In this document: piece after piece, positions 1-49,379 of the stretch
How positions within the stretch are numbered: the stretch's first letter is position 1
How the letters are laid out: every line of letters begins with the position of its first letter
Source of the DNA: Escherichia coli
GTDB lineage: Bacteria > Pseudomonadota > Gammaproteobacteria > Enterobacterales > Enterobacteriaceae
Direction: 5' to 3' (one strand)
Length of the DNA: 49,379 nt
NCBI RefSeq assembly: GCF_003334315.1
Contig: NZ_QOWR01000034.1
The notes under the pieces: model-generated
What the model saw: only the letters and a program-made list of their open reading frames with translations
The model's database searches: none
Told to the model about the DNA's origin: nothing
Position numbers and translations under genes: made by a program

Positions 1-81
1 AAGTCGCTGTCGTTCTCAAAATCGGTGGAGCTGCATGACAAAGTCATCGGGCATTATCTGAACATAAAACACTATCAATAA
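1..81 (+). CDS. 3' end of an upstream gene running in from the window edge; by remembered synteny this would be cutC
   Basis: Frame 1 is open from base 1 (KSLSFSKSVELHDKVIGHYLNIKHYQ*) to TAA at 79-81. Identity is inferred only from gene order. Confidence 0.4.
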   Translation, partial: KSLSFSKSVELHDKVIGHYLNIKHYQ

Positions 82-208
82 GTTGGAGTCATTACCTTCT
101 TTATCGATTGTTTCAGGCAGTGTTGTGCCTAATTATGCAAGCGGTTAATTCGTTGTATATTTAATTATACAATGATTTCGGTGTCCAGTAATTTAATTAG
201 AGGAATCT

Positions 209-1309
209 ATGCGAGGGAAAAAACGCATTGGGTTATTGTTTTTGCTGATAGCGGTTGTGGTTGGTGGCGGCGGGTTATTGCTGGCGCAAAAAGCCTTACA
301 TAAAACGTCGGATACAGCATTTTGCCTTTCCTGCCACTCGATGAGTAAACCTTTTGAGGAATATCAGGGAACTGTCCACTTTTCGAACCAGAAAGGGATA
401 CGTGCGGAATGTGCCGATTGCCATATTCCAAAGTCAGGGATGGATTATTTATTTGCTAAATTAAAGGCATCTAAAGATATTTATCATGAATTTGTTAGCG
501 GCAAAATAGACAGTGACGATAAGTTCGAAGCTCATCGCCAGGAAATGGCCGAAACAGTATGGAAAGAATTAAAAGCCACTGACTCTGCAACGTGCCGTAG
601 TTGCCATTCTTTTGATGCCATGGATATTGCCTCGCAAAGTGAATCTGCGCAGAAAATGCATAACAAAGCACAAAAGGACAGCGAAACCTGTATCGATTGT
701 CATAAAGGCATTGCCCATTTTCCGCCAGAAATAAAAATGGATGACAACGCGGCGCATGAGCTGGAAAGTCAGGCCGCTACTTCAGTTACTAATGGCGCAC
801 ATATTTATCCTTTCAAAACTTCTCACATAGGCGAGCTGGCTACCGTGAATCCTGGAACCGATCTCACCGTCGTTGATGCCAGTGGCAAACAGCCGATCGT
901 TCTGTTGCAGGGTTATCAAATGCAGGGCAGTGAAAACACGCTCTACCTGGCGGCAGGTCAACGGCTGGCGCTAGCCACATTAAGTGAAGAAGGTATCAAG
1001 GCGCTCACTGTAAACGGGGAATGGCAGGCTGACGAATACGGCAATCAATGGCGTCAGGCGTCTTTACAGGGTGCGCTTACCGATCCCGCATTAGCGGACC
1101 GTAAACCGCTATGGCAATACGCTGAAAAACTTGACGATACCTATTGCGCTGGTTGTCATGCCCCTATTGCCGCCGACCATTACACCGTCAATGCGTGGCC
1201 GTCCATTGCCAAAGGAATGGGGGCACGAACCAGCATGAGCGAAAACGAACTGGACATTTTAACGCGGTATTTCCAGTACAACGCCAAAGATATTACCGAG
1301 AAACAGTGA
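209..1309 (+). CDS. torY: Pentahaem c-type cytochrome of the NapC/NirT/TorC family (TorY), membrane-anchored quinol dehydrogenase partner of TorZ
   Basis: 366-aa ORF with an N-terminal hydrophobic anchor and five CxxCH haem motifs (CLSCH, CADCH, CRSCH, CIDCH, CAGCH); length matches recalled TorY. Confidence 0.93.
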
Positions 1310-1333
1310 TCCTCGTTGATCAGGGAGGAAGTT

Positions 1334-3763
1334 ATGACATTAACAAGACGTGAATTTATTAAACACAGCGGTATTGCCGCTGGAGCGCTGGTGGTGACAT
1401 CGGCAGCACCGCTCCCCGCATGGGCAGAAGAGAAGGGCGGTAAAATCCTCACCGCGGGACGTTGGGGAGCGATGAACGTAGAAGTGAAGGACGGCAAGAT
1501 TGTTTCTTCAACAGGCGCGCTGGCGAAAACCATACCGAATTCCTTACAGTCTACGGCGGCGGATCAGGTACACACCACGGCGCGTATTCAGCATCCGATG
1601 GTGAGAAAAAGCTATCTCGATAATCCACTGCAACCGGCGAAAGGTCGTGGCGAAGATACCTATGTACAGGTGAGCTGGGAACAGGCATTAAAACTGATTC
1701 ATGAGCAACATGATCGTATTCGTAAAGCTAACGGACCATCGGCCATTTTTGCCGGATCTTACGGCTGGCGCTCTTCTGGCGTGTTGCATAAAGCGCAAAC
1801 CTTACTGCAACGTTATATGAACCTGGCGGGCGGTTATTCCGGGCATAGCGGCGATTATTCAACCGGGGCAGCACAGGTGATCATGCCGCATGTGGTCGGT
1901 TCTGTAGAGGTGTATGAACAGCAGACCTCCTGGCCGCTGATTCTGGAAAACAGCCAGGTTGTGGTGCTGTGGGGAATGAACCCGCTGAATACCTTAAAAA
2001 TTGCCTGGAGCAGTACCGATGAGCAAGGGCTGGAATACTTCCATCAGCTGAAAAAATCTGGCAAACCAGTGATTGCCATTGATCCTATCCGCTCCGAAAC
2101 CATCGAATTCTTTGACGATAATGCCACCTGGATCGCGCCGAATATGGGCACCGACGTGGCACTGATGTTAGGGATTGCGCATACCCTGATGACACAAGGC
2201 AAACACGATAAAGTGTTCCTTGAAAAATACACTACCGGGTATCCGCAGTTTGAAGAGTATCTGACAGGTAAGAGCGATAATACGCCGAAGAGCGCGGTCT
2301 GGGCGGCGGAAATTACTGGCGTACCGGAAGCGCAGATAGTCAAACTCGCTGAACTGATGGCGGCGAATCGCACAATGCTGATGGCAGGCTGGGGAATTCA
2401 GCGCCAGCAATATGGTGAACAGAAACACTGGATGCTGGTGACGCTGGCGGCGATGTTAGGGCAGATTGGTACACCAGGCGGCGGTTTTGGTTTCTCTTAT
2501 CATTACTCCAACGGTGGCAACCCGACGCGTGTTGGCGGCGTGCTGCCGGAAATGTCTGCGGCGATTGCCGGACATGCCAGCGAGGCCGCTGATGATGGCG
2601 GAATGACGGCGATTCCTGTTGCCCGTATCGTCGATGCGCTGGAAAATCCTGGCGGCAAATATCAGCATAACGGTAAAGAACAAACGTATCCGAATATCAA
2701 AATGATCTGGTGGGCGGGTGGCGGTAACTTTACCCATCACCAGGATACTAATCGTCTGATTAAAGCATGGCAGAAACCGGAGATGATCGTCGTTTCTGAA
2801 TGCTACTGGACCGCAGCAGCCAAACACGCAGATATCGTATTACCGATCACCACATCGTTTGAGCGCAATGACTTGACGATGACCGGTGATTACAGCAACC
2901 AGCATATTGTGCCGATGAAGCAGGCTGTTGCTCCGCAATTTGAAGCGCGTAACGATTTTGACGTGTTTGCCGATCTTGCGGAATTACTCAAACCTGGCGG
3001 AAAAGAGATCTATACCGAAGGTAAAGATGAAATGGCGTGGCTGAAATTTTTCTATGATGCCGCTCAGAAAGGTGCCCGTGCGCAACGCGTCACTATGCCA
3101 ATGTTTAATGCCTTCTGGCAGCAAAATAAACTGATCGAAATGCGCCGCAGCGAGAAGAACGAACAGTACGTTCGTTATGGTGATTTCCGCGCCGATCCGG
3201 TGAAAAATGCGCTGGGTACGCCAAGCGGCAAAATTGAAATCTATTCAAAAACGTTGGAAAAATTTGGCTATAAGGATTGCCCGGCACACCCAACCTGGCT
3301 GGCTCCTGATGAATGGAAAGGTACCGCCGACGAGAAGCAGTTACAGCTTCTGACCGCACATCCGGCACACCGTTTACACAGTCAGCTTAACTATGCGGAA
3401 CTGCGTAAAAAATATGCGATCGCCGATCGTGAACCAATCACTATTCACACCGAAGATGCTGCACGCTTTGGTATTGCGAATGGCGATCTGGTGCGTGTCT
3501 GGAACAAACGTGGTCAGATTTTGACAGGCGCGGTGGTGACTGACGGGATCAAAAAAGGCGTGGTATGCGTGCATGAAGGTGCATGGCCAGATCTGGAAAA
3601 TGGCTTGTGTAAAAACGGCAGTGCGAACGTGTTAACGGCGGATATCCCCAGCTCGCAGCTGGCAAATGCCTGTGCCGGTAACTCAGCGTTGGTGTATATC
3701 GAAAAATATACGGGCAATGCACCGAAGTTAACGGCGTTTGATCAGCCAGCTGTTCAGGCGTAA
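1334..3763 (+). CDS. torZ: Periplasmic molybdoenzyme, trimethylamine-N-oxide reductase 2 (TorZ/BisZ)
   Basis: Start moved from track ATG 1316 to ATG 1334, which has GGAGG upstream. Twin-arginine signal [15 protein letters not shown], 809 aa, immediately downstream of torY. Confidence 0.93.
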
Positions 3764-3814
3764 GACGTGAATAGCGCCCGGAAACGGGCGCTGAGGTTAT
3801 GCAAACGTAAAGCT

Positions 3815-3912
3815 GCCTGATGCGCTATGCTTATCAGGCCTACATAGTCCCTGCAATATATTGAATTAGCAAGGTTTTGTAGGCCGGATAAGGCGTTCAC
3901 GCCGCATCCGGC
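3815..3912. repeat. BIME: two inverted REP elements between convergent torZ and cmoB
   Basis: GCCTGATGCGCTATGCTTATCAGGCCTACA (3815-3843) and GTAGGCCGGATAAGGCGTTCACGCCGCATCCGGC (3879-3912) match the REP consensus. Confidence 0.8.
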
Positions 3913-3927
3913 AGTAATACCAGACCT

Positions 3928-6075
<2,148 letters not shown>

Positions 6076-6127
6076 ACAAACTCCCTTTAAAATGGCCGAT
6101 GGCACCTGTCTATGATAGGTGGCAAAT

Positions 6128-6946
6128 TCAGAAAAGAGAAGATTGCTGTGGAATAGCCGGAACTGCTCCGATCTCTGGAAGCGTTTTACGTAAGTCTTCC
6201 CACAGGGTATGTACCAGTTCCGGTGCCTGGGCAATGTCTGGCGTATGTAAAAAAAGATAAGGCGTAGTGGTCTGATGCCACTGCGCTAATTTTTGTAACC
6301 AGACCTGAAATAATTCCCGGTTTTGCGTCATATCATCACTACCGATAAAACGGATCAGCGGATTTGTCGCCGTCAGTACAGCATGTACCGGAACTTTAGG
6401 TTTTTTTCGTTGAGCGTCGCGAATAGCTTCACTGTGTGGACGTGCTGCATGAACCGGGCGGCTGTCTAAAATCACCCGATTAACGCCGCGCTGATGTAAA
6501 CCGCGATTAAGCGTTTGTTCCTCTTCTCCTTTGGCGAAAAACTGTGGATGGCGGACTTCCACGCCATAATTAAATTCGCCAGGAAGAGAATCGAGAAAAT
6601 GCCAAAGCGCAGGCAGCTCCCGTGGGCCGAATGTGGCAGGCAGTTGCAGCCAGTATTGCCCAATGCGCGGAGCCAACGGTGACATGCGGGTCAAAAATTC
6701 AGTCACTAAATCATCGCAATGCCGTAATGCTGCCTGATGCGAAATGGTCGCCGGAAACTTAAAACAGAAGCGGAAGTCATCTGTGGTCTGCTCACGCCAG
6801 CGCAGGACAACCTCGGGTTTCGGCAGGGCGTAAAGCGTGGTGTTGCCCTCCACGCAGTTAAAGTGGCGGGCATACTCTTCAAGGCTGGTGATCCCCAACC
6901 GCACCCATTTAGGATGCGACCATTGCGGTAGACCGATGTAAATCAT
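6128..6946 (-). CDS. yecE: DUF72-family protein of unknown function (YecE)
   Basis: 272-aa ORF; start overlaps the yecD stop (ATGA at 6943-6946). Confidence 0.88.
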
Positions 6947-7509
6947 AACGCGTTGAGGATCTCTTCCACGCTACGCACACGGGCGATGCGCGGGTAGATA
7001 TGGTTGATACTGTTATTGTGCTGCTCGGCGCTGGCGGCACTACAGGCGTCTTCGGCAATCACCAGATTAAAGCCAAGTTCCCAGGCATTGCGGGCGGTGG
7101 ATTCAACACCGATATTGGTCGAGATCCCACATAACACTATTGTATCGATACCTCGGCGGCGTAATTGCAACTCCAGATCCGTACCGTAAAACGCACCCCA
7201 TTGACGTTTGATGATTTCGATATCGCTGTCGGTTGCACCTAATGCAGCAGGATGTTGCCACCAATTTTCGGGCAACACTTTAGCCGGTGAGGGCGCATCG
7301 ACCGGCTGTTTTAATGCTTCAGCGTAATCGGCAGACCAGCCAACGCGCACCAGAAACACGGGCTGACCGCTGGCGCGAAATTTCGCCGCCAGCTTCCCGG
7401 CGCGATTAACTACCTCATCGGCAGTATGTGGACCACCGGCAAAAGGTAAGATGCCTTCTTGTAAATCGATCACCACCAGCGCAGTGGTTTTAGCATTAAG
7501 TTCAAGCAT
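6943..7509 (-). CDS. yecD: Isochorismatase-family cysteine hydrolase (YecD)
   Basis: Start trimmed to ATG 7509 (MLELNAK...), giving 188 aa. Isochorismatase-like motifs ALVVIDLQ and [20 protein letters not shown]. Confidence 0.85.
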
Positions 7510-7818
7510 AATGACTCCTGAAAAAACAAAATCGTGCCTCACACCTTAATGCGATTAGCCGATGGCGGAACGACAAATTTTGTTAATTTTTATGAGTTCG
7601 GGCAACACCTTTATAGCAAACTGGCGTAGAGTCTGATTTCAGGCCCGATATAAAGTGGTAACGAGGCGTTCCAGCGCGGGCCAGGCTCTTACGGTGCGGC
7701 AGAATTTCCAGTATAATAGCCGCCTTTTTTCATTCAGTTGTGACATACAGCTAACGCTGCGACTTGGTCACCTGCGCAGCAGGGGGCATCCGCCGGCAGC
7801 TAAGTTAAGGGATATCTC

Positions 7819-9591
7819 ATGCGTACAGAATATTGTGGACAGCTCCGTTTGTCCCACGTGGGGCAGCAGGTGACTCTGTGTGGTTGGGTCAACCGTCGTC
7901 GTGATCTTGGTAGCCTGATCTTCATCGATATGCGCGACCGCGAAGGTATCGTGCAGGTATTTTTCGATCCGGATCGTGCGGACGCGTTAAAGCTGGCCTC
8001 TGAACTGCGTAATGAGTTCTGCATTCAGGTCACGGGCACCGTACGTGCGCGTGACGAAAAAAATATTAACCGCGATATGGCGACCGGCGAAATCGAAGTG
8101 CTGGCGTCCTCGCTGACTATCATCAACCGCGCAGATGTTCTGCCGCTTGACTCTAACCACGTCAACACCGAAGAAGCGCGTCTGAAATACCGCTACCTCG
8201 ACCTGCGTCGTCCGGAAATGGCTCAGCGCCTGAAAACCCGCGCTAAAATCACCAGCCTGGTGCGCCGTTTTATGGATGACCACGGCTTCCTCGACATCGA
8301 AACTCCGATGCTGACCAAAGCCACGCCGGAAGGCGCGCGTGACTACCTGGTGCCTTCTCGTGTGCACAAAGGTAAATTCTACGCACTGCCGCAATCCCCG
8401 CAGTTGTTCAAACAGCTGCTGATGATGTCCGGTTTTGACCGTTACTATCAGATCGTTAAATGCTTCCGTGACGAAGACCTGCGTGCTGACCGTCAGCCTG
8501 AATTTACTCAGATCGATGTGGAAACTTCTTTCATGACCGCGCCGCAAGTGCGTGAAGTGATGGAAGCGCTGGTGCGTCATCTGTGGCTGGAAGTGAAGGG
8601 TGTGGATCTGGGCGATTTCCCGGTAATGACCTTTGCGGAAGCAGAACGCCGTTATGGTTCTGATAAACCGGATCTGCGTAACCCGATGGAACTGACTGAC
8701 GTTGCTGATCTGCTGAAATCTGTTGAGTTTGCTGTATTTGCAGGTCCGGCGAACGATCCGAAAGGTCGCGTAGCGGCTCTGCGCGTTCCGGGCGGCGCAT
8801 CGCTGACCCGTAAGCAGATCGACGAATACGGTAACTTCGTTAAAATCTACGGCGCGAAAGGTCTAGCTTACATCAAAGTTAACGAACGCGCGAAAGGTCT
8901 GGAAGGTATCAACAGCCCGGTAGCGAAGTTCCTTAATGCAGAAATCATCGAAGACATCCTGGATCGTACTGCCGCGCAAGATGGCGATATGATTTTCTTC
9001 GGTGCCGACAACAAGAAAATTGTTGCCGACGCGATGGGTGCACTGCGCCTGAAAGTGGGTAAAGACCTTGGTCTGACCGACGAAAGCAAATGGGCACCGC
9101 TGTGGGTTATCGACTTCCCGATGTTTGAAGACGACGGTGAAGGCGGCCTGACGGCAATGCACCATCCGTTCACCTCACCGAAAGATATGACGGCTGCAGA
9201 ACTGAAAGCTGCACCGGAAAATGCGGTGGCGAACGCTTACGATATGGTCATCAATGGTTACGAAGTGGGCGGTGGTTCAGTACGTATCCATAATGGTGAT
9301 ATGCAGCAGACGGTGTTTGGTATTCTGGGTATCAACGAAGAGGAACAGCGCGAGAAATTCGGCTTCCTGCTCGACGCTCTGAAATACGGTACTCCGCCGC
9401 ACGCAGGTCTGGCATTCGGTCTTGACCGTCTGACCATGCTGCTGACCGGCACCGACAATATCCGTGACGTTATCGCCTTCCCGAAAACCACGGCGGCAGC
9501 GTGTCTGATGACTGAAGCACCGAGCTTTGCTAACCCGACTGCACTGGCTGAGCTGAGCATTCAGGTTGTGAAGAAGGCTGAGAATAACTGA
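7819..9591 (+). CDS. aspS: Aspartate--tRNA ligase
   Basis: 590-aa ORF; class II aaRS motifs (e.g. [31 protein letters not shown]); matches recalled AspS. Confidence 0.97.
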
Positions 9592-9708
9592 TATGACTCA
9601 AATACACGAAATCATTCGCGTTGCATCGAGGCGGCAACTGAGTGAACTCCCATGAGCATAGATAACTATGTGAATGGGATGAGCGAAGGCAGTCAACGAA
9701 GAGGCAGC

Positions 9709-10161
9709 GTGAAGGATAAAGTGTATAAGCGTCCCGTTTCGATCTTAGTGGTCATCTACGCACAAGATACGAAACGGGTGCTGATGTTGCAGCGGCGTGA
9801 CGATCCCGATTTCTGGCAGTCGGTAACCGGCAGCGTGGAAGAGGGTGAAACCGCGCCGCAAGCTGCCATGCGCGAAGTAAAGGAAGAGGTCACCATTGAT
9901 GTTGTCGCTGAACAACTGACCTTAATTGACTGTCAGCGCACGGTAGAGTTTGAAATTTTTTCACATTTACGTCATCGCTATGCGCCGGGCGTGACGCGTA
10001 ATACGGAATCATGGTTCTGTCTTGCGCTTCCGCACGAGCGGCAGATCGTTTTCACTGAACATCTGGCTTACAAGTGGCTTGATGCGCCTGCTGCGGCGGC
10101 GCTCACTAAGTCCTGGAGCAACCGGCAGGCGATTGAACAGTTTGTAATTAACGCTGCCTGA
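9709..10161 (+). CDS. nudB: Dihydroneopterin triphosphate diphosphatase (Nudix hydrolase)
   Basis: Nudix box [21 protein letters not shown]. Start set to GTG 9709 (AAGAGG about 6 nt upstream) to give the recalled 150 aa; an in-frame ATG at 9652 would add 19 aa. Confidence 0.8.
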
Positions 10162-10189
10162 ACAGGCAGGGCTATCTGGAGATATTTTT

Positions 10190-10930
10190 ATGGCAGGTCA
10201 TAGTAAATGGGCCAACACCAGACATCGTAAAGCTGCGCAGGATGCTAAGCGCGGTAAAATCTTCACTAAAATCATTCGTGAGCTGGTAACCGCGGCTAAG
10301 CTGGGCGGTGGCGATCCGGACGCTAACCCGCGTCTGCGTGCGGCGGTGGATAAAGCACTGTCTAACAACATGACCCGTGACACACTGAACCGCGCAATTG
10401 CACGTGGTGTGGGCGGTGATGATGATGCAAACATGGAAACCATCATCTACGAAGGTTACGGTCCTGGCGGCACGGCAATCATGATTGAATGTCTGTCTGA
10501 CAACCGCAACCGTACCGTTGCTGAAGTGCGTCATGCATTTAGCAAATGTGGCGGTAACCTCGGTACTGATGGTTCCGTTGCCTATCTGTTCAGCAAAAAA
10601 GGCGTGATCTCCTTCGAGAAAGGCGATGAAGACACCATCATGGAAGCAGCACTGGAAGCAGGTGCTGAAGACGTTGTGACCTATGATGACGGCGCGATTG
10701 ATGTCTACACTGCATGGGAAGAAATGGGTAAAGTGCGCGACGCTCTGGAAGCGGCAGGTCTGAAAGCAGACAGCGCGGAAGTTTCCATGATCCCGTCTAC
10801 CAAAGCTGATATGGATGCAGAAACCGCACCGAAACTGATGCGTCTGATCGATATGCTGGAAGATTGCGACGACGTGCAGGAAGTTTACCATAACGGTGAA
10901 ATCTCTGATGAGGTCGCAGCGACTCTCTGA
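10190..10930 (+). CDS. yebC: YebC/PmpR (TACO1) family probable transcriptional regulator
   Basis: 246-aa ORF, highly conserved family; directly upstream of ruvC. Confidence 0.93.
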
Positions 10931-10964
10931 TGAGGCCTGCTAAACAGCAAAACGGAGACGCGTG

Positions 10965-11486
10965 ATGGCTATTATTCTCGGCATTGATCCGGGTTCGCGC
11001 GTGACCGGCTACGGCGTCATCCGCCAGGTAGGTAGGCAACTGTCCTACCTGGGTAGCGGATGCATCCGCACCAAAGTGGATGATTTACCGTCTCGTCTGA
11101 AACTCATCTATGCGGGCGTGACGGAAATCATCACCCAGTTCCAGCCTGATTATTTCGCCATTGAACAAGTCTTTATGGCAAAGAACGCTGACTCAGCCCT
11201 GAAACTGGGCCAGGCGCGCGGCGTGGCGATTGTGGCGGCGGTGAATCAGGAGTTGCCAGTATTTGAATACGCGGCACGTCAGGTAAAGCAAACGGTGGTA
11301 GGTATTGGCAGTGCCGAAAAAAGCCAGGTGCAGCATATGGTCCGCACCTTGCTGAAACTGCCCGCTAATCCACAGGCGGATGCCGCCGATGCGCTGGCGA
11401 TTGCTATCACCCACTGCCACGTTAGTCAGAATGCGATGCAGATGAGCGAATCGCGGCTGAACCTGGCGAGAGGGCGACTGCGTTAA
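10965..11486 (+). CDS. ruvC: Holliday junction resolvase RuvC
   Basis: 173 aa from the second ATG ([17 protein letters not shown]...), the RNase-H-fold resolvase N-terminus. Confidence 0.95.
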
Positions 11487-11487
11487 G

Positions 11488-12090
11488 TTATACCGCCTCG
11501 GTCAGTTCCGGCTGAGGCGTTTCCACTCCCTCCGCATGAATCAACACCAAACCCGGATGATGCCACAAACTGGCTGGCGTGACGGTTTTACGCTCCCACG
11601 GAATAGAACCCAGGAACCAGAATTTCCAGAAAGTGAGTTTTGCATTCGGATTGCTATTTAACAATTCTCCAAACGTCTCTATTTCACCCACCGGAATACA
11701 TAGCGCTTCTTTATAAATATCAAAAACAAATTTTGAACAGAACTGGCGTGAAGATTCGTATTTAAAACCGGTGTGGTAAAGTTTGCGTAGCCGGGAGGGA
11801 ACCTGTTCAACAATTCGTTGTTTTTGTCGTTCTGTCAGCCCAGCGTCTAATCGCTTTATAGCATAGCGTTGATTAGACGAACGTTTAATAAAACGAGATA
11901 GCGTGGTGATGGTTGAAAGGGGAACCCGGCTTTCTGCAACCAGGAAGTCTTCACCGTTATGACCGATAATGATCCCGACGTGATTACTCCAGCAATTTGA
12001 TGCAGCTGATATTTGACCAAATAAGGCAGCACCTATACATGTAAAGACGATATCTCCAATTTCATATTCAGCAGGGTAATTAATATTCAC
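11488..12090 (-). CDS. yebB: DUF830 / permuted papain-like (NlpC/P60-related) protein YebB
   Basis: Start set to GTG at 12090 (VNINYPAEY...), giving the recalled 200 aa; the track extends 33 codons into AT-rich upstream sequence. The gene is visibly more AT-rich than its neighbours. Confidence 0.75.
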
Positions 12091-12295
12091 GTTGTCATTC
12101 CATTGAAATAGATACAAATATACGTAATAGCATAAAAAATTTATTTTTTCAGGAGGCGCAATGTATATTTTTATTACGCATTTCTTCACTGAATATGTAA
12201 TATTAAAATATTTGCTTCCAATATAACCTGTAGAATAAATTATACTGTGCCATTTTTCAGTTCATCGAGACACCTCGCAAGTTTTCTTCATCCTT

Positions 12296-12315
12296 CGCTG
12301 GATATCTATCCAGCA
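12296..12315 (+). promoter_or_regulatory. LexA operator (SOS box) of ruvAB
   Basis: CGCTGGATATCTATCCAGCA dyad about 50 nt upstream of ruvA; matches the recalled ruvA SOS box. Confidence 0.65.
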
Positions 12316-12364
12316 TTTTTTTATCATACAGCATTATCTTTGATTCATTACGCAGGAGCGTCAT

Positions 12365-12976
12365 GTGATAGGCAGACTCAGAGGCATCATCATTGAAAAA
12401 CAACCCCCGCTGGTGTTAATTGAAGTGGGCGGCGTAGGCTATGAAGTGCATATGCCGATGACCTGTTTTTATGAACTCCCTGAAGCGGGTCAGGAAGCGA
12501 TCGTTTTCACCCACTTTGTGGTGCGTGAAGACGCGCAACTGCTGTACGGTTTTAACAATAAACAAGAGCGCACATTGTTCAAAGAGTTGATCAAAACCAA
12601 CGGCGTCGGCCCGAAGTTGGCGCTGGCGATCCTCTCCGGAATGTCAGCGCAGCAGTTCGTTAATGCCGTTGAGCGTGAAGAAGTGGGGGCACTGGTGAAA
12701 CTGCCGGGTATTGGCAAAAAAACCGCCGAACGCTTGATTGTTGAAATGAAAGACCGATTTAAAGGTTTGCATGGCGATCTCTTTACGCCAGCCGCCGACC
12801 TGGTACTCACGTCTCCTGCCAGCCCGGCGACCGACGATGCTGAACAAGAAGCGGTTGCCGCGCTGGTGGCGCTGGGCTATAAACCACAAGAAGCAAGCCG
12901 CATGGTGAGCAAAATCGCTCGCCCTGACGCCAGCAGTGAAACTTTAATTCGCGAAGCCCTACGCGCCGCGTTATGA
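12365..12976 (+). CDS. ruvA: Holliday junction branch migration complex subunit RuvA
   Basis: 203-aa ORF; LexA operator upstream; ruvB follows 8 nt downstream. Confidence 0.97.
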
Positions 12977-12981
12977 GGTAA

Positions 12982-13995
<1,014 letters not shown>

Positions 13996-13999
13996 GTCG

Positions 14000-14320
14000 G
14001 ATTGGTCGCTCGCGCCGCATCCGAAATTGGCAGTGTGCCTGATGCGACGCTATTCGCGTCTTATCCGGCCTACCAGAGATAGCGAACCGTAGCTCGGATA
14101 AGGCGCTCGCGACGCATCCGACATTGGCAGTGTGCCTGATGCGACGCTATTCGCGTCTTATCCGGCCTACGAGAGATAGCGAACCGTAGGTCAGATAAGG
14201 CGCTCGCACCGCATCCGACATTGGCAGTGTGCCTGATGCGACGCTGTTCGCGTCTTATCAGGCCAGCCAGAGATAGCGAACCGTAGGTCGGATAAGGCGC
14301 TCGCGCCGCATCCGACAAAT
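14000..14320. repeat. Tandem BIME cluster: three 97-bp units made of alternating REP palindromes
   Basis: GCATCCGA recurs at 14017, 14114, 14211 and 14308 (exact 97-bp period); each unit holds GCCTGATGCGACGCT...GCGTCTTATC(C/A)GGCC and CGGATAAGGCGCTCGCG REP motifs. Confidence 0.85.
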
Positions 14321-14335
14321 GTGTTCAGCGATAGA

Positions 14336-15121
14336 TTAGCTGGCCTGCTTTTTCATCATACTGAGAATAAATAACAGTGCCGCACATAGCACCACCGACG
14401 GACCCGCCGGCGTATCGTAAACCGCGGAAAAGGTTAAACCGCCAGTCACTGCCACCATCCCCACCAAAACAGCGACACCAGCCATCTGTTCCGGCGTGCG
14501 GGCAAAGCGACGCGCAGTAGCAGCAGGAATAATCAGCAACGAAGTAATAATCAACGCACCGACAAATTTCATCGCTACACCAATCGTCAATGCCGTCACC
14601 AGCATCAATAACAATTTCACGCGCTGTAATTTCACACCATCAACAAACGCCAGATCCGGGCTAATCGTCATCGACAGCAAATTGCGCCATTGCCAGAACA
14701 AAATAGCCACCACGATGACCACGCCAATGGCGATGGAGATGAGATCTTCCGGCGTCACTGCCAGCAAATCACCGAACAAGTAAGCCATCAAATCAACACG
14801 AATATTAGACATCAGACTAACGACCACCAGGCCCAGCGACAGGGCACTGTGCGCCATAATCCCTAATAACGTGTCGATCGCCAGCTGTGGACGCTTCTCC
14901 AGCCATACCAGACCGCCCGCCAGCAGCAGCGTAACGGCAATCACCGCATAGAATGGATTCACGTCCAGCAACAAACCAAACGCGACGCCAAGTAATGAGG
15001 CATGAGCCAGCGTATCACCGAAATAAGACATACGACGCCAGACTACAAACGAACCCAGCGGACCCGCGGCACAGGCGAGCATGATCCCGGCTAACCAACC
15101 GGGAAATAATAATTCAATCAT
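14336..15121 (-). CDS. znuB: High-affinity zinc ABC transporter permease
   Basis: 261-aa polytopic membrane protein; start overlaps the znuC stop (ATGA at 15118-15121). Confidence 0.95.
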
Positions 15122-15873
15122 GAGCGATCATTTCCCCGACGCAAAACAATTCGTCCCTGTAAATCGTGACGATGATTATGATGATGGCGATAGATACCCA
15201 GTTGTTCAGCACCACGAGGACCAAACATTGAAATAAACTCCGGATGCAGGGAAACAACTTCCGGTGTGCCGGAACAACAAATGTGGTGATTCAGGCACAG
15301 CACTTCATCGGTTTTTGCCATCACCAGATGCAGATCGTGAGAAACCATTAAAACGCCACAATCCAGTTCGCGACGCAACTGGTCAATAAGGTCATATAAC
15401 GCCACCTGGCCATTTACATCCACGCCTTGAGTGGGTTCATCCAGCACTAATAATTGCGGGCGATTTAACAATGCTCGCGCTAACAGTACACGCTGCGTTT
15501 CGCCACCCGAGAGCTTTTGCATCGGTGCGTTAATCAGGTGGCCGGCCTGGACACGTTTCAGTGCAGGCAAAATATCTTCTTTATGTGTGCCAGGGCGTAA
15601 GCGTAAAAAACGGTTTACGGTCAGTGGCAACGTGGTGTCGAGATACAGCTTCTGCGGTACATAGCCGATGCGTAGTTTTCCGTTGCGCTTGATAACCCCT
15701 TCATCGGGTGTTACCAGCCCGAGCACTACCCGTACCAGTGTCGACTTACCTGCGCCATTTGGCCCAAGTAAAGTCAAAATTTTTCCAGGTTTAAGTTCCA
15801 GCGACACATCAGAGAGGACGCGGCGTTGGCCAAAAGAAACCGAGACATTTTCCAGGGAAACCAGACTTGTCAT
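15118..15873 (-). CDS. znuC: High-affinity zinc ABC transporter ATPase
   Basis: 251 aa; Walker [13 protein letters not shown] signature LSGGETQR, Walker B LLVLDEP. Confidence 0.95.
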
Positions 15874-15899
15874 GTTAATTTTAGTCTTGCAGTAGTCAT

Positions 15900-15922
15900 G
15901 AAATGTTATAATATCACACTTC
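15900..15922. promoter_or_regulatory. Zur operator in the divergent znuCB / znuA control region
   Basis: GAAATGTTATAATATCACACTTC is an AT-rich dyad resembling the Zur box GAAATGTTATA-N-TATAACATTTC, centred between the znuC and znuA starts. Confidence 0.7.
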
Positions 15923-15951
15923 TCATATTCATTACGATGATTGGTCGCATT

Positions 15952-16884
15952 ATGTTACATAAAAAAACGCTTCTTTTCGCAGCATTATCCGCCGCTCTCT
16001 GGGGCGGTGCAACACAGGCCGCAGATGCCGCCGTTGTCGCTTCGCTTAAACCCGTTGGGTTCATCGCTTCTGCCATTGCTGATGGGGTAACAGAAACGGA
16101 GGTTTTACTGCCTGACGGCGCTTCAGAACATGATTATTCACTGCGTCCATCGGATGTAAAACGCTTACAGAACGCGGACTTAGTCGTTTGGGTTGGCCCG
16201 GAGATGGAAGCGTTTATGCAAAAACCGGTAAGTAAATTACCAGAAGCGAAGCAGGTAACGATTGCGCAGCTTGAAGATGTGAAACCGCTACTGATGAAAA
16301 GTATTCACGGCGATGATGATGATCACGACCACGCGGAAAAAAGTGACGAAGATCACCATCACGGCGATTTCAACATGCATCTTTGGCTTTCCCCAGAGAT
16401 AGCGCGGGCTACAGCGGTTGCAATCCATGGAAAATTAGTGGAACTTATGCCGCAAAGTCGAGCCAAACTTGACGCCAACCTGAAGGATTTTGAGGCACAA
16501 TTAGCCTCAACCGAAACGCAGGTTGGTAACGAGCTCGCGCCGCTCAAGGGGAAAGGTTATTTCGTTTTTCACGATGCTTACGGCTATTTCGAAAAACAGT
16601 TTGGACTGACACCGCTTGGTCATTTTACCGTTAACCCTGAGATTCAACCTGGCGCGCAGCGTTTACATGAAATAAGAACACAGTTGGTTGAGCAAAAAGC
16701 AACCTGCGTTTTTGCTGAGCCACAGTTCAGGCCAGCGGTCGTTGAGAGCGTCGCACGAGGGACATCCGTTCGTATGGGAACGTTGGATCCCCTGGGGACG
16801 AATATCAAACTGGGTAAAACAAGCTATTCAGAATTCCTGAGTCAATTAGCCAACCAGTATGCGAGCTGCCTGAAAGGAGATTAA
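15952..16884 (+). CDS. znuA: Periplasmic zinc-binding protein ZnuA
   Basis: Start trimmed to ATG 15952 ([23 protein letters not shown] signal peptide), 310 aa; His/Asp-rich loop [19 protein letters not shown]. The track's upstream extension runs across the Zur operator. Confidence 0.92.
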
Positions 16885-16899
16885 TGAGGAAGTGATTAC

Positions 16900-18222
16900 G
16901 TGCAACAGATAGCCCGCTCTGTCGCCCTGGCGTTTAATAATTTACCGCGACCACACCGCGTTATGTTGGGGTCGCTCACCGTTCTTACTCTGGCCGTCGC
17001 TGTCTGGCGGCCCTATGTTTATCACCGCGATGCCACGCCAATTGTCAAAACCATTGAGCTGGAACAGAACGAAATTCGTTCGCTCTTACCTGAAGCCAGT
17101 GAGCCGATTGATCAAGCTGCACAAGAAGATGAAGCCATTCCTCAGGACGAACTGGATGACAAAATCGCCGGTGAAGCGGGCGTGCATGAATATGTTGTTT
17201 CCACTGGCGATACGCTAAGCAGCATTCTCAATCAGTATGGTATTGATATGGGTGATATCACCCAACTGGCTGCGGCCGACAAAGAATTGCGTAACCTGAA
17301 AATCGGTCAACAACTCTCCTGGACATTAACCGCGGACGGCGAACTGCAGCGCCTCACCTGGGAAGTGTCTCGTCGTGAAACCCGAACCTATGACCGTACT
17401 GCCGCTAACGGTTTTAAAATGACCAGCGAAATGCAGCAAGGAGAGTGGGTTAACAATCTGCTGAAAGGTACCGTCGGGGGGAGCTTTGTTGCCAGCGCCA
17501 GAAACGCCGGTTTAACCAGCGCCGAAGTGAGCGCAGTGATTAAAGCCATGCAGTGGCAAATGGATTTCCGCAAACTGAAAAAAGGCGATGAATTTGCGGT
17601 ATTAATGTCTCGAGAAATGCTTGATGGTAAACGTGAGCAAAGCCAGCTGCTGGGCGTACGTTTGCGTTCAGAAGGTAAAGATTATTACGCTATCCGCGCT
17701 GAAGATGGCAAATTCTACGATCGTAACGGTACTGGTCTGGCGAAAGGATTCTTGCGATTCCCGACGGCGAAACAGTTCCGTATCTCGTCTAACTTTAACC
17801 CGCGTCGTACTAATCCGGTGACCGGTCGCGTTGCACCACACAGAGGTGTTGATTTCGCCATGCCACAAGGTACGCCAGTGCTTTCAGTGGGTGACGGTGA
17901 AGTGGTGGTTGCCAAACGCAGTGGTGCAGCAGGTTATTATGTAGCTATTCGTCATGGTCGCAGCTACACCACGCGTTATATGCACTTGCGCAAGATTCTG
18001 GTGAAACCGGGACAGAAGGTGAAACGTGGCGACCGTATCGCGCTTTCCGGTAATACCGGACGTTCAACCGGGCCGCATCTGCACTATGAAGTATGGATAA
18101 ACCAGCAGGCCGTAAACCCGCTGACGGCAAAACTGCCGCGTACCGAAGGGCTGACCGGCTCCGATCGTCGCGAATTCCTGGCACAGGCCAAAGAGATTGT
18201 GCCGCAGCTACGGTTTGATTAA
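16900..18222 (+). CDS. mepM: Murein DD-endopeptidase MepM (YebA), LysM plus M23 peptidase
   Basis: 440-aa ORF starting at GTG 16900; LysM-like segment ([13 protein letters not shown]) and M23 motifs ([15 protein letters not shown]). Confidence 0.9.
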
Positions 18223-18238
18223 TTAACATCCATTCGCA

Positions 18239-18268
18239 GCCGGTACGCAGTCAGTACCGGCTTTTTTT
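18239..18268 (+). terminator. Rho-independent terminator after mepM
   Basis: GCCGGTAC, 7-nt loop, GTACCGGC, then TTTTTTT. Confidence 0.8.
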
Positions 18269-18341
18269 ATTTGGTGCGGGGCAAGTTGCGCCGCTACACT
18301 ATCACCAGATTGATTTTTGCCTTATCCGAAACTGGAAAAGC

Positions 18342-19313
18342 ATGGAAACGAAAAAAAATAATAGCGAATACATTCCTGAGTTTGATAAATCCTTTCGCCA
18401 CCCGCGCTACTGGGGAGCATGGCTGGGCGTAGCAGCGATGGCGGGTATCGCTTTAACGCCGCCAAAGTTCCGTGATCCCATTCTGGCACGGCTGGGACGT
18501 TTTGCCGGACGACTGGGAAAAAGCTCACGCCGTCGTGCGTTAATCAATCTGTCGCTCTGCTTTCCAGAACGTAGTGAAGCTGAACGCGAAGCGATTGTTG
18601 ATGAGATGTTTGCCACCGCGCCGCAAGCGATGGCAATGATGGCTGAGTTGGCAATACGCGGGCCGGAGAAAATTCAGCCGCGCGTTGACTGGCAAGGGCT
18701 GGAGATCATCGAAGAGATGCGGCGTAATAACGAGAAAGTTATCTTTCTGGTGCCGCACGGTTGGGCCGTCGATATTCCTGCCATGCTGATGGCCTCGCAA
18801 GGGCAGAAAATGGCAGCGATGTTCCATAATCAGGGCAACCCGGTTTTTGATTATGTCTGGAACACGGTGCGTCGTCGCTTTGGCGGTCGTCTGCATGCGA
18901 GAAATGACGGTATTAAACCATTCATCCAGTCGGTACGTCAGGGGTACTGGGGATATTATTTACCCGATCAGGATCATGGCCCAGAGCACAGCGAATTTGT
19001 GGATTTCTTTGCCACCTATAAAGCGACGTTGCCCGCGATTGGTCGTTTGATGAAAGTGTGCCGTGCGCGCGTTGTACCGCTGTTTCCGATTTATGATGGC
19101 AAGACGCATCGTCTGACGATTCAGGTGCGCCCACCGATGGATGATCTGTTAGAGGCGGATGATCATACGATTGCGCGGCGGATGAATGAAGAAGTCGAGA
19201 TTTTTGTTGGTCCGCGACCAGAACAATACACCTGGATACTAAAATTGCTGAAAACTCGCAAACCGGGCGAAATCCAGCCGTATAAGCGCAAAGATCTTTA
19301 TCCCATCAAATAA
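18342..19313 (+). CDS. lpxM: Lipid A biosynthesis myristoyltransferase (late acyltransferase)
   Basis: 323-aa ORF, LpxL/LpxM acyltransferase family; matches recalled LpxM (MsbB). Confidence 0.93.
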
Positions 19314-19336
19314 AAAAGCCTCTCGCGAGGAGAGGC
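19312..19336 (-). terminator. Hairpin plus U-run on the minus strand, terminator for pykA (may also stop lpxM read-through)
   Basis: GCCTCTC, GCGAG loop, GAGAGGC, flanked by AAAAAA on the top strand. Confidence 0.6.
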
Positions 19337-19402
19337 CTTCGCCTGATGATAAGTTCAAGTTTGCTTCAGAATATTCGAAATCTGTTGAACTATCATTGAA
19401 CT

Positions 19403-19436
19403 GTAGGCCGGATGTGGCGTTTTCGCCGCATCCGGC
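19403..19436. repeat. Single REP element between lpxM and pykA
   Basis: GTAGGCCGGATGTGGCGTTTTCGCCGCATCCGGC matches the REP consensus. Confidence 0.75.
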
Positions 19437-19443
19437 AACGTAC

Positions 19444-20886
19444 TTACTCTACCGTTAAAATACGCGTGGTATTAGTAGAACCCACGGTACTCATCACGTC
19501 GCCCTGGGTGACAATCACCAGGTCACCAGACATCAAGTAACCTTTATCGCGCAGCAGATTAACCGCTTCGCTGGCAGCTGCTACGCCGTCATTAGCGCTA
19601 TCAAAGTGCACCGGCGTAACGCCACGATAGAGAGCAGTCAGGTTCAGCGTACGTTCATGGCGCGACATGGCGAAAATTGGCAGACCAGAGCTGATACGGG
19701 AGGTCATCAGCGCGGTACGACCCGATTCGGTCATGGTGATGATCGCCGTAACGCCTTTCAGGTGGTTAGCTGCGTACATTGCTGACATGGCAATAGCTTC
19801 TTCCACATTGTCGAACTGAACGTCCAGACGGTGTTTAGAAACGTTGATGCTCGGGATTTTTTCCGCACCCAGGCAAACGCGCGCCATGGCTGCAACGGTT
19901 TCTGACGGATACTGCCCAGCGGCAGTTTCTGCAGACAGCATCACAGCGTCAGTACCATCCAGAACGGCGTTTGCTACGTCCATGACTTCTGCACGCGTCG
20001 GCATCGGGTTAGTAATCATTGACTCCATCATCTGGGTCGCCGTGATTACCGCTCGGTTTAGCTGACGCGCACGACGGATCAACGCTTTCTGAATGCCGAC
20101 CAGTTCCGGGTCGCCAATTTCCACACCGAGGTCGCCACGTGCAACCATTACCACGTCAGAGGCGAGGATGATGTCATCCATTGCATCCTGGCTGCAAACG
20201 GCTTCCGCACGTTCAACCTTGGCAACAATTTTCGCATCACATCCTGCATCGCGTGCCAGGCGACGGGCATAGTTCAGATCTTCGCCACAGCGTGGGAAGG
20301 AGACAGCCAGGTAATCTACGCCAATCAACGCCGCAGTCTTAATGTCTGCTTTGTCTTTTTCGGTCAGCGCTTCAGCCGACAAACCGCCGCCAAGTTTGTT
20401 GATACCTTTATTGTTGGAGAGGGGACCACCGACGGTGACTTCGGTGAACACTTTCATGCCCTGAACTTCCAGTACTTTTAACTGGACGCGACCATCGTCC
20501 AGCAGCAGGATGTCACCAGGCACGACGTCAGCAGGCAGGCCTTTGTAGTCGATACCGACTTTTTCTTTGTCGCCTTCACCTTTACCCAGGTTGGCGTCGA
20601 GCAGGAATTTATCCCCAATATTGAGGAAAACTTTGCCTTCTTTAAAGGTGGATACACGGATTTTGGGCCCCTGGAGGTCACCCAGAATAGCCACATGACG
20701 CCCCAGTTTTGCGGCAATCTCACGAACTTTATCCGCGCGCATTTTGTGATCTTCAGGCGAGCCGTGAGAAAAGTTCATACGTACAACGTTGGCACCCGCC
20801 GCGATAACTTTTTCAAGATTATTATCGCGATCTGTTGCTGGGCCTAACGTGGTAACGATTTTTGTTCTGCGAAGCCTTCTGGACAT
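19444..20886 (-). CDS. pykA: Pyruvate kinase II
   Basis: Start trimmed to ATG 20886 ([19 protein letters not shown]...), 480 aa; the track's 47-codon upstream extension overlaps the hexR 3' end. Confidence 0.95.
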
Positions 20887-21013
20887 GTAATACTCCGTTG
20901 ACTGAAACAACCAGGTGTTGCTTGAACATGAAATCCGAATGAAATAACGCCGCGATGGCGATAAATTAATCTCATTCGGATGTCGTATAAGATTAGGACA
21001 GTGACAGTCGTTT

Positions 21014-21883
21014 TTAGCGATCGTCACTTAAATTAAGTAACTGCTTATCAAAACGCGATTCCTTCAGCGCTTCCTTGACCCGCTTCAAGTTATCTCTGAA
21101 TTTTGCACCGCGTCGCAAAGTAAATCCTGTCGCCAGCACATCTATCACGGTCAGCTGTGCAAGTCGAGAAACCATGGGCATATAAATGTCAGTATCTTCC
21201 GGTACGTCGAGGGTAATTGCCAGCGTTGCTTCCCGGGCGAGCGGGGTACCCGCAGAGGTGAGAGCAATCACCATGGCGTCGTTTTCGCGTGCCAGCTGCG
21301 CCAGCTCGACCAGATTTTTTGTTCTTCCAGTGTGAGAAATCAGCACCACCACGTCTCCGTCGCTACAATTCATACAACTCATGCGTTGCAGCACGATATC
21401 ATCGGAGTACACCACCGGAACATTAAAACGAAAGAACTTATTCATCGCATCGTGGGCAACGGCGGCTGAAGAGCCTAATCCGAAAAAGGCGATTTTCTTT
21501 GCCTGAGTGAGCAAGTCGACGGCGCGGTTGATGGCAGATTTATCCAGTGAATGACGGACATGATCAAGCGTTGCCATTGCGGACTCAAATATTTTCCCTG
21601 TGTATGATTCAACGCTGTCATCTTCATTGACATTGCGATTAACATAGGGAGTGCCATTCGCCAGACTCTGTGCCAGATGAAGTTTAAAATCAGGAAAACC
21701 GCGCGTGTCCATGCTGCGACAGAAACGATTCACCGTCGGTTCGCTAACATTGGCTTCCAGTGCCATAGCAGCAATACTCGAATGGATCGCGTTATCGGGC
21801 GAAGCCAGAATGACCTCGGCAACTTTGCGCTCTGATTTGCTCAAATGTTCCAGCTGAGACTGGATTTTTTCCAGCATATTCAT
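21014..21883 (-). CDS. hexR: RpiR/HexR-family transcriptional regulator (HTH plus SIS domain)
   Basis: 289-aa ORF, divergent from zwf; matches recalled YebK/HexR. Confidence 0.88.
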
Positions 21884-22220
21884 GATGTAAAGAGACTCAC
21901 GGGTAATGACGATTTCCGCACTGAAAGAAATCGAAATGCAGTTTTGTCAGATATTACGCCTGTGTGCCGTGTTAATGACAAAAGCAGATAAAAAAGTTGT
22001 TATTTTTTTTCATAACATGATCAGTGTCAGATTTTTACCCAATGGAAAACGATGATTTTTTTATCAGTTTTGCCGCACTTTGCGCGCTTTTCCCGTAATC
22101 GCACGGGTGGATAAGCGTTTACAGTTTTCGCAAGCTCGTAAAAGCAGTACAGTGCACCGTAAGAAAATTACAAGTATACCCTGGCTTAAGTACCGGGTTA
22201 GTTAACTTAAGGAGAATGAC

Positions 22221-23696
22221 ATGGCGGTAACGCAAACAGCCCAGGCCTGTGACCTGGTCATTTTCGGCGCGAAAGGCGACCTTGCGCGTCGTAAATTGCT
22301 GCCTTCCCTGTATCAACTGGAAAAAGCCGGTCAGCTCAACCCGGACACCCGGATTATCGGCGTAGGGCGTGCTGACTGGGATAAAGCGGCATATACCAAA
22401 GTTGTCCGCGAGGCGCTCGAAACTTTCATGAAAGAAACCATTGATGAAGGTTTATGGGACACCCTGAGTGCACGTCTGGATTTTTGTAATCTCGATGTCA
22501 ATGACACTGCTGCATTCAGCCGTCTCGGCGCGATGCTGGATCAAAAAAATCGTATCACCATTAACTACTTTGCCATGCCGCCCAGCACTTTTGGCGCAAT
22601 TTGCAAAGGGCTTGGCGAGGCTAAACTGAATGCTAAACCGGCACGCGTAGTCATGGAGAAACCGCTGGGGACGTCGCTGGCGACCTCGCAGGAAATCAAT
22701 GATCAGGTTGGCGAATACTTCGAGGAGTGCCAGGTTTACCGTATCGACCACTATCTTGGTAAAGAAACGGTGCTGAACCTGTTGGCGCTGCGTTTTGCTA
22801 ACTCCCTGTTTGTGAATAACTGGGACAATCGCACCATTGATCATGTTGAGATTACCGTGGCAGAAGAAGTGGGGATCGAAGGGCGCTGGGGCTATTTTGA
22901 TAAAGCCGGTCAGATGCGCGACATGATCCAGAACCACCTGCTGCAAATTCTTTGCATGATTGCGATGTCTCCGCCGTCTGACCTGAGCGCAGACAGCATC
23001 CGCGATGAAAAAGTGAAAGTACTGAAGTCTCTGCGCCGCATCGACCGCTCCAACGTACGCGAAAAAACCGTACGCGGGCAATATACTGCGGGCTTCGCCC
23101 AGGGCAAAAAAGTGCCGGGATATCTGGAAGAAGAGGGCGCGAACAAGAGCAGCAATACAGAAACCTTCGTGGCGATCCGCGTCGACATTGATAACTGGCG
23201 CTGGGCCGGTGTGCCATTCTACCTGCGTACTGGTAAACGTCTGCCGACCAAATGTTCTGAAGTCGTGGTCTATTTCAAAACACCTGAACTGAATCTGTTT
23301 AAAGAGTCGTGGCAGGATCTGCCGCAGAATAAACTGACTATCCGTCTGCAACCTGATGAAGGCGTGGATATCCAGGTACTGAATAAAGTTCCTGGCCTTG
23401 ACCACAAACATAACCTGCAAATCACCAAGCTGGATCTGAGCTATTCAGAAACCTTTAATCAGACGCATCTGGCGGATGCCTATGAACGTTTGCTGCTGGA
23501 AACCATGCGTGGTATTCAGGCACTGTTTGTACGTCGCGACGAAGTGGAAGAAGCCTGGAAATGGGTAGACTCCATTACTGAGGCGTGGGCGATGGACAAT
23601 GATGCGCCGAAACCGTATCAGGCCGGAACCTGGGGACCCGTTGCCTCGGTGGCGATGATTACCCGTGATGGTCGTTCCTGGAATGAGTTTGAGTAA
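22221..23696 (+). CDS. zwf: Glucose-6-phosphate 1-dehydrogenase
   Basis: 491 aa; G6PD signature RIDHYLGKE and NADP-binding N-terminus [11 protein letters not shown]. Confidence 0.97.
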
Positions 23697-23720
23697 TATC
23701 TGCGCTTATCCTTTATGGTT

Positions 23721-23737
23721 ATTTTACCGGTAACATG
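23721..23737 (+). promoter_or_regulatory. GntR-type operator upstream of edd
   Basis: ATTTTACCGGTAACATG contains the perfect palindrome TTACCGGTAA, as in GntR operators of gluconate genes. Confidence 0.55.
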
Positions 23738-23775
23738 ATCTTGCACAGATTGTAGAACAATTTTTACACTTTCAG

Positions 23776-23808
23776 GCCTCGTGCGGATTCACCCACGAGG
23801 CTTTTTTT
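23776..23808 (+). terminator. Rho-independent terminator after zwf
   Basis: GCCTCGTG, loop, CACGAGGC, then TTTTTTT. Confidence 0.8.
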
Positions 23809-23930
23809 ATTACACTGACTGAAACGTTTTTGCCCTATGAGCTCCGGTTACAGGCGTTTCAGTCATAAATCCTCTGAATGAAACGCGTTGTGAATCATCC
23901 TGCTCTGACAACTCAATTTCAGGAGCCTTT

Positions 23931-25742
23931 ATGAATCCACAATTGTTACGCGTAACAAATCGAATCATTGAACGTTCGCGCGAGACTCGCTCTGCTTATC
24001 TCGCCCGGATAGAACAAGCGAAAACGTCGACTGTTCATCGTTCGCAGTTGGCATGCGGTAACCTGGCACACGGTTTCGCTGCCTGCCAGCCAGAAGACAA
24101 AGCCTCTTTGAAAAGCATGTTGCGTAACAATATCGCCATCATCACCTCCTATAACGACATGCTCTCCGCGCACCAGCCTTATGAACACTATCCAGAAATC
24201 ATTCGTAAAGCCCTGCATGAAGCGAATGCGGTTGGTCAGGTTGCGGGCGGTGTTCCGGCGATGTGTGATGGTGTCACCCAGGGGCAGGATGGAATGGAAT
24301 TGTCGCTGCTAAGCCGCGAAGTGATAGCGATGTCTGCGGCGGTCGGGCTGTCCCATAACATGTTTGATGGTGCTCTGTTCCTCGGTGTGTGCGACAAGAT
24401 TGTCCCGGGTCTGACGATGGCAGCCCTGTCGTTTGGTCATTTGCCTGCGGTGTTTGTGCCGTCTGGACCGATGGCAAGCGGTTTGCCAAATAAAGAAAAA
24501 GTGCGTATTCGCCAGCTTTATGCCGAAGGTAAAGTGGACCGCATGGCCTTACTGGAGTCAGAAGCCGCGTCTTACCATGCGCCGGGAACATGTACTTTCT
24601 ACGGTACTGCCAACACCAACCAGATGGTGGTGGAGTTTATGGGGATGCAGTTGCCAGGCTCTTCTTTTGTTCATCCGGATTCTCCGCTGCGCGATGCTTT
24701 GACCGCTGCCGCTGCGCGTCAGGTTACACGCATGACCGGTAATGGTAATGAATGGATGCCGATCGGTAAGATGATCGATGAGAAAGTGGTGGTGAACGGT
24801 ATCGTTGCACTGCTGGCGACCGGTGGTTCCACTAACCACACCATGCACCTGGTGGCGATGGCGCGCGCGGCCGGTATTCAGATTAACTGGGATGACTTCT
24901 CTGACCTTTCTGATGTTGTACCGCTGATGGCACGTCTCTACCCGAACGGTCCGGCCGATATTAACCACTTCCAGGCGGCAGGTGGCGTACCGGTTCTGGT
25001 GCGTGAACTGCTCAAAGCAGGCCTGCTGCATGAAGATGTCAATACGGTGGCAGGCTTTGGTCTGTCTCGTTATACCCTTGAACCATGGCTGAATAATGGT
25101 GAACTGGACTGGCGGGAAGGGGCGGAAAAATCACTCGACAGCAATGTGATCGCTTCCTTCGAACAACCTTTCTCTCATCATGGTGGGACAAAAGTGTTAA
25201 GCGGTAACCTGGGCCGTGCGGTTATGAAAACCTCTGCCGTGCCGGTTGAGAACCAGGTGATTGAAGCGCCAGCGGTTGTTTTTGAAAGCCAGCATGACGT
25301 TATGCCGGCCTTTGAAGCGGGTTTGCTGGACCGCGATTGTGTCGTTGTTGTCCGTCATCAGGGGCCAAAAGCGAACGGAATGCCAGAATTACATAAACTC
25401 ATGCCGCCACTTGGTGTATTATTGGACCGGTGTTTCAAAATTGCGTTAGTTACCGATGGACGACTCTCCGGCGCTTCAGGTAAAGTGCCGTCAGCTATCC
25501 ACGTAACACCAGAAGCCTACGATGGCGGGCTGCTGGCAAAAGTGCGCGACGGGGACATCATTCGTGTGAATGGACAGACAGGCGAACTGACGCTGCTGGT
25601 AGACGAAGCGGAACTGGCTGCTCGCGAACCGCACATTCCTGACCTGAGCGCGTCACGCGTGGGGACAGGACGTGAATTATTCAGCGCCTTGCGTGAAAAA
25701 CTGTCCGGTGCCGAACAGGGCGCAACCTGTATCACTTTTTAA
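23931..25742 (+). CDS. edd: Phosphogluconate dehydratase (Entner-Doudoroff)
   Basis: 603-aa ORF, IlvD/Edd dehydratase family; followed by eda. Confidence 0.97.
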
Positions 25743-25778
25743 GACGACAAATTTGTAATCAGGCGAGAGAAAACTCTG

Positions 25779-26420
25779 ATGAAAAACTGGAAAACAAGTG
25801 CAGAATCAATCCTGACCACCGGCCCGGTTGTACCGGTTATCGTGGTAAAAAAACTGGAACACGCAGTGCCGATGGCAAAAGCGTTGGTTGCTGGTGGGGT
25901 GCGCGTTCTGGAAGTGACTCTGCGTACCGAGTGTGCAGTTGATGCTATCCGTGCTATCGCCAAAGAAGTGCCTGAAGCGATTGTGGGTGCTGGTACGGTG
26001 CTGAATCCACAGCAGCTGGCAGAAGTCACTGAAGCGGGTGCACAGTTCGCAATTAGCCCGGGTCTGACCGAGCCGCTGCTGAAAGCTGCTACCGAAGGGA
26101 CTATTCCTCTGATTCCGGGGATCAGCACTGTTTCCGAACTGATGCTGGGTATGGACTACGGTTTGAAAGAGTTCAAATTCTTCCCGGCTGAAGCTAACGG
26201 CGGCGTGAAAGCCCTGCAGGCGATCGCGGGTCCGTTCTCCCAGGTCCGTTTCTGCCCGACGGGTGGTATTTCTCCGGCTAACTACCGTGACTACCTGGCG
26301 CTGAAAAGCGTGCTGTGCATCGGTGGTTCCTGGCTGGTTCCGGCAGATGCGCTGGAAGCGGGCGATTACGACCGCATTACTAAGCTGGCGCGTGAAGCTA
26401 TAGAAGGCGCTAAGCTGTAA
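25779..26420 (+). CDS. eda: KHG/KDPG aldolase
   Basis: 213-aa ORF; matches recalled Eda. Confidence 0.97.
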
Positions 26421-26426
26421 AAGTCA

Positions 26427-26455
26427 AAATGCCCGATCGAGGATCGGGCATTTTT
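26427..26455. terminator. Bidirectional terminator between convergent eda and purT
   Basis: AAAATGCCCGATC, GAG loop, GATCGGGCATTTTT. Confidence 0.85.
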
Positions 26456-26475
26456 GTAGCGTTTTTTTGCCGGGT

Positions 26476-27654
26476 TTAACCCTGTACTTTTACCTGTCCG
26501 GCGGCGTGCTTCGCGCGCTCAATGGCGTCAACAACACTCTCAGCGGTCGCCAGCGCAACACCCAGACGACGGCTGCCATCAATTTCCGGCTTACCAAATA
26601 AACGAATCTGCAAATCTGCGCCTACGGCATTCTGCACATTATCAAACGTGACATTCTGACTGGTCAGTTGTGGCAGAATAACGGCAGAAGCTGCAGGACC
26701 ATACTGACGGATCCCGCCAACCGGAAGTCCGAGGAAGGCACGTACATGCAGGGCAAACTCTGAGAGATCTTGAGAAATTAACGTCACCATCCCGGTATCA
26801 TGTGGACGAGGGGAGACCTCACTGAAAATCACCTCATCACCACAGACAAACAGCTCGACACCAAACAGACCATAACCGCCCAGTGCCAGCACCACTTTAC
26901 GGGCAATCTCCTGCGCACGTTCAAGGGCAAGCGGGCTCATTTGCTGTGGTTGCCAGGATTCACGGTAGTCGCCATCTTCCTGGCGATGACCTACCGGTGC
27001 ACAGAAATGGACGCCATCCACCGCGCTGACGGTTAGCAAGGTAATTTCGAAGTCAAACTTAACGACGCCTTCAACAATTACGCGGCCCGCTCCGGCGCGA
27101 CCGCCTTGCTGAGCGTACTTCCATGCCTGAGCAAGTTGCTCTGCAGAACGAATAAACGTCTGCCCCTTGCCGGAAGAGCTCATCACCGGTTTTACAATGC
27201 AGGGATAGCCAATGTCAGCAACCGCCTCGCGGAAAAGGCTTTCGCTATCGGCAAAACGATAAGTGGAAGTGGGCAGCTGCAGCTCTTCTGCCGCCAGGCG
27301 ACGGATACCCTCGCGATTCATCGTTAATTTCGTTGCGCGAGCGCAGGGGACAACATTCAGTCCTTCCTCTTCAAGTTGGATCAGCATATCGGTGGCAATA
27401 GCTTCGATCTCCGGCACGATATAATGTGGTTTTTCCAGTTCAACCACACGGCGTAATGCATCACCATCAAGCATATTAATGATATGGGAGCGATGCGCGA
27501 CATGCATGGCTGGTGCGTCGGCATAGCGATCGACGGCAATCACCTCTACGCCGAGACGCTGACACTCGATTGCCACTTCTTTACCCAGTTCACCGGAGCC
27601 TAATAACATCACGCGAGTTGCTGCCGGACGCAGCGCAGTGCCTAATAACGTCAT
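26476..27654 (-). CDS. purT: Formate-dependent phosphoribosylglycinamide formyltransferase (GAR transformylase 2)
   Basis: 392-aa ATP-grasp protein; PurR operator upstream. Confidence 0.95.
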
Positions 27655-27691
27655 AACGAATATCCCCTGATTAATTCCGCGCGCAGTATAA

Positions 27692-27707
27692 ACGAAAACG
27701 TTTGCGC
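27692..27707 (-). promoter_or_regulatory. PurR operator (PUR box) of purT
   Basis: Minus-strand GCGCAAACGTTTTCGT matches the PUR box consensus ACGCAAACGTTTTCNT, 38-53 nt upstream of the purT start. Confidence 0.7.
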
Positions 27708-27750
27708 GTGTCTTTATTGCTGATGTTGATTTCTCAACCGAAAAGAAATA

Positions 27751-27770
27751 TACTGTATAAAATCACAGTT
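27751..27770 (+). promoter_or_regulatory. LexA operator (SOS box) of yebG
   Basis: TACTGTATAAAATCACAGTT fits CTGT-N8-ACAG with the AT-rich centre, 18 nt upstream of the yebG ATG. Confidence 0.8.
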
Positions 27771-27787
27771 ATTATGAGAGGCTGCAA

Positions 27788-28078
27788 ATGGCGGTTGAAG
27801 TTAAATACGTAGTCATTCGTGAGGGCGAAGAGAAAATGTCGTTTACCAGCAAAAAGGAAGCCGATGCTTATGATAAAATGCTTGATACGGCGGATCTGCT
27901 TGACACCTGGCTGACAAATTCTCCAGTGCAAATGGAAGACGAGCAACGTGAAGCCCTTTCGCTATGGCTGGCAGAACAAAAAGATGTGCTGAGCACCATT
28001 CTGAAAACCGGCAAATTACCGTCCCCACAGGTCGTCGGTGCTGAATCCGAAGAGGAAGATGCCTCACACGCGGCCTGA
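27788..28078 (+). CDS. yebG: SOS-inducible protein YebG
   Basis: 96-aa ORF directly downstream of a strong LexA box; acidic C-terminus. Confidence 0.9.
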   Translation: MAVEVKYVVIREGEEKMSFTSKKEADAYDKMLDTADLLDTWLTNSPVQMEDEQREALSLWLAEQKDVLSTILKTGKLPSPQVVGAESEEEDASHAA

Positions 28079-28096
28079 AGCAACTTGCGCTCCTGA

Positions 28097-28501
<405 letters not shown>

Positions 28502-28527
28502 TGGCTTCTGATAATTCGATTGACCGT

Positions 28528-28612
28528 TGGCGGATGCGGCGCGAGTGCCTTGTCCGCCCCAGAACGCACCACAATCGTAGGCCTGAGAAGACGCAACAGC
28601 GTCGCATCGGGC
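28528..28612. repeat. Degenerate REP pair (BIME-like) in the yebF-yebE intergenic region
   Basis: GGCGGATGCGGCGCGAGTGCCTTGTCCGCC and GCCTGAGAAGACGCAACAGCGTCGCATCGGGC are both REP-like palindromes. Confidence 0.6.
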
Positions 28613-28827
28613 AATCAGCATCAAACAATGCCACTCAAAACGACAAACTACTTTCACCTAAAATACCCTTATCACCTGATATACAGTAAATACCTTACCT
28701 GGCGCGAATTTCTTTGAATAACGGCCTACCGCCCCGCTTATTTGCGCATCTTTTGTCTCGATATACATTTTCTGACATCCTCATCCGCTATGCTACAGGC
28801 ACTAAAAATGGTTATTGAGGAGCAAAT

Positions 28828-29487
28828 ATGGCTAACTGGTTAAATCAGCTGCAATCCCTGCTTGGGCAAAGCAGTTCTTCTACCTCCTCGTCTGCGGATC
28901 AGGGATTGGGCAAACTGTTAGTGCCAGGCGCATTAGGCGGACTGGCTGGGCTGCTGGTCGCAAATAAATCAGCACGTAAACTTCTTACGAAATATGGCAC
29001 CAACGCGTTACTGGTTGGCGGCGGAGCGGTAGCGGGTACGGTGCTGTGGAATAAATACAAAGATAAAATTCGCGCGGCGCATCAGGACGAACCGCAGTTT
29101 GGCGCGCAAAGTACGCCGCTGGATGAGCGTACAGAACGTTTGATCCTTGCGCTGGTCTTTGCCGCTAAAAGTGATGGTCATATTGATGCCAAAGAACGTG
29201 CGGCAATCGACCAGCAATTGCGTGAAGCCGGCGTGGAAGAGCAGGGGCGTGTACTCATTGAGCAGGCAATCGAACAACCGCTGGATCCACAACGCCTGGC
29301 TACCGGGGTCCGCAATGAAGAAGAGGCGCTGGAAATCTATTTCCTGAGTTGCGCGGCTATTGATATTGACCATTTTATGGAACGCAGTTACCTGAATGCA
29401 CTGGGTGACGCGCTGAAAATCCCCCAGGATGTTCGTGACGGCATTGAACGCGATCTCGAACAGCAAAAACGCACTTTGGCGGAATAA
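28828..29487 (+). CDS. yebE: Inner-membrane protein YebE (DUF533, TerB-like C-terminal domain)
   Basis: 219-aa ORF with a Ser-rich N-terminus, one hydrophobic segment and a charged C-terminal domain. Confidence 0.85.
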
Positions 29488-29668
29488 TTCCGCTCTCTGG
29501 ATAGCCTGAAGTTGACTATTTCGGGCTATCCAGAATCGCACAGCCATTTGAACAGGCTGATTTTCTCTGTCTGCATAACATTCGATATCCGCGCCATTAC
29601 CTGTCATCATCTAAGCAATGACTCCCCTGTTTCGCTTGCATCCCCGGTGAGTTTTGCCACCCTTATAA

Positions 29669-32415
<2,747 letters not shown>

Positions 32416-32438
32416 GGCATGCTCCAGGCCGAAAAAGC

Positions 32439-33095
32439 CTAGCGTAATGGAATGATATCGCCTTGCCAACCCTGTGATGAACGCTGACCGACTAACAATA
32501 ATGAACCATGATCGGCGCGAACGATGAGACGACCATATTCATCCCATAGTGCACTGTTACCACGGGCATTTGCCATCAGCACAGCAATCGAGTACTGATG
32601 TGAAAAAAATTGTAAGCGACGGGCCGACGCCAGCAGGTCGGGTTCTCCCAGACATTGCCCTGTCGTAAACAGTGAACAGGTCGGGTCCATATCCATACCT
32701 TGCGGTTGTTCATCGACCACCGTGATGGTTCTGGAACGACGGCCCAGACATGCACCATGACTCTGATGGTAGATCCCAGGCGTTTTTCGCCACGGTGCGA
32801 ACACCGCAATTCCACGAATAAAGCGATCGTTATATTCAACGGGAAGGCCGGCAATGATGGTCATTCGCCAGGTCGTTGCGGCATAACAAAGCGGGTCTAA
32901 CAGTGAGAGATCGGGTGGGGCAGGAAGGGCACGTCGCGAATAATCACACCCCAGTAAAGAAAGCGATGGAAAAACTAACAGCTGACATTGTTGCCTGGCG
33001 GCGGCCCTCACAAACTCCAGATGATGAGCTACCTGTTCGGTGAGTGAGGTTTTACGAGGCTCATATTGCGCTGCTGCAACTTTCCAGAACGACAT
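32439..33095 (-). CDS. yobB: Carbon-nitrogen hydrolase (nitrilase superfamily) protein YobB, function unknown
   Basis: 218-aa ORF, 23 nt upstream of exoX on the same strand; nitrilase-like LLVFPSLSLLGCDY segment. Confidence 0.8.
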   Translation of the reverse strand: MSFWKVAAAQYEPRKTSLTEQVAHHLEFVRAAARQQCQLLVFPSLSLLGCDYSRRALPAPPDLSLLDPLCYAATTWRMTIIAGLPVEYNDRFIRGIAVFAPWRKTPGIYHQSHGACLGRRSRTITVVDEQPQGMDMDPTCSLFTTGQCLGEPDLLASARRLQFFSHQYSIAVLMANARGNSALWDEYGRLIVRADHGSLLLVGQRSSQGWQGDIIPLR

Positions 33096-33196
33096 AATGA
33101 CTTCCTTTTCAAAATGACTGCAAATTATGGGTGCGGTTTAGAAAATACTCATAATTTAGCAGGCGTTATGTAAGAAAGTGTAACCCTGTATAAGTT

Positions 33197-33427
33197 TTAT
33201 TTAAGTTTGGGCTCGTAAGGTAAACGTGACAGATTGACCGAAGCCAAACGGTGGGCAATAAGCCGCTCGCGAAACCAGCTGCGCAAATGTTCAGGCTGTT
33301 CACGTTCAACCGCTTCAGCGATCACCGGCATATTGTAGCGTTCTTTAAATGCCACCCCGGCCGCCGCCAAATCGACATTCACTTTATCCATTTCTGTTTG
33401 ATCCAGTTTAGCCAGATTCTTCAGCAT
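33197..33427 (-). CDS. holE: DNA polymerase III theta subunit
   Basis: Start trimmed to ATG 33427 ([27 protein letters not shown]...), 76 aa; GGAG-containing SD upstream. Confidence 0.9.
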
Positions 33428-33565
33428 TCTTAATCTCCTCATCATTCGCGGGCAAAAGTTACTAAGAGTGAGCCAGGATGGCAAGCCGGAATTGATGATC
33501 CTCGACTCAGACATTAGACAAGGTTATGCTCTGTAAAAAAGTTATTACAAAAAGGAATAGATAAT

Positions 33566-33940
33566 ATGGCTTCAACTGCACGCTCCCTTCGCTACGCGCT
33601 GGCAATCCTGACCACTTCGTTGGTGACACCTTCCGTCTGGGCACATGCGCATTTAACGCATCAGTATCCTGCGGCAAACGCGCAAGTGACAGCTGCACCG
33701 CAGGCAATCACTTTAAACTTCTCGGAAGGTGTGGAAACAGGATTCAGTGGTGCAAAAATCACGGGGCCAAAAAACGAAAATATTAAAACATTACCGGCGA
33801 AGCGAAATGAGCAGGACCAAAAGCAACTGATTGTTCCACTGGCCGATTCGCTGAAACCCGGAACCTACACCGTTGACTGGCATGTTGTTTCGGTGGACGG
33901 GCATAAAACGAAAGGACACTACACCTTTAGCGTGAAATAA
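33566..33940 (+). CDS. yobA: Periplasmic copper-binding protein, CopC family (YobA)
   Basis: 124 aa; signal peptide ending AWA, with predicted mature N-terminus HAHLTHQYPA, consistent with a CopC Cu(II) site using the N-terminal His. Confidence 0.85.
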   Translation: MASTARSLRYALAILTTSLVTPSVWAHAHLTHQYPAANAQVTAAPQAITLNFSEGVETGFSGAKITGPKNENIKTLPAKRNEQDQKQLIVPLADSLKPGTYTVDWHVVSVDGHKTKGHYTFSVK

Positions 33941-33943
33941 ATC

Positions 33944-34816
33944 ATGCTGGCGTTTACCTGGATCGCGCTGCGATTTATCCATTTCACCTCGCTGATGCTG
34001 GTTTTTGGCTTCGCAATGTACGGTGCCTGGCTGGCCCCCTTAACGATTCGTCGCTTGCTGGCGAAGCGTTTTCTGCGTTTACAACAGCACGCTGCCGTCT
34101 GGAGTTTGATCAGTGCCACTGCAATGCTCGCCGTTCAGGGCGGGTTGATGGGAACGGGATGGACAGATGTATTTTCGCCAAACATTTGGCAGGCTGTTTT
34201 GCAAACGCAGTTTGGTGGCGTCTGGTTATGGCAAATTGTTCTCGCCCTCGTAACGTTGATCGTCGCCCTTATGCAACCGCGGAATATGCCACGTTTGCTG
34301 TTTATGCTCACTACCGCGCAATTTATTCTGCTGGCGGGAGTGGGGCATGCGACGCTGAATGAAGGGGTAACGGCGAAAATCCATCAGACTAATCACGCGA
34401 TTCACCTGATTTGTGCGGCGGCGTGGTTTGGGGGATTACTGCCGGTGCTCTGGTGTATGCAACTCATCAAAGGCCGTTGGCGACACCAGGCTATTCAGGC
34501 GCTGATGCGTTTTTCCTGGTGCGGGCATTTTGCGGTGATCGGCGTACTGGCAAGCGGCGTGCTTAATGCATTGTTGATTACCGGATTTCCCCCCACACTT
34601 ACGACTTACTGGGGCCAACTCTTATTGCTCAAAGCTATCCTGGTGATGATTATGGTGGTCATCGCGCTGGCTAATCGTTATGTTCTTGTACCGCGCATGA
34701 GGCAGGATGAAGATCGTGCGGCACCCTGGTTTGTGTGGATGGCTAAACTCGAATGGGCGATAGGTGCGGTAGTGCTGGTGATCATCAGCCTGCTTGCGAC
34801 TCTCGAACCTTTTTGA
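33944..34816 (+). CDS. yebZ: CopD-family inner-membrane protein (YebZ)
   Basis: 290-aa polytopic membrane protein starting 4 nt after the copC-like stop. Confidence 0.85.
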   Translation: MLAFTWIALRFIHFTSLMLVFGFAMYGAWLAPLTIRRLLAKRFLRLQQHAAVWSLISATAMLAVQGGLMGTGWTDVFSPNIWQAVLQTQFGGVWLWQIVLALVTLIVALMQPRNMPRLLFMLTTAQFILLAGVGHATLNEGVTAKIHQTNHAIHLICAAAWFGGLLPVLWCMQLIKGRWRHQAIQALMRFSWCGHFAVIGVLASGVLNALLITGFPPTLTTYWGQLLLLKAILVMIMVVIALANRYVLVPRMRQDEDRAAPWFVWMAKLEWAIGAVVLVIISLLATLEPF

Positions 34817-34828
34817 TGGATTACGAAA

Positions 34829-35170
34829 ATGATGAAAAAAAGTATTCTGGCGTTTCTGTTACTCACCAGTTCTGCAGCGGCGCTGGCGGCACCGCAGGTG
34901 ATTACCGTCAGCCGTTTTGAAGTGGGTAAAGACAAATGGGCGTTTAATCGCGAAGAGGTGATGCTGACTTGCCGACCGGGTAATGCTTTGTATGTCATCA
35001 ACCCAAGTACCCTCGTGCAGTATCCTTTAAACGATATCGCACAAAAGGAAGTTGCCAGTGGGAAGACTAAAGCCCAACCCATTTCGGTGATTCAGATTGA
35101 TGATCCTAACAATCCCGGCGAAAAAATGAGTCTGGCACCGTTTATAGAACGAGCTGAAAAACTCTGTTAA
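34829..35170 (+). CDS. yebY: DUF2511 periplasmic protein YebY
   Basis: 113-aa ORF with signal peptide, third gene of the yobA-yebZ-yebY unit; terminator follows. Confidence 0.8.
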
Positions 35171-35198
35171 TTACCTAAAATAGCCTTTTGATTTCCAA

Positions 35199-35241
35199 TA
35201 AAAAAACCGCCTCAGTTCTTTCACCAGAACGGGCGGTTTTT
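35199..35241. terminator. Bidirectional terminator after yebY (and probable RyeA 3' end)
   Basis: AAAAAAACCGCCTCAGTTCT...AGAACGGGCGGTTTTT, a GC stem flanked by A-run and T-run. Confidence 0.75.
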
Positions 35242-35328
35242 AACATTTAAGCTGATGACCACCGCGCTTTTTATTGACCATTTTGCACGCAAACTGGAAA
35301 ACCTGGCGTCGTCATCTATTCTTAAAGG

Positions 35329-35431
35329 GCAAGGCAACTAAGCCTGCATTAATGCCAACTTTTAGCGCACGGCTCTCTCCCAAGAGCCATTTCCCTGGAC
35401 CGAATACAGGAATCGTGTTCGGTCTCTTTTT
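35329..35431 (+). ncRNA. sdsR: Small regulatory RNA SdsR (RyeB), sigma-S dependent
   Basis: Recalled SdsR sequence matches (GCAAGGCAACTAAGCCTGCATTAATGCC...CGGTCTCTTTTT). A sigma-S-type -10 (TCTATTCTT, 35315-35323) sits upstream and a GC stem plus U-run ends at about 35431. Confidence 0.75.
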
Positions 35432-35564
35432 ATCTGTTAAAAGCCAGAAGCATTTCCTTCGCTGACTTTATAGTCAACCATAACACACACTCTACTGTCT
35501 GAGTCCAGCGTTTTTTAACATTCTTGTTAAGATTATGTGATCTTTAGCGCGGAGGAAAATATTG

Positions 35565-36221
35565 ATGAAACAGCCTGCGCCCGTTTATCAGAGAATTGCG
35601 GGTCATCAATGGCGACATATCTGGCTTTCTGGCGATATACACGGTTGTCTTGAGCAGTTGCGCCGCAAATTATGGCATTGTCGTTTTGATCCGTGGCGAG
35701 ATTTACTTATCTCAGTGGGAGACGTTATCGATCGTGGGCCGCAAAGTTTACGTTGTCTGCAGTTACTGGAACAACATTGGGTTCGTGCGGTAAGAGGCAA
35801 TCATGAACAGATGGCGATGGATGCGCTGGCATCCCAGCAGATGTCTTTGTGGTTGATGAATGGCGGCGACTGGTTTATTGCGCTGGCAGATAATCAACAG
35901 AAACAAGCGAAAACGGCGCTGGAAAAATGTCAGCATTTGCCCTTTATTCTTGAAGTACACAGCCGCACCGGCAAACATGTTATTGCTCATGCCGATTATC
36001 CAGATGATGTTTATGAATGGCAAAAGGACGTTGATTTGCATCAGGTCTTGTGGAGCCGCTCACGATTAGGTGAACGCCCAAAAGGGCAGGGAATTACAGG
36101 TGCTGATCATTTCTGGTTTGGTCATACACCGTTGCGACATCGCGTGGATATTGGCAACCTGCATTATATTGATACCGGTGCTGTCTTTGGGGGCGAACTG
36201 ACTCTTGTGCAATTGCAATAA
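35565..36221 (+). CDS. pphA: Serine/threonine protein phosphatase 1 (lambda-phosphatase-like PPP family)
   Basis: 218 aa from the second ATG; PPP motifs GDIHG, GDVIDRG, GNHE. Confidence 0.9.
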   Translation: MKQPAPVYQRIAGHQWRHIWLSGDIHGCLEQLRRKLWHCRFDPWRDLLISVGDVIDRGPQSLRCLQLLEQHWVRAVRGNHEQMAMDALASQQMSLWLMNGGDWFIALADNQQKQAKTALEKCQHLPFILEVHSRTGKHVIAHADYPDDVYEWQKDVDLHQVLWSRSRLGERPKGQGITGADHFWFGHTPLRHRVDIGNLHYIDTGAVFGGELTLVQLQ

Positions 36222-36413
36222 TTAAAAATCACCGTACTCCTGCGCAGGTCGCCAGAAACCATCTATAAAATCCTCAATCGGAAAACAACCGCCCTGGCGG
36301 ATCCGTTGATCGCTCATAGAATGAAGACACTGCTGTTCCGTGTTGTAGACATCCACAACAATATCTTCACAACCGCCATCCAGGTAGCAAACAAAAAGTA
36401 CCAGCGCGAACAT
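36222..36413 (-). CDS. yebW: Small protein YebW (63 aa), unknown function
   Basis: Start trimmed to ATG 36413 (MFALVLFVCYLDGGCEDIVV...); Cys-rich; the track extends it by 28 codons. Confidence 0.65.
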   Translation of the reverse strand: MFALVLFVCYLDGGCEDIVVDVYNTEQQCLHSMSDQRIRQGGCFPIEDFIDGFWRPAQEYGDF

Positions 36414-36517
36414 TTCATCCCCGAAGTGTGGTGCCGTACCGTTAAGTTTAGGAGAGATTTTACAACGGGGGAATAACCAGGACAAATAACCCGCCATGCC
36501 GACGGGTTCTTTTTGGA

Positions 36518-36754
36518 TCAGGCAAGACGCATAATCCAGGCATCAGATTGTTGATCGTAACGGGTACGGTAAAGGATAGAGTGTTCGCCATTTAGCAGGG
36601 CAGGGATACTGGTTTCAGCATCCCAGGCATCCAGTTGCATACATAAATCGGGGTCAGATTTACAAGGAATGGTTAACGTTCGATCACCCGGCGATTCACC
36701 GTGTAATTCGCCGTCGTCGATTTCAAAAGCGCCTATGCGCACACTGGTTTTCAT
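36518..36754 (-). CDS. yebV: Small protein YebV (78 aa), unknown function
   Basis: Start trimmed to ATG 36754 (MKTSVRIGAFEIDD...); lies between rsmF and yebW on the same strand. Confidence 0.7.
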   Translation of the reverse strand: MKTSVRIGAFEIDDGELHGESPGDRTLTIPCKSDPDLCMQLDAWDAETSIPALLNGEHSILYRTRYDQQSDAWIMRLA

Positions 36755-36871
36755 CTTCGTGCTCTCCATTTAGCTGCCGATTGTGGTACGACCAGTCCGA
36801 TCGCACCATTTTTCAGCCTAGTTGAGGCCGCCGAATGTGCCAGTCAAAAAGTGCGCTTTTTTTGTGCGCTG

Positions 36872-38317
36872 TCATGCGTTACTGGTAAAAAGTTTCCCGT
36901 CCCGCACCAGTTCACGCGGGTAGCTGTTTTTCAGTCGCGAACCAATCCGTTTGGCTAAACCAATCGGCTGATGCTGGAAAGTAACCAACACGTCATCCGC
37001 CACTGGCGCGGCTTGCGGGTAAACATCGCGCCCGCGATACCACTCCTCCGCTTCCTGCGGTGTCAGTTCAAAAGCGTTCACATTGTCGGGGGTGGCAAGG
37101 GCAATAACTGCTTCATGCTGCCAGCGATAACCTTTGTTGTGCGTTTCGGCAAGTTTAATCCCCAAGCGAGAAAATCGGACTTTACCGATCAGGGCTTCAA
37201 TGCCCACCGGGAACAACCACAGTTCTTTGTCACGCTGCCAGAGGTGCAGGTTTTCATCCCAGTTTAAGCCAACACCTGCAGCCGCCTGACGAATTTGTCC
37301 AGCTTCGCGATCTTTCACCGGGCTGAACGGAAAATTACCGACTTTGTATTTGGGGGCGGGTAAGGCGGGAATGGCCTGAGTTTTACGCAGACGAGCAACG
37401 AAGAAGCCTTCGCAGTCGTAAATTTGTGGGAAAACATGCAAAAAGCCTTCCTCGGTCAGCGCTTTGTTTGCACCAGGGAAGAGATCGCCAAGTGGTAAAA
37501 ACTCTACTGCGTCAGGGTAAGTCTCTTTCAGCCACAGGCAAACGACTTCGTTTTCTTCCCTGTTTAAGGTACAGGTCGAGTAAACCAGCGTACCACCAGG
37601 ACGTAATGCATGAAAGGCGCTGTCGATAAGCTCCCGTTGGGTAGCTGCGATTTCCTGATTGCTTTCTGGTGACCAGTTTTTTAGCGCATCGGGATCTTTA
37701 CGCACCACGCCTTCGCCGGAGCAGGGAGCGTCCAGCAAAATGGCATCGAACATTTCTGGCACTGCCGCACCAAACACGCGGCCATCAAAATGTGTGAGCG
37801 CAACATTACTGATGCCACAGCGGCTGATATTGGCATGTAACACTTTTACCCGACTGGCGGAAAACTCATTGGCAAGGATTACCCCTTCGTTATTCATCCG
37901 TGCGGCAATTTGCGTCGTTTTGGAGCCTGGCGCAGCAGCGACATCCATCACCCGCTGTGGTGCATTACCGTCAGCAAACAAGGCGGCGACGGGCAACATT
38001 GAACTGGCTTCCTGAATATAAAACAGGCCGCTTAAATGCTCGGCGGTACTACCCAATGGCAATGCATCTTCATTGTCGCGTTCAATCCAGAAACCTTCTT
38101 CACACCACGGAATTGGCGTAAGCGTCCAGCCATAAGGAGCGGTTAATTGCAGGAAATCAGCAACGGAGATTTTCAGCGTATTAACGCGAATGCTGCGGCG
38201 CAACGGGCGCTGACAGGCGGCAAGAAAATCATCAAAAGAGAGCGTCGAAGGCATCGCTTCGCGCATTTGCGTCAGAAAGGCGTCCGGGAAATAAACGGTG
38301 TGTTGGGCCACGAGCAT
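36872..38317 (-). CDS. rsmF: 16S rRNA m5C1407 methyltransferase
   Basis: 481-aa ORF from ATG 38317; NOL1/NOP2/Sun-type SAM MTase motifs ([23 protein letters not shown]). The reference annotation may use the GTG two codons downstream (479 aa). Confidence 0.9.
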
Positions 38318-38390
38318 ATACCACTGGCAAAAAAACAGGCGCGCAGTTTAGCATAAACGCTCCGGCGCAGGCACGCCGGAGCAGTGGGCA

Positions 38391-41024
38391 TTATTTGGGA
38401 AGCGCAGTACCCCATTCACGCCACTCTTTCGGTTCACTTTCCTGCAACAGGAAGTGCTTGCCTTCCTGGGCTTTCGGTGCCAGTGGCGTCCCCGGAGGCG
38501 TGGCGAAGGCGATGCCGCCACGGATAAACTGGTTAAAGGTGCCGGTTTTCACTACGCCGCCCGTCAGACCAAAGTCCAGACTGTAACCCGATGCCAACCA
38601 GAAGACGGAATTGTTACGCACCAGGTGTTGATAGCGTTTACTGATGCGCATCGCAATCATCACGCGATCTGACAATGTCCCCAGCGTCATTCCGGTAACC
38701 GTACCTACTTCCAGACCACGGAACAGCACAGGCGTACCGATGCCTAACGAACCGGCTTCCGGCGCTTCAACAATAATGCTTAAGCCATCCAGGTAACGCG
38801 AATCAGTAATGGTGGCCTCTTGTAATTCAAAGTCGCGGCGAGGATTGCCCCGGCCTGGTTCGACGTTGATATACGGCTGGAGGATAGTATCAAGATGCTC
38901 AACGCCAGCTGCCGAAATTTGCGGTGTGACCACTGAGAAGCGCGTACCACCGCGAGCAAAGGTCTGGACATATTCCGGATAGAGCACCGCCTTTGCCTGT
39001 ACTTCATTGCGCGCGGTAATCAGATCCAGCGTCTGGATTTGTCCGATATCAATACCGAGATAGCGAATTGGCATCCCGACCGCCAGTTTTCCGGCATCGA
39101 AAGCGTGAAGCGTAATCTGCCCACCAACCGCACGGGCCGCTGTTTCGGAAGCATACAGAATACGTTTGTCGCCTTTACGCTGACTGGCGCTGGCACCACT
39201 GAGGTTATCGAAGCTAATAGCCCCTTTTAATGCTCTGGAGAGCGGGGATGCCTGTACGGTCAGGCCACTACCATTCAGCTGAACTTTCGCCCCGCCTTCT
39301 GCCCAGAACACGCTATTGCTGGTCAGAAGGTTGCGATACTCCGGCTTAATATGCAGATCGATATCAAACGCGTTAGCTCGCGGACGCACGGTAATAACTT
39401 CACCAACTTCAAATTTACGGTAGAGCACTACCGAACCTGCCTGCACATCCGGCAGCGTCTCTGCACTCAAACTCACGGTTGTGGTGGGTAAATCGCTAAG
39501 GCTGTTCTCCAGCGCTTTTTCCAGATTGGCATACAGTGGATAGCTGGCTTTCATCTCGCCTTTATCGCCCGGCAGAATACGTATCCCGCCGTTAATCCAT
39601 TCTGAGGCGCTGGCACCGAGAAACTCAACGCCATCCAGCCCCACCTTCACGTCGACACGGCTGTTGACGACAAATTTGCTATCGCCTTTTACCAGTTCTC
39701 GATGCTGAGGCTCGATGGCGACGGTAAAGGTGACGCCTTTGCTGGTGAGTTTACGATCGATAACCTGGCCTACCTGCACGCCGTGAAGAATGAGCGGCTG
39801 ACCCGCATCAATACCGTAACTTTCCGGCGCGGTCAGGGTCAGCGTCAGAACATCAGGTTCATGCAGCAGTGCTTTTTCGCCTGGCACAACAACGAACTCT
39901 TTGCGTGGCTCGCCATCGCCGGGTACCAACTCGAAGGTTTTGCCAGTCAGCAGGGCGCTGAGATTGGCATCGCTAAGGGATAATTTCGGATTACGTAATT
40001 CGATGCGGGTATTTTCACGAAGCAGGGTAACGACGCTGGGATCAACTGTCATTTCCCCAGTGACTTTACCACCAGGATTTAAATCCAGTTTAGTTAGCTG
40101 TCCGACTTCCAGTCCCTGATACATTAATGGCGTCGAGTCGGCGGTTAATCCTGCCCCACTCGGCAGTTCCAGTTTTATTATTACGCCACGCTGGCTGTGG
40201 GCCAGATCTTCATACAGACCAAAGGTATCTTCCGCCTCGGCAGGTTTCGACTCTTCAGGTGAATCGAAGGCAATCGCACCGTTAACCAGTGCCGCCAGAC
40301 TTTCCAGTTTCACCTTCGCGCCACTGATACTGACATTGGCATCAACGCCGGAAACGTTCCAGAAACGGCTACCTTTTTTCACCAGATCGGTAAAACGCCG
40401 CTCGATCAGGACATCAATCACCACGCCTTGCTTGTTGGGATTGATGGCATAGTCGTAGACTTTTCCCACAGGGATCTTGCGGAAATAGACCAATGAACCG
40501 CTGTTCAGCGAACCGAGATCGGGGGCTTGCAGGTGGATCATCAGATCGCCATTGTCCAGTCGATATTTCGGTTGGGTATCGAGTGCGACAAAGTGATCCT
40601 GCTCTTTACCTTTACCTGGCATCATGCCGATATAGTTACCACCGACGAGGGCGTCCAGCCCGGAGACACCTGCCAACGATGCTTTTGGCGTCACCAGCCA
40701 GAACTGAGTCTCTTCGCGCAGCGCATCTTTCATATCGGACTTGATGCTGACCTTGACTTCAATCTTACGAAGATCGTCGCTGAGGCTGATATCCTGCACT
40801 GTTCCGACTTCAACGCCCTGATAACGAACAGGCGTACGGCCCGGGACAATACCATCCGCCGACATAAAGTCGATGGTGACGGTATTACCCCGGTCCTGAT
40901 AACTGTCCCAAATCAGCCAACCGGCAATCATTAGCGCGATGAACGGCAGCAGCCAGAAAGGTGAGATACGGCGTTTATTTTTAATCTGCGCTTCAGTCGT
41001 CGAAGCGGGCGTTTCCTGACTCAT
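38391..41024 (-). CDS. letB: Lipophilic envelope-spanning tunnel protein LetB (YebT), multi-MCE-domain
   Basis: Start trimmed to ATG 41024 ([13 protein letters not shown]..., N-terminal TM helix), 877 aa; long repetitive MCE-like architecture. Its 5' end overlaps the letA 3' end by 32 nt. Confidence 0.9.
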
Positions 41025-42276
41025 GTGCATCCCAAAGTAAGCGGCTGTCCAGCCATTCCACAGCAAGAATAGTCAAAATTACCGCTGCGCCGAAATAAAA
41101 CGCAGCCGGTCCCATAGTAAAAGCGAGGATCTGATCGCGATTAATCAGCGACATGGTTAAAGATATGACAAACAGGTCGAGCATCGACCAGCGACCAATC
41201 CAGGTCACCATCCGCAGTAACAGAATGCGTGTGCGTAAACCTTGCTGGCATTTAAAATGAATACTCAACAGTAAAGTGAACATGACGATCACTTTAGTAA
41301 ACGGTACCAGAATACTGGCGATAAACACGATTCCCGCAACCGCAATGTTGCTACTTGCCAGCGACATAATTCCGGAAAGAATTGTATCTTCCTGCCGTCC
41401 TCCGTTCAGATAAATGATAGAAATAGGCAACAGGTTGGCAGGTAACAACAAAACGATTGACGCTAACAGCGCCGCCCAGCATTTTTGCAAACTATGACGG
41501 CGACGCAGGCGTAGCGGGATATGGCAACGCGGGCAGCGACCACGCTGATCAGGATAGCCGGTAAAATGGCACCCAAGACAGACACGAAGTTTCTCGTCCC
41601 TACGCGTAGCGGGGCGCTGCGGATAAAATCGCTCCCACAGCTCCTCGACATTAAGATGTGACAACGTCACCGTCGTTAAAATCACCAACGCCACAAAAGA
41701 GAACAAGCCGACACCCGCCTGGATATGGGCATAATCCTGTACCTTTATAGAAGCAACGCCAATGCCGACCAGGTAGATATCCAGCATTACCCACTCTTTA
41801 AGTCGCTCAAGCATCAGCAGTACCGGACGTAAATTCATTCCCAGTCGGTTACCAAACCATAAATATGCTATGGAGGACACCAGAATGAGGGGGGCACCAA
41901 TAACGCAGAAAAAGACCATCGCCCCCGTTATCGTATCGCCCTGTTTGGTCATTTGCCAGATGCCTTGCATGACGTTGGCGTCGATACGAATACCTAACAG
42001 CCAGATATGCAACAGCGGTTCGCCCCAGGCAAACGGCATCAGCAACAGCATGGTGAAAGCCATTGCCGCCAGGCGCGTTAGCGACCAGTCGCGCCCGTCG
42101 CGAATTTTTGCCTGACAGCGCGGACAATAGGCACTCTGATGAGAATTTATCTCGGGCAGGCTAAACAGCATGTCGCATTGCGGGCAACGTTGGTAATCAC
42201 CACGCGGCAGTTCCTCGCCGATTGACCTCACTGTTATCTTTTTTGTCGGCGTAATTTGTGGTGTGTTAAGAGCCAT
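40993..42276 (-). CDS. letA: PqiA-family inner-membrane protein LetA (YebS)
   Basis: 427 aa; two duplicated modules each with a CxxC zinc-ribbon-like pair (CPQC...CPRC and CLGC...CPRC) followed by TM helices. Confidence 0.9.
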
Positions 42277-42405
42277 GACGTGCCAAATGTAATAAGAATT
42301 AACATTAATATTAACCCATGATGGGAATGATCTTGAGCATTAACGCATTTAATGCTTATTTTAATAGGCTGGCAGTTCCAGGTAAGACAACCAAGTGATT
42401 ATATA

Positions 42406-42903
42406 ATGAACAAAACAGAATTTTACGCGGATTTAAATCGCGACTTTAACGCGCTGATGGCAGGAGAAACCAGTTTTCTGGCAACGCTTGCGAACACCAG
42501 TGCGTTGTTATACGAGCGTCTCACTGACGTAAACTGGGCAGGTTTTTATTTGCTTGAGGACGATACACTGGTACTCGGACCATTTCAGGGCAAAATTGCC
42601 TGTGTCCGGATACCCGTCGGGCGCGGGGTGTGCGGCACTGCGGTTGCCCGCAATCAAGTGCAGCGTATCGAGGATGTTCACGCGTTTGACGGGCATATTG
42701 CCTGTGATGCGGCGAGTAATTCTGAAATTGTTCTGCCGCTGGTGGTGAAAAATCAGATTATTGGTGTTCTCGACATCGATAGTACCGTCTTCGGTCGCTT
42801 TACAGACGAGGACGAGCAAGGCTTACGTCAGCTTGTGGCACAGCTTGAAAAAGTGCTTGCAACGACGGATTACAAAAAATTCTTTGCGAGCGTCGCAGGA
42901 TAA
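42406..42903 (+). CDS. msrC: Free methionine-(R)-sulfoxide reductase (GAF domain)
   Basis: Start trimmed to ATG 42406 (MNKTEFYADLN...), 165 aa; active-site region CVRIPVGRGVCGTA. Confidence 0.85.
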   Translation: MNKTEFYADLNRDFNALMAGETSFLATLANTSALLYERLTDVNWAGFYLLEDDTLVLGPFQGKIACVRIPVGRGVCGTAVARNQVQRIEDVHAFDGHIACDAASNSEIVLPLVVKNQIIGVLDIDSTVFGRFTDEDEQGLRQLVAQLEKVLATTDYKKFFASVAG

Positions 42904-42999
42904 TCAACGGATAACGTAGCATTTACTGGTAGCGTCATTATAATGACGCCTGTTCATGCCTGCGCTTGTTGGCTACGTCCGTTGTAATCAGGAAATTTC

Positions 43000-43698
43000 A
43001 TGGAAAATCAACCTAAGTTGAATAGCAGTAAAGAAGTAATCGCGTTTCTGGCCGAACGTTTTCCCCACTGTTTCAGTGCGGAAGGTGAAGCGCGTCCGCT
43101 GAAAATCGGTATTTTTCAGGATTTGGTCGATCGTGTTGCCGGGGAAATGAACCTGAGCAAAACGCAATTACGATCCGCTTTACGTCTCTACACTTCGAGC
43201 TGGCGTTATCTTTACGGTGTTAAACCCGGCGCAACGCGTGTCGATCTTGACGGCAACCCATGCGGTGAGCTTGACGAGCAACATGTAGAGCATGCTCGCA
43301 AGCAGCTTGAAGAAGCGAAAGCGCGTGTTCAGGCACAGCGTGCTGAACAGCAAGCGAAAAAACGCGAAGCTGCCGCAGCTGCTGGTGAGAAAGAAGACGC
43401 ACCGCGCCGCGAACGCAAGCCACGTCCGACCACGCCACGCCGCAAAGAAGGCGCTGAACGTAAACCTCGTGCGCAAAAGCCGGTAGAGAAAGCGCCAAAA
43501 ACAGTAAAAGCACCTCGCGAAGAACAGCACACCCCGGTTTCTGACATTTCAGCTCTGACTGTCGGACAAGCTCTGAAGGTGAAAGCGGGTCAAAACGCGA
43601 TGGATGCCACCGTATTAGAAATCACCAAAGACGGCGTCCGCGTCCAGCTGAATTCGGGTATGTCTTTGATTGTGCGCGCAGAACACCTGGTGTTCTGA
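43000..43698 (+). CDS. proQ: RNA chaperone ProQ (FinO-like N-domain, Lys/Arg-rich linker, Hfq-like C-domain)
   Basis: 232-aa ORF with the characteristic basic low-complexity linker ([34 protein letters not shown]). Confidence 0.95.
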
Positions 43699-43717
43699 AA
43701 CGGAGGCCGGGCCAGGC

Positions 43718-45766
43718 ATGAACATGTTTTTTAGGCTTACCGCGTTAGCTGGCCTGCTTGCAATAGCAGGCCAGACCTTCGCTGTAGAAGATATCACGCG
43801 TGCTGATCAAATTCCGGTATTAAAGGAAGAGACGCAGCATGCGACGGTAAGTGAGCGCGTAACGTCGCGCTTCACCCGTTCTCATTATCGCCAGTTCGAC
43901 CTCGATCAGGCATTTTCGGCCAAAATCTTTGACCGCTACCTGAATCTGCTCGATTACAGCCACAACGTGCTGCTGGCAAGCGATGTTGAACAGTTCGCGA
44001 AAAAGAAAACCGAGTTAGGCGATGAACTGCGTTCAGGCAAACTCGACGTTTTCTACGATCTCTACAATCTGGCGCAAAAGCGCCGTTTTGAGCGTTACCA
44101 GTACGCTTTGTCGGTACTGGAAAAGCCGATGGATTTCACCGGCAACGACACTTATAACCTTGACCGCAGCAAAGCGCCCTGGCCGAAAAACGAGGCTGAG
44201 TTGAACGCGCTGTGGGACAGTAAAGTCAAATTCGACGAGTTAAGCCTGAAGCTGGCAGGAAAAACGGATAAAGAAATTCGTGAAACCCTGACACGCCGCT
44301 ACAAATTTGCCATTCGTCGTCTGGCGCAAACCAACAGCGAAGATGTTTTCTCGCTGGCAATGACGGCGTTTGCGCGTGAAATCGACCCGCATACCAACTA
44401 TCTTTCCCCGCGTAATACCGAACAGTTCAACACTGAAATGAGTTTGTCGCTGGAAGGTATTGGCGCAGTGCTGCAAATGGATGATGACTACACCGTTATC
44501 AATTCGATGGTGGCAGGTGGTCCGGCAGCGAAGAGTAAAGCTATCAGCGTTGGTGACAAAATTGTCGGTGTTGGTCAAACAGGCAAGCCGATGGTTGACG
44601 TGATTGGCTGGCGTCTTGATGATGTGGTTGCCTTAATTAAAGGGCCGAAGGGCAGTAAAGTTCGTCTGGAAATTTTACCTGCTGGTAAAGGGACCAAGAC
44701 CCGCACTGTAACATTGACCCGTGAACGTATTCGTCTCGAAGACCGCGCGGTTAAAATGTCGGTGAAGACCGTCGGTAAAGAGAAAGTCGGCGTGCTGGAT
44801 ATTCCGGGCTTCTATGTGGGTTTGACAGACGATGTCAAAGTTCAACTGCAGAAACTGGAAAAACAGAATGTCAGCAGTGTGATCATCGACCTGCGTAGCA
44901 ATGGCGGTGGGGCGTTGACCGAAGCGGTATCGCTCTCAGGTCTGTTTATTCCTGCGGGTCCCATTGTTCAGGTCCGCGATAACAACGGCAAGGTTCGTGA
45001 AGACAGCGATACCGACGGGCAGGTGTTCTATAAAGGCCCGCTGGTGGTACTGGTTGACCGTTTCAGTGCTTCGGCTTCAGAAATCTTTGCCGCGGCAATG
45101 CAGGATTACGGTCGTGCGCTGGTTGTGGGTGAACCGACGTTTGGTAAAGGCACCGTTCAGCAATACCGTTCATTGAACCGTATTTACGATCAGATGTTAC
45201 GTCCTGAATGGCCAGCGCTGGGTTCTGTGCAGTACACGATCCAGAAATTCTATCGCGTTAACGGCGGCAGTACGCAACGTAAAGGCGTAACGCCAGACAT
45301 CATCATGCCGACGGGTAATGAAGAAACGGAAACGGGTGAGAAATTCGAAGATAACGCGCTGCCGTGGGATAGCATCGATGCCGCGACTTATGTGAAATCA
45401 GGAGATTTAACTGCCTTTGAACCGGAGCTGCTGAAGGAACATAATGCGCGTATCGCGAAAGATCCTGAGTTCCAGAACATCATGAAGGATATCGCGCGCT
45501 TCAACGCTATGAAGGACAAGCGCAATATCGTTTCTCTGAACTACGCTGTGCGTGAGAAAGAGAATAATGAAGATGATGCGACGCGTCTGGCGCGTTTGAA
45601 CGAACGCTTTAAACGCGAAGGTAAACCGGAGTTGAAGAAGCTGGATGATCTACCGAAAGATTACCAGGAGCCGGATCCTTATCTGGATGAGACGGTGAAT
45701 ATCGCACTCGATCTGGCGAAGCTTGAAAAAGCCAGACCCGCGGAACAACCCGCTCCCGTCAAGTAA
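43718..45766 (+). CDS. prc: Tail-specific periplasmic protease Prc (Tsp), S41 family with PDZ domain
   Basis: Start trimmed to ATG 43718 (MNMFFRLTALAGLLAIAGQTFA signal peptide), 682 aa; begins 19 nt after proQ. Confidence 0.95.
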   Translation: MNMFFRLTALAGLLAIAGQTFAVEDITRADQIPVLKEETQHATVSERVTSRFTRSHYRQFDLDQAFSAKIFDRYLNLLDYSHNVLLASDVEQFAKKKTELGDELRSGKLDVFYDLYNLAQKRRFERYQYALSVLEKPMDFTGNDTYNLDRSKAPWPKNEAELNALWDSKVKFDELSLKLAGKTDKEIRETLTRRYKFAIRRLAQTNSEDVFSLAMTAFAREIDPHTNYLSPRNTEQFNTEMSLSLEGIGAVLQMDDDYTVINSMVAGGPAAKSKAISVGDKIVGVGQTGKPMVDVIGWRLDDVVALIKGPKGSKVRLEILPAGKGTKTRTVTLTRERIRLEDRAVKMSVKTVGKEKVGVLDIPGFYVGLTDDVKVQLQKLEKQNVSSVIIDLRSNGGGALTEAVSLSGLFIPAGPIVQVRDNNGKVREDSDTDGQVFYKGPLVVLVDRFSASASEIFAAAMQDYGRALVVGEPTFGKGTVQQYRSLNRIYDQMLRPEWPALGSVQYTIQKFYRVNGGSTQRKGVTPDIIMPTGNEETETGEKFEDNALPWDSIDAATYVKSGDLTAFEPELLKEHNARIAKDPEFQNIMKDIARFNAMKDKRNIVSLNYAVREKENNEDDATRLARLNERFKREGKPELKKLDDLPKDYQEPDPYLDETVNIALDLAKLEKARPAEQPAPVK

Positions 45767-45770
45767 TATC

Positions 45771-45802
45771 AATCAGGCACAAGAAATTGTGCCTGATTTT
45801 TT
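45771..45802 (+). terminator. Rho-independent terminator after prc
   Basis: AATCAGGCACAA, GAAA loop, TTGTGCCTGATT, then TTTTTT. Confidence 0.8.
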
Positions 45803-45880
45803 AACAGCGGCAAGATGCCGTAAATCAGATGCTACAAAATGTAAAGTTGTGTCTTTCTGGTGACTTACGCACTATCCAGA

Positions 45881-45909
45881 CTTGAAAATAGTCGCGTAAC
45901 CCATACGAT
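45881..45909 (+). promoter_or_regulatory. Sigma-32 (heat shock) type promoter of htpX
   Basis: CTTGAAAA, a 12-nt spacer, then CCCATACGAT resembles the sigma-32 consensus TTGAAA-N13-15-CCCCATnT; about 50 nt upstream of htpX. Confidence 0.5.
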
Positions 45910-45957
45910 GTGGGTATCGCATATTGCGTTTTGTTAAACTGAGGTAAAAAGAAAATT

Positions 45958-46839
45958 ATGATGCGAATCGCGCTCTTCCTGCTAACGAACCTGGCCGTAA
46001 TGGTCGTTTTCGGGCTGGTACTGAGCCTGACAGGGATACAGTCGAGCAGCGTTCAGGGGCTGATGATCATGGCCTTGCTGTTCGGTTTTGGTGGTTCCTT
46101 CGTTTCGCTTCTGATGTCCAAATGGATGGCATTACGATCTGTTGGCGGGGAAGTGATCGAGCAACCGCGTAACGAAAGGGAACGTTGGCTGGTCAATACT
46201 GTAGCAACCCAGGCTCGTCAGGCAGGGATCGCTATGCCGCAAGTGGCTATCTACCATGCGCCGGACATCAACGCTTTTGCAACCGGTGCGCGCCGTGATG
46301 CCTCTCTGGTTGCTGTCAGCACCGGTTTGCTGCAGAACATGAGCCCGGATGAAGCCGAGGCGGTAATTGCTCACGAAATCAGCCACATCGCCAATGGTGA
46401 TATGGTTACCATGACGCTGATTCAGGGCGTGGTGAACACCTTCGTTATCTTTATTTCCCGTATTCTGGCGCAGCTTGCCGCGGGTTTTATGGGCGGAAAT
46501 CGTGATGAAGGTGAAGAGAGCAACGGCAACCCGCTGATCTACTTTGCGGTTGCAACGGTTCTGGAACTGGTGTTTGGTATTCTGGCGAGCATTATCACCA
46601 TGTGGTTCTCGCGTCATCGTGAATTCCATGCTGATGCCGGTTCGGCAAAACTGGTTGGTCGCGAGAAAATGATTGCCGCGCTGCAGCGCCTGAAAACCAG
46701 CTATGAACCGCAAGAAGCAACCAGCATGATGGCTTTCTGCATTAACGGTAAGTCGAAATCGCTCAGTGAGTTGTTCATGACTCACCCGCCGCTGGATAAA
46801 CGAATTGAAGCTCTGCGTACGGGTGAATACCTGAAGTAA
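45958..46839 (+). CDS. htpX: Membrane zinc metalloprotease HtpX (M48)
   Basis: 293 aa; HEISH zinc-binding motif; sigma-32-like promoter upstream. Confidence 0.95.
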
Positions 46840-46854
46840 TATGAAGTAAATACT

Positions 46855-46887
46855 AAAAAGCGCGTCCTGATCGACGCGCTTTTTTTA
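46855..46887. terminator. Bidirectional terminator between convergent htpX and yebQ
   Basis: AAAAAGCGCGTC, loop, GACGCGCTTTTTTT. Confidence 0.8.
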
Positions 46888-48258
46888 TGCCCTGGATCGT
46901 GGCTGAGTGATACGTAAACCACTGGCACAGGCAGCAATCACTGCCAGAATAGCCGCAGCCATCAGCGAAACGTGCGTACCATTATCACCGAACTGATTTA
47001 GCATCAGCGCCACCAGTGCCGCGCCGCTACTCTGACCCAGTAGACGAGCCGTTCCTAACATGCCACTGGCTCCACCGCTACGTTCGCGAGGAGCGGAGGT
47101 AATAATGGTGTGGTTATTGGGTGACTGGAACAAGCCAAATCCAGCGCCACATAAGATCATCGGCCAGATAATATTGATATCCGCAGGTGACGCGGGCAGC
47201 AGAACCAGGGAAAAAAGCCCCGCAGCCATGATGAACAACCCTAGAGCACCCAGCAATCCTGCATGTACGCGTTCAATCAAATAGCCTGCCAACGGAGCCA
47301 TCACCATCGTTGCTAACGGCCACGGTGTCAGAAGTAAACCTGTTTCGACTTCACTACGCCCGAGCACGGTTTGCAGGTAAAAGGGCAGGGAAACCATTGC
47401 CAGCATTTGTGCGCAGAAAGAGCAAACAGATGTGCAAATAGAAAGTGAAAACAGCGGGATACGCAGTAAATCCACCGGTAGCAGCGGTACGGGAAGAGAA
47501 AGCTGGCGGCGAATAAAGAAAATACCAACAACAACCATTACCACCAGTTCCGCAGCAATTAACGTCAGCGATTGCCCCTGAGCGAAACCACTCAACGCAG
47601 TGATAAGCAGGCCGAAGGTTAACGCGTTCATCACGGCGCTGGGCAGGTCGAAACGGGGTTTACTGGCGCGAGAACCATTGGGTGGCAGAAAACGCATCGC
47701 CAGAAGCAGGGCGATAATACCTAACGGTACGTTGATTAAAAATAACCATTTCCAGGATGCGATGGAGAGGATTGCTGCAGCAATTGTCGGCCCGGCAGCA
47801 GAAGAGACGGCAACAATAAACGAGTTTATGCCCATCCCTCTCCCCAGAAAACGTTGTGGATAGATCAGGCGGATAAGTGCGGTATTAACGCTCATCAACG
47901 CTGCACCGCCGAAACCTTGTATGACACGCGCAAGGGTGAGCATTTGCAGCGAATCAGAAAGGGCGCAGAACAGTGAAGACAACAGAAAAACGACCAGACC
48001 GCATTTATAAATACGTCGATAGCCAAACATATCGCCCAGAAACGAAAACGAGAGCAGGGAGATGACAATGGCGATTTGATAGGCGTTCACTACCCAGATG
48101 GAACTGGCTGGCGTGGCATGAAGGTCCGTGGCGATTGTTGGCAGGGCGACGTTGGCGATTGCGCCGTCAAGGACAGCCATCGAAATACCAATCACAATGG
48201 TTAATATCGCACCGTATCGCTGGGGCAATGGCAGGCCGTCGGCCTGAACTTTTGGCAT
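46885..48258 (-). CDS. yebQ: MFS transporter, 14-TMS drug:H+ antiporter-like (YebQ)
   Basis: Start trimmed to ATG 48258 (MPKVQADGLPLPQRYGAILT...), 457 aa; the track adds 37 upstream codons. Confidence 0.85.
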   Translation of the reverse strand: MPKVQADGLPLPQRYGAILTIVIGISMAVLDGAIANVALPTIATDLHATPASSIWVVNAYQIAIVISLLSFSFLGDMFGYRRIYKCGLVVFLLSSLFCALSDSLQMLTLARVIQGFGGAALMSVNTALIRLIYPQRFLGRGMGINSFIVAVSSAAGPTIAAAILSIASWKWLFLINVPLGIIALLLAMRFLPPNGSRASKPRFDLPSAVMNALTFGLLITALSGFAQGQSLTLIAAELVVMVVVGIFFIRRQLSLPVPLLPVDLLRIPLFSLSICTSVCSFCAQMLAMVSLPFYLQTVLGRSEVETGLLLTPWPLATMVMAPLAGYLIERVHAGLLGALGLFIMAAGLFSLVLLPASPADINIIWPMILCGAGFGLFQSPNNHTIITSAPRERSGGASGMLGTARLLGQSSGAALVALMLNQFGDNGTHVSLMAAAILAVIAACASGLRITQPRSRA

Positions 48259-48434
48259 AGGAATTTTATATCTTTGGTGAATAATCAACAGGGGTATGAT
48301 TCTAGCACTGATATTCACGGTGGATGTCGCAGAATTGTAACTAACCGGCAAAAGATGGATTGCGACCACCCTGGTGCGAAATTATAATAAAAAACAGTTC
48401 TGATTTTTATAAAACACTCGCAATGAGGTGATAA

Positions 48435-49226
48435 ATGGCTAACGCAGATCTGGATAAACAGCCTGATTCTGTATCTTCCGTGCTAAAAGTTTTTGGCATT
48501 TTGCAGGCGCTGGGTGAAGAGCGCGAAATAGGGATAACCGAGCTGTCGCAGCGCGTCATGATGTCAAAAAGCACCGTTTATCGCTTTTTACAGACCATGA
48601 AAACCTTAGGTTATGTGGCGCAGGAAGGGGAGTCGGAGAAATATTCCCTGACCCTGAAATTGTTTGAACTGGGCGCTCGCGCGTTACAAAACGTCGATTT
48701 AATTCGTAGCGCAGATATCCAGATGCGTGAGATCTCCCGCCTGACCAAAGAAACTATCCACCTCGGCGCACTGGACGAAGACAGTATTGTTTACATTCAC
48801 AAAATTGACTCTATGTACAATTTGCGCATGTATTCACGGATTGGGCGTCGTAATCCGCTGTACAGCACCGCGATTGGTAAGGTACTGCTGGCATGGCGCG
48901 ATCGCGATGAAGTGAAGCAAATTCTTGAGGGCGTGGAGTATAAACGCAGTACCGAGCGGACCATCACCAGTACAGAAGCGTTATTACCCGTTCTGGACCA
49001 GGTGCGCGAGCAGGGGTATGGCGAAGATAACGAAGAGCAGGAAGAAGGGCTGCGATGCATTGCGGTACCGGTATTTGATCGCTTTGGCGTGGTCATTGCC
49101 GGTTTGAGCATCTCCTTCCCGACGTTGCGTTTCTCTGAAGAGCGTTTACAGGAATATGTCGCAATGTTGCATACCGCAGCGCGCAAAATTTCTGCCCAAA
49201 TGGGTTATCACGACTATCCGTTCTGA
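48435..49226 (+). CDS. kdgR: IclR-family transcriptional repressor KdgR
   Basis: 263-aa ORF with N-terminal HTH (MSKSTVYRFLQTMKTLGYV) and IclR effector domain. Confidence 0.95.
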   Translation: MANADLDKQPDSVSSVLKVFGILQALGEEREIGITELSQRVMMSKSTVYRFLQTMKTLGYVAQEGESEKYSLTLKLFELGARALQNVDLIRSADIQMREISRLTKETIHLGALDEDSIVYIHKIDSMYNLRMYSRIGRRNPLYSTAIGKVLLAWRDRDEVKQILEGVEYKRSTERTITSTEALLPVLDQVREQGYGEDNEEQEEGLRCIAVPVFDRFGVVIAGLSISFPTLRFSEERLQEYVAMLHTAARKISAQMGYHDYPF

Positions 49227-49235
49227 TGAGAGTAA

Positions 49236-49273
49236 GAACCTGTCGGAATATCAAACAGACAGGTTCTTTATTT
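49236..49273 (+). terminator. Rho-independent terminator after kdgR
   Basis: GAACCTGTC, 13-nt loop, GACAGGTTC, then TTTATTT. Confidence 0.7.
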
Positions 49274-49379
49274 AGCATGAGAAAAATAAAGTTGAAGGTG
49301 CGGGTAATGGTGCCAACTTACTGATTTAGTGTATGATGGTGTTTTTGAGGTGCTCCCGTGGCTTCCATCTCCATCAGTT

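Follow-up and report, generated by a model that had tools for sequence, protein, structure and literature searches.

An Inverted Repeat Upstream of torYZ in Escherichia coli Is the Likely Core of a Predicted ModE Operator

Introduction

The regulator ModE is a homodimer whose DNA binding depends on molybdate as its ligand and that recognizes a 24-bp inverted repeat; the promoters of modA, moaA and napF are established as being under its control. Its operator pattern is CG-N-TATATA-N6-TATATA-N-CG (CGNTATATA-N6-TATATANCG), which we checked on five K-12 sites only, those of modA, moaA, dmsA, napF and yghW. A degenerate form was used alongside it, with R/Y at half-site positions 2 and 4: CG-N-T(A/G)T(A/G)TA-N6-TA(C/T)A(C/T)A-N-CG. 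The pattern found one site per promoter region in K-12 modA, moaA, dmsA and napF, each at 14 to 15 of the 16 positions, and the reference set, scored against the strict form, is as follows:

modA site, K-12, CGTTATATTGTCGCCTACATAACG, 14/16
moaA site, K-12, CGCTATATACATGATTACATAGCG, 15/16
dmsA site, K-12, CGATGTATACAAGCCTATATAGCG, 15/16
napF site, K-12, CGCTATATAAATATATTTATAACC, 14/16
yghW site, K-12, 13 bp upstream of the yghW start codon, CGCTATATATTGTCATATATAGCG, 16/16 (perfect)

In the 27 kb of K-12 loci scanned there was one further match at 13/16 or better besides these reference sites. Counted from the transcription start that the NarP and FNR boxes located in its sequence imply, the napF site is about 134 bp upstream, in agreement with the position of the ModE site of napF. 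A genomic SELEX study of ModE by Kurata et al. in 2013 reportedly added new target promoters, morA and morB, which face away from yghW and torY. The perfect box at yghW fits that report and is an independent check on the pattern; a text search of the literature for morB gave only irrelevant matches.

Among the S-/N-oxide reductases of E. coli, TorYZ is the one about which least is understood; it is reported to be barely expressed and not to be induced by its substrates. TorZ belongs to the DMSO-reductase-type molybdoenzymes (PMC5122715; PMC12096835), and ModE control of dmsA is documented (PMC12096835). Expression of torYZ was constantly low and showed no induction under the conditions tested (PMC1805755), and it has likewise been described as very low (PMC5122715), while torZ has been found responsive to HOCl, copper and paraquat (PMC12096835).

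We examined a stretch of 49,379 nucleotides of E. coli DNA that contains torYZ near its start (hereafter the window). A preliminary description of this DNA, made from its letters alone, had pointed to a palindrome upstream of torY as a candidate operator and had called the control of the operon poorly understood. The latter statement is probably outdated, since ModE binding at torY was reportedly found in 2013. ModE boxes are well known and one ahead of a molybdoenzyme operon is to be expected; the site is of an ordinary kind at a sensible place, and what is gained is an explanation and no discovery.

Results and Discussion

The Inverted Repeat and Its Setting

The features around the palindrome are listed below in window positions, which convert to E. 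coli K-12 as NC_000913.3 position = 1958341 minus window position.

153 to 159, no strand: left arm TTGTATA, with a core, TGTATA, that also forms the left half of the dmsA promoter box; 155 is G/A and 157 is A/G among lineages
166 to 172, no strand: right arm TATACAA; core TATACA, which is TATATA in two other Escherichia species
199 to 204, plus strand: Shine-Dalgarno sequence of torY, AGAGGA, assigned by eye from the sequence
209 to 1309, plus strand: torY, an ORF for a pentahaem NapC/NirT-family cytochrome c, named torY in matching annotated genomes
1334 to 3763, plus strand: torZ, an ORF for a molybdenum (bis-MGD) S-/N-oxide reductase, with the start taken from the RefSeq annotation of the identical region

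The palindrome is present as it was first described, with two perfect 7-bp arms around the 6-bp spacer TTTAAT (153-172, TTGTATATTTAATTATACAA). Its location was also given correctly: the dyad lies upstream of torY, 37 to 56 nt from the ATG at 209, in AT-rich DNA (68% A+T across 98-208). The inverted repeat widens to 16+16 nt at 147-178, where it is imperfect (81% complementary).

Several other patterns occur in this short region. The hexamer TAATTA is found three times at exact 32-bp steps (130-135, 162-167 and 194-199), and there is an 11-bp direct repeat with one mismatch, TAATTATGCAA at 130-140 and TAATTATACAA at 162-172, with no conservation of the upstream copy in other lineages. Further upstream, TTTCAGGCAGTGTTGTG (111-127) is invariant in all 12 aligned Escherichia sequences, E. 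albertii included, while the DNA on either side of it is variable. It looks like a sigma-54 -24/-12 element, yet the gap between GG and GC is one base short, and a sigma-54 reading of the invariant GGCAGTGTTGTGC was rejected on this ground.

Taken as a generic palindrome, the dyad is within chance. Perfect repeats with arms of 7 bp and spacers of 0 to 10 number 73 in the window, compared with 39 +/- 6.6 in dinucleotide shuffles, and the probability of finding one or more of them is 0.06 for the proximal 111 bp and 0.37 for the 309 bp of the wild-type intergenic region.

Fit to the ModE Pattern

A different result was obtained when the dyad was compared with the ModE operator pattern, for which it forms the inner part of a longer element:

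151 to 174, no strand: ModE-type box CG-T-TGTATA-TTTAAT-TATACA-A-TG, 24 bp, NC_000913.3 positions 1958167-1958190, containing the dyad (by pattern, PWM and conservation)

This box (CGTTGTATATTTAATTATACAATG), which lies 35 bp upstream of the torY start codon, matches the strict pattern at 13/16 and the degenerate pattern at 15/16 positions. It is the sole pattern match in the 49-kb window, where 0.05 (strict) or 0.13 (degenerate) matches are expected, and when the AT-rich intergenic region was shuffled 20,000 times, a match of this quality had P = 0.014 (strict) and P = 0.00025 (degenerate). With a PWM built from the five K-12 sites, the torY box scored 18.7 bits, the maximum of the window and within the range of the reference sites themselves (17.4-25.3 bits, leave-one-out). 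As a match to the ModE operator pattern, the dyad is well beyond chance. The strict score of 13/16 is nevertheless below those of all proven sites (14-16), the right flank is TG instead of CG, and G/C occupies position 2 in both half-sites, for which dmsA is the sole precedent. Genome-wide, roughly 17 sites at 13/16 or better are expected, an estimate that assumes uniform base composition. The runner-up to the five-site matrix in the window, GGCTTTATAGGCGTCAATATGACG at 5319-5342 (16.9 bits), falls within a cmoA-like coding region and is probably an artefact of a matrix made from few sites.

A molybdate-sensing regulator makes sense at torYZ because TorZ is a molybdenum enzyme, and we consider it likely that the dyad forms the centre of a ModE operator, predicted at 151-174, that would couple torYZ to molybdate availability. 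We infer occupancy of 151-174 by ModE from the sequence together with the genomic SELEX result attributed to Kurata et al. The suggestion of a candidate operator was sound in that an operator-type site is found in the torYZ control region, although the fit to a ModE-type pattern had not been considered. If the ModE reading is right, the relevant variables are molybdate and ModE, rather than oxygen (anaerobiosis) and TMAO.

It is highly improbable that the dyad belongs instead to another, uncharacterised regulator that shares the TRTATA-N6-TATAYA geometry. The response of torZ to oxidants and copper is not obviously explained by ModE and would speak for such a protein (PMC12096835); against it, the resemblance to ModE sites takes in the flanks and the spacing as well, and FNR, CRP, LexA and NarL were tried without a fit. 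As had been stated for the first two of these, the dyad is neither an FNR nor a CRP site: the Escherichia intergenic region contained no match to FNR TTGAT-N4-ATCAA, CRP TGTGA-N6-TCACA or LexA CTGT-N8-ACAG with up to 2, 2 and 1 mismatches, respectively. A GalR operator has been predicted by information theory at NC_000913.3 position 1958198 (PMC5110547). This in-silico site, ATGCAAGCGGTTAATT (135-150), adjoins the dyad without overlapping it, and ST131, O157 and further lineages have lost the CG at its centre; we rejected it as an account of the dyad.

Variation within Escherichia

Four 30-mer queries sorted about 5250 of the 5426 complete E. coli genomes into the following types:

K-12 type: left arm TTGTATA (perfect), spacer base 164 A, 1764 genomes
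ST131 type: left arm TTGTATA (perfect), spacer base 164 T, 660 genomes
Variant: left arm TTGTGTA, spacer base 164 A, 1928 genomes
Variant: left arm TTGTGTA, spacer base 164 T, 899 genomes

The left arm thus reads TTGTGTA in about 2827 of the roughly 5250 classified genomes, with the right arm unchanged and therefore no compensation. Outside E. coli, the right arm is TATATAA in Escherichia sp. E1V33 and in strain SCPM-O-B-8794 (counted as a separate species in our species collection), and the left arm of E. albertii is TTATATA. The perfect 7-bp arms accordingly do not hold up as the unit of the site, as their symmetry is broken in about half of the E. coli genomes; the 24-bp box at 151-174 takes their place. 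All three arm substitutions in Escherichia (155 G/A, 157 A/G and 170 C/T) fall on the R/Y positions that vary among proven sites, and a degenerate score of 15/16 is kept in every Escherichia lineage. Judged from these alignments, the apparent decay of the palindrome is variation inside the tolerance expected of a ModE site.

The same variation bears on the resemblance of the dyad to a TyrR box (TGTATA-N6-TATACA vs. TGTAAA-N6-TTTACA). With 10/12 matches in the K-12-type sequence and its G and C 14 bp apart, the dyad formally qualifies as a "strong" TyrR box under a published definition (PMC4374768), and the two kinds of box have the 6-bp spacing and G-N14-C in common, their flanks being unrelated. 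However, the window contains four matches to the TyrR box at two or fewer mismatches, with 1.8 expected, and two of the four are better than the dyad. The invariant G is lost in E. albertii and the C in E1V33, SCPM-O-B-8794 and most Citrobacter boxes, and about half of the E. coli genomes (those with TTGTGTA) score 9/12. Furthermore, torYZ has no functional tie to aromatic amino-acid metabolism, and a literature search found no link between TyrR and torY. A TyrR site at this position is, in our estimation, barely conceivable. The one-mismatch TyrR box matches in the window are TGTAGAACAATTTTTACA and TGTAAAAAAGTTATTACA, at 23751-23768 and 33532-33549, respectively; TGTAGAACAATTTTTACA sits between ORFs of 491 and 603 aa that resemble zwf and edd.

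Conservation of the Box with torY

A search for TorY with one genome per species gave 34 loci, 30 of which were scanned for the box. It was present upstream of torY in 24 of the 30, in Escherichia spp., Citrobacter, Trabulsiella, Entomohabitans, Budvicia, Yersinia, Leminorella and Limnobaculum, and there was no other match in the 174 kb of these loci. At the thresholds used, the torY loci of Vibrionaceae and Terasakiispira had no box. The start of the box relative to the torY ATG varies with the genus:

Four Escherichia species: -58 or -55
Leminorella: -114 and -162
Budvicia, Limnobaculum and Yersinia massiliensis: -187 to -210
Citrobacter, Trabulsiella and Entomohabitans: -299 to -318

The genes upstream are of at least eight kinds (e.g., cutC, usp-like, guaA, potF-like, a LuxR-type regulator and citG-like), and since the neighbours vary between loci, the box travels with torY. 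The Citrobacter box (CATTGTATATTTAATTATATAACG) is the same as that of E. coli at 21 of 24 positions, including the spacer, while the TorY proteins are only about 60% identical. The profile of the 24 distinct boxes reads C-R-T-T-R-T-R-T-A-(TTTAWT)-T-A-T-A-Y-A-A-Y-G.

These comparisons also bear on the explanation that the dyad is a chance palindrome in AT-rich, H-NS-bound promoter DNA, its conservation being due to the core promoter and to H-NS nucleation. Such an origin would suit the abundance of generic 7-bp palindromes in the window and the lack of perfect symmetry in about half of the E. coli genomes. It would also suit the listing of the cutC-torY spacer among both RpoD-holoenzyme and H-NS sites by genomic SELEX (PMC3946193), and the fact that the right arm overlaps the best -10 candidate, which is TATAAT in two species. 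Chance, however, leaves unexplained the flanking CG, the fixed 6-bp spacing and the absence of further boxes in 174 kb, and in other genera near-identical boxes are situated 110-320 bp from the torY start codon, remote from the core promoter. We regard this explanation as quite improbable.

The torY loci of Citrobacter, Trabulsiella and Entomohabitans contain two more sites between the box and torY, at about -80 and -37 from the torY ATG: an FNR box that is perfect (TTGATGAATATCAA) and a 7-2-7 site for NarL/NarP (e.g., TACCTATAAAAGGGTA). The ModE-type box is about 220 bp upstream of these sites. The FNR and NarL/NarP sites were absent from every Escherichia torY region checked. Outside the box, the alignments of E. 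coli with Citrobacter are at noise level in this AT-rich DNA and speak neither for nor against a deletion. The cross-genus comparison presents the box as an old, conserved part of the torYZ unit, and Escherichia as having lost the FNR and NarL/NarP sites of its relatives. We have seen no earlier description of the conservation of the box with torY across the Enterobacterales, or of Escherichia having lost its FNR and NarL/NarP sites.

Promoters around the Box

Two promoter-like sequences overlap the box:

145 to 173, plus strand: best proximal sigma-70-like candidate, TTAATT, 17 bp, TACAAT (heuristic PWM scan; weak, below the threshold of the consensus scan)
132 to 159, minus strand: promoter-like site TATACA, 16 bp, CATAAT (consensus scan, 9/12; about one such site is expected per 400 bp)

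The centre of the ModE-type box is near -17.5 of the sense candidate, the -10 element of which reads TATAAT in two other species. In the opposite-strand site the -35 element is the left half of the box, and the -10 element is not conserved beyond K-12-type strains. This site may be the divergent ModE-dependent promoter reportedly named morB.

Shimada and colleagues predicted a distal promoter (GTGACA, 18 bp, TAAAAA) about 230 bp upstream of the torY ATG (PMC3946193), and with transcription from that distance the box would fall within the torY leader. Among experimental start sites (Kim 2012, Cappable-seq, ROSE and Conway datasets) we found none for torY except the sole entry that Kim et al. 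(2012) assign to "torY", at a distance of 615 nt, which would give a 615-nt leader. We rejected it as a torY promoter: it has a sigma-E-type promoter, GGAACTT...TCCAATCA, and corresponds to the start of the sRNA MicL inside cutC.

A long leader raises the question of whether the dyad acts as RNA, with a hairpin at 150-175 in a torY 5' leader from the distal promoter affecting mRNA stability or translation. The predicted distal promoter (PMC3946193) makes such a leader conceivable, the stem would have 10 bp, 97% of the alignment cells pair when G-U is allowed, and pairing is kept in five of eight substitution events. The alignment nevertheless has zero compensatory double changes, and for five of seven transitions to be compatible with wobble pairing, P is about 0.23. 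Folding gave a z-score of just -1.48, the stem is weak, AU-rich and clear of the ribosome-binding site, Rfam gave no match, and the sole listed upstream "torY" start (Kim 2012) is the MicL promoter. There is also no intrinsic terminator-like site at the dyad. We give an RNA element a very slim chance.

Insertions of IS1 Upstream of torY

Window positions 1-96 are the last 96 bases of an IS1 element (the end of insB and the right terminal repeat), ending ...GTCATTACC, in the same orientation as torY. The IS1 end is 112 bp upstream of the torY ATG, with AT-rich DNA in between, and the element separates the box and torY from the part of the cutC-torY spacer beyond it, where Shimada et al. predicted the distal promoter. 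The exact IS1-torY junction of the window was absent from all complete E. coli genomes searched. In complete E. coli genomes, IS1 has inserted independently ahead of torY at eight or more sites: 47, 104, 112, 115, 131 and 137 bp from the torY ATG, and two more at about 163 and 245 bp; these were gathered with a query that selects one orientation only. In strains DAM and ANT, IS1 lies inside the ModE-type box, with the target duplication TAATTATAC, and in strain LZYWN_4 it is within torY itself. A further mobile element is present in the cutC-torY spacer of strain E400634, where an IS200/IS605-family tnpA stands in place of the cutC-proximal part.

The recurrence of IS1 may mean that the AT-rich DNA is a hot spot, or that a change in torYZ expression has been selected for. 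We have seen no earlier description of natural IS1 insertions in the cutC-torY spacer, one of them in the box.

Proposed Regulation and Comparison with Known ModE-Controlled Promoters

In the mechanism that we propose, molybdate-loaded ModE would bind 151-174, with an outcome set by the surrounding promoter layout. In Escherichia, ModE bound at the box would most likely impede rather than help the sense transcription of torYZ, from the proximal as from the distal candidate promoter, or else favour a divergent transcript, as the box overlaps both the only plausible proximal sense promoter and the -35 element of the opposite-strand site. Hindrance by ModE would fit the constant, very low expression of torYZ. 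In Citrobacter, Trabulsiella and their relatives, the box is more likely to be an upstream co-activator site, in a layout that resembles napF.

A more far-reaching scenario, which we consider rather unlikely, is that Escherichia lost the FNR and NarL/NarP module, leaving the box on the core promoter or leader, where molybdate-loaded ModE, in place of an upstream co-activator role, would now repress torYZ or divert polymerase to the divergent transcript. If this were true, it would account for the cryptic state of torYZ in laboratory media replete with molybdate, and perhaps also for the recurrent IS1 insertions in the spacer, including the one that splits the box.

The torY box resembles the K-12 ModE operators at modA, moaA, dmsA, napF and yghW in being a 24-bp repeat with TATATA-type halves and a 6-bp spacer, and it resembles the yghW box in particular by its position very near a start codon. 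Within this set it stands apart through its lowest strict score, the G/C variant in both halves and the TG right flank. As to function, the known ModE operators are found at genes for molybdate uptake, the molybdenum cofactor or molybdoenzymes, and torYZ is a molybdoenzyme operon too. The closest parallel is with the napF control region of K-12, which has a trio of ModE, FNR and NarP/NarL sites that is shared by the torY loci of Citrobacter, Trabulsiella and Entomohabitans. Compared with napF, torYZ of Escherichia has kept the ModE-type box alone, and there the box abuts the ribosome-binding region.

Follow-up and report, generated by a model that had tools for sequence, protein, structure and literature searches.

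The apparent intergenic spacer between aspS and nudB in this Escherichia coli genome is, judging from its sequence, a 127-bp miniature inverted-repeat element of the ERIC (IRU/RU-1) family. Taking the locus as a whole, we think it probable that insertion of this element into the 5' end of nudB gave the gene a new, element-borne start, that the in-frame ATGs upstream of this start are decoys, that the old start survives as a short relay open reading frame (ORF), and that nudB is co-transcribed with aspS. GTG 9709 as the nudB start is already known, whereas the evolutionary anatomy of the locus seems to be undescribed. Coordinates (Table 1) are those of the window, the whole stretch of 49,379 nucleotides that we analyzed; in NC_000913.3, where nudB is b1865, positions 9652, 9709 and 9721 are equivalent to 1948689, 1948632 and 1948620.

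Table 1. Features of the aspS–nudB junction, in window coordinates.
Feature	Position	Strand	Description
aspS (aspartate--tRNA ligase)	7819..9591	+	Upstream operon gene; ORF list and RefSeq annotation
Relic (putative relay) ORF	9593..9655	+	Ancestral nudB ATG, 20 codons (MTQIHEIIRVASRRQLSELP, then stop), crossing the repeat's left arm
Predicted long imperfect RNA hairpin	9595..9733	+	Sense transcript of the repeat; minimum free energy (MFE) folding
ERIC/IRU/RU-1 miniature inverted-repeat element	9601..9727	Reverse complement of the consensus in PMC2759123 Table 1a	127 nt
Decoy in-frame ATG	9652..9654	+	Within the repeat's apical stem; Shine-Dalgarno (SD) pairing −2.3 kcal/mol
Second decoy in-frame ATG	9679..9681	+	Apical stem, side opposite ATG 9652
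SD sequence AAGAGG (SD1) for GTG 9709	9699..9704	+	In the right arm of the repeat; −5.8 kcal/mol
nudB coding sequence as curated	9709..10161	+	150 aa, GTG start; RefSeq annotation, PDB 2o1c
Second candidate initiation site	9712..9723	+	AAGGA 9712–9716 and GTG 9721–9723; would give 146 aa (M-YKRPVS...)

From the aspS stop codon (TGA, 9589–9591) to GTG 9709 there are 117 nt. In the frame of nudB, which codes for the Nudix enzyme dihydroneopterin triphosphate diphosphatase (PF00293 is precomputed for all relatives), a stop codon (TGA, 9643–9645) is followed by ATG 9652, GTG 9670, ATG 9679, GTG 9709 and GTG 9721. The ORF listing begins the gene at ATG 9652, a mechanical longest-ORF call that yields a protein of 169 aa. 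A sequence-only reading of the window had drawn attention to the ATGs at 9652 and 9679, which are read directly from the sequence, and had preferred GTG 9709, citing the AAGAGG ahead of it and a product of 150 aa. That preference holds up. AAGAGG is spaced 4 nt from the GTG, and its pairing to the 16S anti-SD (−5.8 kcal/mol) is the strongest among the candidates up to 9709, compared to −2.3 for ATG 9652, −1.9 for GTG 9670 and −2.0 for ATG 9679. RefSeq places the start of the coding sequence at GTG 9709, including that of b1865 in NC_000913.3. The 150-aa product is identical to residues 1–150 of the PDB chains 2o1c, 2o5w and 5u7e, which come from recombinant constructs designed on the annotated sequence; residues 20–169 of the 169-aa ORF correspond to residues 1–150 of 2o1c (E = 2e-98).

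The ERIC consensus (Table 1a of PMC2759123) aligns to 9601–9727 without gaps, with 99 of 127 positions identical (78%) and a score of 71, as against a mean of 2.3 and a maximum of 12 for shuffled sequences. The 127-nt alignment, and the 125-bp difference between alleles with and without the repeat (which we call filled and empty), agree with the ERIC length of about 127 bp. ERIC elements have 7-bp terminal inverted repeats, with TA at the termini and as the target-site duplication (PMC2229807, Table 1). An intact TATACAC...GTGTATA pair with TATA on both sides is present in three alleles (L009, L043 and P0002); the left end of the copy in the window has degenerated to AAATACAC (6 of 7). The element is also dispersed: there are further E. 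coli copies at queA–acpH, pepB–iscX and pmbA–cybC, and the median genome has 4 blastn-detectable places. The spacer copy is of a subtype with a centre (CATAGATAACTATG) like that of the Vibrio-type model, and the covariance model of Rfam family RF02818 (V_AS5, Vibrio antisense RNA AS5) aligns to the copy end to end (1–129 of 129, E = 6.5e-9) and shares its hairpin architecture. At 44.5 bits the alignment does not reach the family's gathering threshold (96), and we read the match as shared ERIC ancestry, not as membership of the Vibrio sRNA family. Across genera the element is 87–91% identical, versus 59–65% at third positions in the flanks. In one respect the copy departs from ERIC elements, which are intergenic: its insertion point lies after codon 2 of the ancestral nudB. 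The family assignment still stands, because intragenic exceptions have been documented (PMC2759123). Our literature search found no link between ERIC and aspS or nudB.

Filled and empty alleles coexist in E. coli, the repeat being present in 3753 of 5426 complete genomes (69% filled, 31% empty). The repeat is carried by K-12, BL21 and O157 but not by Nissle or ST131, nor by most other genera, and the block missing from the empty alleles is the 125 bp at 9599–9723. We surveyed 83 loci (77 from GTDB species representatives, plus six E. coli records or alleles), and 68 of them read stop-N-ATG-NNN-(Y/F)K, so that nudB begins with an ATG 1 nt past the aspS stop. The ancestral junction is ...TGA T ATG GCT / TAT AAG CGT..., where the slash marks the insertion point. 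In the window, nudB codons 1–5 (M-K-D-K-V) are encoded by the repeat, and the ancestral gene resumes at codon 6 (YKRPVS...). The tree of the flanking sequences follows taxonomy, with the filled sites scattered over it, and we therefore reject long-tract transfer of the filled allele, together with its flanks, between species. The patchiness of the filled sites could stem from a single old insertion that was then precisely lost several times, from insertion on more than one occasion, or from transfer of alleles in short tracts.

We propose that ERIC inserted at a TA/TATA site just after codon 2 of the ancestral nudB, which would have severed the old ATG from the remainder of the gene. Expression of nudB would have been rescued by the element's GAGG, followed 4 nt on by the in-frame GTG at 9709, and by the AAGGA–GTG pair at 9721, because this ERIC subtype, in the given orientation and phase, carries an SD-like GAGG and an in-frame GTG. 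We rejected the idea that the SD and GTG arose in place after the insertion: the ERIC copies at queA–acpH and pmbA–cybC also carry GAGG plus (G/T)TG (AAG GAT), so these signals are native to the element. With an element-borne SD and GTG, present-day K-12 NudB would begin within the repeat (the annotated start being GTG 9709), and the upstream decoy ATGs would exist because of the same insertion into the 5' end of the ancestral gene.

The repeat is predicted to fold into the long, stable, imperfect stem-loop that is expected of ERIC, with an MFE of −52.3 kcal/mol for the sense strand (z = −5.5) and −39.6 kcal/mol for the antisense strand (z = −2.8). Among 11 alleles, pairing is kept in 97.3% of cells (24–50% in slid controls) and four hairpin pairs have changed on both sides. 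The lower stem, 9613–9627 with 9701–9715, is retained in all 11, with G.U-preserving changes. In the predicted fold this stem buries the last base of the SD and GTG 9709 (9704–9713 pair with 9615–9624), and ATG 9652 and ATG 9679 both sit in the apical stem.

According to published ribosome-profiling signal, the ancestral ATG at 9593 is still translated, as a 20-codon frame. This relay ORF starts 1 nt past the aspS stop, and its own stop (TGA, 9653–9655) overlaps ATG 9652 (ATGA). Its ATG is invariant in 21 of 21 filled alleles, even though variation in the region peaks in the three codons that follow. The aspS TGA-N-ATG arrangement is found in all 21 filled alleles and in 68 empty loci, a distance that is suited to coupling. 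The published counts are 7 (MG1655) and 33 (BL21) for retapamulin initiation sites, and 805 (MG1655) and 1130 (BL21) for footprints over 9593–9655, some of which could derive from ribosomes terminating on aspS (PMC11188072, Table S4). We rejected the ORF as a conserved small protein or regulatory leader peptide: in its own frame there are 9 synonymous to 26 nonsynonymous changes (P = 0.63), which gives no sign of purifying selection on the peptide, and the dN/dS in the same published table is 1.64.

In the mechanism that we propose, ATG 9593 would capture ribosomes leaving aspS and send them along the 20-codon frame, across the left arm of the hairpin, and this ribosome traffic may melt the stem over SD1 and GTG, thereby preserving the coupling of nudB to aspS. 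Holding the relay ORF single-stranded raises the predicted unpaired probability of SD1 plus GTG 9709 from 0.25 to 0.62, an unmasking effect that is a thermodynamic prediction and modest in size. In Salmonella the apex of the hairpin is deleted and the TGA of the relay ORF overlaps the nudB GTG (GTGA, in S. enterica and S. diarizonae), an overlap that would act as a direct termination-reinitiation relay into nudB. Coupled translation, whether through termination-reinitiation or through the opening of a masked, structured ribosome binding site (RBS), is familiar from trpE–trpD and from the coat and replicase genes of RNA phages. The locus resembles those systems in the aspS–relay stop-N-ATG of all alleles, in the Salmonella relay–nudB overlap, and in the predicted sequestration of the nudB RBS by a segment that upstream ribosomes must cross. 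It differs from them in that the candidate dependence passes through an intermediate ORF left by a transposon insertion, and in that the relay peptide is unconstrained (dN/dS 1.64). A stronger version of this idea, which we put forward tentatively as a possibility, is that a repeat with its own RBS and start codon replaced the initiation region of nudB, a conserved gene of the folate pathway, with the old start relaying the coupling from the essential gene aspS and the element being selected for the aspS:nudB ratio. If so, the old start would have been kept as a relay for tens of millions of years, and the element would be under strong selection because it sets the ratio of aspS to nudB expression.

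ATG 9652 and ATG 9679, which face each other across the apical stem, are probably not part of the NudB protein. It is highly unlikely that the longest-ORF call represents a real proteoform, a 169-aa isoform initiated at ATG 9652 by termination-reinitiation, although several observations are in its favor. A start codon at 9652 is kept in 18 of 18 long alleles (17 ATG, 1 GTG), and in 17 of them (16 ATGA, 1 GTGA) it is overlapped by the stop of the relay ORF, so some reinitiation at 9652 is possible. The published footprints indicate that ribosomes reach 9652. The 169-aa frame is open in the long alleles, one of which (P0024) has an in-frame 3-nt deletion, and with 9 alleles only there was a weak synonymous excess (10/20, P = 0.024). 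However, this excess was gone at 18 alleles, where 44 substitution events between ATG 9652 and GTG 9709 comprise 12 synonymous to 31 nonsynonymous changes and are spread 15:14:15 over the codon positions (P = 0.21), while same-size controls in nudB were strongly positive (27:10 and 18:5; 0 of 3000 shuffles reached the observed value). Of the 18 long alleles, 9 came from proteins called as 169 aa, a choice that favors an open frame, in those nine partly as an ascertainment effect, but not the ratio of synonymous to nonsynonymous changes. Every Salmonella allele lacks both upstream ATGs through deletion, and in S. enterica no start codon in the nudB frame precedes the GTG; elsewhere ATG 9679 reads ACG (UBA3516), AAG (Dryocola) or GTG (Scandinavium). 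ATG 9652 itself has no usable SD (−2.3 kcal/mol) and lies inside the apical stem, and the hairpin, together with the 87–91% conservation of the element overall, accounts for its retention. Between ATG 9652 and GTG 9709 the 18 alleles show no protein-coding constraint. The tryptic peptide SIDNYVNGMSEGSQR would be particular to the 169-aa form.

A start at GTG 9721 may be in use besides the one at 9709. The codon at 9709 is GTG or ATG in 19 of 21 filled alleles and is lost in the other two (GCG in Scandinavium, GTA in Dryocola; alleles L092 and L096), so another start must serve at least there, and the AAGGA–GTG 9721 site is intact in both. We consider it unlikely, though, that GTG 9721 is the main or an equally used start in E. 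coli, with 9709 secondary. In its favor, the 146-aa protein that it would produce (M-YKRPVS...) is almost identical to the ancestral 147-aa form (M-A-YKRPVS), and all 21 filled alleles have GTG 9721 unchanged, 16 of the 21 also keeping AAGGA. The second SD is strong in the two lineages that lack a 9709 start and in three with a weakened SD1. The predicted unpaired probability is higher at 9721 than at 9709 (0.37 versus 0.25, and 0.85 versus 0.62 with the relay ORF open), and the variation in NudB codons 2–5 (KDKV) is mostly nonsynonymous. On the other hand, GTG 9721 is part of the terminal inverted repeat and of the basal helix, which is itself invariant, and structure may be what keeps the codon unchanged; a gap of 4 nt is short for the AAGGA part of an SD. 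GTG 9709 has the stronger GAGG, which is kept in 17 of 21 filled alleles, and remains a start codon in 19 of 21; and in S. enterica and S. diarizonae it is 9709, not 9721, that the relay ORF stop overlaps. No allele lacks both SD1/9709 and SD2/9721, but this complementarity is not significant (estimated P about 0.3). We found no experimental initiation-site or N-terminal data for nudB in TRAINSPOTTER, the main text of the Meydan preprint or Nakahigashi 2016.

The sequence-only reading had also noted a 117-bp spacer without a terminator and suggested that nudB is co-transcribed with aspS. Our scan of 9300–10300, a crude search with consensus sequences, detected no terminator-like or sigma-70-like site, which together with the ancestral 1-nt gap points to co-transcription of the two genes; a study based on mRNA-seq and ribosome profiling likewise treats aspS–nudB–yebC–ruvC as a single operon (PMC4378010). 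We propose that nudB would have remained transcribed together with aspS after the insertion. A promoter of its own in or near the spacer, making nudB expression independent of aspS, is very improbable. There is room for one in 117 nt, and some MITEs (Correia) do carry promoters (PMC3184786), but the scan found no candidate (crude as it was, and with a promoter inside aspS possible), a single nucleotide separates the two genes in the ancestral arrangement, which is still common, and the literature treats them as one operon.

Another role for the repeat, by analogy with ERIC in Yersinia, but one that we regard as doubtful, is that it mainly sets mRNA stability or processing rather than translation, with exposure of an RNase E site giving different lifetimes to aspS and to nudB–yebC–ruvC. 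Reviews of the work of De Gregorio et al. (2005) describe ERICs as co-transcribed and orientation-dependent, with an RNase E site unmasked in the 3' terminal inverted repeat, and in Yersinia ribosome-dependent refolding has been reported to expose this site (PMC2229807, PMC10969869). The conservation of the element relative to third positions in the flanks (87–91% versus 59–65%) and the differential expression of the genes of the operon (PMC4378010) are also in line with such a role. Against it, the element is missing from 31% of E. coli genomes and from most genera, so any such role would be dispensable. A role in mRNA stability could also act alongside the insertion and element-borne start that we favor.

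The spacer copy shares with ERIC/IRU/RU-1 elements as described (Sharples & Lloyd 1990; Hulton et al. 1991; Wilson & Sharp 2006) its 127-bp length, 78% consensus identity, 7-bp terminal inverted repeats, TA/TATA flanks, long hairpin, multiple copies, filled/empty polymorphism and co-transcription with neighbors. It differs in splitting a conserved housekeeping gene within its first codons, and so not being truly intergenic, in its Vibrio-like centre, and in a conservation across genera far above that of neutral sites. It can also be compared to in-frame intragenic fusions of ERIC (Delihas 2007, PMC2759123) and of Rickettsia palindromic elements, in that residues from the repeat (MKDKV) join a conserved protein; in one Salmonella allele (L095) the whole remnant is read in frame, giving 184 aa. 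Those fusions, however, keep the start of the host gene and add an internal or terminal peptide, whereas in nudB the repeat replaces the SD and start codon, leaving the old start to open a short ORF of its own. The loci listed in PMC2759123 do not include nudB.

The repeat has consequences for annotation. Because it supplies upstream in-frame ATGs, longest-ORF callers produce a spurious 169-aa NudB, of which there are thousands of entries (one cluster alone has 2719 member sequences). Conversely, PGAP forces the 150-aa model onto repeat-free alleles, starting it at an ATA codon inside aspS, which is explained by the repeat-derived N-terminus of that model. The relay ORF is a caution that intergenic small ORFs positive in ribosome profiling need not be small-protein genes. 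The locus offers a clean polymorphic case of a MITE that landed in the first codons of a gene, with rescue by signals carried on the element, and with the old start of nudB converted into a translated, peptide-neutral upstream ORF. A 2024 review of MITEs makes no mention of Shine-Dalgarno sequences or start codons. If the tentative reading of the repeat as a replacement for nudB initiation is true, ERICs of this subtype, one of which also abuts the start of acpH, would be portable translation-initiation cassettes, a role unlisted for bacterial MITEs. Filled and empty strains of E. coli provide a natural experiment in which translational coupling and masking of the RBS can be compared.

The aspS-nudB-yebC-ruvC region of the window is of the E. 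coli K-12 type, and positions 9400-10200 are 100% identical to MG1655. The sequence-only reading had preferred GTG 9709 as the nudB start over ATG 9652 and ATG 9679; its coordinates are all correct when read against the window sequence, and both of its arguments hold. The best Shine-Dalgarno (SD) sequence does precede GTG 9709 (-5.8 kcal/mol pairing with the 16S anti-SD, versus -2.3, -1.9 and -2.0 kcal/mol for the three upstream candidates), and the 150-aa length matches the RefSeq start and the 150-residue chain in five PDB entries, which are constructs and carry no evidence on the native N-terminus. RefSeq starts nudB at 9709 in every genome examined with a filled allele (an aspS-nudB junction containing the repeat described below), including curated NC_000913.3 (b1865, 1948180-1948632), and the 150-aa GTG start is already in every curated resource; the 169-aa ORF from ATG 9652 is simply a longest-ORF call. 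The spacer measures 117 nt between the aspS stop and GTG 9709, as had been noted, and we found neither a terminator-like site nor a sigma-70-like site in 9300-10300. The suggested co-transcription of nudB with aspS is supported by this lack of promoter and terminator signals, by a 1-nt gap between the two genes in the ancestral arrangement, and by the description of aspS-nudB-yebC-ruvC as one operon with differential translation (PMC4378010). One NudB variant (P0012, 164 aa, in a cluster of 164 member sequences) has a frameshifted C-terminus; this may be a genuine allele or the product of a recurring sequencing error.

The spacer is an ERIC element. An Rfam scan matched all of it (9600-9723) end to end to RF02818 V_AS5, with E = 6.5e-9 and a score of 44.5 bits that falls short of the gathering threshold. 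Positions 9601-9727 align without gaps to the 127-nt ERIC/RU-1 consensus (PMC2759123, Table 1a) in reverse-complement orientation, with 99/127 identical and a score of 71 (shuffles: mean 2.3, maximum 12). The element has every ERIC hallmark described in PMC2229807: a length of ~127 bp, a 7-bp terminal inverted repeat (TIR), TA termini and target duplication, and a stem-loop. The TIR (TATACAC...GTGTATA) and flanking TATA are fully preserved in several species, and in K-12 they show slight decay. The sense transcript is predicted to form a long imperfect hairpin (-52.3 kcal/mol, z = -5.5), and the antisense strand folds more weakly (-39.6 kcal/mol, z = -2.8). Other ERIC copies of related sequence lie in the queA-acpH, pepB-iscX and pmbA-cybC intervals, with a median of 4 blastn-detectable places per E. 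coli genome. Given its full-length alignment to this element, RF02818 ('Vibrio antisense RNA AS5') appears to model an ERIC-type repeat and not a dedicated sRNA. Elsewhere in the window, Rfam matches include the SraC/RyeA and SdsR/RyeB sRNA pair at 35291-35435 (-) and 35332-35431 (+), with full scores of 175 and 114 bits, and naRNA4/ES036 arrays on both strands at 13995-14358, 3836-3926 and 19406-19443, which are most likely REP/BIME-type palindromic repeats.

The element was inserted into the beginning of an ancestral nudB gene. It is present at this site in 3753 of 5426 complete E. coli genomes, each at 97.8% identity or more; the others, among them Nissle 1917 and ST131, lack exactly 125 bp. 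This empty allele reads ...AAT AAC TGA T ATG GCT TAT AAG CGT CCC..., so that the nudB ATG lies 1 nt past the aspS stop and NudB has 147 aa. The same stop-N-ATG-NNN-(Y/F)K layout occurs in 68 of 83 nudB loci (80 from a scan of species-representative genomes plus three E. coli records), and we therefore regard it as ancestral. In two repeat-free E. coli loci (L002:1685-1720 and L003:1685-1720; WP_077249130.1 and WP_077626310.1), RefSeq/PGAP annotates a 150-aa nudB from an ATA codon inside aspS (ATA ACT GAT ATG GCT TAT...); the start is evidently the ATG three codons downstream, which gives the 147-aa form seen at 68 further loci. One E. coli genome carries a second, plasmid-borne copy of the aspS-nudB stretch.

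Features of the aspS-nudB junction, with the state of candidate nudB starts in 21 filled alleles
Feature	Window position	State in filled alleles	Losses and remarks
aspS stop TGA	9589-9591		
Old nudB ATG	9593		
Inserted block	9599-9723		
In-frame TGA upstream of nudB	9643-9645		
ATG, in-frame candidate after this TGA	9652	start codon in 18/18 long alleles	deleted in Salmonella
GTG, in-frame candidate	9670		
ATG, in-frame candidate	9679		lost in UBA3516 (ACG) and Dryocola (AAG); deleted in Salmonella
SD-like AAGAGG	9699-9704		
GTG, in-frame candidate	9709	GTG in 18, ATG in 1	lost in Scandinavium (GCG) and Dryocola (GTA)
GTG, downstream candidate	9721	GTG in 21/21	AAGGA 4 nt upstream in 16
Ancestral nudB frame resumes (TAT)	9724		

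Within Escherichia the same-site repeat is found only in part of the genus (E. coli, E. albertii and E. whittamii), and it is also present in Salmonella, one Citrobacter clade, Pseudenterobacter and UBA3516; protein searches extend it to C. amalonaticus, Phytobacter, Scandinavium and Dryocola. A record labelled Chryseobacterium sp. 18061 (CACSKA010000003.1) has an enterobacterial aspS-ERIC-nudB locus, with NudB 84% identical to E. coli; contamination or a wrong label is the probable cause. When E. coli is compared with Citrobacter, Pseudenterobacter or UBA3516, identity is 87-91% in the element and only 59-65% at third-codon positions in the flanks. The element is either strongly constrained or more recent than the divergence of these species. 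The flank-based tree follows taxonomy and filled sites are dispersed on it. This pattern would fit equally well a single old insertion followed by several precise excisions, independent insertions at a TATA hot spot, or short-tract conversion.

The queA-acpH copy ends in GAAGAGGCAGTTTGAAGGATGAAGTGTATA and the pmbA-cybC copy in GAGGCAGTGTGAAGGATGAAGTGTAAA, so GAGG with (G/T)TG 4 nt downstream pre-exists in this ERIC subtype. As judged from these sequences, the initiation region of nudB is one brought by the insertion itself, in phase with nudB. At the queA-acpH spacer of E. coli CFSAN061770 (L089:151-290), where the copy is of the same subtype, the annotated acpH ATG overlaps the terminal TATA (TATATG), so the ribosome-binding region of acpH, too, may derive from the repeat.

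We compared the candidate nudB starts in 21 filled alleles (18 full-length and three Salmonella). A fourth Salmonella allele, that of mainstream S. enterica, is outside this count and has no in-frame start upstream of its 9709-equivalent GTG. When substitution events in 9652-9708 were classified as synonymous or nonsynonymous, nine alleles gave a weak synonymous excess (10/20, P = 0.024), which was gone once the set grew to 18 alleles: its 44 events comprised 12 synonymous, 31 nonsynonymous and one stop-related change (P = 0.21; 15:14:15 by codon position). Equal-length pieces of true nudB gave synonymous:nonsynonymous ratios of 27:10 and 18:5, dominated by third-position changes, and none of 3000 shuffles reached the observed value. 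We conclude that coding selection does not act on the stretch before 9709, which argues against translation of 9652-9708 as part of NudB. ATG 9652 and ATG 9679 occupy opposite sides of the apical stem of the repeat in the predicted fold, and it is because they belong to this stem that they are present and conserved. As for the remaining candidates, GTG 9709 is preceded by the stronger SD and is the one that curated records use. GTG 9721 alone is kept as a start codon in every allele compared, although it also belongs to the TIR and the basal helix. These sequence comparisons favour neither. In the Scandinavium (L092) and Dryocola (L096) alleles, where the curated start codon (9709-9711) is replaced, NudB must start elsewhere, at the equivalent of 9721 or 9652. 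In a subset of E. coli genomes (L085-L087), A to G at 9712 causes NudB K2E (WP_001443602.1) and converts AAGGA to GAGGA, a stronger SD-like sequence before GTG 9721.

The old start codon now opens a short frame, the relay ORF, encoding MTQIHEIIRVASRRQLSELP, whose stop (9653-9655) overlaps ATG 9652. Its ATG is unchanged in 21/21 filled alleles, even though variation in the region peaks in the next three codons. Ribosomes occupy this ORF: a retapamulin TIS/footprint reanalysis (PMC11188072, Table S4) lists it at NC_000913.3 1948688-1948748 (minus), with TIS counts of 7 in MG1655 and 33 in BL21, footprint counts of 805 and 1130, respectively, 92-100% of the ORF covered, and dN/dS = 1.64. Our substitution test for constraint on the peptide found none (9:26 synonymous:nonsynonymous, P = 0.63). 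Where the repeat apex is deleted, as in S. enterica and S. diarizonae, the relay ORF has 34 codons, and its TGA stop and the nudB GTG overlap (GTGA); the stop is 7 nt later in S. arizonae. In another Salmonella sequence (L095:401-955, Logan SRR11028689) the frame from the ancestral ATG stays open across what is left of the repeat and continues into nudB. The resulting ORF of 184 aa has, near its N-terminus, an insert of 37 residues encoded by the repeat.

ERIC elements have been described before, as have their polymorphism among strains and intragenic ERIC fusions that stay in frame. Literature searches for ERIC with aspS and for nudB with aspS returned nothing relevant, and as far as we found the insertion at the nudB start is undescribed, though Wilson & Sharp 2006 and Sharples & Lloyd 1990 may list the copy. 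The relay ORF appears only as the uninterpreted supplement row in PMC11188072. nudB is absent from the loci of the intragenic fusion paper (PMC2759123), a 2024 MITE review does not mention Shine-Dalgarno sequences or start codons, and we found no account of a MITE that donates both an SD and a start codon and leaves the former start to serve a relay ORF.

In the predicted fold, a helix between 9704-9713 and 9615-9624 buries GTG 9709 and the last base of its SD. This lower stem is conserved in 11/11 aligned alleles, with 97.3% of cells paired overall, and the many G.U-preserving changes in the hairpin point to structure in the sense RNA. When the relay ORF is held single-stranded, the predicted unpaired probability rises from 0.25 to 0.62 for GTG 9709 with its SD, and from 0.37 to 0.85 for GTG 9721 with AAGGA (9712-9716). 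The element may also affect mRNA stability, a function reported for ERIC in Yersinia. On the basis of the masking stem and its predicted unmasking we propose a relay, in which ribosomes finishing aspS would reinitiate at ATG 9593 and, while on the relay ORF, would open the left arm of the hairpin and expose the nudB start; in Salmonella they would be delivered straight to it. The data show the insertion history, the non-coding nature of the upstream ATGs, the ribosomes on the relay ORF and the conservation of the masking stem; from these we infer that nudB translation would depend on the relay ORF in this way, with one or other of the two GTGs as its start.

Follow-up and report, generated by a model that had tools for sequence, protein, structure and literature searches.

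A low-GC segment between ruvC and the ruvAB operator of Escherichia coli read as the reduced remnant of an old islet encoding YebB, a probable cytoplasmic acyl enzyme

Why does an AT-rich gene of opposite orientation lie between the Holliday-junction genes ruvC and ruvAB in Escherichia coli, and does this position tell anything of what the gene does? The window analyzed here is a stretch of 49,379 nucleotides of E. coli DNA (GCF_003334315.1 NZ_QOWR01000034.1), in which the RefSeq gene order, essentially identical to the K-12-type locus, is aspS-nudB-yebC-ruvC on the plus strand, yebB on the minus strand, yobI on the plus strand, ruvA-ruvB on the plus strand, and znuB on the minus strand. The intervening gene, yebB, is presumably the 'orf-23' of the early-1990s ruvC papers. 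A first-pass annotation made from the sequence had placed the end of ruvC at 11486, the start of ruvA at 12365, and a minus-strand gene between them, in agreement with the ORF list and RefSeq:

10965-11486, plus strand: ruvC coding sequence (ORF list and RefSeq), left flank of the insertion, with its stop codon TAA at 11484-11486
11488-12090, minus strand: yebB coding sequence, 200 amino acids, with a GTG start at 12090 (RefSeq, exactly the same coordinates)
12365-12976, plus strand: ruvA coding sequence with a GTG start (ORF list and RefSeq), right flank of the insertion

The non-ATG start suspected for yebB is correct: GTG at 12090 is common to every Escherichia lineage, the homologous start codon is ATG in Superficieibacter, Citrobacter, Kluyvera, Salmonella, and Klebsiella, and a conserved GGAA-type Shine-Dalgarno remnant lies 7-10 nt upstream of it. 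A longer ORF of 233 amino acids from 12189 was rejected because it is not conserved in other species and starts upstream of the yebB promoter reported by SELEX. By megablast, 11300-12500 finds a match in each of the 5426 complete E. coli genomes, and in 5385 the match spans 80% or more of the query; at least 99% of E. coli genomes have a full-length yebB, and alleles disrupted by IS1 or truncated also occur.

The gene and the spacer upstream of it had been described as visibly more AT-rich than the ruv flanks, and the computed base composition bears this out. The GC content of yebB is 0.439 compared with a mean of 0.516 (sd 0.019) for 41 ORFs of the window (z = -3.9), and its GC3 of 0.393 falls below that of the lowest other ORF in the window (0.429). 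With a GC content of 0.31, the spacer at 12091-12364 is the minimum among the 18 intergenic regions of at least 80 bp in the window. Gene and spacer together (11488-12364; GC 0.399) belong to the bottom 0.5% of 877-bp windows, and the minimum of the entire window falls inside them. In every genus, the yebB copies in the ruv gap have a GC content 3-13 points under that of their flanks, while yebB of Providencia and Proteus equals its neighbors at 0.35-0.40, a pattern that fits a low-GC donor.

To place yebB in other genomes, one genome per species was scanned with a YebB alignment, which yielded only 91 relatives among 100,044 species; its position relative to the ruv genes was determined by tblastn with the flanking proteins, and the content of the ruvC-ruvA gap was typed in ~30 genomes. 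yebB occupies the gap in ~16 Enterobacteriaceae species and Salmonella enterica; these hosts comprise Escherichia species, Superficieibacter, Pseudocitrobacter, Kluyvera, one Citrobacter, one 'Enterobacter', Klebsiella spallanzanii, and an uncultured Enterobacteriaceae genome besides S. enterica. It lies away from the ruv genes in Proteus, Providencia, Budvicia, Pragia, Limnobaculum, and Leminorella, as do the second-type yebB copies of C. amalonaticus, C. braakii, and S. diarizonae. The comparison of this junction across Enterobacterales that the first-pass annotation had proposed thus finds yebB filling the gap only in some Enterobacteriaceae, and ruvC and ruvA contiguous elsewhere, as that annotation had stated for many bacteria, namely in K. 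pneumoniae, E. hormaechei, Citrobacter-like genomes, and four other Enterobacterales families.

These empty sites define the boundaries of the insertion. The order aspS-nudB-yebC-ruvC-ruvA-ruvB is found in Xenorhabdus, Erwinia, Rahnella, Edwardsiella, Klebsiella pneumoniae, Enterobacter hormaechei, and several Citrobacter-like genomes, with ruvC-ruvA spacers of 79-130 bp in seven genomes from five families; in one further empty-site genome, the spacer reaches 203 bp owing to an ERIC-like element. From left to right, the empty spacer consists of the ruvC stop codon, ~12 nt, GGCTGGATATCTATCCAGCC followed by a T-run, a -10 element, a ribosome-binding site, and the GTG of ruvA, so that the operator in these species is a 9-bp stem ~12 nt past the ruvC stop. 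This entire ancestral spacer aligns with about 12288-12364 of the window, and homology across genera restarts only at 12278-12298. Because 12298-12364 matches the whole ancestral spacer and nothing leftward does, the inserted DNA is approximately 11488-12297:

11488-12297: inserted segment of ~810 bp with yebB, yobI, their promoters, and a LexA-like box; missing at empty sites and with the lowest GC content in the window
12298-12364, plus strand: ancestral ruvAB regulatory spacer, identified by cross-genus conservation, with the operator, the -10 element TATCAT at 12322-12327, and the Shine-Dalgarno sequence AGGAG at 12354-12358
12298-12313 (feature 12297-12314), plus strand: LexA operator CTGGATATCTATCCAG, a palindrome followed by T7, at the left end of the ancestral ruvC-ruvA spacer

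The regulatory spacer is 76-97% identical across genera, whether the gap is filled or empty, and beside the insertion the ruvAB promoter and operator are intact. Because the operator is a palindrome followed by seven T residues, it doubles as a terminator-like hairpin, and it was called as such with a fold z of -5.1; a promoter-like sequence, TGGATA-17-TATCAT at 12299-12327, overlaps it. The claim that yebB splits ruvC from ruvAB therefore holds as far as position is concerned, and fails for the operon: the operator hairpin and T-run already parted ruvC from ruvAB at the empty sites, and no operon was split.

If the insertion separated ruvC from the hairpin that followed it, what lies there now? 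Within the last codons of yebB, a second structure immediately follows ruvC:

11494-11519, plus strand: 10-bp stem-loop, 8 nt past the ruvC stop and followed by GUUUCC, supported by folding and covariation

The stem-loop has a folding energy of -18.5 kcal/mol and is more stable than expected on the plus strand (z = -4.1), but only slightly so on the minus strand (z = -1.5). Across 13 species, 96.9% of the alignment cells are paired and both sides have changed in 6/10 pairs, values reached by 0/500 shuffles, and slid registers fall to 28-44% paired. At one stem position, G-U is the most frequent pair, and it is possible in ruvC-sense RNA only. On the protein side, residues 192-200 of YebB, the tail encoded by the stem-loop, are disordered in the AlphaFold2 model, and this tail peptide is missing from yebB copies that do not adjoin ruvC. 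The structure is probably a replacement terminator or a 3' stabilizer of the yebC-ruvC transcript that is read through by yebB translation. Because the U-tract (GUUUCC) is weak and the element did not pass a simple terminator scan, a terminator role is one that we infer. An Rfam scan of 11300-12500 returned one chance lncRNA match only.

The ORFs of the inserted segment are yebB and yobI alone. In the first-pass annotation, 12091-12364 had been taken as an upstream region of 274 bp; the length is right, and the description is incomplete, as this interval holds yobI as well as the ancestral ruvAB regulatory spacer. Also missed were the divergent promoters, the covarying stem-loop after ruvC, and a LexA-like box in the inserted DNA:

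12092-12118, plus strand: predicted sigma-70 promoter of yobI, TTGTCA-15-TACAAA (SELEX hexamers, placed by eye), overlapping the yebB start region
12124-12152, minus strand: predicted sigma-70 promoter of yebB, CTGAAA-17-TATTAC (SELEX hexamers, placed in the sequence)
12161-12226, plus strand: yobI, a 21-amino-acid small protein (RefSeq 'stress response small protein YobI'), with the Shine-Dalgarno sequence AGGAGG at 12151-12156
12243-12262, plus strand: candidate LexA-like box TACTGTGCCATTTTTCAGTT, inside the inserted DNA downstream of yobI, with one mismatch to CTGT-N8-ACAG

The hexamers of both promoters come from a genomic SELEX table (Shimada 2014, PMC3946193), and their positions rest on SELEX and consensus matching rather than on mapped transcription start sites. 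As placed, the -35 element of the yebB promoter overlaps the yobI Shine-Dalgarno sequence and the elements of both divergent promoters interleave; the predicted yebB promoter implies a leader of ~27 nt before the GTG at 12090. The LexA operator at 12298-12313 overlaps the ruvAB promoter and not the predicted yebB promoter at 12124-12152; it faces ruvA and lies ~145 bp upstream of the predicted yebB promoter and ~207 bp from the yebB GTG. The candidate box at 12243-12262 is degenerate in two other Escherichia loci. A permissive search for LexA patterns gave 202 matches against 175 expected, an uninformative statistic that served only to place individual boxes.

Judged from its sequence distribution, yobI is apparently of recent origin within the leftover island DNA and restricted to E. 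coli proper. It is annotated in all sampled E. coli genomes at 96-99.9% identity; its start codon is ATA in Escherichia sp. MOD1-EC7003, a 7-bp deletion takes out its Shine-Dalgarno sequence and start in a divergent 'E. coli' lineage, and no nucleotide similarity to yobI was found outside Escherichia. We also considered yobI as the 5' relic of a lost gap gene of one membrane-protein family (c53). In tblastn and Smith-Waterman comparisons against shuffles, the similarity to the N-terminal transmembrane segment of this family is weak (p ~0.025, 0.07, 0.16, and 0.74 for four members), and nucleotide similarity is absent; the idea was dropped, as the match is not significant after multiple testing.

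The gap is not a site for yebB only. Beside yebB it carries a variable set of recurring gene families: a membrane protein of ~220 amino acids, present alone without yebB in K. oxytoca; a membrane protein of ~228 amino acids in E. albertii, Salmonella, and Citrobacter; a secreted protein of ~274 amino acids; a PstS-like protein; a DUF4034 protein in Salmonella and P. vendiensis; and, in Superficieibacter electus, an uncharacterized and probably exported protein of 293 amino acids. In the usual E. coli form, yebB and ~200 bp of AT-rich DNA are left. About 20 E. coli genomes, AST85 among them, carry a bigger cassette with a mosaic yebB, the 3' half of which is ~95% identical to the common allele and the 5' half ~75%. 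In a neighbor-joining tree without support values, Enterobacteriaceae, Morganellaceae, and Budviciaceae form one YebB clade each, and the AST85 and E1V33 alleles of E. coli group with Pseudocitrobacter vendiensis, which shows that at least some exchange took place. The idea that the K-12 form is a recent deletion derivative of an AST85-type cassette was rejected because the ETPQPE-type tail and the stem-loop are common to Salmonella, Klebsiella spallanzanii, Citrobacter sp. FP75, Kluyvera, and Pseudocitrobacter.

Within Escherichia, dS of yebB is 0.28, 0.41, and 0.85 compared with 0.23-0.61 for ruvC/ruvA in the same genome pairs. yebB thus tracks its flanks, having diverged together with them, and is old, and its dN/dS of 0.03-0.12 shows a working gene. 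The suggestion of an old insertion is upheld by this agreement with the flanks and by the presence of the gene at the same site in Escherichia, Salmonella, Kluyvera, Pseudocitrobacter, and others. The segment does not look like a classical genomic island or mobile element, its foreign marks being low GC and phyletic pattern only. No direct or inverted repeats and no target-site duplication were found at its boundaries, and no integrase, tRNA, or repeat was found at the locus as a trace of an insertion mechanism. A phage collection gave no match to the segment, and a plasmid collection matched only mislabeled chromosomes or chromids marked non-mobilizable. Across 80 loci, no gene is partnered with yebB beyond single genera or families; YebB and five gap-cargo proteins matched no PADLOC defense model, and the five cargo proteins matched no NCBIfam model. 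The patchy distribution in Enterobacteriaceae may reflect either one gain with many losses or repeated transfer by recombination through conserved ruvC/ruvA flanks. We read the locus as an old multi-gene islet with lineage-specific decay and some cassette exchange through the nearly invariant ruvC/ruvA flanks.

Turning to the protein, the family assigned by the first-pass annotation, a permuted papain-like protein related to NlpC/P60 (DUF830), proved accurate. YebB matches PF05708 (Peptidase_C92, formerly DUF830) with an i-Evalue of 2.2e-45 over model positions 3-165 of 166, and the NCBIfam YebB equivalog NF008547 with 407.6 bits at a cut-off of 227. The family is small: of 1.84 billion representatives searched, 658 clusters match at E <= 1e-3. 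Alignment to YiiX (...SH..., ...FEA..., ...QYCSE...) locates four catalytic residues:

11980-11982, minus strand: YebB codon His37
11932-11934, minus strand: YebB codon Glu53
11776-11778, minus strand: YebB codon Tyr105
11737-11739, minus strand: YebB codon Cys118

His37 and Glu53 lie N-terminal to Cys118, as in a circularly permuted enzyme, and Tyr105 sits 13 residues ahead of Cys118, like Tyr115 and Cys128 of YiiX. All four residues are invariant in 41 homologs down to 38% identity, and 35 columns are invariant over the same range. The AlphaFold2 model is confident, with a pLDDT of 92.4, and the papain-like alpha+beta fold is superposable on a solved family member. The domain begins at residue ~10, which leaves no room for a signal peptide, and YebB has neither a signal peptide nor a lipobox; being leaderless, it is probably cytoplasmic. 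Some distant relatives have lipoprotein or secretion leaders. YebB departs from canonical NlpC/P60 cell-wall hydrolases in both their Cys-then-His order and their export.

A full-text literature search for yebB found no functional study. Members of the YaeF/YiiX family have a Cys/His/Glu triad with an additional Tyr and a narrow hydrophobic S1 pocket, a fatty acid is bound in YiiX, and lipid-amide amidase or related acyl chemistry has been proposed (PMC3142127); later papers still term the bacterial members of the family poorly understood. By family resemblance, Cys118 of YebB would be activated by His37, itself oriented by Glu53, and would attack the acyl amide or ester of a lipid-like substrate via an acyl-thioester intermediate, with Tyr105 stabilizing the acyl carbonyl. 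YebB is a functional, leaderless, and hence probably cytoplasmic enzyme of the circularly permuted NlpC/P60 (YaeF/YiiX, Peptidase_C92) family. Most likely, by analogy, it would act as an acyl-thioester-forming hydrolase or acyltransferase on a lipid-like amide or ester, the lipid substrate being extrapolated from the ligand of a single YiiX crystal and from the only distantly related LRAT/PLAAT enzymes.

Could the filled site be the older one? If yebB were ancestral at this position in Enterobacterales, contiguous ruvC-ruvA would be the outcome of repeated clean deletions, and it is true that the YebB tree roughly follows family boundaries, that gap deletions do happen, and that the cargo varies. 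However, the short spacer, with its hairpin ~12 nt past ruvC, is the same in all seven empty-site genomes, which represent five families, and independent deletions would not restore an identical junction. As yebB also lies away from ruv in Morganellaceae and Budviciaceae and the gap copies are always GC-poorer than their flanks, we regard this scenario as very improbable and already largely refuted. Still less can be said for the opposite view of a recent, E. coli-specific horizontal acquisition, that is, a young genomic island. The strong GC deficit would suit it, as would the different, larger Pseudocitrobacter-related cassette of AST85 and E1V33, but the segment is present in every complete E. 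coli genome and full-length in 5385 of the 5426, occupies the same site in E. albertii, Salmonella, Kluyvera, and others with dS equal to the flanks, and comes without mobility genes, repeats, or phage or true plasmid copies; a young island is therefore extremely unlikely. We find it just as hard to credit that yebB no longer functions and is decaying, kept solely for the ruvC stem-loop encoded by its 3' end. A weak GTG start and Shine-Dalgarno sequence, low GC3, IS1-disrupted or truncated alleles, and the loss of neighboring cargo genes would all be in line with decay, whereas a dN/dS of 0.03-0.12 over long divergence, the catalytic tetrad and 35 columns invariant to 38% identity, and full-length alleles in at least 99% of E. 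coli genomes are not.

The remaining alternatives concern function. A cell-wall endopeptidase or amidase acting on peptidoglycan, like the canonical NlpC/P60 enzymes, appears unlikely, since YebB is permuted and has no signal peptide or lipobox, the narrow hydrophobic S1 pocket of the closest structures was judged unfit for a peptide and YiiX binds a fatty acid (PMC3142127), and the nearest characterized folds are lipid acyltransferases or phospholipases (PLAAT4, RID), TseH being annotated merely as a cysteine hydrolase. A tie of yebB or yobI to the SOS response or Holliday-junction processing, with retention beside ruvAB for co-regulation, is suggested by the adjacency to LexA-regulated ruvAB, by the candidate LexA-like box between yobI and the main operator, and by the RefSeq name of yobI as a stress-response small protein. 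Against it, the copies of Morganellaceae, Budviciaceae, several Citrobacter, and Salmonella diarizonae lie far from ruv, the gap of K. oxytoca has kept other cargo but lacks yebB, the additional box is degenerate elsewhere in Escherichia, and the main operator faces ruvA, so that such a tie is highly doubtful. The peptidoglycan or DNA-damage phenotypes for which a yebB deletion was to be tested would accordingly be unlikely, because there is no export signal, the pocket of the family is of lipid type, and orthologs lie away from ruv in other families.

Altogether, the best explanation is that an old islet, acquired horizontally, survives in reduced form as 11488-12297, that YebB is a cytoplasmic acyl enzyme, and that neither is linked to ruv function, a reading that we hold with a probability of about 0.8. 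In this model, an ancestor of some of the Enterobacteriaceae acquired the islet, which entered past the ruvC stop codon and ahead of the LexA-operator hairpin that precedes ruvA. It may have brought, or may have evolved, a new stem-loop for ruvC transcripts, which would be translated as the disordered C-terminal tail of YebB. In E. coli proper, the leftover AT-rich DNA would carry the young yobI, the transcript of which might end at the LexA-box hairpin. The position of yebB beside the ruv genes would then be an accident of insertion and not a functional link. It is also tempting, though tentative, to speculate that the gap is a long-lived cassette-exchange hotspot, in which the original cargo (yebB, the two membrane-protein families, the secreted protein, and the DUF4034 protein) might have formed one envelope-lipid or lipoprotein remodeling module that decayed in E. 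coli to a lone cytoplasmic acyl-hydrolase, with a ruvC terminator translated as a protein tail and a yobI arising de novo from island DNA and ending at the LexA operator/terminator as by-products.

The earlier reading was correct, and the locus is ordinary, annotated, and already known: gene order, the yebB family, yobI, and LexA control of ruvAB are in the standard annotation. The additions made here are incremental: the exact limits of the insertion, a comparison with empty sites, a cassette that varies, a stem-loop overlapping the yebB tail, and the youth of yobI. They provide a clean and dated case in which a small foreign islet settled precisely between a stop codon and an operator/terminator hairpin and left both flanking transcription units undisturbed, and they caution that the place of yebB beside SOS genes tells nothing of its function. 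As one of three E. coli enzymes of YaeF/YiiX type, YebB is a better candidate for cytoplasmic acyl-amide, ester, or thioester substrates than for peptidoglycan. Two annotation curiosities emerge, a coding tail that overlaps a covarying stem-loop serving a gene on the opposite strand and a small gene, yobI, that is apparently restricted to E. coli proper; the practical value of the findings is modest.

Comparison with known systems places YebB apart from its characterized relatives. YiiX is only ~26-28% identical to YebB and belongs to a separate NCBIfam equivalog, in which YebB scores 79.5 bits against the YiiX cut-off of 216, and YebB differs from it by starting directly at the domain without an N-terminal leader. 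Identity drops to 16-18% for BcPPNE (BCE_A0238, PDB 3KW0), the YaeF/YiiX-like enzyme of Bacillus cereus. The LRAT/PLAAT (H-RAS-like suppressor) phospholipase A/acyltransferases are distant from YebB and form separate clades, and the same is true of other permuted NlpC/P60 proteins, namely the T6SS effector TseH, listed as a cysteine hydrolase, the lipid-targeting Tox-Act1, the MARTX RID domain, and LnsA of S. aureus. Unlike both of these groups, YebB comes without a toxin, immunity, or secretion-system context, a membrane anchor, or a taxon-wide partner gene. Finally, we note that the published ruv region of E. coli K-12, with yebC-ruvC, yebB, yobI, and LexA-regulated ruvAB, has the same genes in the same order and at the same coordinates as the locus described here, and that the two sequences are without difference.

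Our analysis points to a second role for the LexA operator of ruvAB. In this operator, G-C pairs lengthen the palindrome and a T-run follows directly, and the same combination is found at seven comparison loci from other genomes (L085, L088-L090, L093, L095 and L100). In empty-site genomes, whose ruvC-ruvA spacer lacks the yebB insertion, the operator lies ~12 nt 3' of the ruvC stop codon, and this operator-after-ruvC arrangement is kept across five Enterobacterales families. Because the extended palindrome and T-run stand so close behind ruvC in empty sites, the operator probably also acts as the yebC-ruvC terminator.

Features of the window and of a comparison locus
12161-12226, plus strand: yobI, annotated small-protein gene, 21 aa
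12243-12262: second LexA-like box (predicted), TACTGTGCCATTTTTCAGTT, within the inserted segment, after yobI and before the main operator
12297-12314: ruvAB LexA operator, palindrome with T-run
13990-14317: GC-rich ruvB-znuB spacer, tandem array of REP/BIME-type palindromic units
27751-27771: perfect LexA box (sequence match), TACTGTATAAAATCACAGTTA
4390-8058 of L002 (E. coli AST85): alternative ruvC-ruvA gap cassette, also present in L043 (Escherichia sp. E1V33)

The second LexA-like box is degenerate in other Escherichia lineages. Downstream of the perfect box by 18 nt, a short ORF (MAVEVKYVVIREGEEKMSF...) opens with ATG, and we take this ORF to be the SOS gene yebG. The inserted DNA also carries yobI, which is preceded by a strong ribosome-binding site (AGGAGG) and was not mentioned in the first-pass annotation. 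Escherichia sp. MOD1-EC7003 and one divergent 'E. coli' lineage lack either the start codon or the ribosome-binding site of yobI, so the gene looks limited to E. coli proper. The record titled Escherichia coli SCPM-O-B-8794 (L005) differs from the window by a dS of 0.41-0.51 for ruvC, ruvA and yebB; this far exceeds the usual divergence within E. coli, so the genome probably represents a cryptic Escherichia clade that was deposited under the name E. coli.

The content of the ruvC-ruvA gap varies among genomes. In E. coli ET245 (NZ_CP100978.1), an IS1B transposase is annotated under the yebB-locus match and the alignment falls into two pieces; its yebB is a naturally disrupted allele. In ~20 of the 5426 E. 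coli genomes, the same gap holds the larger alternative cassette, in which a mosaic yebB is accompanied by genes for a PstS-family membrane protein, a secreted protein of 274 aa and a second membrane protein of 181 aa; no family assignment was obtained for the cassette proteins of L002 and L043. In a Citrobacter-like genome (L097, 4060-4190), ~125 bp are inserted 3' of the LexA box in an otherwise empty spacer, and by eye this insertion looks like an ERIC/IRU repeat. In the window, the array of REP/BIME-type units between ruvB and znuB has a period of 97, with 3.4 copies and 91% matches.

What the first reader, a model, noticed from the sequence alone, without database searches (positions are those of the whole stretch)
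14000..14320. Three exact 97-bp tandem BIME units between ruvB and znuB
The period is exactly 97 bp, defined by GCATCCGA at 14017, 14114, 14211 and 14308, with only a few substitutions between units. That is an unusually regular REP array between the convergent ruvAB and znuCB operons. Such arrays can bind IHF and gyrase and stabilise upstream mRNA, and copy number often varies between strains. The track's 82-aa ORF at 14070-14318 lies wholly within the repeats.
Basis: partly seen in the sequence, partly recalled or inferred. Interest (0 to 1): 0.3.

Follow-up and report, generated by a model that had tools for sequence, protein, structure and literature searches.

The report
Expanded BIME-2 REP array, ruvB–znuB
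This is an ordinary, already catalogued E. coli repeat (a BIME-2 array of alternating Y and Z2 REP hairpins) between ruvB and znuB, here in a three-unit allele of a locus whose unit number varies between strains.

Summary
Positions 13990-14317 carry 3.4 head-to-tail copies of a 97-bp unit with no indels and 91% matches. Full units differ at 8-11 of 97 positions, so the period is exact but the copies are not identical.

Each unit is a Y-type REP on the minus strand, an 11-nt linker, a Z2-type REP on the plus strand, and a 15-nt linker. That gives seven REPs (Y Z2 Y Z2 Y Z2 Y), the architecture that defines BIME-2.

The K-12 allele has one full unit (three REPs). It is listed as a BIME-2 with gyrase cleavage sites in a published Topo-seq table.

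Across 5,426 complete E. coli genomes, about 72% carry 1.4 units, 8% carry 2.4 and 7% carry 3.4 (this window, also BL21). One genome carries 5.4. About 10% have IS1397 inserted in the Z2 loop. Some B2 strains carry an IS621 left-end remnant in a Y REP.

There is no IHF consensus, because IHF binding belongs to BIME-1, not BIME-2. The 82-aa ORF is an artefact: the 97-bp unit shifts the frame, the ORF is absent from K-12 and IAI39, PGAP does not call it, and it is not in a 15-billion-protein collection.

Known element, low interest.

The parts
12985..13995 (+). ruvB coding sequence. Its stop codon TAA (13993-13995) lies inside the tail of the first REP.
   Evidence: ORF list. PGAP annotation of strain 14EC001, identical over the 1001-nt query 13700-14700.
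13990..14317 (.). BIME-2 array: 3.4 units of 97 bp, seven palindromic units in the order Y Z2 Y Z2 Y Z2 Y.
13992..14025 (-). PU1, a degenerate Y-type REP (71% to Y consensus). Its GTAG tail is changed to GTAAG and supplies the ruvB stop codon.
   Evidence: The RNA hairpin starts 2 nt after the stop codon and is weak (-13.5 kcal/mol, z -0.7).
14037..14073 (+). PU2, a Z2-type REP (89% to Z2 consensus) with a Y-like tail ATCCGGCCTAC.
   Evidence: RNA hairpin -18.8 kcal/mol, z -3.9.
14089..14122 (-). PU3, a Y-type REP (80%).
14134..14170 (+). PU4, a Z2-type REP (92%).
14186..14219 (-). PU5, a Y-type REP (80%).
14231..14267 (+). PU6, a Z2-type REP (89%). Its tail CTAC is mutated to CAGC.
   Evidence: The Rfam naRNA4 hit at 14189-14264 covers PU5 and PU6.
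14283..14316 (-). PU7, a Y-type REP (86%), identical to the znuB-proximal Y REP of K-12. By my coordinate arithmetic, the published K-12 gyrase cleavage sites fall in its loop, near 14301-14302.
   Evidence: RNA hairpin on the znuB transcript -19.2 kcal/mol, z -3.2.
14026..14036 (.). Head-to-head linker ATTGGCAGTGT (AATTGGCAGTGT in unit 1), repeated at 14123-14133 and 14220-14230. It is short and holds no IHF site.
14074..14088 (.). Tail-to-tail linker CAGAGATAGCGAACC, repeated at 14171-14185 and 14268-14282.
14070..14318 (-). 82-aa ORF with a TTG start: a by-product of the repeats, not a gene.
14336..15121 (-). znuB coding sequence. Its stop codon lies 18-19 nt from the head of PU7.

Best explanation
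The region is a BIME-2, a tandem array of REP hairpins in which Y-type and Z2-type units alternate in opposite orientation. It sits in the shared 3' intergenic region of the convergent ruvAB and znuCB operons. It is an expanded allele (three full 97-bp units plus a closing Y REP, seven REPs) of the locus that holds three REPs in K-12.

Shown:
- The identity and architecture of the element.
- Its polymorphism in whole-unit steps.
- Its use as a landing site by the REP-targeting elements IS1397 and IS621 in other strains.
- Gyrase cleavage of the K-12 allele, from the literature.

Inferred:
- The array grows and shrinks by out-of-register recombination or replication slippage between units, possibly helped by the REP-associated transposase TnpA-REP (RAYT).
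- On DNA, the Y REPs act as transcription-independent gyrase sites. The expanded allele offers four Y REPs instead of two.
- On RNA, the hairpins serve both converging transcripts as 3' exonuclease barriers and partial terminators. No intrinsic terminator is present in the intergenic region.
- The first REP starts 2 nt after the ruvB stop codon, which is within the 15-nt range reported to lower translation of the upstream gene.
For: Architecture. The REP consensus sequences used for typing are printed in PMC11208160.

BIME-2 definition (Y plus Z2, short linker, tandem copies, copy number varying between strains): PMC3333891.

The K-12 allele is listed as 'BIMEs2 ... 126 bp ... znuB>-<ruvB' with 2, 2, 0 and 2 gyrase cleavage sites under Cfx, RifCfx, Micro and Oxo. 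Sites at 1947071-72 lie 15-16 bp from the interval start (PMC6379681 supplement). The same paper reports that gyrase prefers Y REPs and their loops, and that BIME-2 signals rise under rifampicin.

Copy-number alleles: record spans of 807, 904 and 1001 and of 537, 634, 731 and 925.

Mechanism of expansion: TOK-001 has units u1 u2 u3* u2 u3. Its SNP pattern places one crossover between unit positions 63 and 77.

IS1397 sits in the Z2 loop with TGT duplicated on both sides.

Structure: the whole array folds with z -6.1 on the plus strand and -7.1 on the minus strand.

No intrinsic terminator was found between the genes.

General REP roles as partly Rho-dependent terminators and mRNA stabilisers, and higher expression of convergent gene pairs with a REP: bioRxiv 10.64898/2026.03.23.713779.

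The 15-nt rule for translation: Liang et al. 2015 as described in PMC12306157.
Against: No functional data exist for this allele. The gyrase data are for the K-12 three-REP allele only, and placing those cuts in the Y loop rests on my own coordinate arithmetic.

The first REP is degenerate and folds weakly in the ruvB mRNA (z -0.7), so a translational effect may be negligible.

REP effects on mRNA half-life are not uniform genome-wide.

About 72% of genomes carry a single full unit and 10% carry an IS inside the array. This argues that the extra units are not under strong selection.

The tail-to-tail linker could not be matched to the canonical s, l or r motifs.
Confidence: 0.95

Rival explanations
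1. The array is a selfish or neutral repeat. The extra units are REPIN-like doublets amplified by TnpA-REP (RAYT) or by slippage, with no function at this locus beyond what a single REP would give.
For: Unit number is highly polymorphic, and the single-unit allele predominates at about 72%. IS insertions are tolerated in about 10% of genomes. Published in vitro work shows TnpA-REP cleaving and recombining BIMEs and proposes models of tandem amplification. Each Y/Z2 pair folds as one long imperfect hairpin, -43 kcal/mol, z -3.5.
Against: This reading is compatible with, not exclusive of, the best explanation. The first and last REPs, and the overlap with the ruvB stop codon, are conserved in every allele inspected. 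Gyrase cuts the K-12 allele in vivo.
Confidence: 0.4
2. The units encode naRNA4-like small RNAs that bind HU and compact the nucleoid, as was proposed for REP325.
For: Rfam RF02564 (naRNA4) matches every unit. The unit at 14189-14264 (+) scores 61.1 bits against a gathering score of 59.5.
Against: The match comes from the Y and Z2 hairpins, which are common to all BIME-2 elements, and the linker differs. The other units score 52, 45 and 37 bits, below threshold. [quoted passage not shown]
Confidence: 0.05
3. The 82-aa ORF (14070-14318, minus strand) is a real small-protein gene.
For: It is an open frame of 82 codons.
Against: It has a TTG start with no Shine-Dalgarno sequence in the 30 nt upstream. 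The 97-bp unit is not a multiple of 3, so every change in unit number shifts the frame. The ORF is absent from K-12 and IAI39, truncated and altered in O157, and duplicated in TOK-001. PGAP does not call it in 14EC001, whose sequence is identical over 13700-14700. The exact sequence is absent from a collection of about 15 billion proteins.
Confidence: 0.01
4. It is an IHF-binding BIME (RIB/RIP, BIME-1 type).
Against: There is no WATCAANNNNTTR, WATCARNNNNTTR or even TCAANNNNTT anywhere in 13980-14340 on either strand. The head-to-head linker is 11 nt, not the long L motif. The REPs are Z2, not Z1. IHF sites belong to the L linker of BIME-1. A BIME-1-like element elsewhere in the window (3815-3912) does have a long linker, which holds a one-mismatch IHF core by my own reading of the sequence printed.
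Confidence: 0.02

Closest known systems
The K-12 znuB-ruvB BIME-2 (126 bp, three REPs), as listed in Sutormin et al. 2019, Table DS3
   Same: Same locus and same flanking genes. The first Y REP over the ruvB stop codon differs at one position in its head (CCGGC in K-12, CCGAA here). The last Y REP is identical. Same type of linkers.
   Different: The window has two extra 97-bp units: seven REPs against three, and an intergenic region of 340 bp against 146 bp. The internal unit of K-12 also differs by several substitutions in the linker and the Z2 tail.
REP325 / naRNA4 (the yjdM-yjdN BIME-2; Rfam RF02564)
   Same: Tandem units, each holding one Y and one Z2 hairpin. One unit here passes the Rfam gathering score.
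   Different: REP325 has six units and lies within an operon between co-directional genes. Its head-to-head linker differs in sequence and is 2 nt longer. The proposed nucleoid role of REP325 is now disputed.
BIME-1 / RIB / RIP elements
   Same: A pair of inverted REPs in an extragenic 3' region, including a Y REP.
   Different: BIME-1 is single-copy and uses Z1 rather than Z2. It has a long, conserved L linker that carries an IHF site. None of these features is present here.
REPINs (REP doublets mobilised by RAYT transposases)
   Same: Two inverted REPs that can fold into one long hairpin. E. coli encodes a RAYT, TnpA-REP, that acts on BIMEs in vitro.
   Different: REPINs are described as dispersed doublets. 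Here the doublet is amplified in tandem at a fixed locus. The presence of RAYT in this strain was not checked.

Membership tests
BIME-2 | The component palindromic units match the E. coli REP consensus and are of the Y and Z2 types. | tested here: met
   Minus-strand units are 71-86% identical to Y. Plus-strand units are 89-92% identical to Z2 and have the extended GACGC...GCGTC stem that separates Z2 from Z1. Random 42-mers from the window average 46%. Consensus sequences are from PMC11208160.
BIME-2 | Y and Z2 alternate in inverted orientation, head-to-head then tail-to-tail. | tested here: met
   The order is Y(-) Z2(+) Y(-) Z2(+) Y(-) Z2(+) Y(-).
BIME-2 | A short head-to-head linker (S) in place of the long L linker. 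| tested here: met
   The linker is 11 nt, ATTGGCAGTGT, with no IHF core. Its match to the S consensus itself could not be checked.
BIME-2 | The tail-to-tail flanking motif is of type s, l or r. | not testable with these tools
   The 15-nt linker CAGAGATAGCGAACC is conserved between units. The motif consensus sequences were not in any held text.
BIME-2 | Occurs as tandem copies, with copy number varying between strains at a given locus. | tested here: met
   1.4, 2.4, 3.4 and 5.4 units were seen among 5,426 genomes.
BIME-2 | Conserved GTAG/CTAC tetranucleotide at the REP tail. | tested here: met
   Present in 5 of 7 units. PU1 has GTAAG, which provides the ruvB stop codon, and PU6 has CAGC.
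BIME-2 | Preferential cleavage by DNA gyrase in vivo. | not testable with these tools
   Published for the K-12 allele: 2 sites with ciprofloxacin, 2 with rifampicin plus ciprofloxacin, 2 with oxolinic acid. Not measured for the expanded allele.
BIME-1 / RIB (IHF-binding) | Z1 plus Y separated by a long L linker with an IHF site, in single copy. | tested here: not met
   The units are Z2, not Z1. The linker is 11 nt. No IHF consensus is present. The element is tandem, not single.
Rfam RF02564 naRNA4 | Covariance-model score at or above the gathering threshold of 59.5 bits. | tested here: inconclusive
   One unit scores 61.1 bits. The others score 52.0, 45.4 and 37.5 bits. The alignment shows that the score comes from the two REP hairpins, not the linker. 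Expression and HU binding were not testable.
Protein-coding gene (82-aa ORF) | Reading frame conserved in orthologous loci, with a plausible translation start. | tested here: not met
   Absent or altered in four of five other alleles. No Shine-Dalgarno sequence. Not annotated. Not in the protein collection.

The most novel reading that the evidence does not exclude
Unit number at this BIME-2 (1.4 to 5.4 units) could act as a heritable dial. It would change how much gyrase loads at the junction of an SOS operon (ruvAB) and a Zur-regulated operon (znuCB). It would also change how strongly the two converging mRNAs are terminated and protected. In addition, the stop-codon-overlapping first REP could hold down RuvB translation. 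Strains would then differ in RuvAB or ZnuBC output without any change in promoters or coding sequence.
Probability: 0.12. Interest if true: 0.35.

Novelty: already known. Interest (0 to 1): 0.1.

Why it matters
It matters little as a discovery. BIME-2 arrays, their copy-number polymorphism, gyrase cleavage and use as IS targets have been described since the 1990s, and the K-12 allele of this locus already appears in a published BIME-2 table.

It is useful for annotation. The region should be marked as a repeat, the 82-aa ORF should not be called, and IHF binding should not be assumed.

The locus is also a compact natural series for anyone testing whether REP copy number tunes 3'-end processing or gyrase loading between convergent operons. 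It offers 1.4, 2.4, 3.4 and 5.4 units, an IS1397-disrupted form and an allele with an IS621 remnant.

Tried and rejected
- **Scan of genome contigs** for the tail-to-tail linker 17-mer GAGATASCGAACCGTAG. It returned 13 single hits in unrelated phyla and none in Escherichia, although ATCC 11775 contains the 17-mer. I cannot explain this and drew no conclusion about other species.
- **Papers not held.** Liang et al. 2015 (PMC4427526), Clément et al. 1999 (PMC94167) and Choi et al. 2003 (PMC166490) were unavailable. Their findings are cited only through papers that describe them.
- **Supplement of the 2026 REP preprint.** The held part does not mention ruvB. It lists znuB only in a differential-expression table that is unrelated to this array.
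- **Timed-out script.** A first fuzzy-regex REP scan timed out and was replaced by Hamming scans.
- **Synthetic nine-unit query.** It ranks genomes confusingly, because BLAST joins many overlapping pieces. I therefore read unit number from the span in each record, not from coverage.
- **Readings rejected:** intrinsic terminator (none in the intergenic region), IHF site, coding ORF, and a CRISPR-like array (there are no variable spacers, because both linkers repeat with the unit).
- **Source strain.** 14EC001 matches the 1001-nt query exactly. It is out of register with the window after about 35.5 kb and differs in the first 500-nt block. Its annotation is used only for about 500-35,500.

Full report
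**1. Observation**

Tandem Repeats Finder reports one array at 13990-14317, with period 97, 3.4 copies, 91% matches, no indels and score 558. An independent repeat search gives three in-register copies spaced exactly 97 and 97.

The three full units differ pairwise at 8, 9 and 11 of 97 positions. A 37-nt partial fourth unit ends the array at 14317. "Exact" therefore applies to the period, not to the copies.

The flanking genes are ruvB (12985-13995, +) and znuB (14336-15121, -), followed by znuC. The two operons converge on the array. The 82-aa ORF at 14070-14318 (-) is real as an open frame.

**2. Anatomy**

Each unit consists of four pieces:
- a 34-nt palindromic unit on the minus strand, for example 14089-14122;
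- an 11-nt head-to-head linker, ATTGGCAGTGT;
- a 37-nt palindromic unit on the plus strand, for example 14134-14170;
- a 15-nt tail-to-tail linker, CAGAGATAGCGAACC.

The minus-strand units are Y-type, at 71-86% identity. The plus-strand units are Z2-type, at 89-92%, with the extended GACGC...GCGTC stem that Z1 lacks. Random 42-mers from the window average 46% to their best consensus. The Z2 core pattern occurs three times in the window, all in the array, against 0.02 expected.

The order is Y Z2 Y Z2 Y Z2 Y, seven units in all. This is the published definition of BIME-2: Y plus Z2, a short linker, tandem copies, and a copy number that varies between strains. Copies at one locus are described as well conserved (PMC3333891).

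Three details are worth recording:
- The first Y unit is degenerate. Its GTAG tail reads GTAAG and supplies the ruvB stop codon (CCG TAA), so the REP overlaps the end of ruvB.
- Two Z2 units carry a Y-like tail (ATCCGGCCTAC), which leaves a T·C mismatch in the stem.
- The third Z2 unit has lost its CTAC tail.

**3. Structure**

The whole array folds far better than shuffled controls on both strands, with z -6.1 and -7.1.

On the ruvB transcript, the Z2 units form the stable hairpins (about -19 kcal/mol, z -3.4 to -3.9). The inverted Y units are weak (z -0.2 to -0.7).

On the znuB transcript, both unit types that were tested fold well: PU7, a Y unit, at z -3.2, and PU6, a Z2 unit, at z -4.4.

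A whole Y/Z2 pair can also fold as one long imperfect hairpin of -43 kcal/mol. No sigma-70-like promoter and no intrinsic terminator is predicted in the intergenic region.

**4. Other strains**

All 5,426 complete E. coli genomes hold the locus. I read unit number from the span matched in each record, in two evenly spaced samples of the ranking. These give 98 rows, of which 3 are not matches at this locus:

| Allele | Rows | Notes |
|---|---|---|
| 1.4 units | 71 | includes K-12 derivatives, ATCC 8739, IAI39 |
| 2.4 units | 8 | includes O157:H7 |
| 3.4 units | 7 | this window, 14EC001, BL21-AI |
| split by an insertion | 10 | |
| 1.4 units plus a 70-bp insert | 1 | |

The top-ranked genome, TOK-001, has 5.4 units. 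Its SNP pattern reads u1 u2 u3* u2 u3. Unit u3* carries the u3 substitutions up to unit position 63 and the u1-type sequence from position 77 onwards. This is the signature of a single out-of-register exchange between units 3 and 1, that is, unequal crossing-over or slippage by two units.

In the one split allele I inspected (strain 2/0), the insertion is IS1397. It sits in the loop of the Z2 unit, with TGT duplicated on both sides. IS1397 is known to insert specifically into palindromic units of BIMEs. That the other split rows carry IS1397 is inferred from the same match pattern.

B2 strains such as ATCC 11775 and UM146 carry about 66 nt of foreign sequence in the tail of the znuB-proximal Y unit. 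The intergenic region is 70 bp longer than in K-12. This sequence is identical to the outer 66 nt of the left end of IS621, as seen next to an annotated IS621 transposase in another genome. IS621 is the REP-targeting bridge-RNA recombinase. The locus is thus a recurrent landing site for two unrelated REP-specific insertion sequences.

**5. Function**

*Gyrase.* Sutormin et al. 2019 list the K-12 allele as "BIMEs2, 126 bp, znuB>-<ruvB", with 2, 2, 0 and 2 cleavage sites under ciprofloxacin, rifampicin plus ciprofloxacin, microcin and oxolinic acid. Sites at 1947071-72 lie 15-16 bp from the interval start. If the interval starts at the head of the znuB-proximal Y unit, which fits the arithmetic 146 = 18 + 126 + 2, these cuts fall in the loop of that Y unit. 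It is identical to PU7 here, so the equivalent positions are about 14301-14302. This mapping is my inference. It agrees with the paper's statement that gyrase prefers Y units and their loops, and that BIME-2 sites are transcription-independent. The expanded allele has four Y units where K-12 has two.

*IHF.* Its site belongs to the L linker of BIME-1. The array has no IHF core consensus, even relaxed.

*RNA roles.* REPs are reported to act as partly Rho-dependent terminators and as mRNA stabilisers. Convergent gene pairs with a REP show higher expression of both genes. With no intrinsic terminator here, the array is the only structured element available to both transcripts. This is an inference.

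*Translation.* REPs within 15 nt of a stop codon are reported to lower translation of the upstream gene (Liang et al. 2015, as described). PU1's stem starts 2 nt after the ruvB stop codon, so ruvB qualifies by distance. The hairpin is weak, however. On the znuB side the REP starts 18-19 nt from the stop codon, outside that range.

*naRNA4.* Rfam RF02564 matches every unit, and one match exceeds the gathering score. The alignment shows that the score comes from the two REP hairpins, while the linker differs. The nucleoid role proposed for the founding member, REP325, is contradicted by a 2026 preprint.

**6. The ORF**

A unit of 97 bp is one more than a multiple of three, so each gain or loss of a unit shifts the frame.
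- The ORF is absent from K-12 and IAI39, truncated and altered in O157, replaced in ATCC 11775, and duplicated in TOK-001.
- It starts with TTG and has no Shine-Dalgarno sequence upstream.
- PGAP does not annotate it in 14EC001, whose sequence is identical over 13700-14700.
- The exact sequence is absent from a collection of about 15 billion proteins.

It is a by-product of a GC-rich repeat that happens to lack stop codons.

**7. Verdict**

There are two corrections: IHF binding does not apply to this BIME type, and the regularity is normal for BIME-2. The element is already known in kind, and the locus itself is catalogued. What is specific to this window is the three-unit allele, found in roughly 7% of complete genomes. 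Interest is low.

Noticed in passing
L005:575-660 (E. coli ATCC 11775, ruvB-znuB intergenic region); also L003:2530-2620: B2-phylogroup alleles carry about 66 nt of foreign sequence in the tail of the znuB-proximal Y REP, and the intergenic region is 70 bp longer than in K-12. The insert is identical to the outer 66 nt of the IS621 left end, including the start of the bridge-RNA region. It is flanked by direct repeats of TATCCGACCT. It ends at ...CCGTATC, exactly where intact IS621 continues into its target-binding-loop sequence GGGCCTTGG. This looks like a deletion remnant of a REP-targeted IS621.
   Followed up: partly
L003:1100-2500 (strain 2/0); about 10% of complete genomes, including ST131: IS1397 is inserted in the loop of the Z2 REP of this BIME, with TGT duplicated on both sides of the insertion. 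The allele is common in the population, not a rare event.
   Followed up: partly
L004:501-1040 (strain TOK-001): A 5.4-unit allele whose SNP pattern (u1 u2 u3* u2 u3) places a single unequal exchange between unit positions 63 and 77, inside the 3' arm of a Z2 REP.
   Followed up: yes
window 3815-3912: A BIME-1-like element between torZ and cmoB: Z1 REP (+), a 35-nt linker with a near-consensus IHF core (CAATATATTGAAT, my reading of the printed sequence), then Y REP (-). Rfam ES036 (CssrF) sRNA matches the linker at 3836-3878 (-) above its gathering score.
   Followed up: partly
window 19403-19436 and 28529-28612: A single Y-type REP between lpxM and pyk, and a diverged REP pair between yebF and yebE.
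   Followed up: no
window 35291-35435: The overlapping antisense sRNA pair SraC/RyeA (-) and SdsR/RyeB (+) is detected by Rfam well above threshold. Just downstream, near 35.5 kb, the window goes out of register with strain 14EC001, so an indel lies near pphA.
   Followed up: no
window 1334-3763: In the near-identical strain 14EC001, torZ is annotated as a pseudogene with an internal stop. Whether the window shares the stop was not checked.
   Followed up: no
window 14063-14073, 14160-14170 (+); 14186-14196, 14283-14293 (-): REP tails in the array resemble the 11-nt IS621 target ATCAGGCCTAC. The two plus-strand sites (ATCCGGCCTAC) differ only at position 4, the position where a mismatch is reported to be tolerated. 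The minus-strand sites differ at two positions, and 14283-14293 is the site occupied by the IS621 remnant in B2 strains.
   Followed up: partly
Genome-contig collection: An exact scan for a 17-mer present in E. coli ATCC 11775 returned no Escherichia hit, only 13 matches in unrelated phyla that I take to be chance. The reason is unknown.
   Followed up: no

Follow-up and report, generated by a model that had tools for sequence, protein, structure and literature searches.

The sources named for the gamma-proteobacterial HexR regulogs are reportedly Leyn et al. of 2011 and 2016. The HexR of Pseudomonas putida is said, after Daddaoua et al. in 2009, to act at zwf-1/hexR, edd-glk and gap-1 through an operator of the form TTGT-N7-8-ACAA. 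HexR motifs differ among gamma-proteobacterial groups and the enterobacterial HexR regulon is described as shrunken (PMC5343134); the same paper, with reference to Leyn et al. 2011, calls HexR in Enterobacteriales a local regulator of zwf. A HexR site that lies downstream of a promoter is taken to repress it (PMC11906056). The zwf promoter also belongs to SoxS class I, its soxbox preceding a non-optimal -35 hexamer by 7 bp (PMC9638938; PMC6900184). HexR control of zwf has already been predicted by comparative genomics, and finding an operator is in itself little new; what is gained over that prediction is that the box is pinned to a deduced transcription start and that the E. coli copy proves to be a weak variant. 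We read the 15-bp box at 22158-22172, with a probability of roughly three in four, as the operator through which HexR (YebK) represses the zwf promoter until released by KDPG.

The window, the whole stretch of 49,379 nucleotides that was analysed, is E. coli chromosome with the gene order pykA-hexR<>zwf-edd-eda. The 1.4 kb flanking the zwf box is present in 5426/5426 complete E. coli genomes, with 100% identity to many E. coli chromosomes, and E. coli HS30-1 is colinear with the whole window, base for base. The product of hexR scores 565.6 bits over residues 1-283 against the NCBIfam model NF008451 'transcriptional regulator HexR' (cut-off 296). Since this divergent gene passes the cut-off, the regulator is identified as HexR, the presumed binder of the zwf box. 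The intergenic region separating the divergent hexR and zwf genes is 337 bp long and 61% A+T. Feature coordinates are collected in the table.

Table. Genes, promoter elements and candidate regulatory sites around the hexR-zwf intergenic region (positions in the window)
Feature	Position	Strand	Remarks
pykA	19444-20886	-	
hexR (yebK)	21014-21883	-	RpiR-family regulator, HTH and SIS domain; RefSeq annotation
Second, weaker HexR-like box, TGTTATTTTTTTTCA	21998..22012		14.3 bits, rank 2-3 in window
SoxS/MarA/Rob box (soxbox) of zwf, ATCGCACGGGTGGATAAGCG	22098..22117	+	published class I geometry
zwf -35 hexamer, TTTTCG	22125..22130	+	non-optimal; 7 bp after soxbox, 17 bp before TACAGT
zwf -10 hexamer, TACAGT	22148..22153	+	placed by the published soxbox/7 bp/-35 geometry and a 17-bp spacer
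Putative HexR box, zwf promoter, CGTAAGAAAATTACA	22158..22172		form taken in E. coli by the enterobacterial consensus TGTAATAAAATTACA
zwf transcription start, inferred	22159..22161	+	6-8 nt after -10
zwf, glucose-6-phosphate dehydrogenase	22221-23696	+	putatively regulated gene; ORF, RefSeq annotation
edd	23931-25742	+	
eda	25779-26420	+	

An earlier note on this DNA, made from the letters alone, had proposed a 15-mer about 50 nt before the zwf ATG as a candidate HexR operator. The 15-mer was found as described, on the + strand, with 48 nt from its last base to the ATG at 22221. The perfect right half and imperfect left half that the note had seen are also there: compared with TGTAAT-N3-ATTACA, the right half ATTACA has no mismatch and the left half, CGTAAG, departs at positions 1 and 6. 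The pattern YGTAAKNNNATTACA has 1 match in the window, with 0 expected from 100 shuffles. The note had further proposed that the intergenic region be scored with a HexR matrix, and this was done with a symmetric matrix built from 16 RegPrecise-derived Vibrio parahaemolyticus sites (PMC11906056 S4), independent of E. coli. The zwf box scores 14.5 bits, third among the ~49,000 positions of the 49-kb window. The chance of such a score is 2.3e-5 per position at intergenic composition, giving 0.007 expected occurrences in the 337-bp region, and 144 of 20000 shuffles of that region attain it.

The HexR protein scan, taking one genome per species, yielded 80 loci, 79 of them with a divergent hexR-zwf pair (spacer 330-534 bp), from genera that include Escherichia, Citrobacter, Salmonella, Klebsiella, Enterobacter, Kosakonia, Serratia, Rahnella, Pectobacterium and Pantoea. 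The comparison set of 80 sequences consists of the window and 79 other hexR-zwf intergenic regions, and the orthologous box is the top matrix match in 80/80; conservation of a site ahead of orthologous genes in related genomes is the comparative yardstick by which regulogs are drawn. The perfect palindrome accounts for 43 of these boxes, TGTAAGAAAATTACA (TGTAAG left half) for 11, the E. coli form for 10 in several genera, CGTAATAAAATTACA (CGTAAT left half) for 6, and other variants for the remaining 10. Column by column, the percentages over the 80 sequences are T79 G100 T94 A100 A100 T70 A96 A99 A100 A99 T100 T100 A100 C100 A94, with at least 94% conservation in 13 of the 15 columns; in the downstream leader conservation falls to 31-86%. 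The lowest columns, T79 and T70, are positions 1 and 6, so the E. coli mismatches fall at exactly the tolerant positions. Within the species, the segment 22090-22225 has at least 99% identity in 5063/5426 E. coli genomes, and the polymorphisms inspected in it all lie outside the zwf box.

The top match to the HexR matrix in the window is another sequence, AGTAATTTAATTAGA at 187-201, ~105 nt upstream of torY (306), which scores 15.1 bits and may be an A+T-rich chance match. That an A/T-rich matrix yields such a match elsewhere lends something to the idea that the zwf box, too, is a chance resemblance in A+T-rich intergenic DNA. We regard this idea as very improbable, given the 0.007 occurrences expected in the region, and the comparative data, with an orthologous box in every sequence across several families, already refute it.

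The promoter is conserved together with the box. The -10 columns of the 80 sequences read T100 A100 C96 A100 G71 T100, the fifth position being G or T, and the TTT of the -35 hexamer is 90-98% conserved. The gap between the -10 hexamer and the box is 4 nt in 68/80, 5 nt in 11/80 and 3 nt in 1/80, whereas the box lies anywhere from -39 to -215 relative to the ATG. Because the -10 gap is constant and the ATG distance variable, the box tracks the promoter rather than the coding start, and at 3-5 nt after the -10 hexamer it would span the transcription start (about -2 to +14). The predicted start agrees with the zwf scaffold of -62 to +13 in PMC9638938, if -62 corresponds to the soxbox edge at 22098. 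A location over the zwf start fits what is expected of a repressor. Three loci, L007 (Citrobacter sp.) and L027 and L030 (Kluyvera), have hexR-zwf spacers of 497-534 bp, ~140-190 bp above the usual; in the two Kluyvera loci the insertion separates the box, now at -203 and -215, from the zwf ATG, and L007 carries one on the hexR side, and in all three the promoter/box module is intact.

A GCAC element of MarA/SoxS type had been suggested further upstream, with the caution that the assignment was weak. The element is present and its sequence match is indeed weak; its position, on the other hand, fits the published zwf soxbox (PMC9638938). The order of elements is that of the published promoter: soxbox at 22098-22117, 7 bp, TTTTCG, 17 bp, TACAGT. 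The marbox consensus allowing 3 mismatches does match 22098-22117, yet it has 102 matches in the window against 107.6 expected and so does not discriminate; the soxbox assignment therefore rests on the published geometry. Its columns are only moderately conserved (32-72% each).

Conservation of the box could have a cause other than HexR, such as RNA structure or small-RNA pairing in the initial transcript and 5′ UTR of zwf, or another protein that binds the dyad, and we consider this quite improbable. In its favor, the box stands where the transcript begins, a promoter-escape or RNA constraint being conceivable there, and other factors have been placed near it. An FNR ChIP-chip peak lacking a recognised FNR motif lies in the zwf/yebK region at 1,934,484, with another at pykA (PMC1802558), and ChIP-exo of the DeoR-family protein YciT assigns to zwf a peak at 1934276-1934306, with a signal/noise of 8.35 and RNA polymerase also bound (PMC8464067). 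Against this, the conserved dyad is identical to the independently derived Vibrio HexR consensus; with the HexR dyad itself as the pattern that is conserved, another binding protein is unlikely. The YciT peak presumably falls about 30-60 nt into the zwf coding region, at ~22253-22283, and outside the box, if NC_000913.2 coordinates are assumed for the peak and for zwf. The FNR motif (TTGAT-N4-ATCAA) and the CRP motif have half-sites and spacing unlike those of the HexR box. The UTR directly downstream of the box is poorly conserved.

An RNA reading of the box was set aside: the folding energy of the 77-nt zwf leader is -13.4 kcal/mol, and shuffles give -13.05 (z = -0.14). Scanning 21800-22300 against Rfam found no family, the one noise match being to a plant microRNA family (E = 0.32).

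The proposal that 22158-22172 is a HexR operator, in a spacer where zwf diverges from hexR, is thus supported from four sides: the NF008451 match, the Vibrio matrix, the 80 orthologous boxes and the published regulon description (PMC5343134). Occupancy of the E. coli box by HexR, the way in which zwf is repressed and the response of its promoter to KDPG are what we infer from these data. A HexR dimer would sit on the 15-bp dyad, covering about -2 to +14, and bound there would stop open-complex formation by RNA polymerase or its escape from that complex. KDPG, the Entner-Doudoroff intermediate, would bind the SIS domain and take HexR off the DNA, so that zwf is derepressed. The SoxS/MarA/Rob box ~40 bp upstream would be a separate, independent activating input. 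In E. coli the left half has drifted at the tolerant positions (C1 and G6), and the operator is probably weaker than the perfect palindrome of Salmonella or Citrobacter.

That weakness could go further, and the E. coli box could be a decayed operator, truly of HexR descent and of too low an affinity to act. zwf would then be effectively HexR-free, with HexR acting mainly elsewhere, for instance at 21915-22040 and on lag-phase physiology. The zwf box at 14.5 bits is a weak match to the Vibrio matrix, below all 16 training sites (15.0-24.6 bits), whereas its Salmonella and Citrobacter orthologs score 22.4 bits. Of the 16 peaks that YebK ChIP-exo gave on glucose M9, none falls in the interval 1.61-2.27 Mb, which takes in the zwf/yebK region (PMC8464067 Dataset S4), and the lag-phase phenotype is unexplained by the Entner-Doudoroff pathway. 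The ChIP-exo data may be insensitive, since most of the peaks (uxaB, uxaC, rplC, ygjD, mepS) are common to unrelated factors. In the literature searched, neither E. coli HexR binding to this exact zwf box nor measurements of zwf expression in an E. coli hexR mutant came to light.

The sequence comparison speaks against decay. The CGTAAG left half is kept in 10 of the 80 sequences, spread over several genera, and TGTAAG in 11 more; only positions 1 and 6 have changed, GTAA and AAAATTACA being intact; the inspected polymorphisms of E. coli avoid the box; and accepted Vibrio HexR sites include some with C at position 1 or a base other than T at position 6. Drift after a loss of function would spare no core, and the core is under purifying selection, both inside E. 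coli and outside it, so a full loss is disfavored. We therefore think it unlikely that the box is a relic, and equally doubtful that E. coli has largely freed zwf from HexR and repurposed the protein (e.g., for autoregulation or for lag-phase control on nutrient downshift). Were it so, Salmonella and Citrobacter, unlike E. coli, would retain tight KDPG control of zwf through the perfect palindrome.

Apart from the operator proposed at zwf, the hexR side of the spacer also has a claim to HexR binding. A gel shift of 'the yebK promoter' by purified YebK from E. coli is undone by 3 mM KDPG (PMC4488073). The primers of that gel shift map to 21915-22040, a fragment that contains the second HexR-like box and leaves the zwf box outside, so that what has been demonstrated is HexR binding somewhere in the hexR-proximal part of the spacer. 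Whether the second box is a hexR-side operator is uncertain. Its orthologs are mostly TGTTGTTTTTTTTCA, at 11.8 bits; Serratia and Pectobacterium have lost it, and E. albertii has it with broken spacing. It lies in the best-conserved block of the hexR-zwf spacer, 21998-22040 (TGTTGTTTTTTTTCATTACATGATC..GTC in most Enterobacteriaceae), which could serve as the promoter of hexR, as an auto-operator for HexR or as both. Two hexR promoter candidates were obtained: CTGACA-17-AAAAAT at 22030-22002 on the - strand, from a promoter scan, and, as a -10 element suggested by the alignment, the conserved GTATATTCTTG, which in E. coli is GTAATATCTGA at about 21948-21958. The conserved block also carries TTGATC or ATGATC in most genera, which might be an FNR half-site. 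DNA looping between the two boxes was set aside because they keep no conserved helical phase, their centers being 160 bp apart in E. coli and about 168-182 bp in other genera.

A conserved inverted repeat was observed in the hexR leader at 21910-21933, 27-50 nt upstream of the hexR ATG (21883). The E. coli form is CGATTTC-N10-GAAATCG, and most genera have CGATTTCA-N12-TGAAATCG. In a 39-sequence alignment the 8-bp helix named from it is paired in 88.7% of cells (28-52% for slid controls), and 8/8 pairs have at least one change on both sides; 0/500 shuffles match this. RNAalifold predicted no structure for the hexR leader. The repeat may form an RNA stem-loop in the hexR 5′ UTR.

The presence of edd-eda and pykA nearby had led to the suggestion that HexR controls the whole central-carbon cluster. 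We found this unsupported in E. coli, where no box was detected ahead of edd, eda or pykA; matrix scores peak at 4.2 bits between hexR and pykA, at 6.6 bits between zwf and edd and below 0 between edd and eda. Among 79 loci, no box of at least 11 bits occurs near edd, and the Enterobacteriaceae loci have none in their hexR-pykA or zwf-edd-eda spacers. Boxes upstream of pykA were found only in Serratia (L067, L069 and L070; TGTAATTTTACTACA at about 3474-3488, 19.9 bits, 88 nt before pykA) and Rahnella (L076 and L077; about 3538-3552, 15.6 bits, 79 nt before pykA). These Yersiniaceae boxes have no counterpart in Enterobacteriaceae, which suggests that the lineage of E. coli dropped pykA from its HexR regulon. 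The E. coli regulon appears reduced to zwf, perhaps with hexR itself, in keeping with the shrunken enterobacterial regulon of PMC5343134.

zwf stands at the entrance to the oxidative pentose-phosphate pathway and to the Entner-Doudoroff pathway, and it is one of the main NADPH sources. A KDPG-sensitive repressor site downstream, together with an oxidative-stress activator site upstream, would aid the reading of zwf expression data. For NADPH engineering, mutation of the box or deletion of hexR should raise zwf.

The E. coli box most resembles the gamma-proteobacterial HexR operators of RegPrecise (consensus TGTAATTAAATTACA, Vibrio and Shewanella), sharing with them the 15-bp dyad, the half-sites and the 3-bp center. 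Also shared with these regulogs are an RpiR/SIS regulator gene adjoining zwf and the place of zwf as a core member; by analogy, KDPG would be the common effector, and a box downstream of the -10 hexamer would fit repression. The E. coli site differs from those of Vibrio and Shewanella in its weak CGTAAG left half, and their regulons comprise dozens of central-metabolism genes whereas that of E. coli appears to hold zwf and perhaps hexR. Pseudomonas putida offers a looser parallel, in which the divergent hexR-zwf arrangement, a repressor released by KDPG and overlap with the promoter would be alike, while the operator differs in consensus and structure and control extends to edd, glk and gap-1, which is unseen in E. 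coli. The class I SoxS/MarA/Rob system operates at the very same E. coli zwf promoter. Its soxbox serves a monomeric activator of AraC type that binds upstream, and the HexR box is a separate dyad downstream that does not overlap it.

What the first reader, a model, noticed from the sequence alone, without database searches (positions are those of the whole stretch)
23816..23865. Perfect 11-bp inverted repeat with 28-nt spacer in the edd leader
TGACTGAAACG (23816-23826) and CGTTTCAGTCA (23855-23865) are exact reverse complements, about 65 nt upstream of the edd start and downstream of the GntR-type palindrome at 23724-23733. No annotated feature I know of explains it. It could be a second operator, or an RNA hairpin in the 5' UTR affecting stability or translation.
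Basis: seen in the sequence. Interest (0 to 1): 0.35.

Follow-up and report, generated by a model that had tools for sequence, protein, structure and literature searches.

The report
Cra repressor sites at edd promoter
The inverted repeat is real, but it is two separately conserved half-sites for the known carbon-flux repressor Cra at the E. coli edd promoter and not a hairpin, so it is an ordinary, already-described kind of control element.

Summary
It does not behave as a pairing unit. Across 28 Enterobacteriaceae the arms show no covariation, while the neighbouring zwf terminator hairpin covaries strongly in the same test. Natural E. coli alleles change either arm without compensation, and only the core CTGAAACG persists. 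That core is the strong half-site of the Cra/FruR operator. The left arm lies inside ACTGAAACGTTTTTGC (23818-33), which scores as high against the published Cra motif as the ppsA and aceB operators. It straddles the start point of a deeply conserved promoter (-35 TTCACC in the terminator loop, -10 TACACT), so the left arm is mostly not transcribed. Published reviews state that edd-eda is Cra-repressed through a site that overlaps or follows the RNA-polymerase site. The right arm and a third copy (23875-86) are extra Cra-like half-sites; they may also form a small 5'-UTR hairpin with each other (weak covariation). GntR and KdgR motifs do not match. The known fruB double Cra operator gives the same long-spacer inverted-repeat picture. 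The transcription start is inferred, not measured. Verdict: real, explained, low novelty.

The parts
23816..23826 (+). Left arm of the reported inverted repeat (TGACTGAAACG). It runs from the last base of the inferred -10 through the predicted start point.
   Evidence: position relative to the promoter
23818..23833 (+). Cra/FruR operator 'A', ACTGAAACGTTTTTGC, about -5 to +11 relative to the predicted start. This is the functional element that contains the left arm.
   Evidence: Scores 21/26 against the published motif gcTGAAtCGaTTCAgc, tied second best in 49 kb, equal to the ppsA and aceB operators in the same scheme, with background of about 1 per 16 kb. A site scoring 20 or more sits at the same position in about 36 of 59 Enterobacteriaceae. 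Literature.
23855..23865 (+). Right arm of the reported inverted repeat (CGTTTCAGTCA).
   Evidence: polymorphic at 23862 (G/A/C) within E. coli
23848..23863 (-). Cra-like site 'B' on the minus strand (ACTGAAACGCCTGTAA). The left half is perfect and the right half poor in E. coli; the site is stronger in sister genera.
   Evidence: Score 16/26 in E. coli; 17-21 in Citrobacter, Trabulsiella, Leclercia, Enterobacter, Lelliottia and Silvania, including species where site A is lost
23874..23886 (+). Third copy of the motif (CTGAATGAAACGC), direct relative to the left arm and inverted relative to the right arm. Cra-like half-site 'C' (16-mer 23877-92, score 15).
   Evidence: D2, I3
23854..23886 (+). 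Candidate 5'-UTR hairpin formed by the right arm and the third copy (8 bp, a mismatch, then 3 bp; 9-nt loop).
   Evidence: -10.8 kcal/mol, z = -5.0. Covariation above shuffles, 3/500 and 1/500, but RNAalifold predicts no consensus pairs.
23891..23896 (+). Further TGAATC half-site in the leader.
23776..23808 (+). zwf intrinsic terminator: an 8+2-bp GC-rich hairpin followed by T7.
   Evidence: -17.3 kcal/mol, z = -5.95. Strong covariation: 91.5% paired against 82.5% in shuffles, 0/500.
23788..23793 (+). Inferred -35 hexamer TTCACC of the edd promoter, lying in the nearly invariant loop of the terminator hairpin.
23811..23816 (+). Inferred -10 hexamer TACACT (17-nt spacer). The predicted start is at 23822-23824, which is NC_000913.3 1934711-1934713 on the minus strand.
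   Evidence: Nearly invariant TTTATTACACT across about 50 species. Top-ranked sigma-70 candidate in E. coli and in at least 37 of 51 species. Coordinates.
23721..23736 (.). GntR-type operator O1 (ATTTTACCGGTAACAT), context only.
   Evidence: (I18)
23943..23958 (.). GntR-type operator O2 (TTGTTACGCGTAACAA) inside the first codons of edd, context only.
   Evidence: (I4)

Best explanation
The repeat is the by-product of two oppositely oriented copies of the strong Cra (FruR) half-site CTGAAACG in the edd regulatory region. It is not a structure-forming element. The left arm belongs to a full-strength Cra operator (ACTGAAACGTTTTTGC, 23818-33) that straddles the start point of the gluconate-inducible edd promoter (-35 TTCACC, 23788-93; -10 TACACT, 23811-16). 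When fructose-1-phosphate and fructose-1,6-bisphosphate are low, Cra sits on this operator and blocks RNA polymerase from opening or leaving the promoter. On glycolytic substrates the effectors release Cra. The right arm (about +33) and a third copy (about +62) are additional Cra-like half-sites. They may help recruit Cra or add a roadblock, as the two cooperatively bound operators of fruB do. Shown here: the motif match and its calibration, independent conservation of the arms, absence of covariation, and the published fact that Cra represses edd through a site that overlaps or follows the polymerase site. Inferred: the exact transcription start, that the published site is this 16-mer, and any role for the right arm and third copy.
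For: Motif. Site 23818-33 scores 21/26 against the published Cra motif. It ties for second best in 49 kb. It equals the top sites upstream of ppsA (21) and aceB (21), lies between pck (19) and pykF (22) / fruB (24), and the background rate for 21 or more is about 1 per 16 kb. It matches fruB O1, TGAAACGTTTCA, at 10 of 12 positions. [quoted passage not shown] Not a stem. No covariation between the arms: 68.1% paired against 67.5% in shuffles, 198/500, whereas the adjacent terminator hairpin gives 0/500 in the same test. E. coli alleles change 23862 (G to A or C) and 23818 (A to C) without compensation. Citrobacter has TGAAAC on the left and GATTCA on the right, which breaks pairing but keeps TGAAWC. 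Independent conservation. Site A is kept in many genera that lack site B, and site B is kept in the Enterobacter group where site A is lost. Promoter. TTCACC-N17-TACACT is the top sigma-70 candidate and is nearly invariant. Precedent. The fruB double Cra operator region also reads as long-spacer inverted repeats, including CGCGCTGAAAC-N24-GTTTCAGCACG.
Against: No direct binding data at these coordinates could be retrieved. The original papers (Ramseier 1995, Shimada 2011, Egan 1992) are not held, and the ChIP-exo supplement is absent. The transcription start is inferred from conservation only; no TSS table contained it. Sites B and C score only 16 and 15 of 26 as full operators, which is background level. 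A comparative reconstruction places the Entner-Doudoroff genes in the Cra regulon only in Escherichia and Salmonella, whereas the site-A-like sequence is far more widespread, so part of that conservation could have another cause. My scoring scheme is a simple weighted consensus, not a trained matrix.
Confidence: 0.7

Rival explanations
1. The two arms pair in RNA to form a hairpin, in the edd 5' UTR or in zwf read-through transcripts. The hairpin would affect stability, processing or translation.
For: If both arms are transcribed, the hairpin is strong: -19.4 kcal/mol, extended to 14 pairs, z = -4.6. It is the preferred fold of 23816-23886.
Against: No covariation, while the method detects the neighbouring terminator. 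Polymorphisms within E. coli and substitutions in E. whittamii, E. albertii and Citrobacter are uncompensated. The left arm starts only 8 nt after the terminator T-tract and overlaps the last base of the conserved -10 and the start point, so promoter transcripts would hold only its last 3-5 bases. Only read-through of a strong terminator would carry both arms. No U-tract follows the hairpin, and the Shine-Dalgarno sequence is about 55 nt further on. There is no Rfam match; the best E-value is 1 or worse.
Confidence: 0.05
2. The right arm's real partner is the third copy. Together they form a small hairpin (23854-23886, extendable to about 23849-23893) near +32 to +64 of the edd mRNA, which stabilises or otherwise tunes the transcript. 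This is compatible with the main explanation for the left arm.
For: -10.8 kcal/mol, z = -5.0, and it appears in the MFE fold of the predicted UTR. Covariation is above shuffles and above all slid controls. In Citrobacter youngae the change to GATTCAGC is matched by GCTGAAT downstream.
Against: RNAalifold finds no consensus pairs on the clade alignment. The tool's own caveat gives a 5-25% false-positive rate for this shuffle measure with related sequences. Only 62-70% of cells pair. In the Enterobacter group only about 5 bp survive. The first 80 nt of the predicted UTR are not unusually stable overall, with z about -0.5. The conserved bases can equally be read as the Cra-like site B.
Confidence: 0.3
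3. The arms are operators for GntR or KdgR, the regulators the reader named.
For: The KdgR half-site as I remember it contains TGAAAC.
Against: The GntR palindrome TGTTACSSGTAACA occurs only at 23722-35 and 23944-57, even allowing 2 mismatches. The KdgR-type palindrome TGAAACANTGTTTCA has no match in the leader, even allowing 3 mismatches. The arms are 28 nt apart, which does not fit either compact palindrome.
Confidence: 0.03
4. The perfect 11-bp match is pure coincidence and neither arm has any function.
For: About one such inverted repeat is expected per 49 kb by chance. The three bases beyond CTGAAACG drift freely.
Against: The TGAAWCG cluster has p of about 0.013. Site A is position-locked to the -10 and conserved across many genera, and site B is conserved across several genera. 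Site A matches the Cra motif at the level of proven operators.
Confidence: 0.07

Closest known systems
Cra (FruR) operators of the E. coli fruBKA promoter (O1 TGAAACGTTTCA, O2 TGAATCGTTTCA)
   Same: Same half-site. There are two or more sites on opposite strands tens of base pairs apart, so the region reads as a long-spacer inverted repeat: 22-nt arms 51 nt apart, and CGCGCTGAAAC-N24-GTTTCAGCACG. The target is a repressed glycolytic-type operon. The fruB sites are reported as cooperatively bound.
   Different: The fruB operators are near-perfect palindromes (24/26 each). At edd only site A is strong (21/26), and the right arm and third copy are good half-sites only (16 and 15). Spacing differs: 30 and 29 bp centre to centre at edd, against 67 bp for fruB O1-O2. 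Cooperative binding at edd is untested.
Published Cra site of edd-eda (Ramseier et al. 1995, as cited by later reviews)
   Same: Described as overlapping or following the RNA-polymerase binding site, which is where 23818-33 lies relative to the inferred -10. From memory, not verified here, the published edd operator is this same 16-mer.
   Different: I could not read the primary paper, so identity of coordinates is inferred. Nothing I could read mentions the extra half-sites.
Cra repression sites at pfkA and tpiA (ChIP-exo)
   Same: The repressor site overlaps core promoter elements.
   Different: Those sites overlap the -35 and -10. The edd site overlaps the start point and the early transcribed region.
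5'-UTR stabiliser or attenuator hairpins
   Same: A thermodynamically strong local inverted repeat in a leader region.
   Different: There is no covariation for the reported pair, no U-tract, and the 5' arm is not transcribed from the promoter.

Membership tests
Cra/FruR operator | 16-bp imperfect palindrome matching gcTGAAtCGaTTCAgc with a strong left half | tested here: met
   Site A (23818-33) scores 21/26, equal to the top sites at ppsA and aceB and above pck. Background is about 1 per 16 kb.
Cra/FruR operator | The same motif criterion applied to the right arm (site B) and the third copy (site C) | tested here: inconclusive
   The TGAAACG half is perfect, but the full-site scores of 16 and 15 are at background level. 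Site B reaches 17-21 in sister genera.
Cra/FruR operator | Lies in the control region of a gene shown to respond to Cra | tested here: met
   edd/eda are listed as Cra-repressed in several papers.
Cra/FruR operator | For repressed genes, the site overlaps or lies downstream of the polymerase-binding site | tested here: met
   Site A spans about -5 to +11 of the conserved TTCACC-N17-TACACT promoter. This agrees with the published statement. The start point is inferred, not measured.
Cra/FruR operator | Direct binding by Cra at these bases, released by fructose-1-phosphate or fructose-1,6-bisphosphate | not testable with these tools
   The primary binding papers and the ChIP-exo tables are not held.
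Structured RNA element (5'-UTR hairpin) | Both arms are present in the transcript | tested here: not met
   The left arm overlaps the last base of the -10 and the predicted start at 23822-24. This rests on an inferred TSS.
Structured RNA element (5'-UTR hairpin) | Base pairs are maintained by compensatory change | tested here: not met
   68.1% paired against 67.5% in shuffles, 198/500. The positive control gives 0/500. Alleles are uncompensated.
Structured RNA element (5'-UTR hairpin) | Match to a curated RNA family | tested here: not met
   The Rfam scan of 23400-24200 returned only hits with E-value 1 or worse, all far below their gathering scores.
GntR (LacI-type) operator | Palindrome TGTTACSSGTAACA | tested here: not met
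   Only 23722-35 and 23944-57 match; the arms do not.
KdgR operator | Compact palindrome TGAAAC-A-N-T-GTTTCA (consensus recalled from memory) | tested here: not met
   No match within 3 mismatches in the leader.
Intrinsic terminator / attenuator | GC-rich hairpin immediately followed by a U-tract | tested here: not met
   The right arm is followed by TAAATCCTCTG. The terminator scan reported no sites anywhere in 23600-24000, but its 3-8-nt loop limit also made it miss the genuine zwf terminator at 23776-23808, so this null carries little weight.

The most novel reading that the evidence does not exclude
The three motif copies (centres at about +3, +33 and +62, spaced 30 and 29 bp apart) might form a dual-purpose module. 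As DNA they would be a phased array that lets Cra oligomerise over the start point and early transcribed region. As RNA the shared middle segment would pair either with the upstream copy (only in zwf read-through transcripts, -19 kcal/mol) or with the downstream copy (promoter transcripts, -11 kcal/mol), giving the two transcript classes different leaders and possibly different fates.
Probability: 0.08. Interest if true: 0.45.

Novelty: already known. Interest (0 to 1): 0.15.

Why it matters
It matters little beyond tidy annotation. The result shows that a conspicuous long-spacer inverted repeat in a bacterial leader can simply be two oppositely oriented half-sites of a global regulator, and that a covariation test with a nearby positive control can tell this apart from RNA structure. 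It also gives a compact working map of the edd control region: a terminator whose loop carries the -35, a Cra site on the start point, and two in-phase GntR operators bracketing the promoter. That map could guide engineering of Entner-Doudoroff flux. The wide conservation of the Cra-like site at +1 suggests that Cra control of edd may be older than a published regulon reconstruction implies.

Tried and rejected
1. Experimental transcription start. I searched the supplements of Conway 2014 (none held), Kim 2012 for E. coli (only 3-6-read starts inside zwf) and for Klebsiella (no entry), Ettwiller 2016 and Mendoza-Vargas 2009. Thomason 2015, the Kroger Salmonella papers and the SEnd-seq paper are not held.

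2. Primary papers. Shimada 2011, Murray and Conway 2005, Egan 1992, Tsunedomi 2003 and the Peekhaus and Conway minireview are not held. I could not attempt Ramseier 1995, which has no PMC id in the reference lists I read.

3. Sequence-string searches of the literature for the operator gave only unrelated primer hits. The one relevant hit gave only promoter-replacement primers.

4. The Rfam scan found nothing meaningful.

5. The built-in promoter/terminator scan found nothing.

6. GntR and KdgR motifs were rejected.

7. A mobile or repeated-element origin was rejected, because there is one copy per genome.

8. An alternative upstream promoter, TTGCAC-N18-TACACT (-10 at 23765-70, score 7.9 against 9.7), was considered. 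I judged it unlikely because its -35 is not conserved and its transcripts would begin at the terminator hairpin.

Full report
OBSERVATION. The window is E. coli. The region is the 234-bp spacer between zwf (22221-23696) and edd (23931-25742), and it is present in all 5426 complete E. coli genomes. It differs from MG1655 at a single base, 23745. TGACTGAAACG (23816-26) and CGTTTCAGTCA (23855-65) are perfect reverse complements 28 nt apart. A single 11-bp inverted repeat with a spacer of 60 nt or less is expected about once per random 49 kb (mean 1.02), so the repeat alone is not remarkable. A third copy, CTGAATGAAACG, lies at 23874-85, direct to the left arm and inverted to the right arm (D2/I3). 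Three of the window's 15 TGAAWCG heptamers lie within 66 bp here, which happens in about 1.3% of random windows.

ANATOMY OF THE REGION. Fifty Enterobacteriaceae leaders, taken from 80 loci found through the Edd protein, align well. The nearly invariant blocks, in order, are:

- a GntR-type palindrome, TTTTACCGGTAACAT (23721-36);
- a GC-rich hairpin (23776-23801) followed by T7, which is the zwf terminator (-17.3 kcal/mol, z = -5.95). Its stem changes by compensatory substitution (91.5% paired against 82.5% in shuffles; 26 double-change cells against 5.4; 0/500), but its loop GGATTCACC is almost invariant;
- TTTATTACACT;
- a block CTGAA(A/G)CG(A/T)TTTTGCC;
- the Shine-Dalgarno region;
- a second GntR-type palindrome, TTGTTACGCGTAACAA, inside the first codons of edd (23943-58).

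The loop hexamer TTCACC (23788-93) and TACACT (23811-16) are always 17 nt apart. They form the top-scoring sigma-70 candidate in E. coli and in at least 37 of 51 species. I therefore infer that the edd promoter overlaps the zwf terminator and starts transcription at 23822-24 (NC_000913.3 about 1934712). This is an inference; no TSS table I could reach contains the site. Independently of the exact hexamers, the left arm begins only 8 nt after the terminator T-tract. Any promoter that escapes the terminator must therefore overlap or follow the left arm.

IS THE REPEAT A PAIRING ELEMENT? No. On a 28-species alignment the 11 proposed pairs show no covariation: 68.1% paired against 67.5% in shuffles, 198/500, and a covariation score of 0.127 against 0.120. 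The terminator control on the same kind of alignment gives 0/500. Within E. coli, 23862 in the right arm is G, A or C in different strains, while its partner 23819 is fixed. Strain AST215 carries both 23818 A-to-C and 23862 G-to-A, and neither change restores a pair. About a third of genomes (1800 of 5422) differ somewhere in the 50 nt. E. whittamii and E. albertii carry one and two uncompensated right-arm changes. Several Citrobacter species have TGAAAC on the left but GATTCA on the right. Only the core CTGAAACG survives.

WHAT THE ARMS ARE. CTGAAWCG is the strong half of the Cra/FruR operator, whose published motif is gcTGAAtCGaTTCAgc; the fruB operators are TGAAACGTTTCA and TGAATCGTTTCA. 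With a simple weighted-consensus score, ACTGAAACGTTTTTGC (23818-33) gets 21 of 26 and ties for second best in the window. The same scheme recovers the classic operators upstream of fruB (24 and 24), pykF (22), ppsA (21), aceB (21) and pck (19). A score of 21 or more occurs about once per 16 kb of background. Site A spans about -5 to +11 of the inferred promoter. [quoted passage not shown] A site scoring 20 or more sits at the same place relative to the -10 in about 36 of 59 species (for example GCTGAAGCGATTTTGC). It is degraded in Klebsiella, Raoultella, Kluyvera and the E. cloacae group. The right arm is the strong half of a minus-strand site (ACTGAAACGCCTGTAA, score 16). That site is better in Citrobacter, Trabulsiella, Leclercia, Enterobacter, Lelliottia and Silvania (17-21), and it persists where site A is lost, so the two arms are independent elements. 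The third copy scores 15. GntR-type and KdgR-type palindromes do not match the arms. The fruB promoter, which has two cooperatively bound Cra operators on opposite strands, gives the same picture in the repeat finder, including CGCGCTGAAAC-N24-GTTTCAGCACG.

THE RIGHT ARM'S OTHER POSSIBLE LIFE. If both arms were in one RNA they would form a -19.4 kcal/mol hairpin (z = -4.6). From the inferred start, only the right arm and the third copy can pair (23854-86, -10.8 kcal/mol, z = -5.0), and that hairpin appears in the MFE fold of the predicted UTR. This alternative stem shows covariation above shuffles and above slid controls (3/500; 1/500 and 3/500 for the extended helix). A Citrobacter example has GATTCAGC matched by GCTGAAT. 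Against this, RNAalifold predicts no consensus pairs, only 62-70% of cells pair, the Enterobacter group keeps about 5 bp, and the tool's caveat warns of 5-25% false positives for this measure. I rate a functional 5'-UTR hairpin at about 0.3. It is compatible with the main explanation.

MECHANISM. Most likely (0.7): Cra binds site A over the start point and prevents open-complex formation or promoter escape under gluconeogenic, low fructose-phosphate conditions, and the effectors release it. This global control is layered on gluconate-specific control by GntR at the two flanking operators. The right arm and third copy may add weak Cra binding or an RNA hairpin. The 11-bp perfection of the repeat in K-12-like strains is incidental.

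COMPARISON AND NOVELTY. This is a member of a well-known class, Cra operators at repressed glycolytic promoters, and almost certainly the site already reported for edd. I could not read the primary paper, so identity of coordinates rests on a secondary statement and on my memory. The extra half-sites and the candidate hairpin are minor additions. Interest is low (0.15). The most novel reading not excluded is a dual DNA/RNA module that distinguishes read-through transcripts from promoter transcripts (probability about 0.08).

Noticed in passing
window 23721-23736 and 23943-23958: Two GntR-type operators bracket the inferred edd promoter at about -94 and +128, and neither overlaps it. Their centre-to-centre distance is 222 bp in E. 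coli. Across 59 Enterobacteriaceae it falls into three groups, 218-223, 209-214 and 232 bp, so leader indels come in roughly 10-bp steps and helical phase is kept. This suggests repression by DNA looping. O2 is conserved at the nucleotide level inside the coding sequence.
   Followed up: partly
window 23776-23816: The nearly invariant loop of the zwf terminator hairpin (GGATTCACC) appears to be the -35 of the next promoter, and the terminator T-tract is its spacer. The stem covaries while the loop does not.
   Followed up: partly
loci L025-L063, aligned to window 23818-23833: A Cra-like 16-mer (typically GCTGAAGCGATTTTGC, score 21) sits at the same position after the -10 in Kosakonia, Buttiauxella, Cedecea, Atlantibacter, Mangrovibacter, Shimwellia and others. 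A published regulon reconstruction limits Cra control of the Entner-Doudoroff genes to Escherichia and Salmonella.
   Followed up: partly
window 21719-21734 (minus strand): The best match to the Cra motif in the whole window, GGTGAATCGTTTCTGT (22/26), lies inside the yebK/hexR reading frame, about 150 nt into the gene and about 490 bp upstream of zwf. zwf is also reported as Cra-repressed.
   Followed up: no
window 23837-23881: A 14-codon ORF (ATG AGC TCC ... GAA TGA) spans the spacer, the right arm and part of the third copy. It has no obvious Shine-Dalgarno sequence. Its ATG is kept in the four Escherichia species but is absent in Citrobacter and beyond.
   Followed up: no
window 23761-23770 and 23807-23816: Direct repeat TTTTTACACT / TTATTACACT. 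The upstream copy gives a second, weaker promoter candidate (TTGCAC-N18-TACACT, score 7.9), whose transcripts would start at the base of the terminator hairpin (D7, 50).
   Followed up: partly
L088 3580-3625 (MG1655 fruB promoter): Besides the two known Cra operators, there is a third GCTGAAAC half-site 24 nt from O1 in inverted orientation, so clusters of extra half-sites may be common at Cra targets.
   Followed up: no
window 26426-26454, 29496-29534, 45771-45798, 46855-46884, 49234-49268: These are the other perfect inverted repeats of 11 bp or more with short spacers in the window. The first lies just after eda and looks like a terminator. The others were not examined.
   Followed up: no
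P. putida gap-1/edd intergenic region (literature): A published in-silico Cra site there reads TGAAACGGTTTT, close to E. coli's TGAAACGTTTTT, although the authors did not find edd to be Cra-regulated in that organism.
   Followed up: no

Follow-up and report, generated by a model that had tools for sequence, protein, structure and literature searches.

Back-to-back purT and yebG promoters of Escherichia coli with separate operators for PurR and LexA

The spacer between the divergent Escherichia coli genes purT and yebG is best read as a pair of sigma-70 promoters that stand back to back, are each controlled by a simple-repression operator of their own, and act independently of each other; the probability of this reading is estimated at about 95%. 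The dual operator region is real and strongly conserved, and it is already known in the literature. In this reading, PurR, loaded with hypoxanthine or guanine, binds the 16-bp PUR box located between the -35 and -10 hexamers of purT, and the bound protein keeps RNA polymerase off the purT promoter when purines are plentiful. At the other promoter, a LexA dimer on the 20-bp SOS box covers the -10 and start region of yebG and blocks its transcription, and RecA-stimulated self-cleavage of LexA after DNA damage frees the gene.

The window analyzed here, a stretch of 49,379 nucleotides from contig NZ_QOWR01000034.1 (assembly GCF_003334315.1), belongs to the chromosome of E. coli. Over 2.2 kb around the spacer, it matches 5426 of 5426 complete E. 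coli genomes, several of them at 100% identity; E. coli HS30-1 is 100% identical over positions 26400-28600, and purT is annotated there and in MG1655. The genes annotated around the spacer are purT, yebG, and yebF, with edd-eda upstream. The first-pass annotation had named the divergent pair purT and yebG, and it was right to do so, as is seen from the open reading frames and from the annotation in matching E. coli genomes. The spacer between them covers positions 27655-27787 (133 bp). The same annotation placed a PUR box at 27692-27707 and an SOS box at 27751-27770, within 80 bp of each other and serving the divergent genes. Both motifs, re-read from the window, have the claimed sequences and coordinates; 43 bp (27708-27750) separate them, and together they span 79 bp. 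The PUR box overlaps the core promoter of purT and the SOS box that of yebG, according to the promoter scan and to published hexamers (PMC3946193). The Rfam scan found no RNA family within the spacer, and no terminator-like site was detected within 27500-27950. Elsewhere in the window, the overlapping antisense sRNAs SraC/RyeA (minus strand, 175 bits) and SdsR/RyeB (plus strand, 114 bits) were found at 35291-35435, between yebY and pphA. An Rfam match to naRNA4 lies downstream of ruvB (14189-14264; 61 bits, just above threshold) and a match to ES036 at the end of torZ (3836-3878; 45.5 bits). The features of the purT-yebG region are collected in Table 1.

Table 1. Features of the purT-yebG region in window coordinates, with the mean column conservation calculated for compact spacers.
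Feature	Position	Strand	Basis	Conservation
purT CDS, formate-dependent GAR transformylase, 392 aa	26476..27654	-	ORF; annotation in HS30-1 and MG1655	
purT -10 hexamer TATACT (predicted)	27685..27690	-	promoter scan; PMC3946193	0.98 (59 compact spacers)
PUR box (PurR operator) ACGAAAACGTTTGCGC	27692..27707	.	motif search, conservation, orthologous K-12 ChIP-chip site	0.97
purT -35 hexamer AAGACA (read 27714-27709)	27709..27714	-	promoter scan; PMC3946193	0.85
Segment between the -35 hexamers, 11 bp, poorly conserved	27715..27725	.	alignment puts the extra 8-12 bp of four species here	0.54
yebG -35 hexamer TTGATT (predicted)	27726..27731	+	promoter scan; PMC3946193	TTGA at least 70% conserved
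yebG -10 hexamer TATACT (predicted)	27749..27754	+	promoter scan; PMC3946193	
SOS box (LexA operator) TACTGTATAAAATCACAGTT	27751..27770	.	arm-pattern searches, conservation, identity to K-12; 17 bp from its end to the yebG ATG	0.89
Sequence between the operators				0.48-0.54
yebG CDS, DNA damage-inducible protein YebG, 96 aa	27788..28078	+	ORF; annotation	

The consensus scan of the spacer gave two promoter-like sites, with 0.6 expected, and their -35 hexamers stand back to back, separated by 11 bp. The predicted purT promoter has the form AAGACA-18-TATACT, and the PUR box takes up 16 of the 18 bp of its spacer; the predicted yebG promoter, on the plus strand, consists of TTGATT and TATACT separated by 17 bp. 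A genomic SELEX study conducted with RpoD holoenzyme lists for the yebG/purT spacer exactly these two hexamer pairs (PMC3946193). The exact hexamers and the transcription start sites are inferred here, the latter from the predicted -10 hexamers. With the starts placed in this way, PurR would occupy about -54 to -78 counted from the yebG start, and LexA about -73 to -92 counted from the purT start. Each operator would thus be located upstream of the core of the other promoter, from which we infer that the two switches act independently in the chromosome and that steric cross-repression is not to be expected.

The PUR box ACGAAAACGTTTGCGC differs at two positions from the palindrome ACGCAAACGTTTGCGT and has the central CG and the arms of GCAA/TTGC type. 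It is the sole match with up to two mismatches in the 49-kb window, where 0.01 are expected from shuffled sequences; at three mismatches, chance alone would give 0.47 matches per window. The site resembles the PurR motifs obtained by ChIP-chip (PMC3159470), and the purT operator of K-12 MG1655 (Cho et al., 2011; Belliveau et al., 2018) is found at the same locus, 38 bp from the purT ATG. The purT promoters of MG1655 and of the window have their hexamers in common, as well as the simple-repression architecture with the operator between -35 and -10, and over the 133-bp spacer the two sequences are 99.2% identical. They differ, however, at position 27707, the outermost position of the operator, where the window has C and K-12 has T (ending in GCGT; K-12 site ACGAAAACGTTTGCGT). 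The C is one mismatch further from the PUR consensus than the K-12 T, so the published PurR binding data come from a T allele that is a slightly better operator than the C allele of the window. Only 1364 of 5408 E. coli genomes (about one quarter, an estimate made from identity bands) match the window exactly over 27660-27722, and in the sampled E. coli strains the difference over this interval was the C/T change at 27707. Across species, 61 of 80 sequences have T at this position and 19 have C. This natural polymorphism at the edge of the operator is common. Among six sampled E. coli strains, the variable positions cluster at 27723-27746, between the operators. In E. coli MS 21-1 (NZ_CP146670.1, locus positions 301-710), an ISL3-like element, ISEc53, is inserted inside the yebG SOS box, after TACTGTATAAAATC, and parts the yebG promoter and the left operator arm from the yebG gene.

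The SOS box TACTGTATAAAATCACAGTT, compared by hand, has five mismatches to the idealized palindrome TACTGTATATATATACAGTA, most of them in its degenerate centre. Owing to this degeneracy, a search of the whole window with the idealized palindrome at up to three mismatches gave no match. The arms CTGT-N8-ACAG are perfect in this box and unique in the window, with 0.59 occurrences expected by chance, and the box has one mismatch to TACTG-N10-CAGTA, a pattern that, with one mismatch allowed, matches two sites in the window versus 0.78 expected. Since loose patterns of this kind are expected 0.6-0.8 times per window, the SOS motif alone is not statistically remarkable; the box is real on the grounds of its position, its conservation, and published experiments. 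Over its 20 bp it is identical to the LexA box of K-12 yebG, and its distance to the ATG is the same as in Salmonella yebG. A CRP site inside the box (TGTAT-AAAA-TCACA, noticed by eye) was considered and rejected, as its half-sites are spaced by 4 bp instead of 6.

The window holds a further sequence of this type, an exact copy of CGCTGGATATCTATCCAGCA at 12296-12315, which we take to be the ruvAB LexA box, and with it a second SOS-regulated operon. It is likewise a CTG-N10-CAG site upstream of an SOS operon; unlike the yebG box, it is further from the consensus arms (CTGG/CCAG) and has no partner operator of a second repressor. This box is located upstream of ruvA, inside the annotated small gene yobI (12258-12323), and another SOS-like site, TACTGTGCCATTTTTCAGTT, at 12243-12262 begins 53 bp upstream of the start of this box.

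The position of the yebG -10 hexamer deserves separate consideration. An alternative hexamer, TAAAAT, is present at 27758-27763, 9 bp downstream of TATACT, and the SOS box overlaps both candidates. Positions T27749 and A27750 are conserved at 97% and 99%, although they are outside the 20-bp box, whereas their mirror positions 27771 and 27772 reach 75% and 51%. This asymmetry favours TATACT at 27749-27754 as the probable yebG -10. In the Sort-Seq analysis of Belliveau and co-workers, the RNA polymerase site of yebG was placed 9 bp further downstream than had been predicted computationally before (PMC6003448). The flanking asymmetry does not settle this 9-bp discrepancy, and TAAAAT at 27758 stays a candidate -10.

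Conservation of the region was followed in a comparative set of 80 loci that takes one genome for each species with YebG. Of these, 79 have purT divergently upstream of yebG, and both operators are kept in all 79 other species that have purT inside the fetched DNA. A PUR box with no more than three mismatches is present upstream of purT in every one of the 80 sequences, with 13 of its 16 positions invariant. CTG-N10-CAG is found 14-38 bp upstream of yebG, again in 80 of 80, with invariant CTG and CAG; the SOS box varies in other species in its A/T-rich centre and in the last two positions. The spacer is compact in 59 loci; 58 have 128-141 bp and the other has 261 bp. These loci come from Escherichia, Citrobacter, Salmonella, Klebsiella, Raoultella, Kosakonia, Phytobacter, Superficieibacter, Cedecea, Pseudescherichia, Intestinirhabdus, Erwinia, Pantoea, and Winslowiella. 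Between the PUR and SOS boxes there are 41-45 bp in 54 compact loci; four others have 51-55 bp there and one has 170 bp. In 20 other loci, from Yersinia, Serratia, Chimaeribacter, and Edaphovirga (L059, L061-L062, L064-L067, L071-L074, L077-L081, L083-L085, and L087; at about 1000-2410), a gene for a 460-aa DEAD-box helicase, dbpA-like as judged by its sequence features, is present between purT and yebG. It is oriented as yebG and divergent from purT. The PUR box in these loci is found 56-87 bp upstream of purT, and yebG keeps its own SOS box downstream of the helicase gene, 16-38 bp upstream of its start.

Two deviating spacer types were also observed. In Klebsiella spallanzanii (upstream of position 2501 of the locus), the spacer has 261 bp versus about 135 bp, with about 127 bp of extra sequence between the operators. 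This sequence matches two primer sequences, which we take to be those of ERIC, with 4-5 mismatches of 22, and it is probably an element of ERIC/IRU type. The Kosakonia-type spacers (L035, L037, L038, L042, L044, L045, L047, and L048) have, in the part aligned to 27724-27746, GCGATG(N9)CATCGC, an inverted repeat that lies just upstream of the SOS box and replaces the TTGATT -35 region. The repeat could represent a site for a different regulator or a different promoter layout.

Both promoters have been analyzed experimentally. PurR binding and repression at purT, as well as the LexA dependence and damage induction of yebG, were shown in published work, so the control of purT by PurR and of yebG by LexA, as the first-pass annotation had it, stands (PMC3159470; PMC6003448; PMC11228462; PMC8072944). 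In K-12, a PurR ChIP-chip peak was detected over purT with the motif ACGAAAACGTTTGCGT, and purT was among the genes under direct repression by PurR with adenine (Cho et al., 2011; PMC3159470). Belliveau and co-workers analyzed both promoters of the spacer by Sort-Seq (Belliveau et al., 2018; PMC6003448). For purT, they found the -35 and -10 elements and between them a repressor site seen when adenine is present; DNA-affinity mass spectrometry showed enrichment of PurR on this site, its effect is lost in a purR deletion, and the architecture was termed simple repression. For yebG, sites for LexA and RNA polymerase and induction by mitomycin C were demonstrated. Earlier work on the yebG LexA box is cited there (Lomba et al., 1997, as cited in PMC6003448), and a heterology index of 6.3 is quoted for this box (Courcelle, 2001, as given in PMC11228462). 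The expression of yebG was induced 4.4-fold by AZT and showed a 9.7-fold dependence on lexA (PMC11228462). In Salmonella, a single box stands 17 bp from the yebG ATG, and nalidixic acid raises yebG expression 41-fold (PMC8072944). It is also worth noting that H-NS is given as a regulator for the yebG/purT spacer (PMC3946193), that a SELEX peak of RpoS holoenzyme was found in it (PMC5493296), and that purT depends on SspA (PMC11228462). PurR and LexA are, therefore, not the whole story for this spacer.

One may ask whether the two operators form a coupled unit, in which PurR occupancy or purT transcription modulates the SOS induction of yebG, or the reverse. Possible routes would be competition for RNA polymerase, transcription-induced supercoiling, or DNA bending induced by the repressors. 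With only 11 bp between the -35 hexamers, two polymerases must overlap in their upstream contacts, and the gap of 41-45 bp in most compact loci is maintained despite the poorly conserved sequence in between. However, promoter geometry explains most of this constancy, since 32 of the 43 bp are fixed hexamers and spacers and 11 bp are free. Insertions are also tolerated with both operators kept, namely 8-12 bp (four species), about 127 bp (one Klebsiella), and the dbpA-like gene (20 loci); the retention of both operators around a whole gene means that coupling is not required. The Sort-Seq windows mutagenized for each promoter span the spacer (PMC6003448), and the main text of the PurR regulon study does not mention yebG (PMC3159470). 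Coupling is, therefore, considered improbable. The conserved operator spacing was rejected as a sign of coupling in the main reading because of the fixed geometry and the tolerated whole-gene insertion. That the near-constant operator distance in Enterobacteriaceae and Erwiniaceae is itself selected, with the promoters coupled via polymerase competition or local supercoiling, is held to be equally doubtful; if it were true, purine status would tune basal or induced yebG expression, or DNA damage would tune purT.

The other possibility, that one of the motifs, or both, arose by chance and regulates nothing, draws on the loose SOS-like patterns being as frequent in the window as expected (0.59 for CTGT-N8-ACAG; 0.78 for TACTG-N10-CAGTA with one mismatch). 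On the contrary, chance would give a PUR box with up to two mismatches 0.01 times per window, both motifs hardly vary across the 80 sequences while their flanks do, and the published ChIP, Sort-Seq, and expression data refute this explanation, the probability of which is negligible. Two independently acting simple-repression promoters remain the preferred reading; in Yersiniaceae, the genes are split by the dbpA-like gene and each has its own operator, which argues for two independent switches over a coupled device.

The analysis brings little beyond confirmation, as purT and yebG have a textbook-style pair of simple-repression promoters that were already dissected at base-pair resolution. The small additions are that both operators show a clean phylogenetic footprint, that TATACT gains support as the yebG -10, and that the outermost PUR-box position has a common C/T polymorphism. 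The purT/yebG spacer can also be considered a positive control, showing that operators are recognizable from raw sequence.

Follow-up and report, generated by a model that had tools for sequence, protein, structure and literature searches.

Locus and extent of the spacer

The stretch of Escherichia coli DNA analyzed here (the window, 49,379 nucleotides in full) is the reverse complement of the E. coli K-12 MG1655 chromosome around 1.93 Mb, and published positions were converted to it by taking the MG1655 coordinate (NC_000913.3) as 1958535 - p, with p the window position. At the locus of interest, purT lies on the minus strand of the window, followed by yebG, yebF, yebE and ptrB on the plus strand. 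The coding sequence of yebF (28145-28501, plus strand, from the ORF list; 357 nt, b1847 in MG1655, so named by RefSeq in every hit) ends with a stop codon at 28499-28501, and that of yebE (28828-29487, plus strand), which encodes a TerB-family/DUF533 inner membrane protein of the Cpx regulon, starts with an ATG at 28828. Between them lies a plus-strand spacer of 326 bp (28502-28827). The sequence and the ORF list thus confirm what the initial annotation had read here, namely that yebG, yebF and yebE are co-directional and that yebF and yebE are set apart by a 326-bp gap. The spacer of MG1655 is equally long (yebE end 1929707, yebF start 1930034) and differs from that of the window by 1 nt.

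The same annotation had called this spacer unusually long and had proposed comparing its length across strains. Within E. coli, the length hardly varies: a 526-bp query covering the region was found in all 5,426 complete genomes (95-100% identity), in one piece in 5,418 of them, and the spacer measures 326 bp in nearly all. To look beyond the species, we scanned for YebE with one genome per species, which gave 80 loci. The distance from yebF stop to yebE start was 85-102 bp in 34 species (Citrobacter, Salmonella, Kosakonia, Phytobacter and others) and 276-326 bp in the Escherichia lineages. In other words, the spacer is long with respect to other genera, but not as a variable trait within E. 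coli. The difference amounts to about 230 bp, which lie after the yebF stop and ahead of the conserved promoter block described below; this segment is specific to Escherichia and consists of a pair of repetitive extragenic palindromes (REPs) and a 121-bp tract. Most other Enterobacteriaceae have just the promoter part, in a spacer of about 93 bp, the REP pair and C-rich tract being a gain of the Escherichia lineage. Siccibacter and Cedecea carry insertions of independent origin at this site. The locus may serve as a small evolutionary example of the lineage-specific gain of a REP and putative Rho-loading (rut) module.

A degenerate REP pair follows yebF

The spacer opens with two imperfect palindromes. 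REP1 (28527-28562, plus strand; stem core 28529-28558) begins 26 nt past the yebF stop and resembles the Y type, and REP2 (28575-28616, minus strand) resembles the Z type; they stand tail to tail with a 12-nt linker, inverted with respect to each other, as a one-unit BIME. We presume the Y and Z typing from the family consensus and from the two copy classes of a BIME cluster elsewhere in the window (14009-14316). REP1 is 88-92% identical to one of these classes (14095-14314; 92% over 26 nt to the copy at 14289-14314), and REP2 is 87-91% identical to the other (14036-14264). Their arms at 28527-28542 and 28599-28614 are inverted repeats of one another (repeat I1), and both the minimum free energy (MFE) and the centroid structures of 28490-28640 contain REP1 and REP2 as two separate hairpins (-55.3 kcal/mol, z -2.7). 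Each of the 5,426 E. coli genomes was hit by a 93-bp query covering the pair, with at least 40 places per genome (the median, and also the upper limit of the count, which 3,747 records reached), while the adjoining 125 bp, its single-copy neighbor, hit one place per genome. The pair thus combines palindromic hairpins, similarity to the family, dispersed high copy number and an extragenic position with inverted Y/Z arrangement, and the degenerate REP pair that had been noticed from the letters alone is borne out by its inverted repeats, its folds, its identity to the BIME cluster and its copy number.

REPs that cause ribosome stalling have been reported within about 15 nt of a stop codon. An Rfam scan at a permissive E-value returned naRNA4 (RF02564) at 28.3 and 27.2 bits, below its gathering score of 59.5, and otherwise spurious eukaryotic matches, all of them sub-threshold. 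A third, very degenerate REP was considered at 28701-28731 (GGCGCGA...CGGCCTAC, repeat D3) but found no support, as it had no Rfam match and is not conserved in other Escherichia.

A C-rich, G-poor tract of Escherichia

Directly after the REPs lies an untranslated, C-rich and G-poor tract of 121 bp (28617-28737, plus strand), which we propose as a Rho loading (rut) region. It holds 38 C against 14 G (C/G 2.7), including a G-free run of 35 nt (28643-28677), and its G-C skew is the lowest among all plus-strand 121-nt windows of the 49-kb stretch (0.06th percentile); within the spacer tract the skew reaches -0.58 to -0.71. Untranslated RNA that is rich in C and poor in G is the textbook need for Rho loading. 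The tract is found in one place per E. coli genome, which rules it out as a dispersed repeat, and is absent from other genera. In four other Escherichia lineages its C excess is retained (C/G 1.9-3.2) despite indels of 25-40 bp, and in one natural isolate, strain 50EVAW, it carries an IS1 insertion. An 18-bp tandem direct repeat (TCACCTAAAATACCCTTA / TCACCTGATATACAGTAA, 28654-28689) lies within it, in an area of low GC content (35-40%), and is deleted in two Escherichia lineages. The initial annotation had singled out an AT-rich segment after the REPs as the presumed yebE promoter. The segment 28617-28737 is not that promoter: the mapped start of yebE transcription (28801) and the conserved promoter elements (within 28738-28800) lie further downstream. 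Its striking property is the bias of C over G rather than its AT-richness.

The small ORFs of the spacer are not conserved. The frame of the 62-aa ORF corresponds to 10-72 codons and that of the 65-aa ORF to 13-41 codons in the four other Escherichia lineages, with premature stops or frameshifts affecting these two ORFs in all four. Minus-strand ORFs of 36-38 aa vary as well, so that the four spacer ORFs are each broken in two to four of these lineages; where they do align, they mostly track REP sequence. RefSeq places no feature under the spacer (28524-28737) among the records listed. The earlier judgment that the 62-aa and 65-aa ORFs are unlikely to be genes is therefore upheld by their broken frames and their lack of annotation, and the small spacer ORFs should stay unannotated.

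Transcript ends and Rho-dependent termination

A terminator scan found no hairpin followed by a T-run on either strand of 28502-28827, and the sequences past both REPs are without T-runs. The absence of a U-run terminator, already remarked on in the initial annotation, thus stands, but a missing U-run does not imply missing termination. Transcripts that cross yebF toward the spacer originate at the yebG promoter, where a promoter scan matched TTGATT-17-TATACT at 27726-27754 and where a LexA box of the form CTGT-N8-ACAG lies at 27753-27768 (plus strand), in line with the SOS inducibility of this promoter and with the LexA motif listed for yebG and for "yebG, yebF" (PMC3009722).

In the Term-seq data of Adams et al. 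2021 (supplementary file 1, PMC7815308), an RNA 3' end is recorded at MG1655 1929972(-), which is window position 28563 on the plus strand (listed flank 28513-28573). It lies 5 nt past the REP1 stem and 62 nt past the yebF stop. It has a mean read count of 84035, is classed as "orphan" and was called for one growth condition out of three (PMC7815308), probably LB at OD 2.0, judging from its position in the file. The same study lists a Rho termination region at MG1655 1929742(-), or 28793 on the plus strand of the window (supplementary file 2, PMC7815308). Upstream and downstream reads were 79/18 in the untreated sample and 60/68 with bicyclomycin, giving a Rho score of 4.97 (p 1.0e-7; PMC7815308); as the score was computed with 800-nt windows, 28793 is a coarse position. 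Upstream of it lie at least 80 nt of untranslated, C-rich and G-poor RNA, the ORFs across the tract not being conserved, and the published data show relief by Rho inhibition (PMC7815308, 800-nt windows). Both properties are those looked for in a Rho-dependent terminator. The initial annotation had held that a transcript covering the spacer as a discrete RNA would speak against its reading; an sRNA of that kind is not indicated, but a stable 3' end does lie inside the spacer.

Thomassen et al. 2010 found that, after UV, yebF is fully and yebE partially controlled by LexA (PMC3009722). This difference fits leaky insulation between the two units.

The yebE promoter occupies the last 90 bp or so

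The start of yebE transcription was mapped by Kim et al. 2012 (supplement, PMC3415461) at NC_000913.2 1927758(-). The yebE upstream sequence given there (...CTGACATCCTCATCCGCTATGCTACAGGCA; PMC3415461) ends in ...GCTATGCTACAGGCA, which places the start at 28801 on the plus strand of the window and leaves a leader of 27 nt. It is supported by 5 reads under non-inducing conditions and is the sole yebE start in that data set (PMC3415461). A -10 hexamer, TATGCT (28789-28794, plus strand), lies at the right distance from it, at -12 to -7, and matches the family consensus TAnnCT; across 71 aligned sequences its A never varies, and conservation of its T and C reaches 90% or more. Further upstream are two other conserved elements. 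The motif AGACAtTTCCTGACA (TATACATTTTCTGACA in E. coli; 28762-28777, plus strand) spans -39 to -24 and so overlaps the -35 position; it is near-invariant in Escherichia, where a single column (28768) varies between T and C. The direct repeat TTTGC-GCATC-TTTTG (28741-28755, read as a CpxR-like box on the minus strand) is centered at about -53 (about -60 to -46), is shared by about 70 species, also by those in which yebF is not upstream, and does not vary within Escherichia. Together these elements make up a family-wide block, ATTTgCgCaTCTTTaG-N7-AGACAtTTCCTGACA-...-TAnnCT, in the 105 bp upstream of yebE in about 70 species. The block is present also where yebF is not the upstream gene (Enterobacter, Kluyvera and Buttiauxella) and is nearly invariant within Escherichia (window 28738-28800). 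The yebE promoter is therefore the last 90 bp or so of the spacer and not the whole of it, a placement that is relevant for the widely used PyebE reporters of Cpx activity.

Regulation of yebE by Cpx is well documented: its Cpx dependence is 9.8-fold (PMC2731931), a PyebE reporter is induced by copper (PMC6226299), and the gene is in the CpxR iModulon and the RegulonDB target lists (PMC7657598). Read on the minus strand, the direct repeat (CAAAA-GATGC-GCAAA) agrees with the CpxR box GTAAA-N5-GTAAA at 7 of 10 positions in E. coli, a common, chance-level quality, and at 8 of 10 in many other genera. A search for the box with at most two mismatches found none in the spacer; over the window, such matches numbered 61, with 39 expected. 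We therefore regard 28741-28755 as a putative CpxR site because of its conservation and its position. A sigma-70 promoter scan of the spacer gave no match, even for the real, activator-dependent yebE promoter. Two layouts drawn from conservation alone, one with CTGACA as the -35 and one with GACAnT as the -10 and a Shine-Dalgarno hairpin in the leader of yebE itself, were dropped given the mapped start at 28801, and GCATCTT-N18-TCTGA was discarded as a sigma-E-like promoter because of its spacing.

A hairpin at the yebE Shine-Dalgarno sequence in other genera

In most genera, the stretch from the conserved TGACA to the start codon of yebE is able to fold into a strong hairpin that has the Shine-Dalgarno (SD) sequence as its 3' arm. 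In Citrobacter, for example, the fold has -27.1 kcal/mol (z -5.1), and in Salmonella -26.5 kcal/mol (z -4.9). What remains in E. coli is a degenerate version, a weak anti-SD/SD inverted repeat (28778-28821, plus strand) that joins TCCTCA (28778-28783) to TGAGGA (28816-28821), with its 5' arm upstream of the transcription start. RNAalifold returned no consensus structure on 71 leader sequences. An 11-pair helix that we specified ourselves was paired in 75% of cells, compared with 40-51% when the partner columns were slid, although this helix had been derived from the very sequences on which it was scored; compensatory changes are seen in it, one pair for instance switching from U-A to G-C. The strength of the hairpin tracks genome context (Mann-Whitney p 3e-11, uncorrected for phylogeny). 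The median z was -4.45 in the 34 species that have yebF directly upstream with a spacer of at most 102 bp, -2.1 in 7 species with a spacer of 121-157 bp, -2.4 in 7 species with a spacer of at least 276 bp (including E. coli at -1.2), and -1.3 in 23 species without yebF upstream. A terminator-like hairpin follows yebF in six of the seven species with a 121-157-bp spacer.

One tentative, and in our judgment rather doubtful, scenario is that in the ancestral arrangement of about 93 bp the -10 and the start of yebE lay in the loop of a strong SD hairpin, and that this insulator decayed in Escherichia once the REP pair and the putative Rho-loading tract had been inserted upstream and had taken over its role. 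If so, RNA reading through from yebGF would carry both arms, its 3' side would be capped and yebE would be translationally silent on it, while RNA initiated under Cpx control would start inside the loop and be freely translated. One insulation mechanism would then have replaced another.

Interpretation of the spacer

Taken together, the data suggest that the spacer is a non-coding module of three parts, comprising the REP pair, a C-rich tract that loads Rho and a Cpx-activated yebE promoter, which separates two differently regulated units; we consider this account likely. In this account, the 3' UTR of yebGF mRNA, which is SOS-inducible, would contain the REP hairpins, and these would fix a stable 3' end where REP1 has its base (28563), probably by blocking 3'-to-5' exonucleases. 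The tract at 28617-28737 would load Rho, and most of the polymerases that move past the REPs would be released by it ahead of the yebE promoter or close to it (mapped region 28793). The remaining minority would continue into yebE, which would explain the partial LexA dependence of this gene. The last 90 bp or so would act as yebE's own sigma-70 promoter (-10 TATGCT, start at 28801, 27-nt leader), which the Cpx envelope-stress system would activate through the conserved, CpxR-box-like repeat near -53. Three points sit less easily with such a module. A rise in yebE promoter activity induced by bicyclomycin could mimic the signal of Rho read-through; the 3' end lies after REP1, whereas an exonuclease that trims from the downstream side should halt at REP2; and the tract tolerates large indels and, in one natural isolate, an IS1, so that its exact sequence is not constrained.

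A rival view is that the additional 230 bp or so are passive, a selfish REP pair with filler DNA that has no effect on expression, in which case yebGF transcripts would fade non-specifically and the 3' end and the Rho signal would be incidental. REPs are indeed dispersed over hundreds of intergenic sites, the middle of the spacer differs by indels of 25-40 bp between Escherichia lineages and harbors an IS1 in strain 50EVAW, other genera do without the segment, and the independent insertions at the same site in Siccibacter and Cedecea suggest a permissive spot. However, no other stretch of the 49-kb window has so strong a bias of C over G, and the lineages have kept this bias though not the sequence; composition that is kept while sequence changes is the pattern expected from selection on composition. 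A discrete and abundant 3' end at the base of REP1, with a significant Rho score just downstream (PMC7815308), likewise argues against mere fading. With Rho terminators, a passive and a functional reading are not easily told apart, since termination occurs on any long C-rich RNA that is not translated; on balance, we think a passive spacer improbable.

Two further accounts would give the spacer an active role of another kind. The segment between the REPs and the promoter could be an additional, Escherichia-specific input to yebE, such as a second promoter, an UP element or sites for nucleoid proteins or regulators. The yebF-yebE spacer was picked up by genomic SELEX with RpoD holoenzyme, with a proposed promoter TTGTCC-15-CACAAT (PMC3946193), and the 18-bp tandem direct repeat at 28654-28689 and the low GC content there (35-40%) could be read in the same direction. 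The SELEX motif was assigned by pattern, though, has a spacer of 14 bp and not 15 on recount, and sits inside the REP pair (about 28549-28575). Furthermore, the promoter scan of the spacer was without a match, a single yebE start is listed (28801; PMC3415461), two Escherichia lineages have lost the direct repeat, and strong Cpx-dependent induction of yebE is seen in Citrobacter (bioRxiv 10.1101/2022.08.05.503015), of which the species we sampled carry only the spacer of about 93 bp. We therefore rate such an input as very unlikely. Less likely by far is a product of the spacer's own, either a small protein (from the 62-aa, 65-aa or minus-strand 36-38-aa ORFs) or a REP-derived sRNA like naRNA4. 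The ORFs are present in E. coli, the stable 3' end at 28563 has a high read count and weak naRNA4 matches exist, but the four ORFs are cut short or frameshifted among other Escherichia and are unannotated by RefSeq in the records listed, the naRNA4 matches (27-28 bits) are far under the gathering score, and the Kim et al. 2012 supplement (PMC3415461) lists no transcription start in the part of the spacer before 28801. Given this last point, the most suitable reading of the end at 28563 is that yebF mRNA, or an intermediate of its decay, ends there.

Under the three-part account, yebGF and yebE are to be treated as separate, leakily insulated units. All components of the spacer are of known kinds, and its individual features (the REP pair, the 3' end, the Rho region, the Cpx-dependent promoter and the transcription start) are already recorded in public data sets for E. 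coli, though they are not known to have been described jointly. A text search of the literature for the yebE-yebF pair returned no match. The long, seemingly terminator-less gap of E. coli is therefore not a gap in knowledge, and it matters little beyond tidy annotation.

Comparison with known systems

The hairpin near the yebE start in Citrobacter, Salmonella, Kosakonia and Phytobacter resembles SD-sequestering leader hairpins: a stem of 11-12 bp pairs CCCCTCG... with ...CGAGGGG, including the SD, and the folds reach -20 to -27 kcal/mol (z -4 to -6). The E. coli version is weak (z -1.2). Unlike in such leaders, the 5' arm would lie upstream of the transcription start if the start is placed as in E. 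coli, so that the hairpin would form only on RNA reading through from yebF and not on yebE's own mRNA.

With the REP and BIME elements of E. coli, for example that of malE-malF, the pair between yebF and yebE shares imperfect palindromes of 35-40 nt with GATGCG(G/A)CG...GCCTAC-type sequence, an extragenic position just past a stop codon, the inverted Y/Z arrangement, membership of a multicopy family and an RNA 3' end at the base of a hairpin. It differs from the family in that its copies are degenerate (the tail of REP1 reads CCGCCCCAG instead of CCGGCCTAC) and from the BIME cluster at 14009-14316 in being a single unit rather than at least three in tandem; moreover, at 26 nt past the yebF stop, REP1 is outside the distance of about 15 nt at which other REPs are reported to stall ribosomes.

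The yebE promoter recalls promoters activated by CpxR, such as those of cpxP, spy and yccA, in its strong Cpx dependence according to the literature and in a conserved direct repeat of pentamers with 10-bp periodicity, which lies upstream of a weak -35 of its own. The putative yebE box is, in contrast to the GTAAA-N5-GTAAA box found upstream of the -35 in CpxR promoters, inverted and matched at 7 of 10 positions in E. coli, and unlike the other promoters that of yebE has a second conserved motif, AGACAtTTCCTGACA, at -39 to -24.

As for Rho-dependent terminators, the case made here comes from one genome-wide data set with 800-nt windows, unlike that for terminators mapped to the nucleotide, and the termination region abuts an active promoter, unlike the usual arrangement. 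What is shared is more than 80 nt of untranslated RNA in which C far outnumbers G and little structure is predicted, a drop in coverage just downstream of the tract that is sensitive to bicyclomycin, and a 3' end at the upstream hairpin, as expected after trimming by exonucleases.

Features of the yebE promoter region

Overlapping the −35 position of the yebE promoter is a family-conserved motif, AGACAtTTCCTGACA (28762-28777 in the window; approximately −39 to −24 relative to the yebE transcription start site, TSS), which contains two GACA pentamers spaced approximately 10 bp apart. The motif matches neither a correctly spaced −35 hexamer nor the CpxR box. The yebE Shine-Dalgarno sequence (SD) pairs with an anti-SD sequence (CCCCTCG...) in a predicted hairpin (28773-28830), whose loop contains both the −10 element and the TSS of yebE. 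The comparison of this hairpin across genera covers the approximately 55 to 60 nt upstream of yebE in loci L004-L081 of our scan of yebE and its upstream DNA, which sampled one genome per species. Among genera in which yebF ends approximately 93 bp before yebE, the predicted hairpin is strong (median z score −4.45, approximately −22 kcal/mol). Only a weak version is predicted for E. coli (z score −1.2) and for loci without yebF (median z score −1.3).

Loci of the latter kind, defined by the absence of yebF within 2.5 kb upstream of yebE (L039, L041, L044-L046, L048-L056, L064, L067-L068, L071-L072 and L075-L081), include those of Enterobacter, Kluyvera, Lelliottia, Yokenella and most Buttiauxella, with yebG directly upstream of yebE in most of the Buttiauxella. 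A published orthologue table likewise lists orthologues of yebE and yebG, and none of yebF, for Klebsiella (Kim 2012, PMC3415461). The yebE promoter block is kept whether yebF is present or absent upstream.

Variation of the yebF-yebE spacer

The E. coli spacer is not in one piece in approximately 8 of 5,426 genomes, and in one natural isolate, strain 50EVAW, an IS1-family element (L082, 3127-3824) interrupts its C-rich tract at a site equivalent to approximately 28683 in the window. Comparable C skew in 121-nt windows occurs elsewhere in the sequence only around 14521-14551. Other REPs in the window form a BIME cluster at 14009-14316, where at least 3 tandem units alternate Z-type REPs on the plus strand with Y-type REPs on the minus strand, or stand singly (at approximately 3912 and at 19407-19436).

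Spacers of other genera have expanded independently at the site directly 3′ of the yebF stop codon. The insert of Siccibacter turicensis (L047, 2086-2503; 418 bp) carries tandem GCTGATGTGCTGC-type repeats, and that of Cedecea colo (L077, 2237-2524; 288 bp) lies between two copies of a terminator-like hairpin. Six further species (L034, L037, L061, L065, L069 and L073) have spacers of 121 to 141 bp, in which yebF is followed by a GC hairpin and then T-rich sequence.

Published transcript signals in and near yebG

A Rho termination region with a Rho score of 5.49 has been reported antisense to yebG (Adams 2021, PMC7815308; MG1655 position 1930523 of NC_000913.3, plus strand), corresponding to approximately 28012 on the minus strand of the window. 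Such a region implies antisense transcription that enters from the side of yebF and proceeds in the direction of purT. In addition, a TSS attributed to yebF, with a 258-nt leader, lies within the yebG coding sequence (Kim 2012, PMC3415461; NC_000913.2 position 1928672, minus strand; approximately 27887 in the window), and yebF may therefore have an additional, LexA-independent start.

Follow-up and report, generated by a model that had tools for sequence, protein, structure and literature searches.

We found that the inverted repeat immediately downstream of yebE in Escherichia coli forms an RNA hairpin, hereafter hairpin 1, that most probably acts as the 3′-terminal, exonuclease-blocking protective stem-loop of the yebE mRNA. 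This reading follows from a stem that has no U-tract, a mapped and trimmed RNA 3′ end directly behind it, and the C-rich unstructured tract that comes next. Hairpin 1 is therefore real but ordinary as an mRNA 3′-end stability element, and current understanding is unchanged by it. Its value lies in annotation, with a previously unannotated palindrome of E. coli K-12 gaining a concrete and experimentally anchored role, and in the possible use of the hairpin as a part for the control of mRNA 3′ stability.

The stretch of DNA that we analysed (the window) comprises 49,379 nucleotides, and positions refer to it unless K-12 is named. At this locus its sequence is identical to E. coli K-12 MG1655 (NC_000913.3) in reverse complement, and window position x was converted to NC_000913.3 position 1929155-(x-29380), reverse-complemented, a conversion that was checked base by base on L082. 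The yebE coding sequence (28828-29487, plus strand, with the stop codon TAA at 29485-29487) was taken from the ORF list and from the RefSeq annotation of the identical K-12 sequence, where the product is a DUF533/TerB-family inner-membrane protein. The same two sources place ptrB, encoding oligopeptidase B, at 29696-31756 on the plus strand. Two further open reading frames overlap the region, one of 60 amino acids starting with TTG (29512-29694) and one of 200 amino acids in antisense (29008-29610); neither is credible, as alignment of the Escherichia species places indels of 1-4 nt within both.

Hairpin 1 occupies 29496-29534 on the plus strand and its first stem base is the 9th nucleotide past the yebE stop codon. 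The earlier note had described two arms that are exact reverse complements beginning 9 nt after that stop, and direct reading of the sequence confirms this for TCTGGATAGCC (29496-29506) and GGCTATCCAGA (29524-29534), with 17 nt between the perfect arms. The 11-bp repeat therefore stands as described, but the 17-nt loop does not. A repeat search gave wider arms of 15 nt with 93% complementarity, and RNA folding in the yebE sense gave a 17-bp stem with two G.U pairs (5′ arm 29496-29512, 3′ arm 29518-29534) closed by the 5-nt loop UGACU (29513-29517). The folding energy is -27.8 to -29.1 kcal/mol (z about -5.8 to -7.5), and none of 200 shuffles folded as well (at -29.1 kcal/mol, z -5.75). On the minus strand folding is less favourable (-25.8), since A.C takes the place of the G.U pairs there.

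The inverted repeat of hairpin 1 exceeds chance expectation. When the 49-kb window was scanned for perfect inverted repeats with arms no shorter than 11 bp and a loop no longer than 25 nt, five loci were obtained, compared with 0.28 expected from shuffles. Four of the five are canonical intrinsic terminators with an A-run and a T-run, and hairpin 1 is the sole one in the window without a T-run. It is flanked by CCGCTC on the 5′ side and AATCGCACAGCC on the 3′ side, with neither an A-tract before nor a U-tract after the stem, in agreement with the earlier observation that no T-run follows. A terminator and promoter consensus scan called no terminator at or past hairpin 1, and no sigma-70-like promoter on either strand between 28600 and 29900. 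RefSeq carries no annotation of the hairpin, and an Rfam E-value scan of 28500-30000 returned nothing but noise at its position (mir-4662 at 21 bits, for which the gathering score is 97). A smaller hairpin spanning the stop codon, GCGGAA-UAA-UUCCGC, was dismissed as not conserved among the Escherichia sequences compared.

A steady-state RNA 3′ end has been mapped at window position 29539, plus strand (K-12 NC_000913.3 1928996, minus strand), in Supplementary Table 3 of Liu et al. 2023 (PMC10667835), a study in which SEnd-seq libraries were re-analysed and mapped to NC_000913.3. C29539 lies 5 nt past the last stem base, A29534, and leaves the RNA tail ...GGCUAUCCAGAAUCGC-3′. In that table the end is labelled ‘ptrB<->yebE UTR’ and appears in two sheets, which give the proportion of ends, that is, reads ending at a position divided by the coverage there. 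In the sheet ‘PNPase ends in WT’ this proportion is 0.833 in WT and 0.167 in the pnp deletion (log2FC 3.43, FDR 0.041), and in the sheet ‘RNase II ends in WT’ it is 0.833 in WT and 0 in the rnb deletion (log2FC 6.43, FDR 0.0078), with single-replicate pnp and rnb mutant libraries and a low depth at the site (log2 cpm about 4.4). Ends that are commoner in WT form the authors’ class of ‘exoRNase trimming stops’, and 1928996 on the minus strand is a row in the stop lists of both PNPase and RNase II. In WT, 83% of the covering reads stop at 29539, a share that falls to 17% without pnp and to 0% without rnb, so that the 29539 end is a trimming stop of PNPase and RNase II. The complete RNase E sheet of the same study does not contain the site and thus gives no indication that RNase E generates the precursor end. 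The position was known already as a high-throughput table row, encountered among the supplementary-table rows of PMC10667835.

The earlier note had proposed that the repeat is not a canonical intrinsic terminator, a view which these data uphold. Hairpin 1 does share with such terminators a stable hairpin a few nucleotides past the stop codon and a protected 3′ end. However, it has no U-tract within 0-2 nt of the stem and no 5′ A-tract, its RNA ends in AAUCGC, and the formation of that end is exonuclease-dependent. The note had further made the hairpin depend on transcript 3′ ends coinciding with it and on arms conserved between species; the first point is borne out by a mapped end 5 nt past the stem, and the second by the conservation described below. 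Between its two suggested functions, an RNA stability element and a protein binding site, the mapped PNPase- and RNase II-dependent end together with the kept stem favours the former.

Under the mechanism that we propose, RNA polymerase would pass through hairpin 1, transcript release being not expected there because the U-tract is absent, and transcription would end at scattered positions further downstream, at about 29540-29680. PNPase and RNase II would then degrade the single-stranded tail in the 3′-to-5′ direction until they stall at the 17-bp stem, which would produce the precise mature end at C29539. Hairpin 1 would thus set the 3′ end of the yebE message, and presumably prolongs the life of the mRNA.

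The segment that would be lost by trimming (29540-29677, plus strand) is an untranslated, unstructured, C-rich and G-poor tract that we regard, from its C/G ratio and its folding, as a candidate zone of Rho utilisation and termination. The 78-nt windows starting at 29550-29600 have C/G ratios of 1.8-2.4, mostly at least 2.0, with the 99th percentile of the whole window at 2.14, and 29535-29640 folds no more stably than its shuffles (z +1.08). Primary termination within the ~150 nt following hairpin 1 would accordingly be Rho-dependent, a step to which we give slightly better than even confidence. Adams et al. 2021 give no minus-strand entry at the site in their table of Rho-dependent ends, and yebE does not appear in the 3′-end tables of that study; the TERMITe and TRS 3′-end datasets held no relevant rows. 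Our search found no paper tying yebE to bicyclomycin, and no bicyclomycin or Rho-depletion data for the site.

These features resemble those of a described class of transcript ends. In the model of Dar & Sorek 2018, Rho-dependent transcripts terminate downstream and are then shortened as far as a protective hairpin that lacks a U-run. Protective stem-loops of this class show precise steady-state 3′ ends right after stable stem-loops, without a U-tract and with C exceeding G downstream; the ends are produced when PNPase and RNase II shorten longer primary transcripts, and those trimmed by RNase II are generally trimmed by PNPase too. The yebE site shares a stable stem (-29 kcal/mol) right before a precise 3′ end, the absence of both U-tract and A-tract, an end trimmed by PNPase and RNase II (literature data, from single-replicate mutants) and a downstream sequence that is unstructured, rut-like and richer in C than in G. 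Of the five features that define this class of stem-loop, hairpin 1 shows four, and the fifth, Rho dependence, we infer. Compared with typical terminator-like stems, the 17 bp of hairpin 1 appear long, although this is an unquantified impression.

An alternative source of the primary 3′ end lies within the downstream tract. A weak hairpin (hairpin 2; CAGCC at 29541-29545, GGCTG at 29555-29559, 9-nt loop) was seen in the RNA folds and is followed by a U-rich run at 29560-29573 (ATTTTCTCTGTCTG; AUUUUCUCUGUCUG), both together occupying 29541-29573 on the plus strand, 7-40 nt downstream of hairpin 1. The two could possibly form a weak intrinsic terminator, so that transcription would stop without Rho at hairpin 2 and 29560-29573 and the tail, hairpin 2 included, would be trimmed back to hairpin 1. 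Hairpin 1 would still be protective in this case, and the upstream step alone would differ. The order of elements, CAGCC/GGCUG and then AUUUUCUCU, is as expected for such a terminator, its stem shows the compensatory form CAGTC/GACTG in locus L002, and trimming by ~30 nt would suit the dependence on PNPase and RNase II. However, hairpin 2 has a stem of 5 bp with a 9-nt loop, its region folds weakly (-5.9 kcal/mol, z -0.58) and the terminator scan makes no call there. Furthermore, in E. whittamii and E1V33 another small hairpin, which lacks a U-tail, takes the place of hairpin 2, yet both retain hairpin 1, and the E. coli strain MEI1A breaks one pair of hairpin 2 without compensation. We accordingly consider this composite terminator unlikely, at roughly one chance in four.

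The protective role of hairpin 1 is also consistent with the way its stem has been kept. When the 138 nt after the yebE stop were compared by blastn with 5426 complete E. coli genomes, each genome matched at a single place, and hairpin 1 is present as a single copy in every one. The segment 29490-29545 is identical in 2657 of these 5426 genomes and the others differ at 1-3 positions. Among five sampled E. coli variants, the sole stem SNPs change G-C to G-U (ST131) and C-G to U-G (MEI1A), both of which keep pairing on the yebE strand alone, and the remaining SNPs of the five are in the loop or flanks. Each of the four other Escherichia lineages sampled forms a homologous hairpin, with a stem of 12-17 bp and a folding energy of -18 to -28 kcal/mol. 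The listed members of the 90% cluster of YebE are from E. coli and Shigella only.

Next we consider the pattern of change within the stem. Over the 14 outer pairs in 11 shallow sequences, 96.8% of cells are paired, and 12 of 500 column shuffles attain the score observed for the alignment. One pair changes from G-C to U-A in E1V33 and E. whittamii, which is the sole double change in the 14 counted pairs and occurs in two sister-like lineages, and three pairs change on one side only, staying G.U or U.G on the yebE strand. An apical change from A-U to U-A, seen by eye and outside the counted register, is likewise compensatory. The outer 2-3 pairs (two basal pairs) are open in some Escherichia lineages, and the loop and flanks vary freely within the genus. 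On the other strand, A.C mismatches would stand in place of the conserved U.G pair and of the pairs with wobble SNPs, which places the constraint on the yebE-sense RNA. The signal is modest but consistent, and suggests selection on an RNA helix in the yebE sense rather than on a DNA operator.

The protein binding site that the earlier note had offered is therefore disfavoured. Such a palindromic operator would have a dimeric regulator on two half-sites controlling ptrB or yebE, and an 11-bp perfect palindrome in an intergenic position upstream of ptrB speaks for it. However, 28 bp separate the centres of the half-sites, and the site is ~95 nt upstream of a conserved sequence block in front of ptrB that other genera share without having the palindrome. 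Base identity is not kept, with the stem covarying instead (G-C to U-A, A-U to U-A), and the conserved T.G together with the E. coli wobble SNPs breaks the symmetry of the DNA while pairing of the RNA is kept on one strand. We regard an operator as very improbable.

To place the hairpin in a wider frame, 80 yebE loci were gathered across the Enterobacteriaceae. In about 70 of the 80 no more than 12-30 nt separate the yebE stop from the conserved block in front of ptrB, and a distance of 140-146 nt is found only in four Escherichia loci of the 80 and in E. coli itself. Hairpin 1 thus lies within a ~120-nt insert that, among the genera sampled, is seen only in Escherichia. Most other Enterobacteriaceae in the comparison have no such hairpin after yebE, which indicates that the hairpin is not essential to the locus, and Citrobacter, Enterobacter and Kosakonia show no strong structure there. 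In Buttiauxella, Cedecea and relatives (L044, L048, L052-L054, L057, L060, L063, L064, L069 and L076), a canonical terminator spans the yebE stop (CTGCCGGGTTAATCCCGGCATTTT), with a stem that encloses the stop codon (CTGCCGGG-TTAAT-CCCGGCA) followed by TTTTCC. The solution for the yebE 3′ end therefore differs by lineage: Escherichia has a hairpin without a U-tract, Buttiauxella and Cedecea have a canonical terminator, and Citrobacter and Enterobacter have neither.

This distribution leads to two further readings of hairpin 1. The first is that it is a selectively neutral by-product of the Escherichia-specific ~120-nt insertion, a stem that stops exonucleases by chance and is not retained for the sake of a function. 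Two facts agree with it: the hairpin is missing at ~70 of the 80 other Enterobacteriaceae loci, those with the stop 12-30 nt from the ptrB block, and the outer 2-3 pairs are lost in some lineages. On the other hand, none of the 5426 E. coli genomes lacks the hairpin, four other Escherichia lineages retain it too, and the stem changes observed are compensatory or wobble-preserving while loop and flanks are free to vary; neutrality is accordingly improbable, with about one chance in ten. The second and still less probable reading is that the whole ~120-nt insert, with the hairpin, the C-rich tract and a block at 29590-29610, was acquired as an insulator or regulatory module, with a further role for the 3′ UTR that the hairpin delimits, or for the tail that is trimmed off. 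If this were true, Cpx-induced transcription of yebE would be uncoupled from the ancient ptrB promoter, and conditional read-through into ptrB or a 3′-UTR-derived RNA would be possible. The block in question, CGCGCCATTACCTGTCATCAT (29590-29610, plus strand), is invariant in all aligned Escherichia intergenic regions. The slightly longer CGCGCCATTACCTGTCATCATCTAAGCAATGAC (29590-29623) is invariant or nearly so across Escherichia, a conservation above that of the hairpin flanks, and holds a small inverted repeat, GTCAT-N10-ATGAC.

The conserved block directly upstream of ptrB, GTTTCGCTTGCAT...TTTTGCCACCCTTATAAG (also GTTTCGCTTGCAT...TTTTGCCACCCTTATAGG), was defined from the 80 Enterobacteriaceae loci and lies at 29629-29669 on the plus strand. 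In the form GTTTCGCTTGCAT-N-TTTTGCCACCCTTATA(A/G)G it is conserved in essentially all 80, and it is a probable ptrB promoter or regulatory region. A SELEX peak for the RpoS holoenzyme has been reported in the ptrB-yebE spacer (PMC5493296). Readings of the block as a sigma-70, sigma-32 or sigma-54 promoter were tried by eye and all fail on spacing. In two Salmonella enterica loci (L015, subsp. diarizonae, and L031, subsp. arizonae) the yebE-ptrB spacer is also long, at 212 nt. The ptrB block there directly adjoins the yebE stop, and the additional sequence lies downstream of the block; these loci represent either an independent insertion elsewhere or a wrong automatic call of the ptrB start.

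We also considered whether hairpin 1 is the relic or end of a mobile element, such as a REP/BIME, a MITE or the subterminal hairpin of an IS200/IS605 element. Its position within a lineage-specific insert would suit this origin, as would the presence of ISEc46 76 nt downstream in ~400 E. coli genomes. ISEc46 belongs to the IS200/IS605 family, carries tnpA and an InsQ/TnpB RNA-guided endonuclease gene, and is found in ~400 of the 5426 E. coli genomes (7%). From the junctions in L081, where the element spans 3232-4998, its insertion point is 29610/29611, right after T29610 and behind the Escherichia-invariant ...CCTGTCATCAT, so that the element sits between the hairpin region and the ptrB upstream block. 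Against a mobile origin, hairpin 1 is single-copy in each E. coli genome at blastn sensitivity and has no Rfam match, its plasmid matches are mis-binned E. coli chromosomes only, and its phage matches are 32-nt chance matches only. With one place per genome and no relatives in Rfam, plasmids or phages, hairpin 1 does not appear to be a REP, a MITE or another dispersed element. The end hairpins of ISEc46 (CCCCGCCC...GGGCGAGG) are unrelated to it in sequence and K-12 has hairpin 1 without the IS, which likewise sets it apart from an IS200/IS605 subterminal hairpin or PATE. On these sequence comparisons a mobile origin is largely refuted, and we give it hardly any credence.

The protective stem-loop reading thus places hairpin 1 beside the REP/BIME 3′ stabilisers, which are also U-less extragenic palindromes that block 3′ exonucleases. 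A REP exists in many copies, whereas hairpin 1 occurs once per genome and does not show the REP consensus, and it is a clean, single-copy and non-REP example of a U-less protective hairpin.

REP-like hairpins do occur on the other side of yebE, where the yebF-yebE gap holds two REP-like palindromes (28518-28631) with sub-threshold naRNA4 matches in Rfam. In the supplementary data of PMC10667835 these hairpins bear RNase II stop sites from the same SEnd-seq dataset, with 3′ ends at K-12 positions 1929972 and 1929918 (window ~28563 and ~28617), and the yebF transcript appears to end there. Elsewhere in the window, Rfam matches at gathering level were obtained for ES036 (CssrF) at 3836-3878, for the REP-derived naRNA4 at 14189-14264, and for the overlapping antisense pair of SraC/RyeA (minus strand) and SdsR/RyeB (plus strand) at 35291-35435. 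Significant entries in a supplementary table of Adams et al. 2021, which we take as the list of Rho-dependent, bicyclomycin-sensitive sites, lie at K-12 positions 1927253 (+) and 1930523 (+), corresponding to ~31282 and ~28012 on the minus strand of the window, antisense to ptrB and yebG respectively. If the table is indeed that list, Rho curbs antisense transcription near yebE and ptrB.
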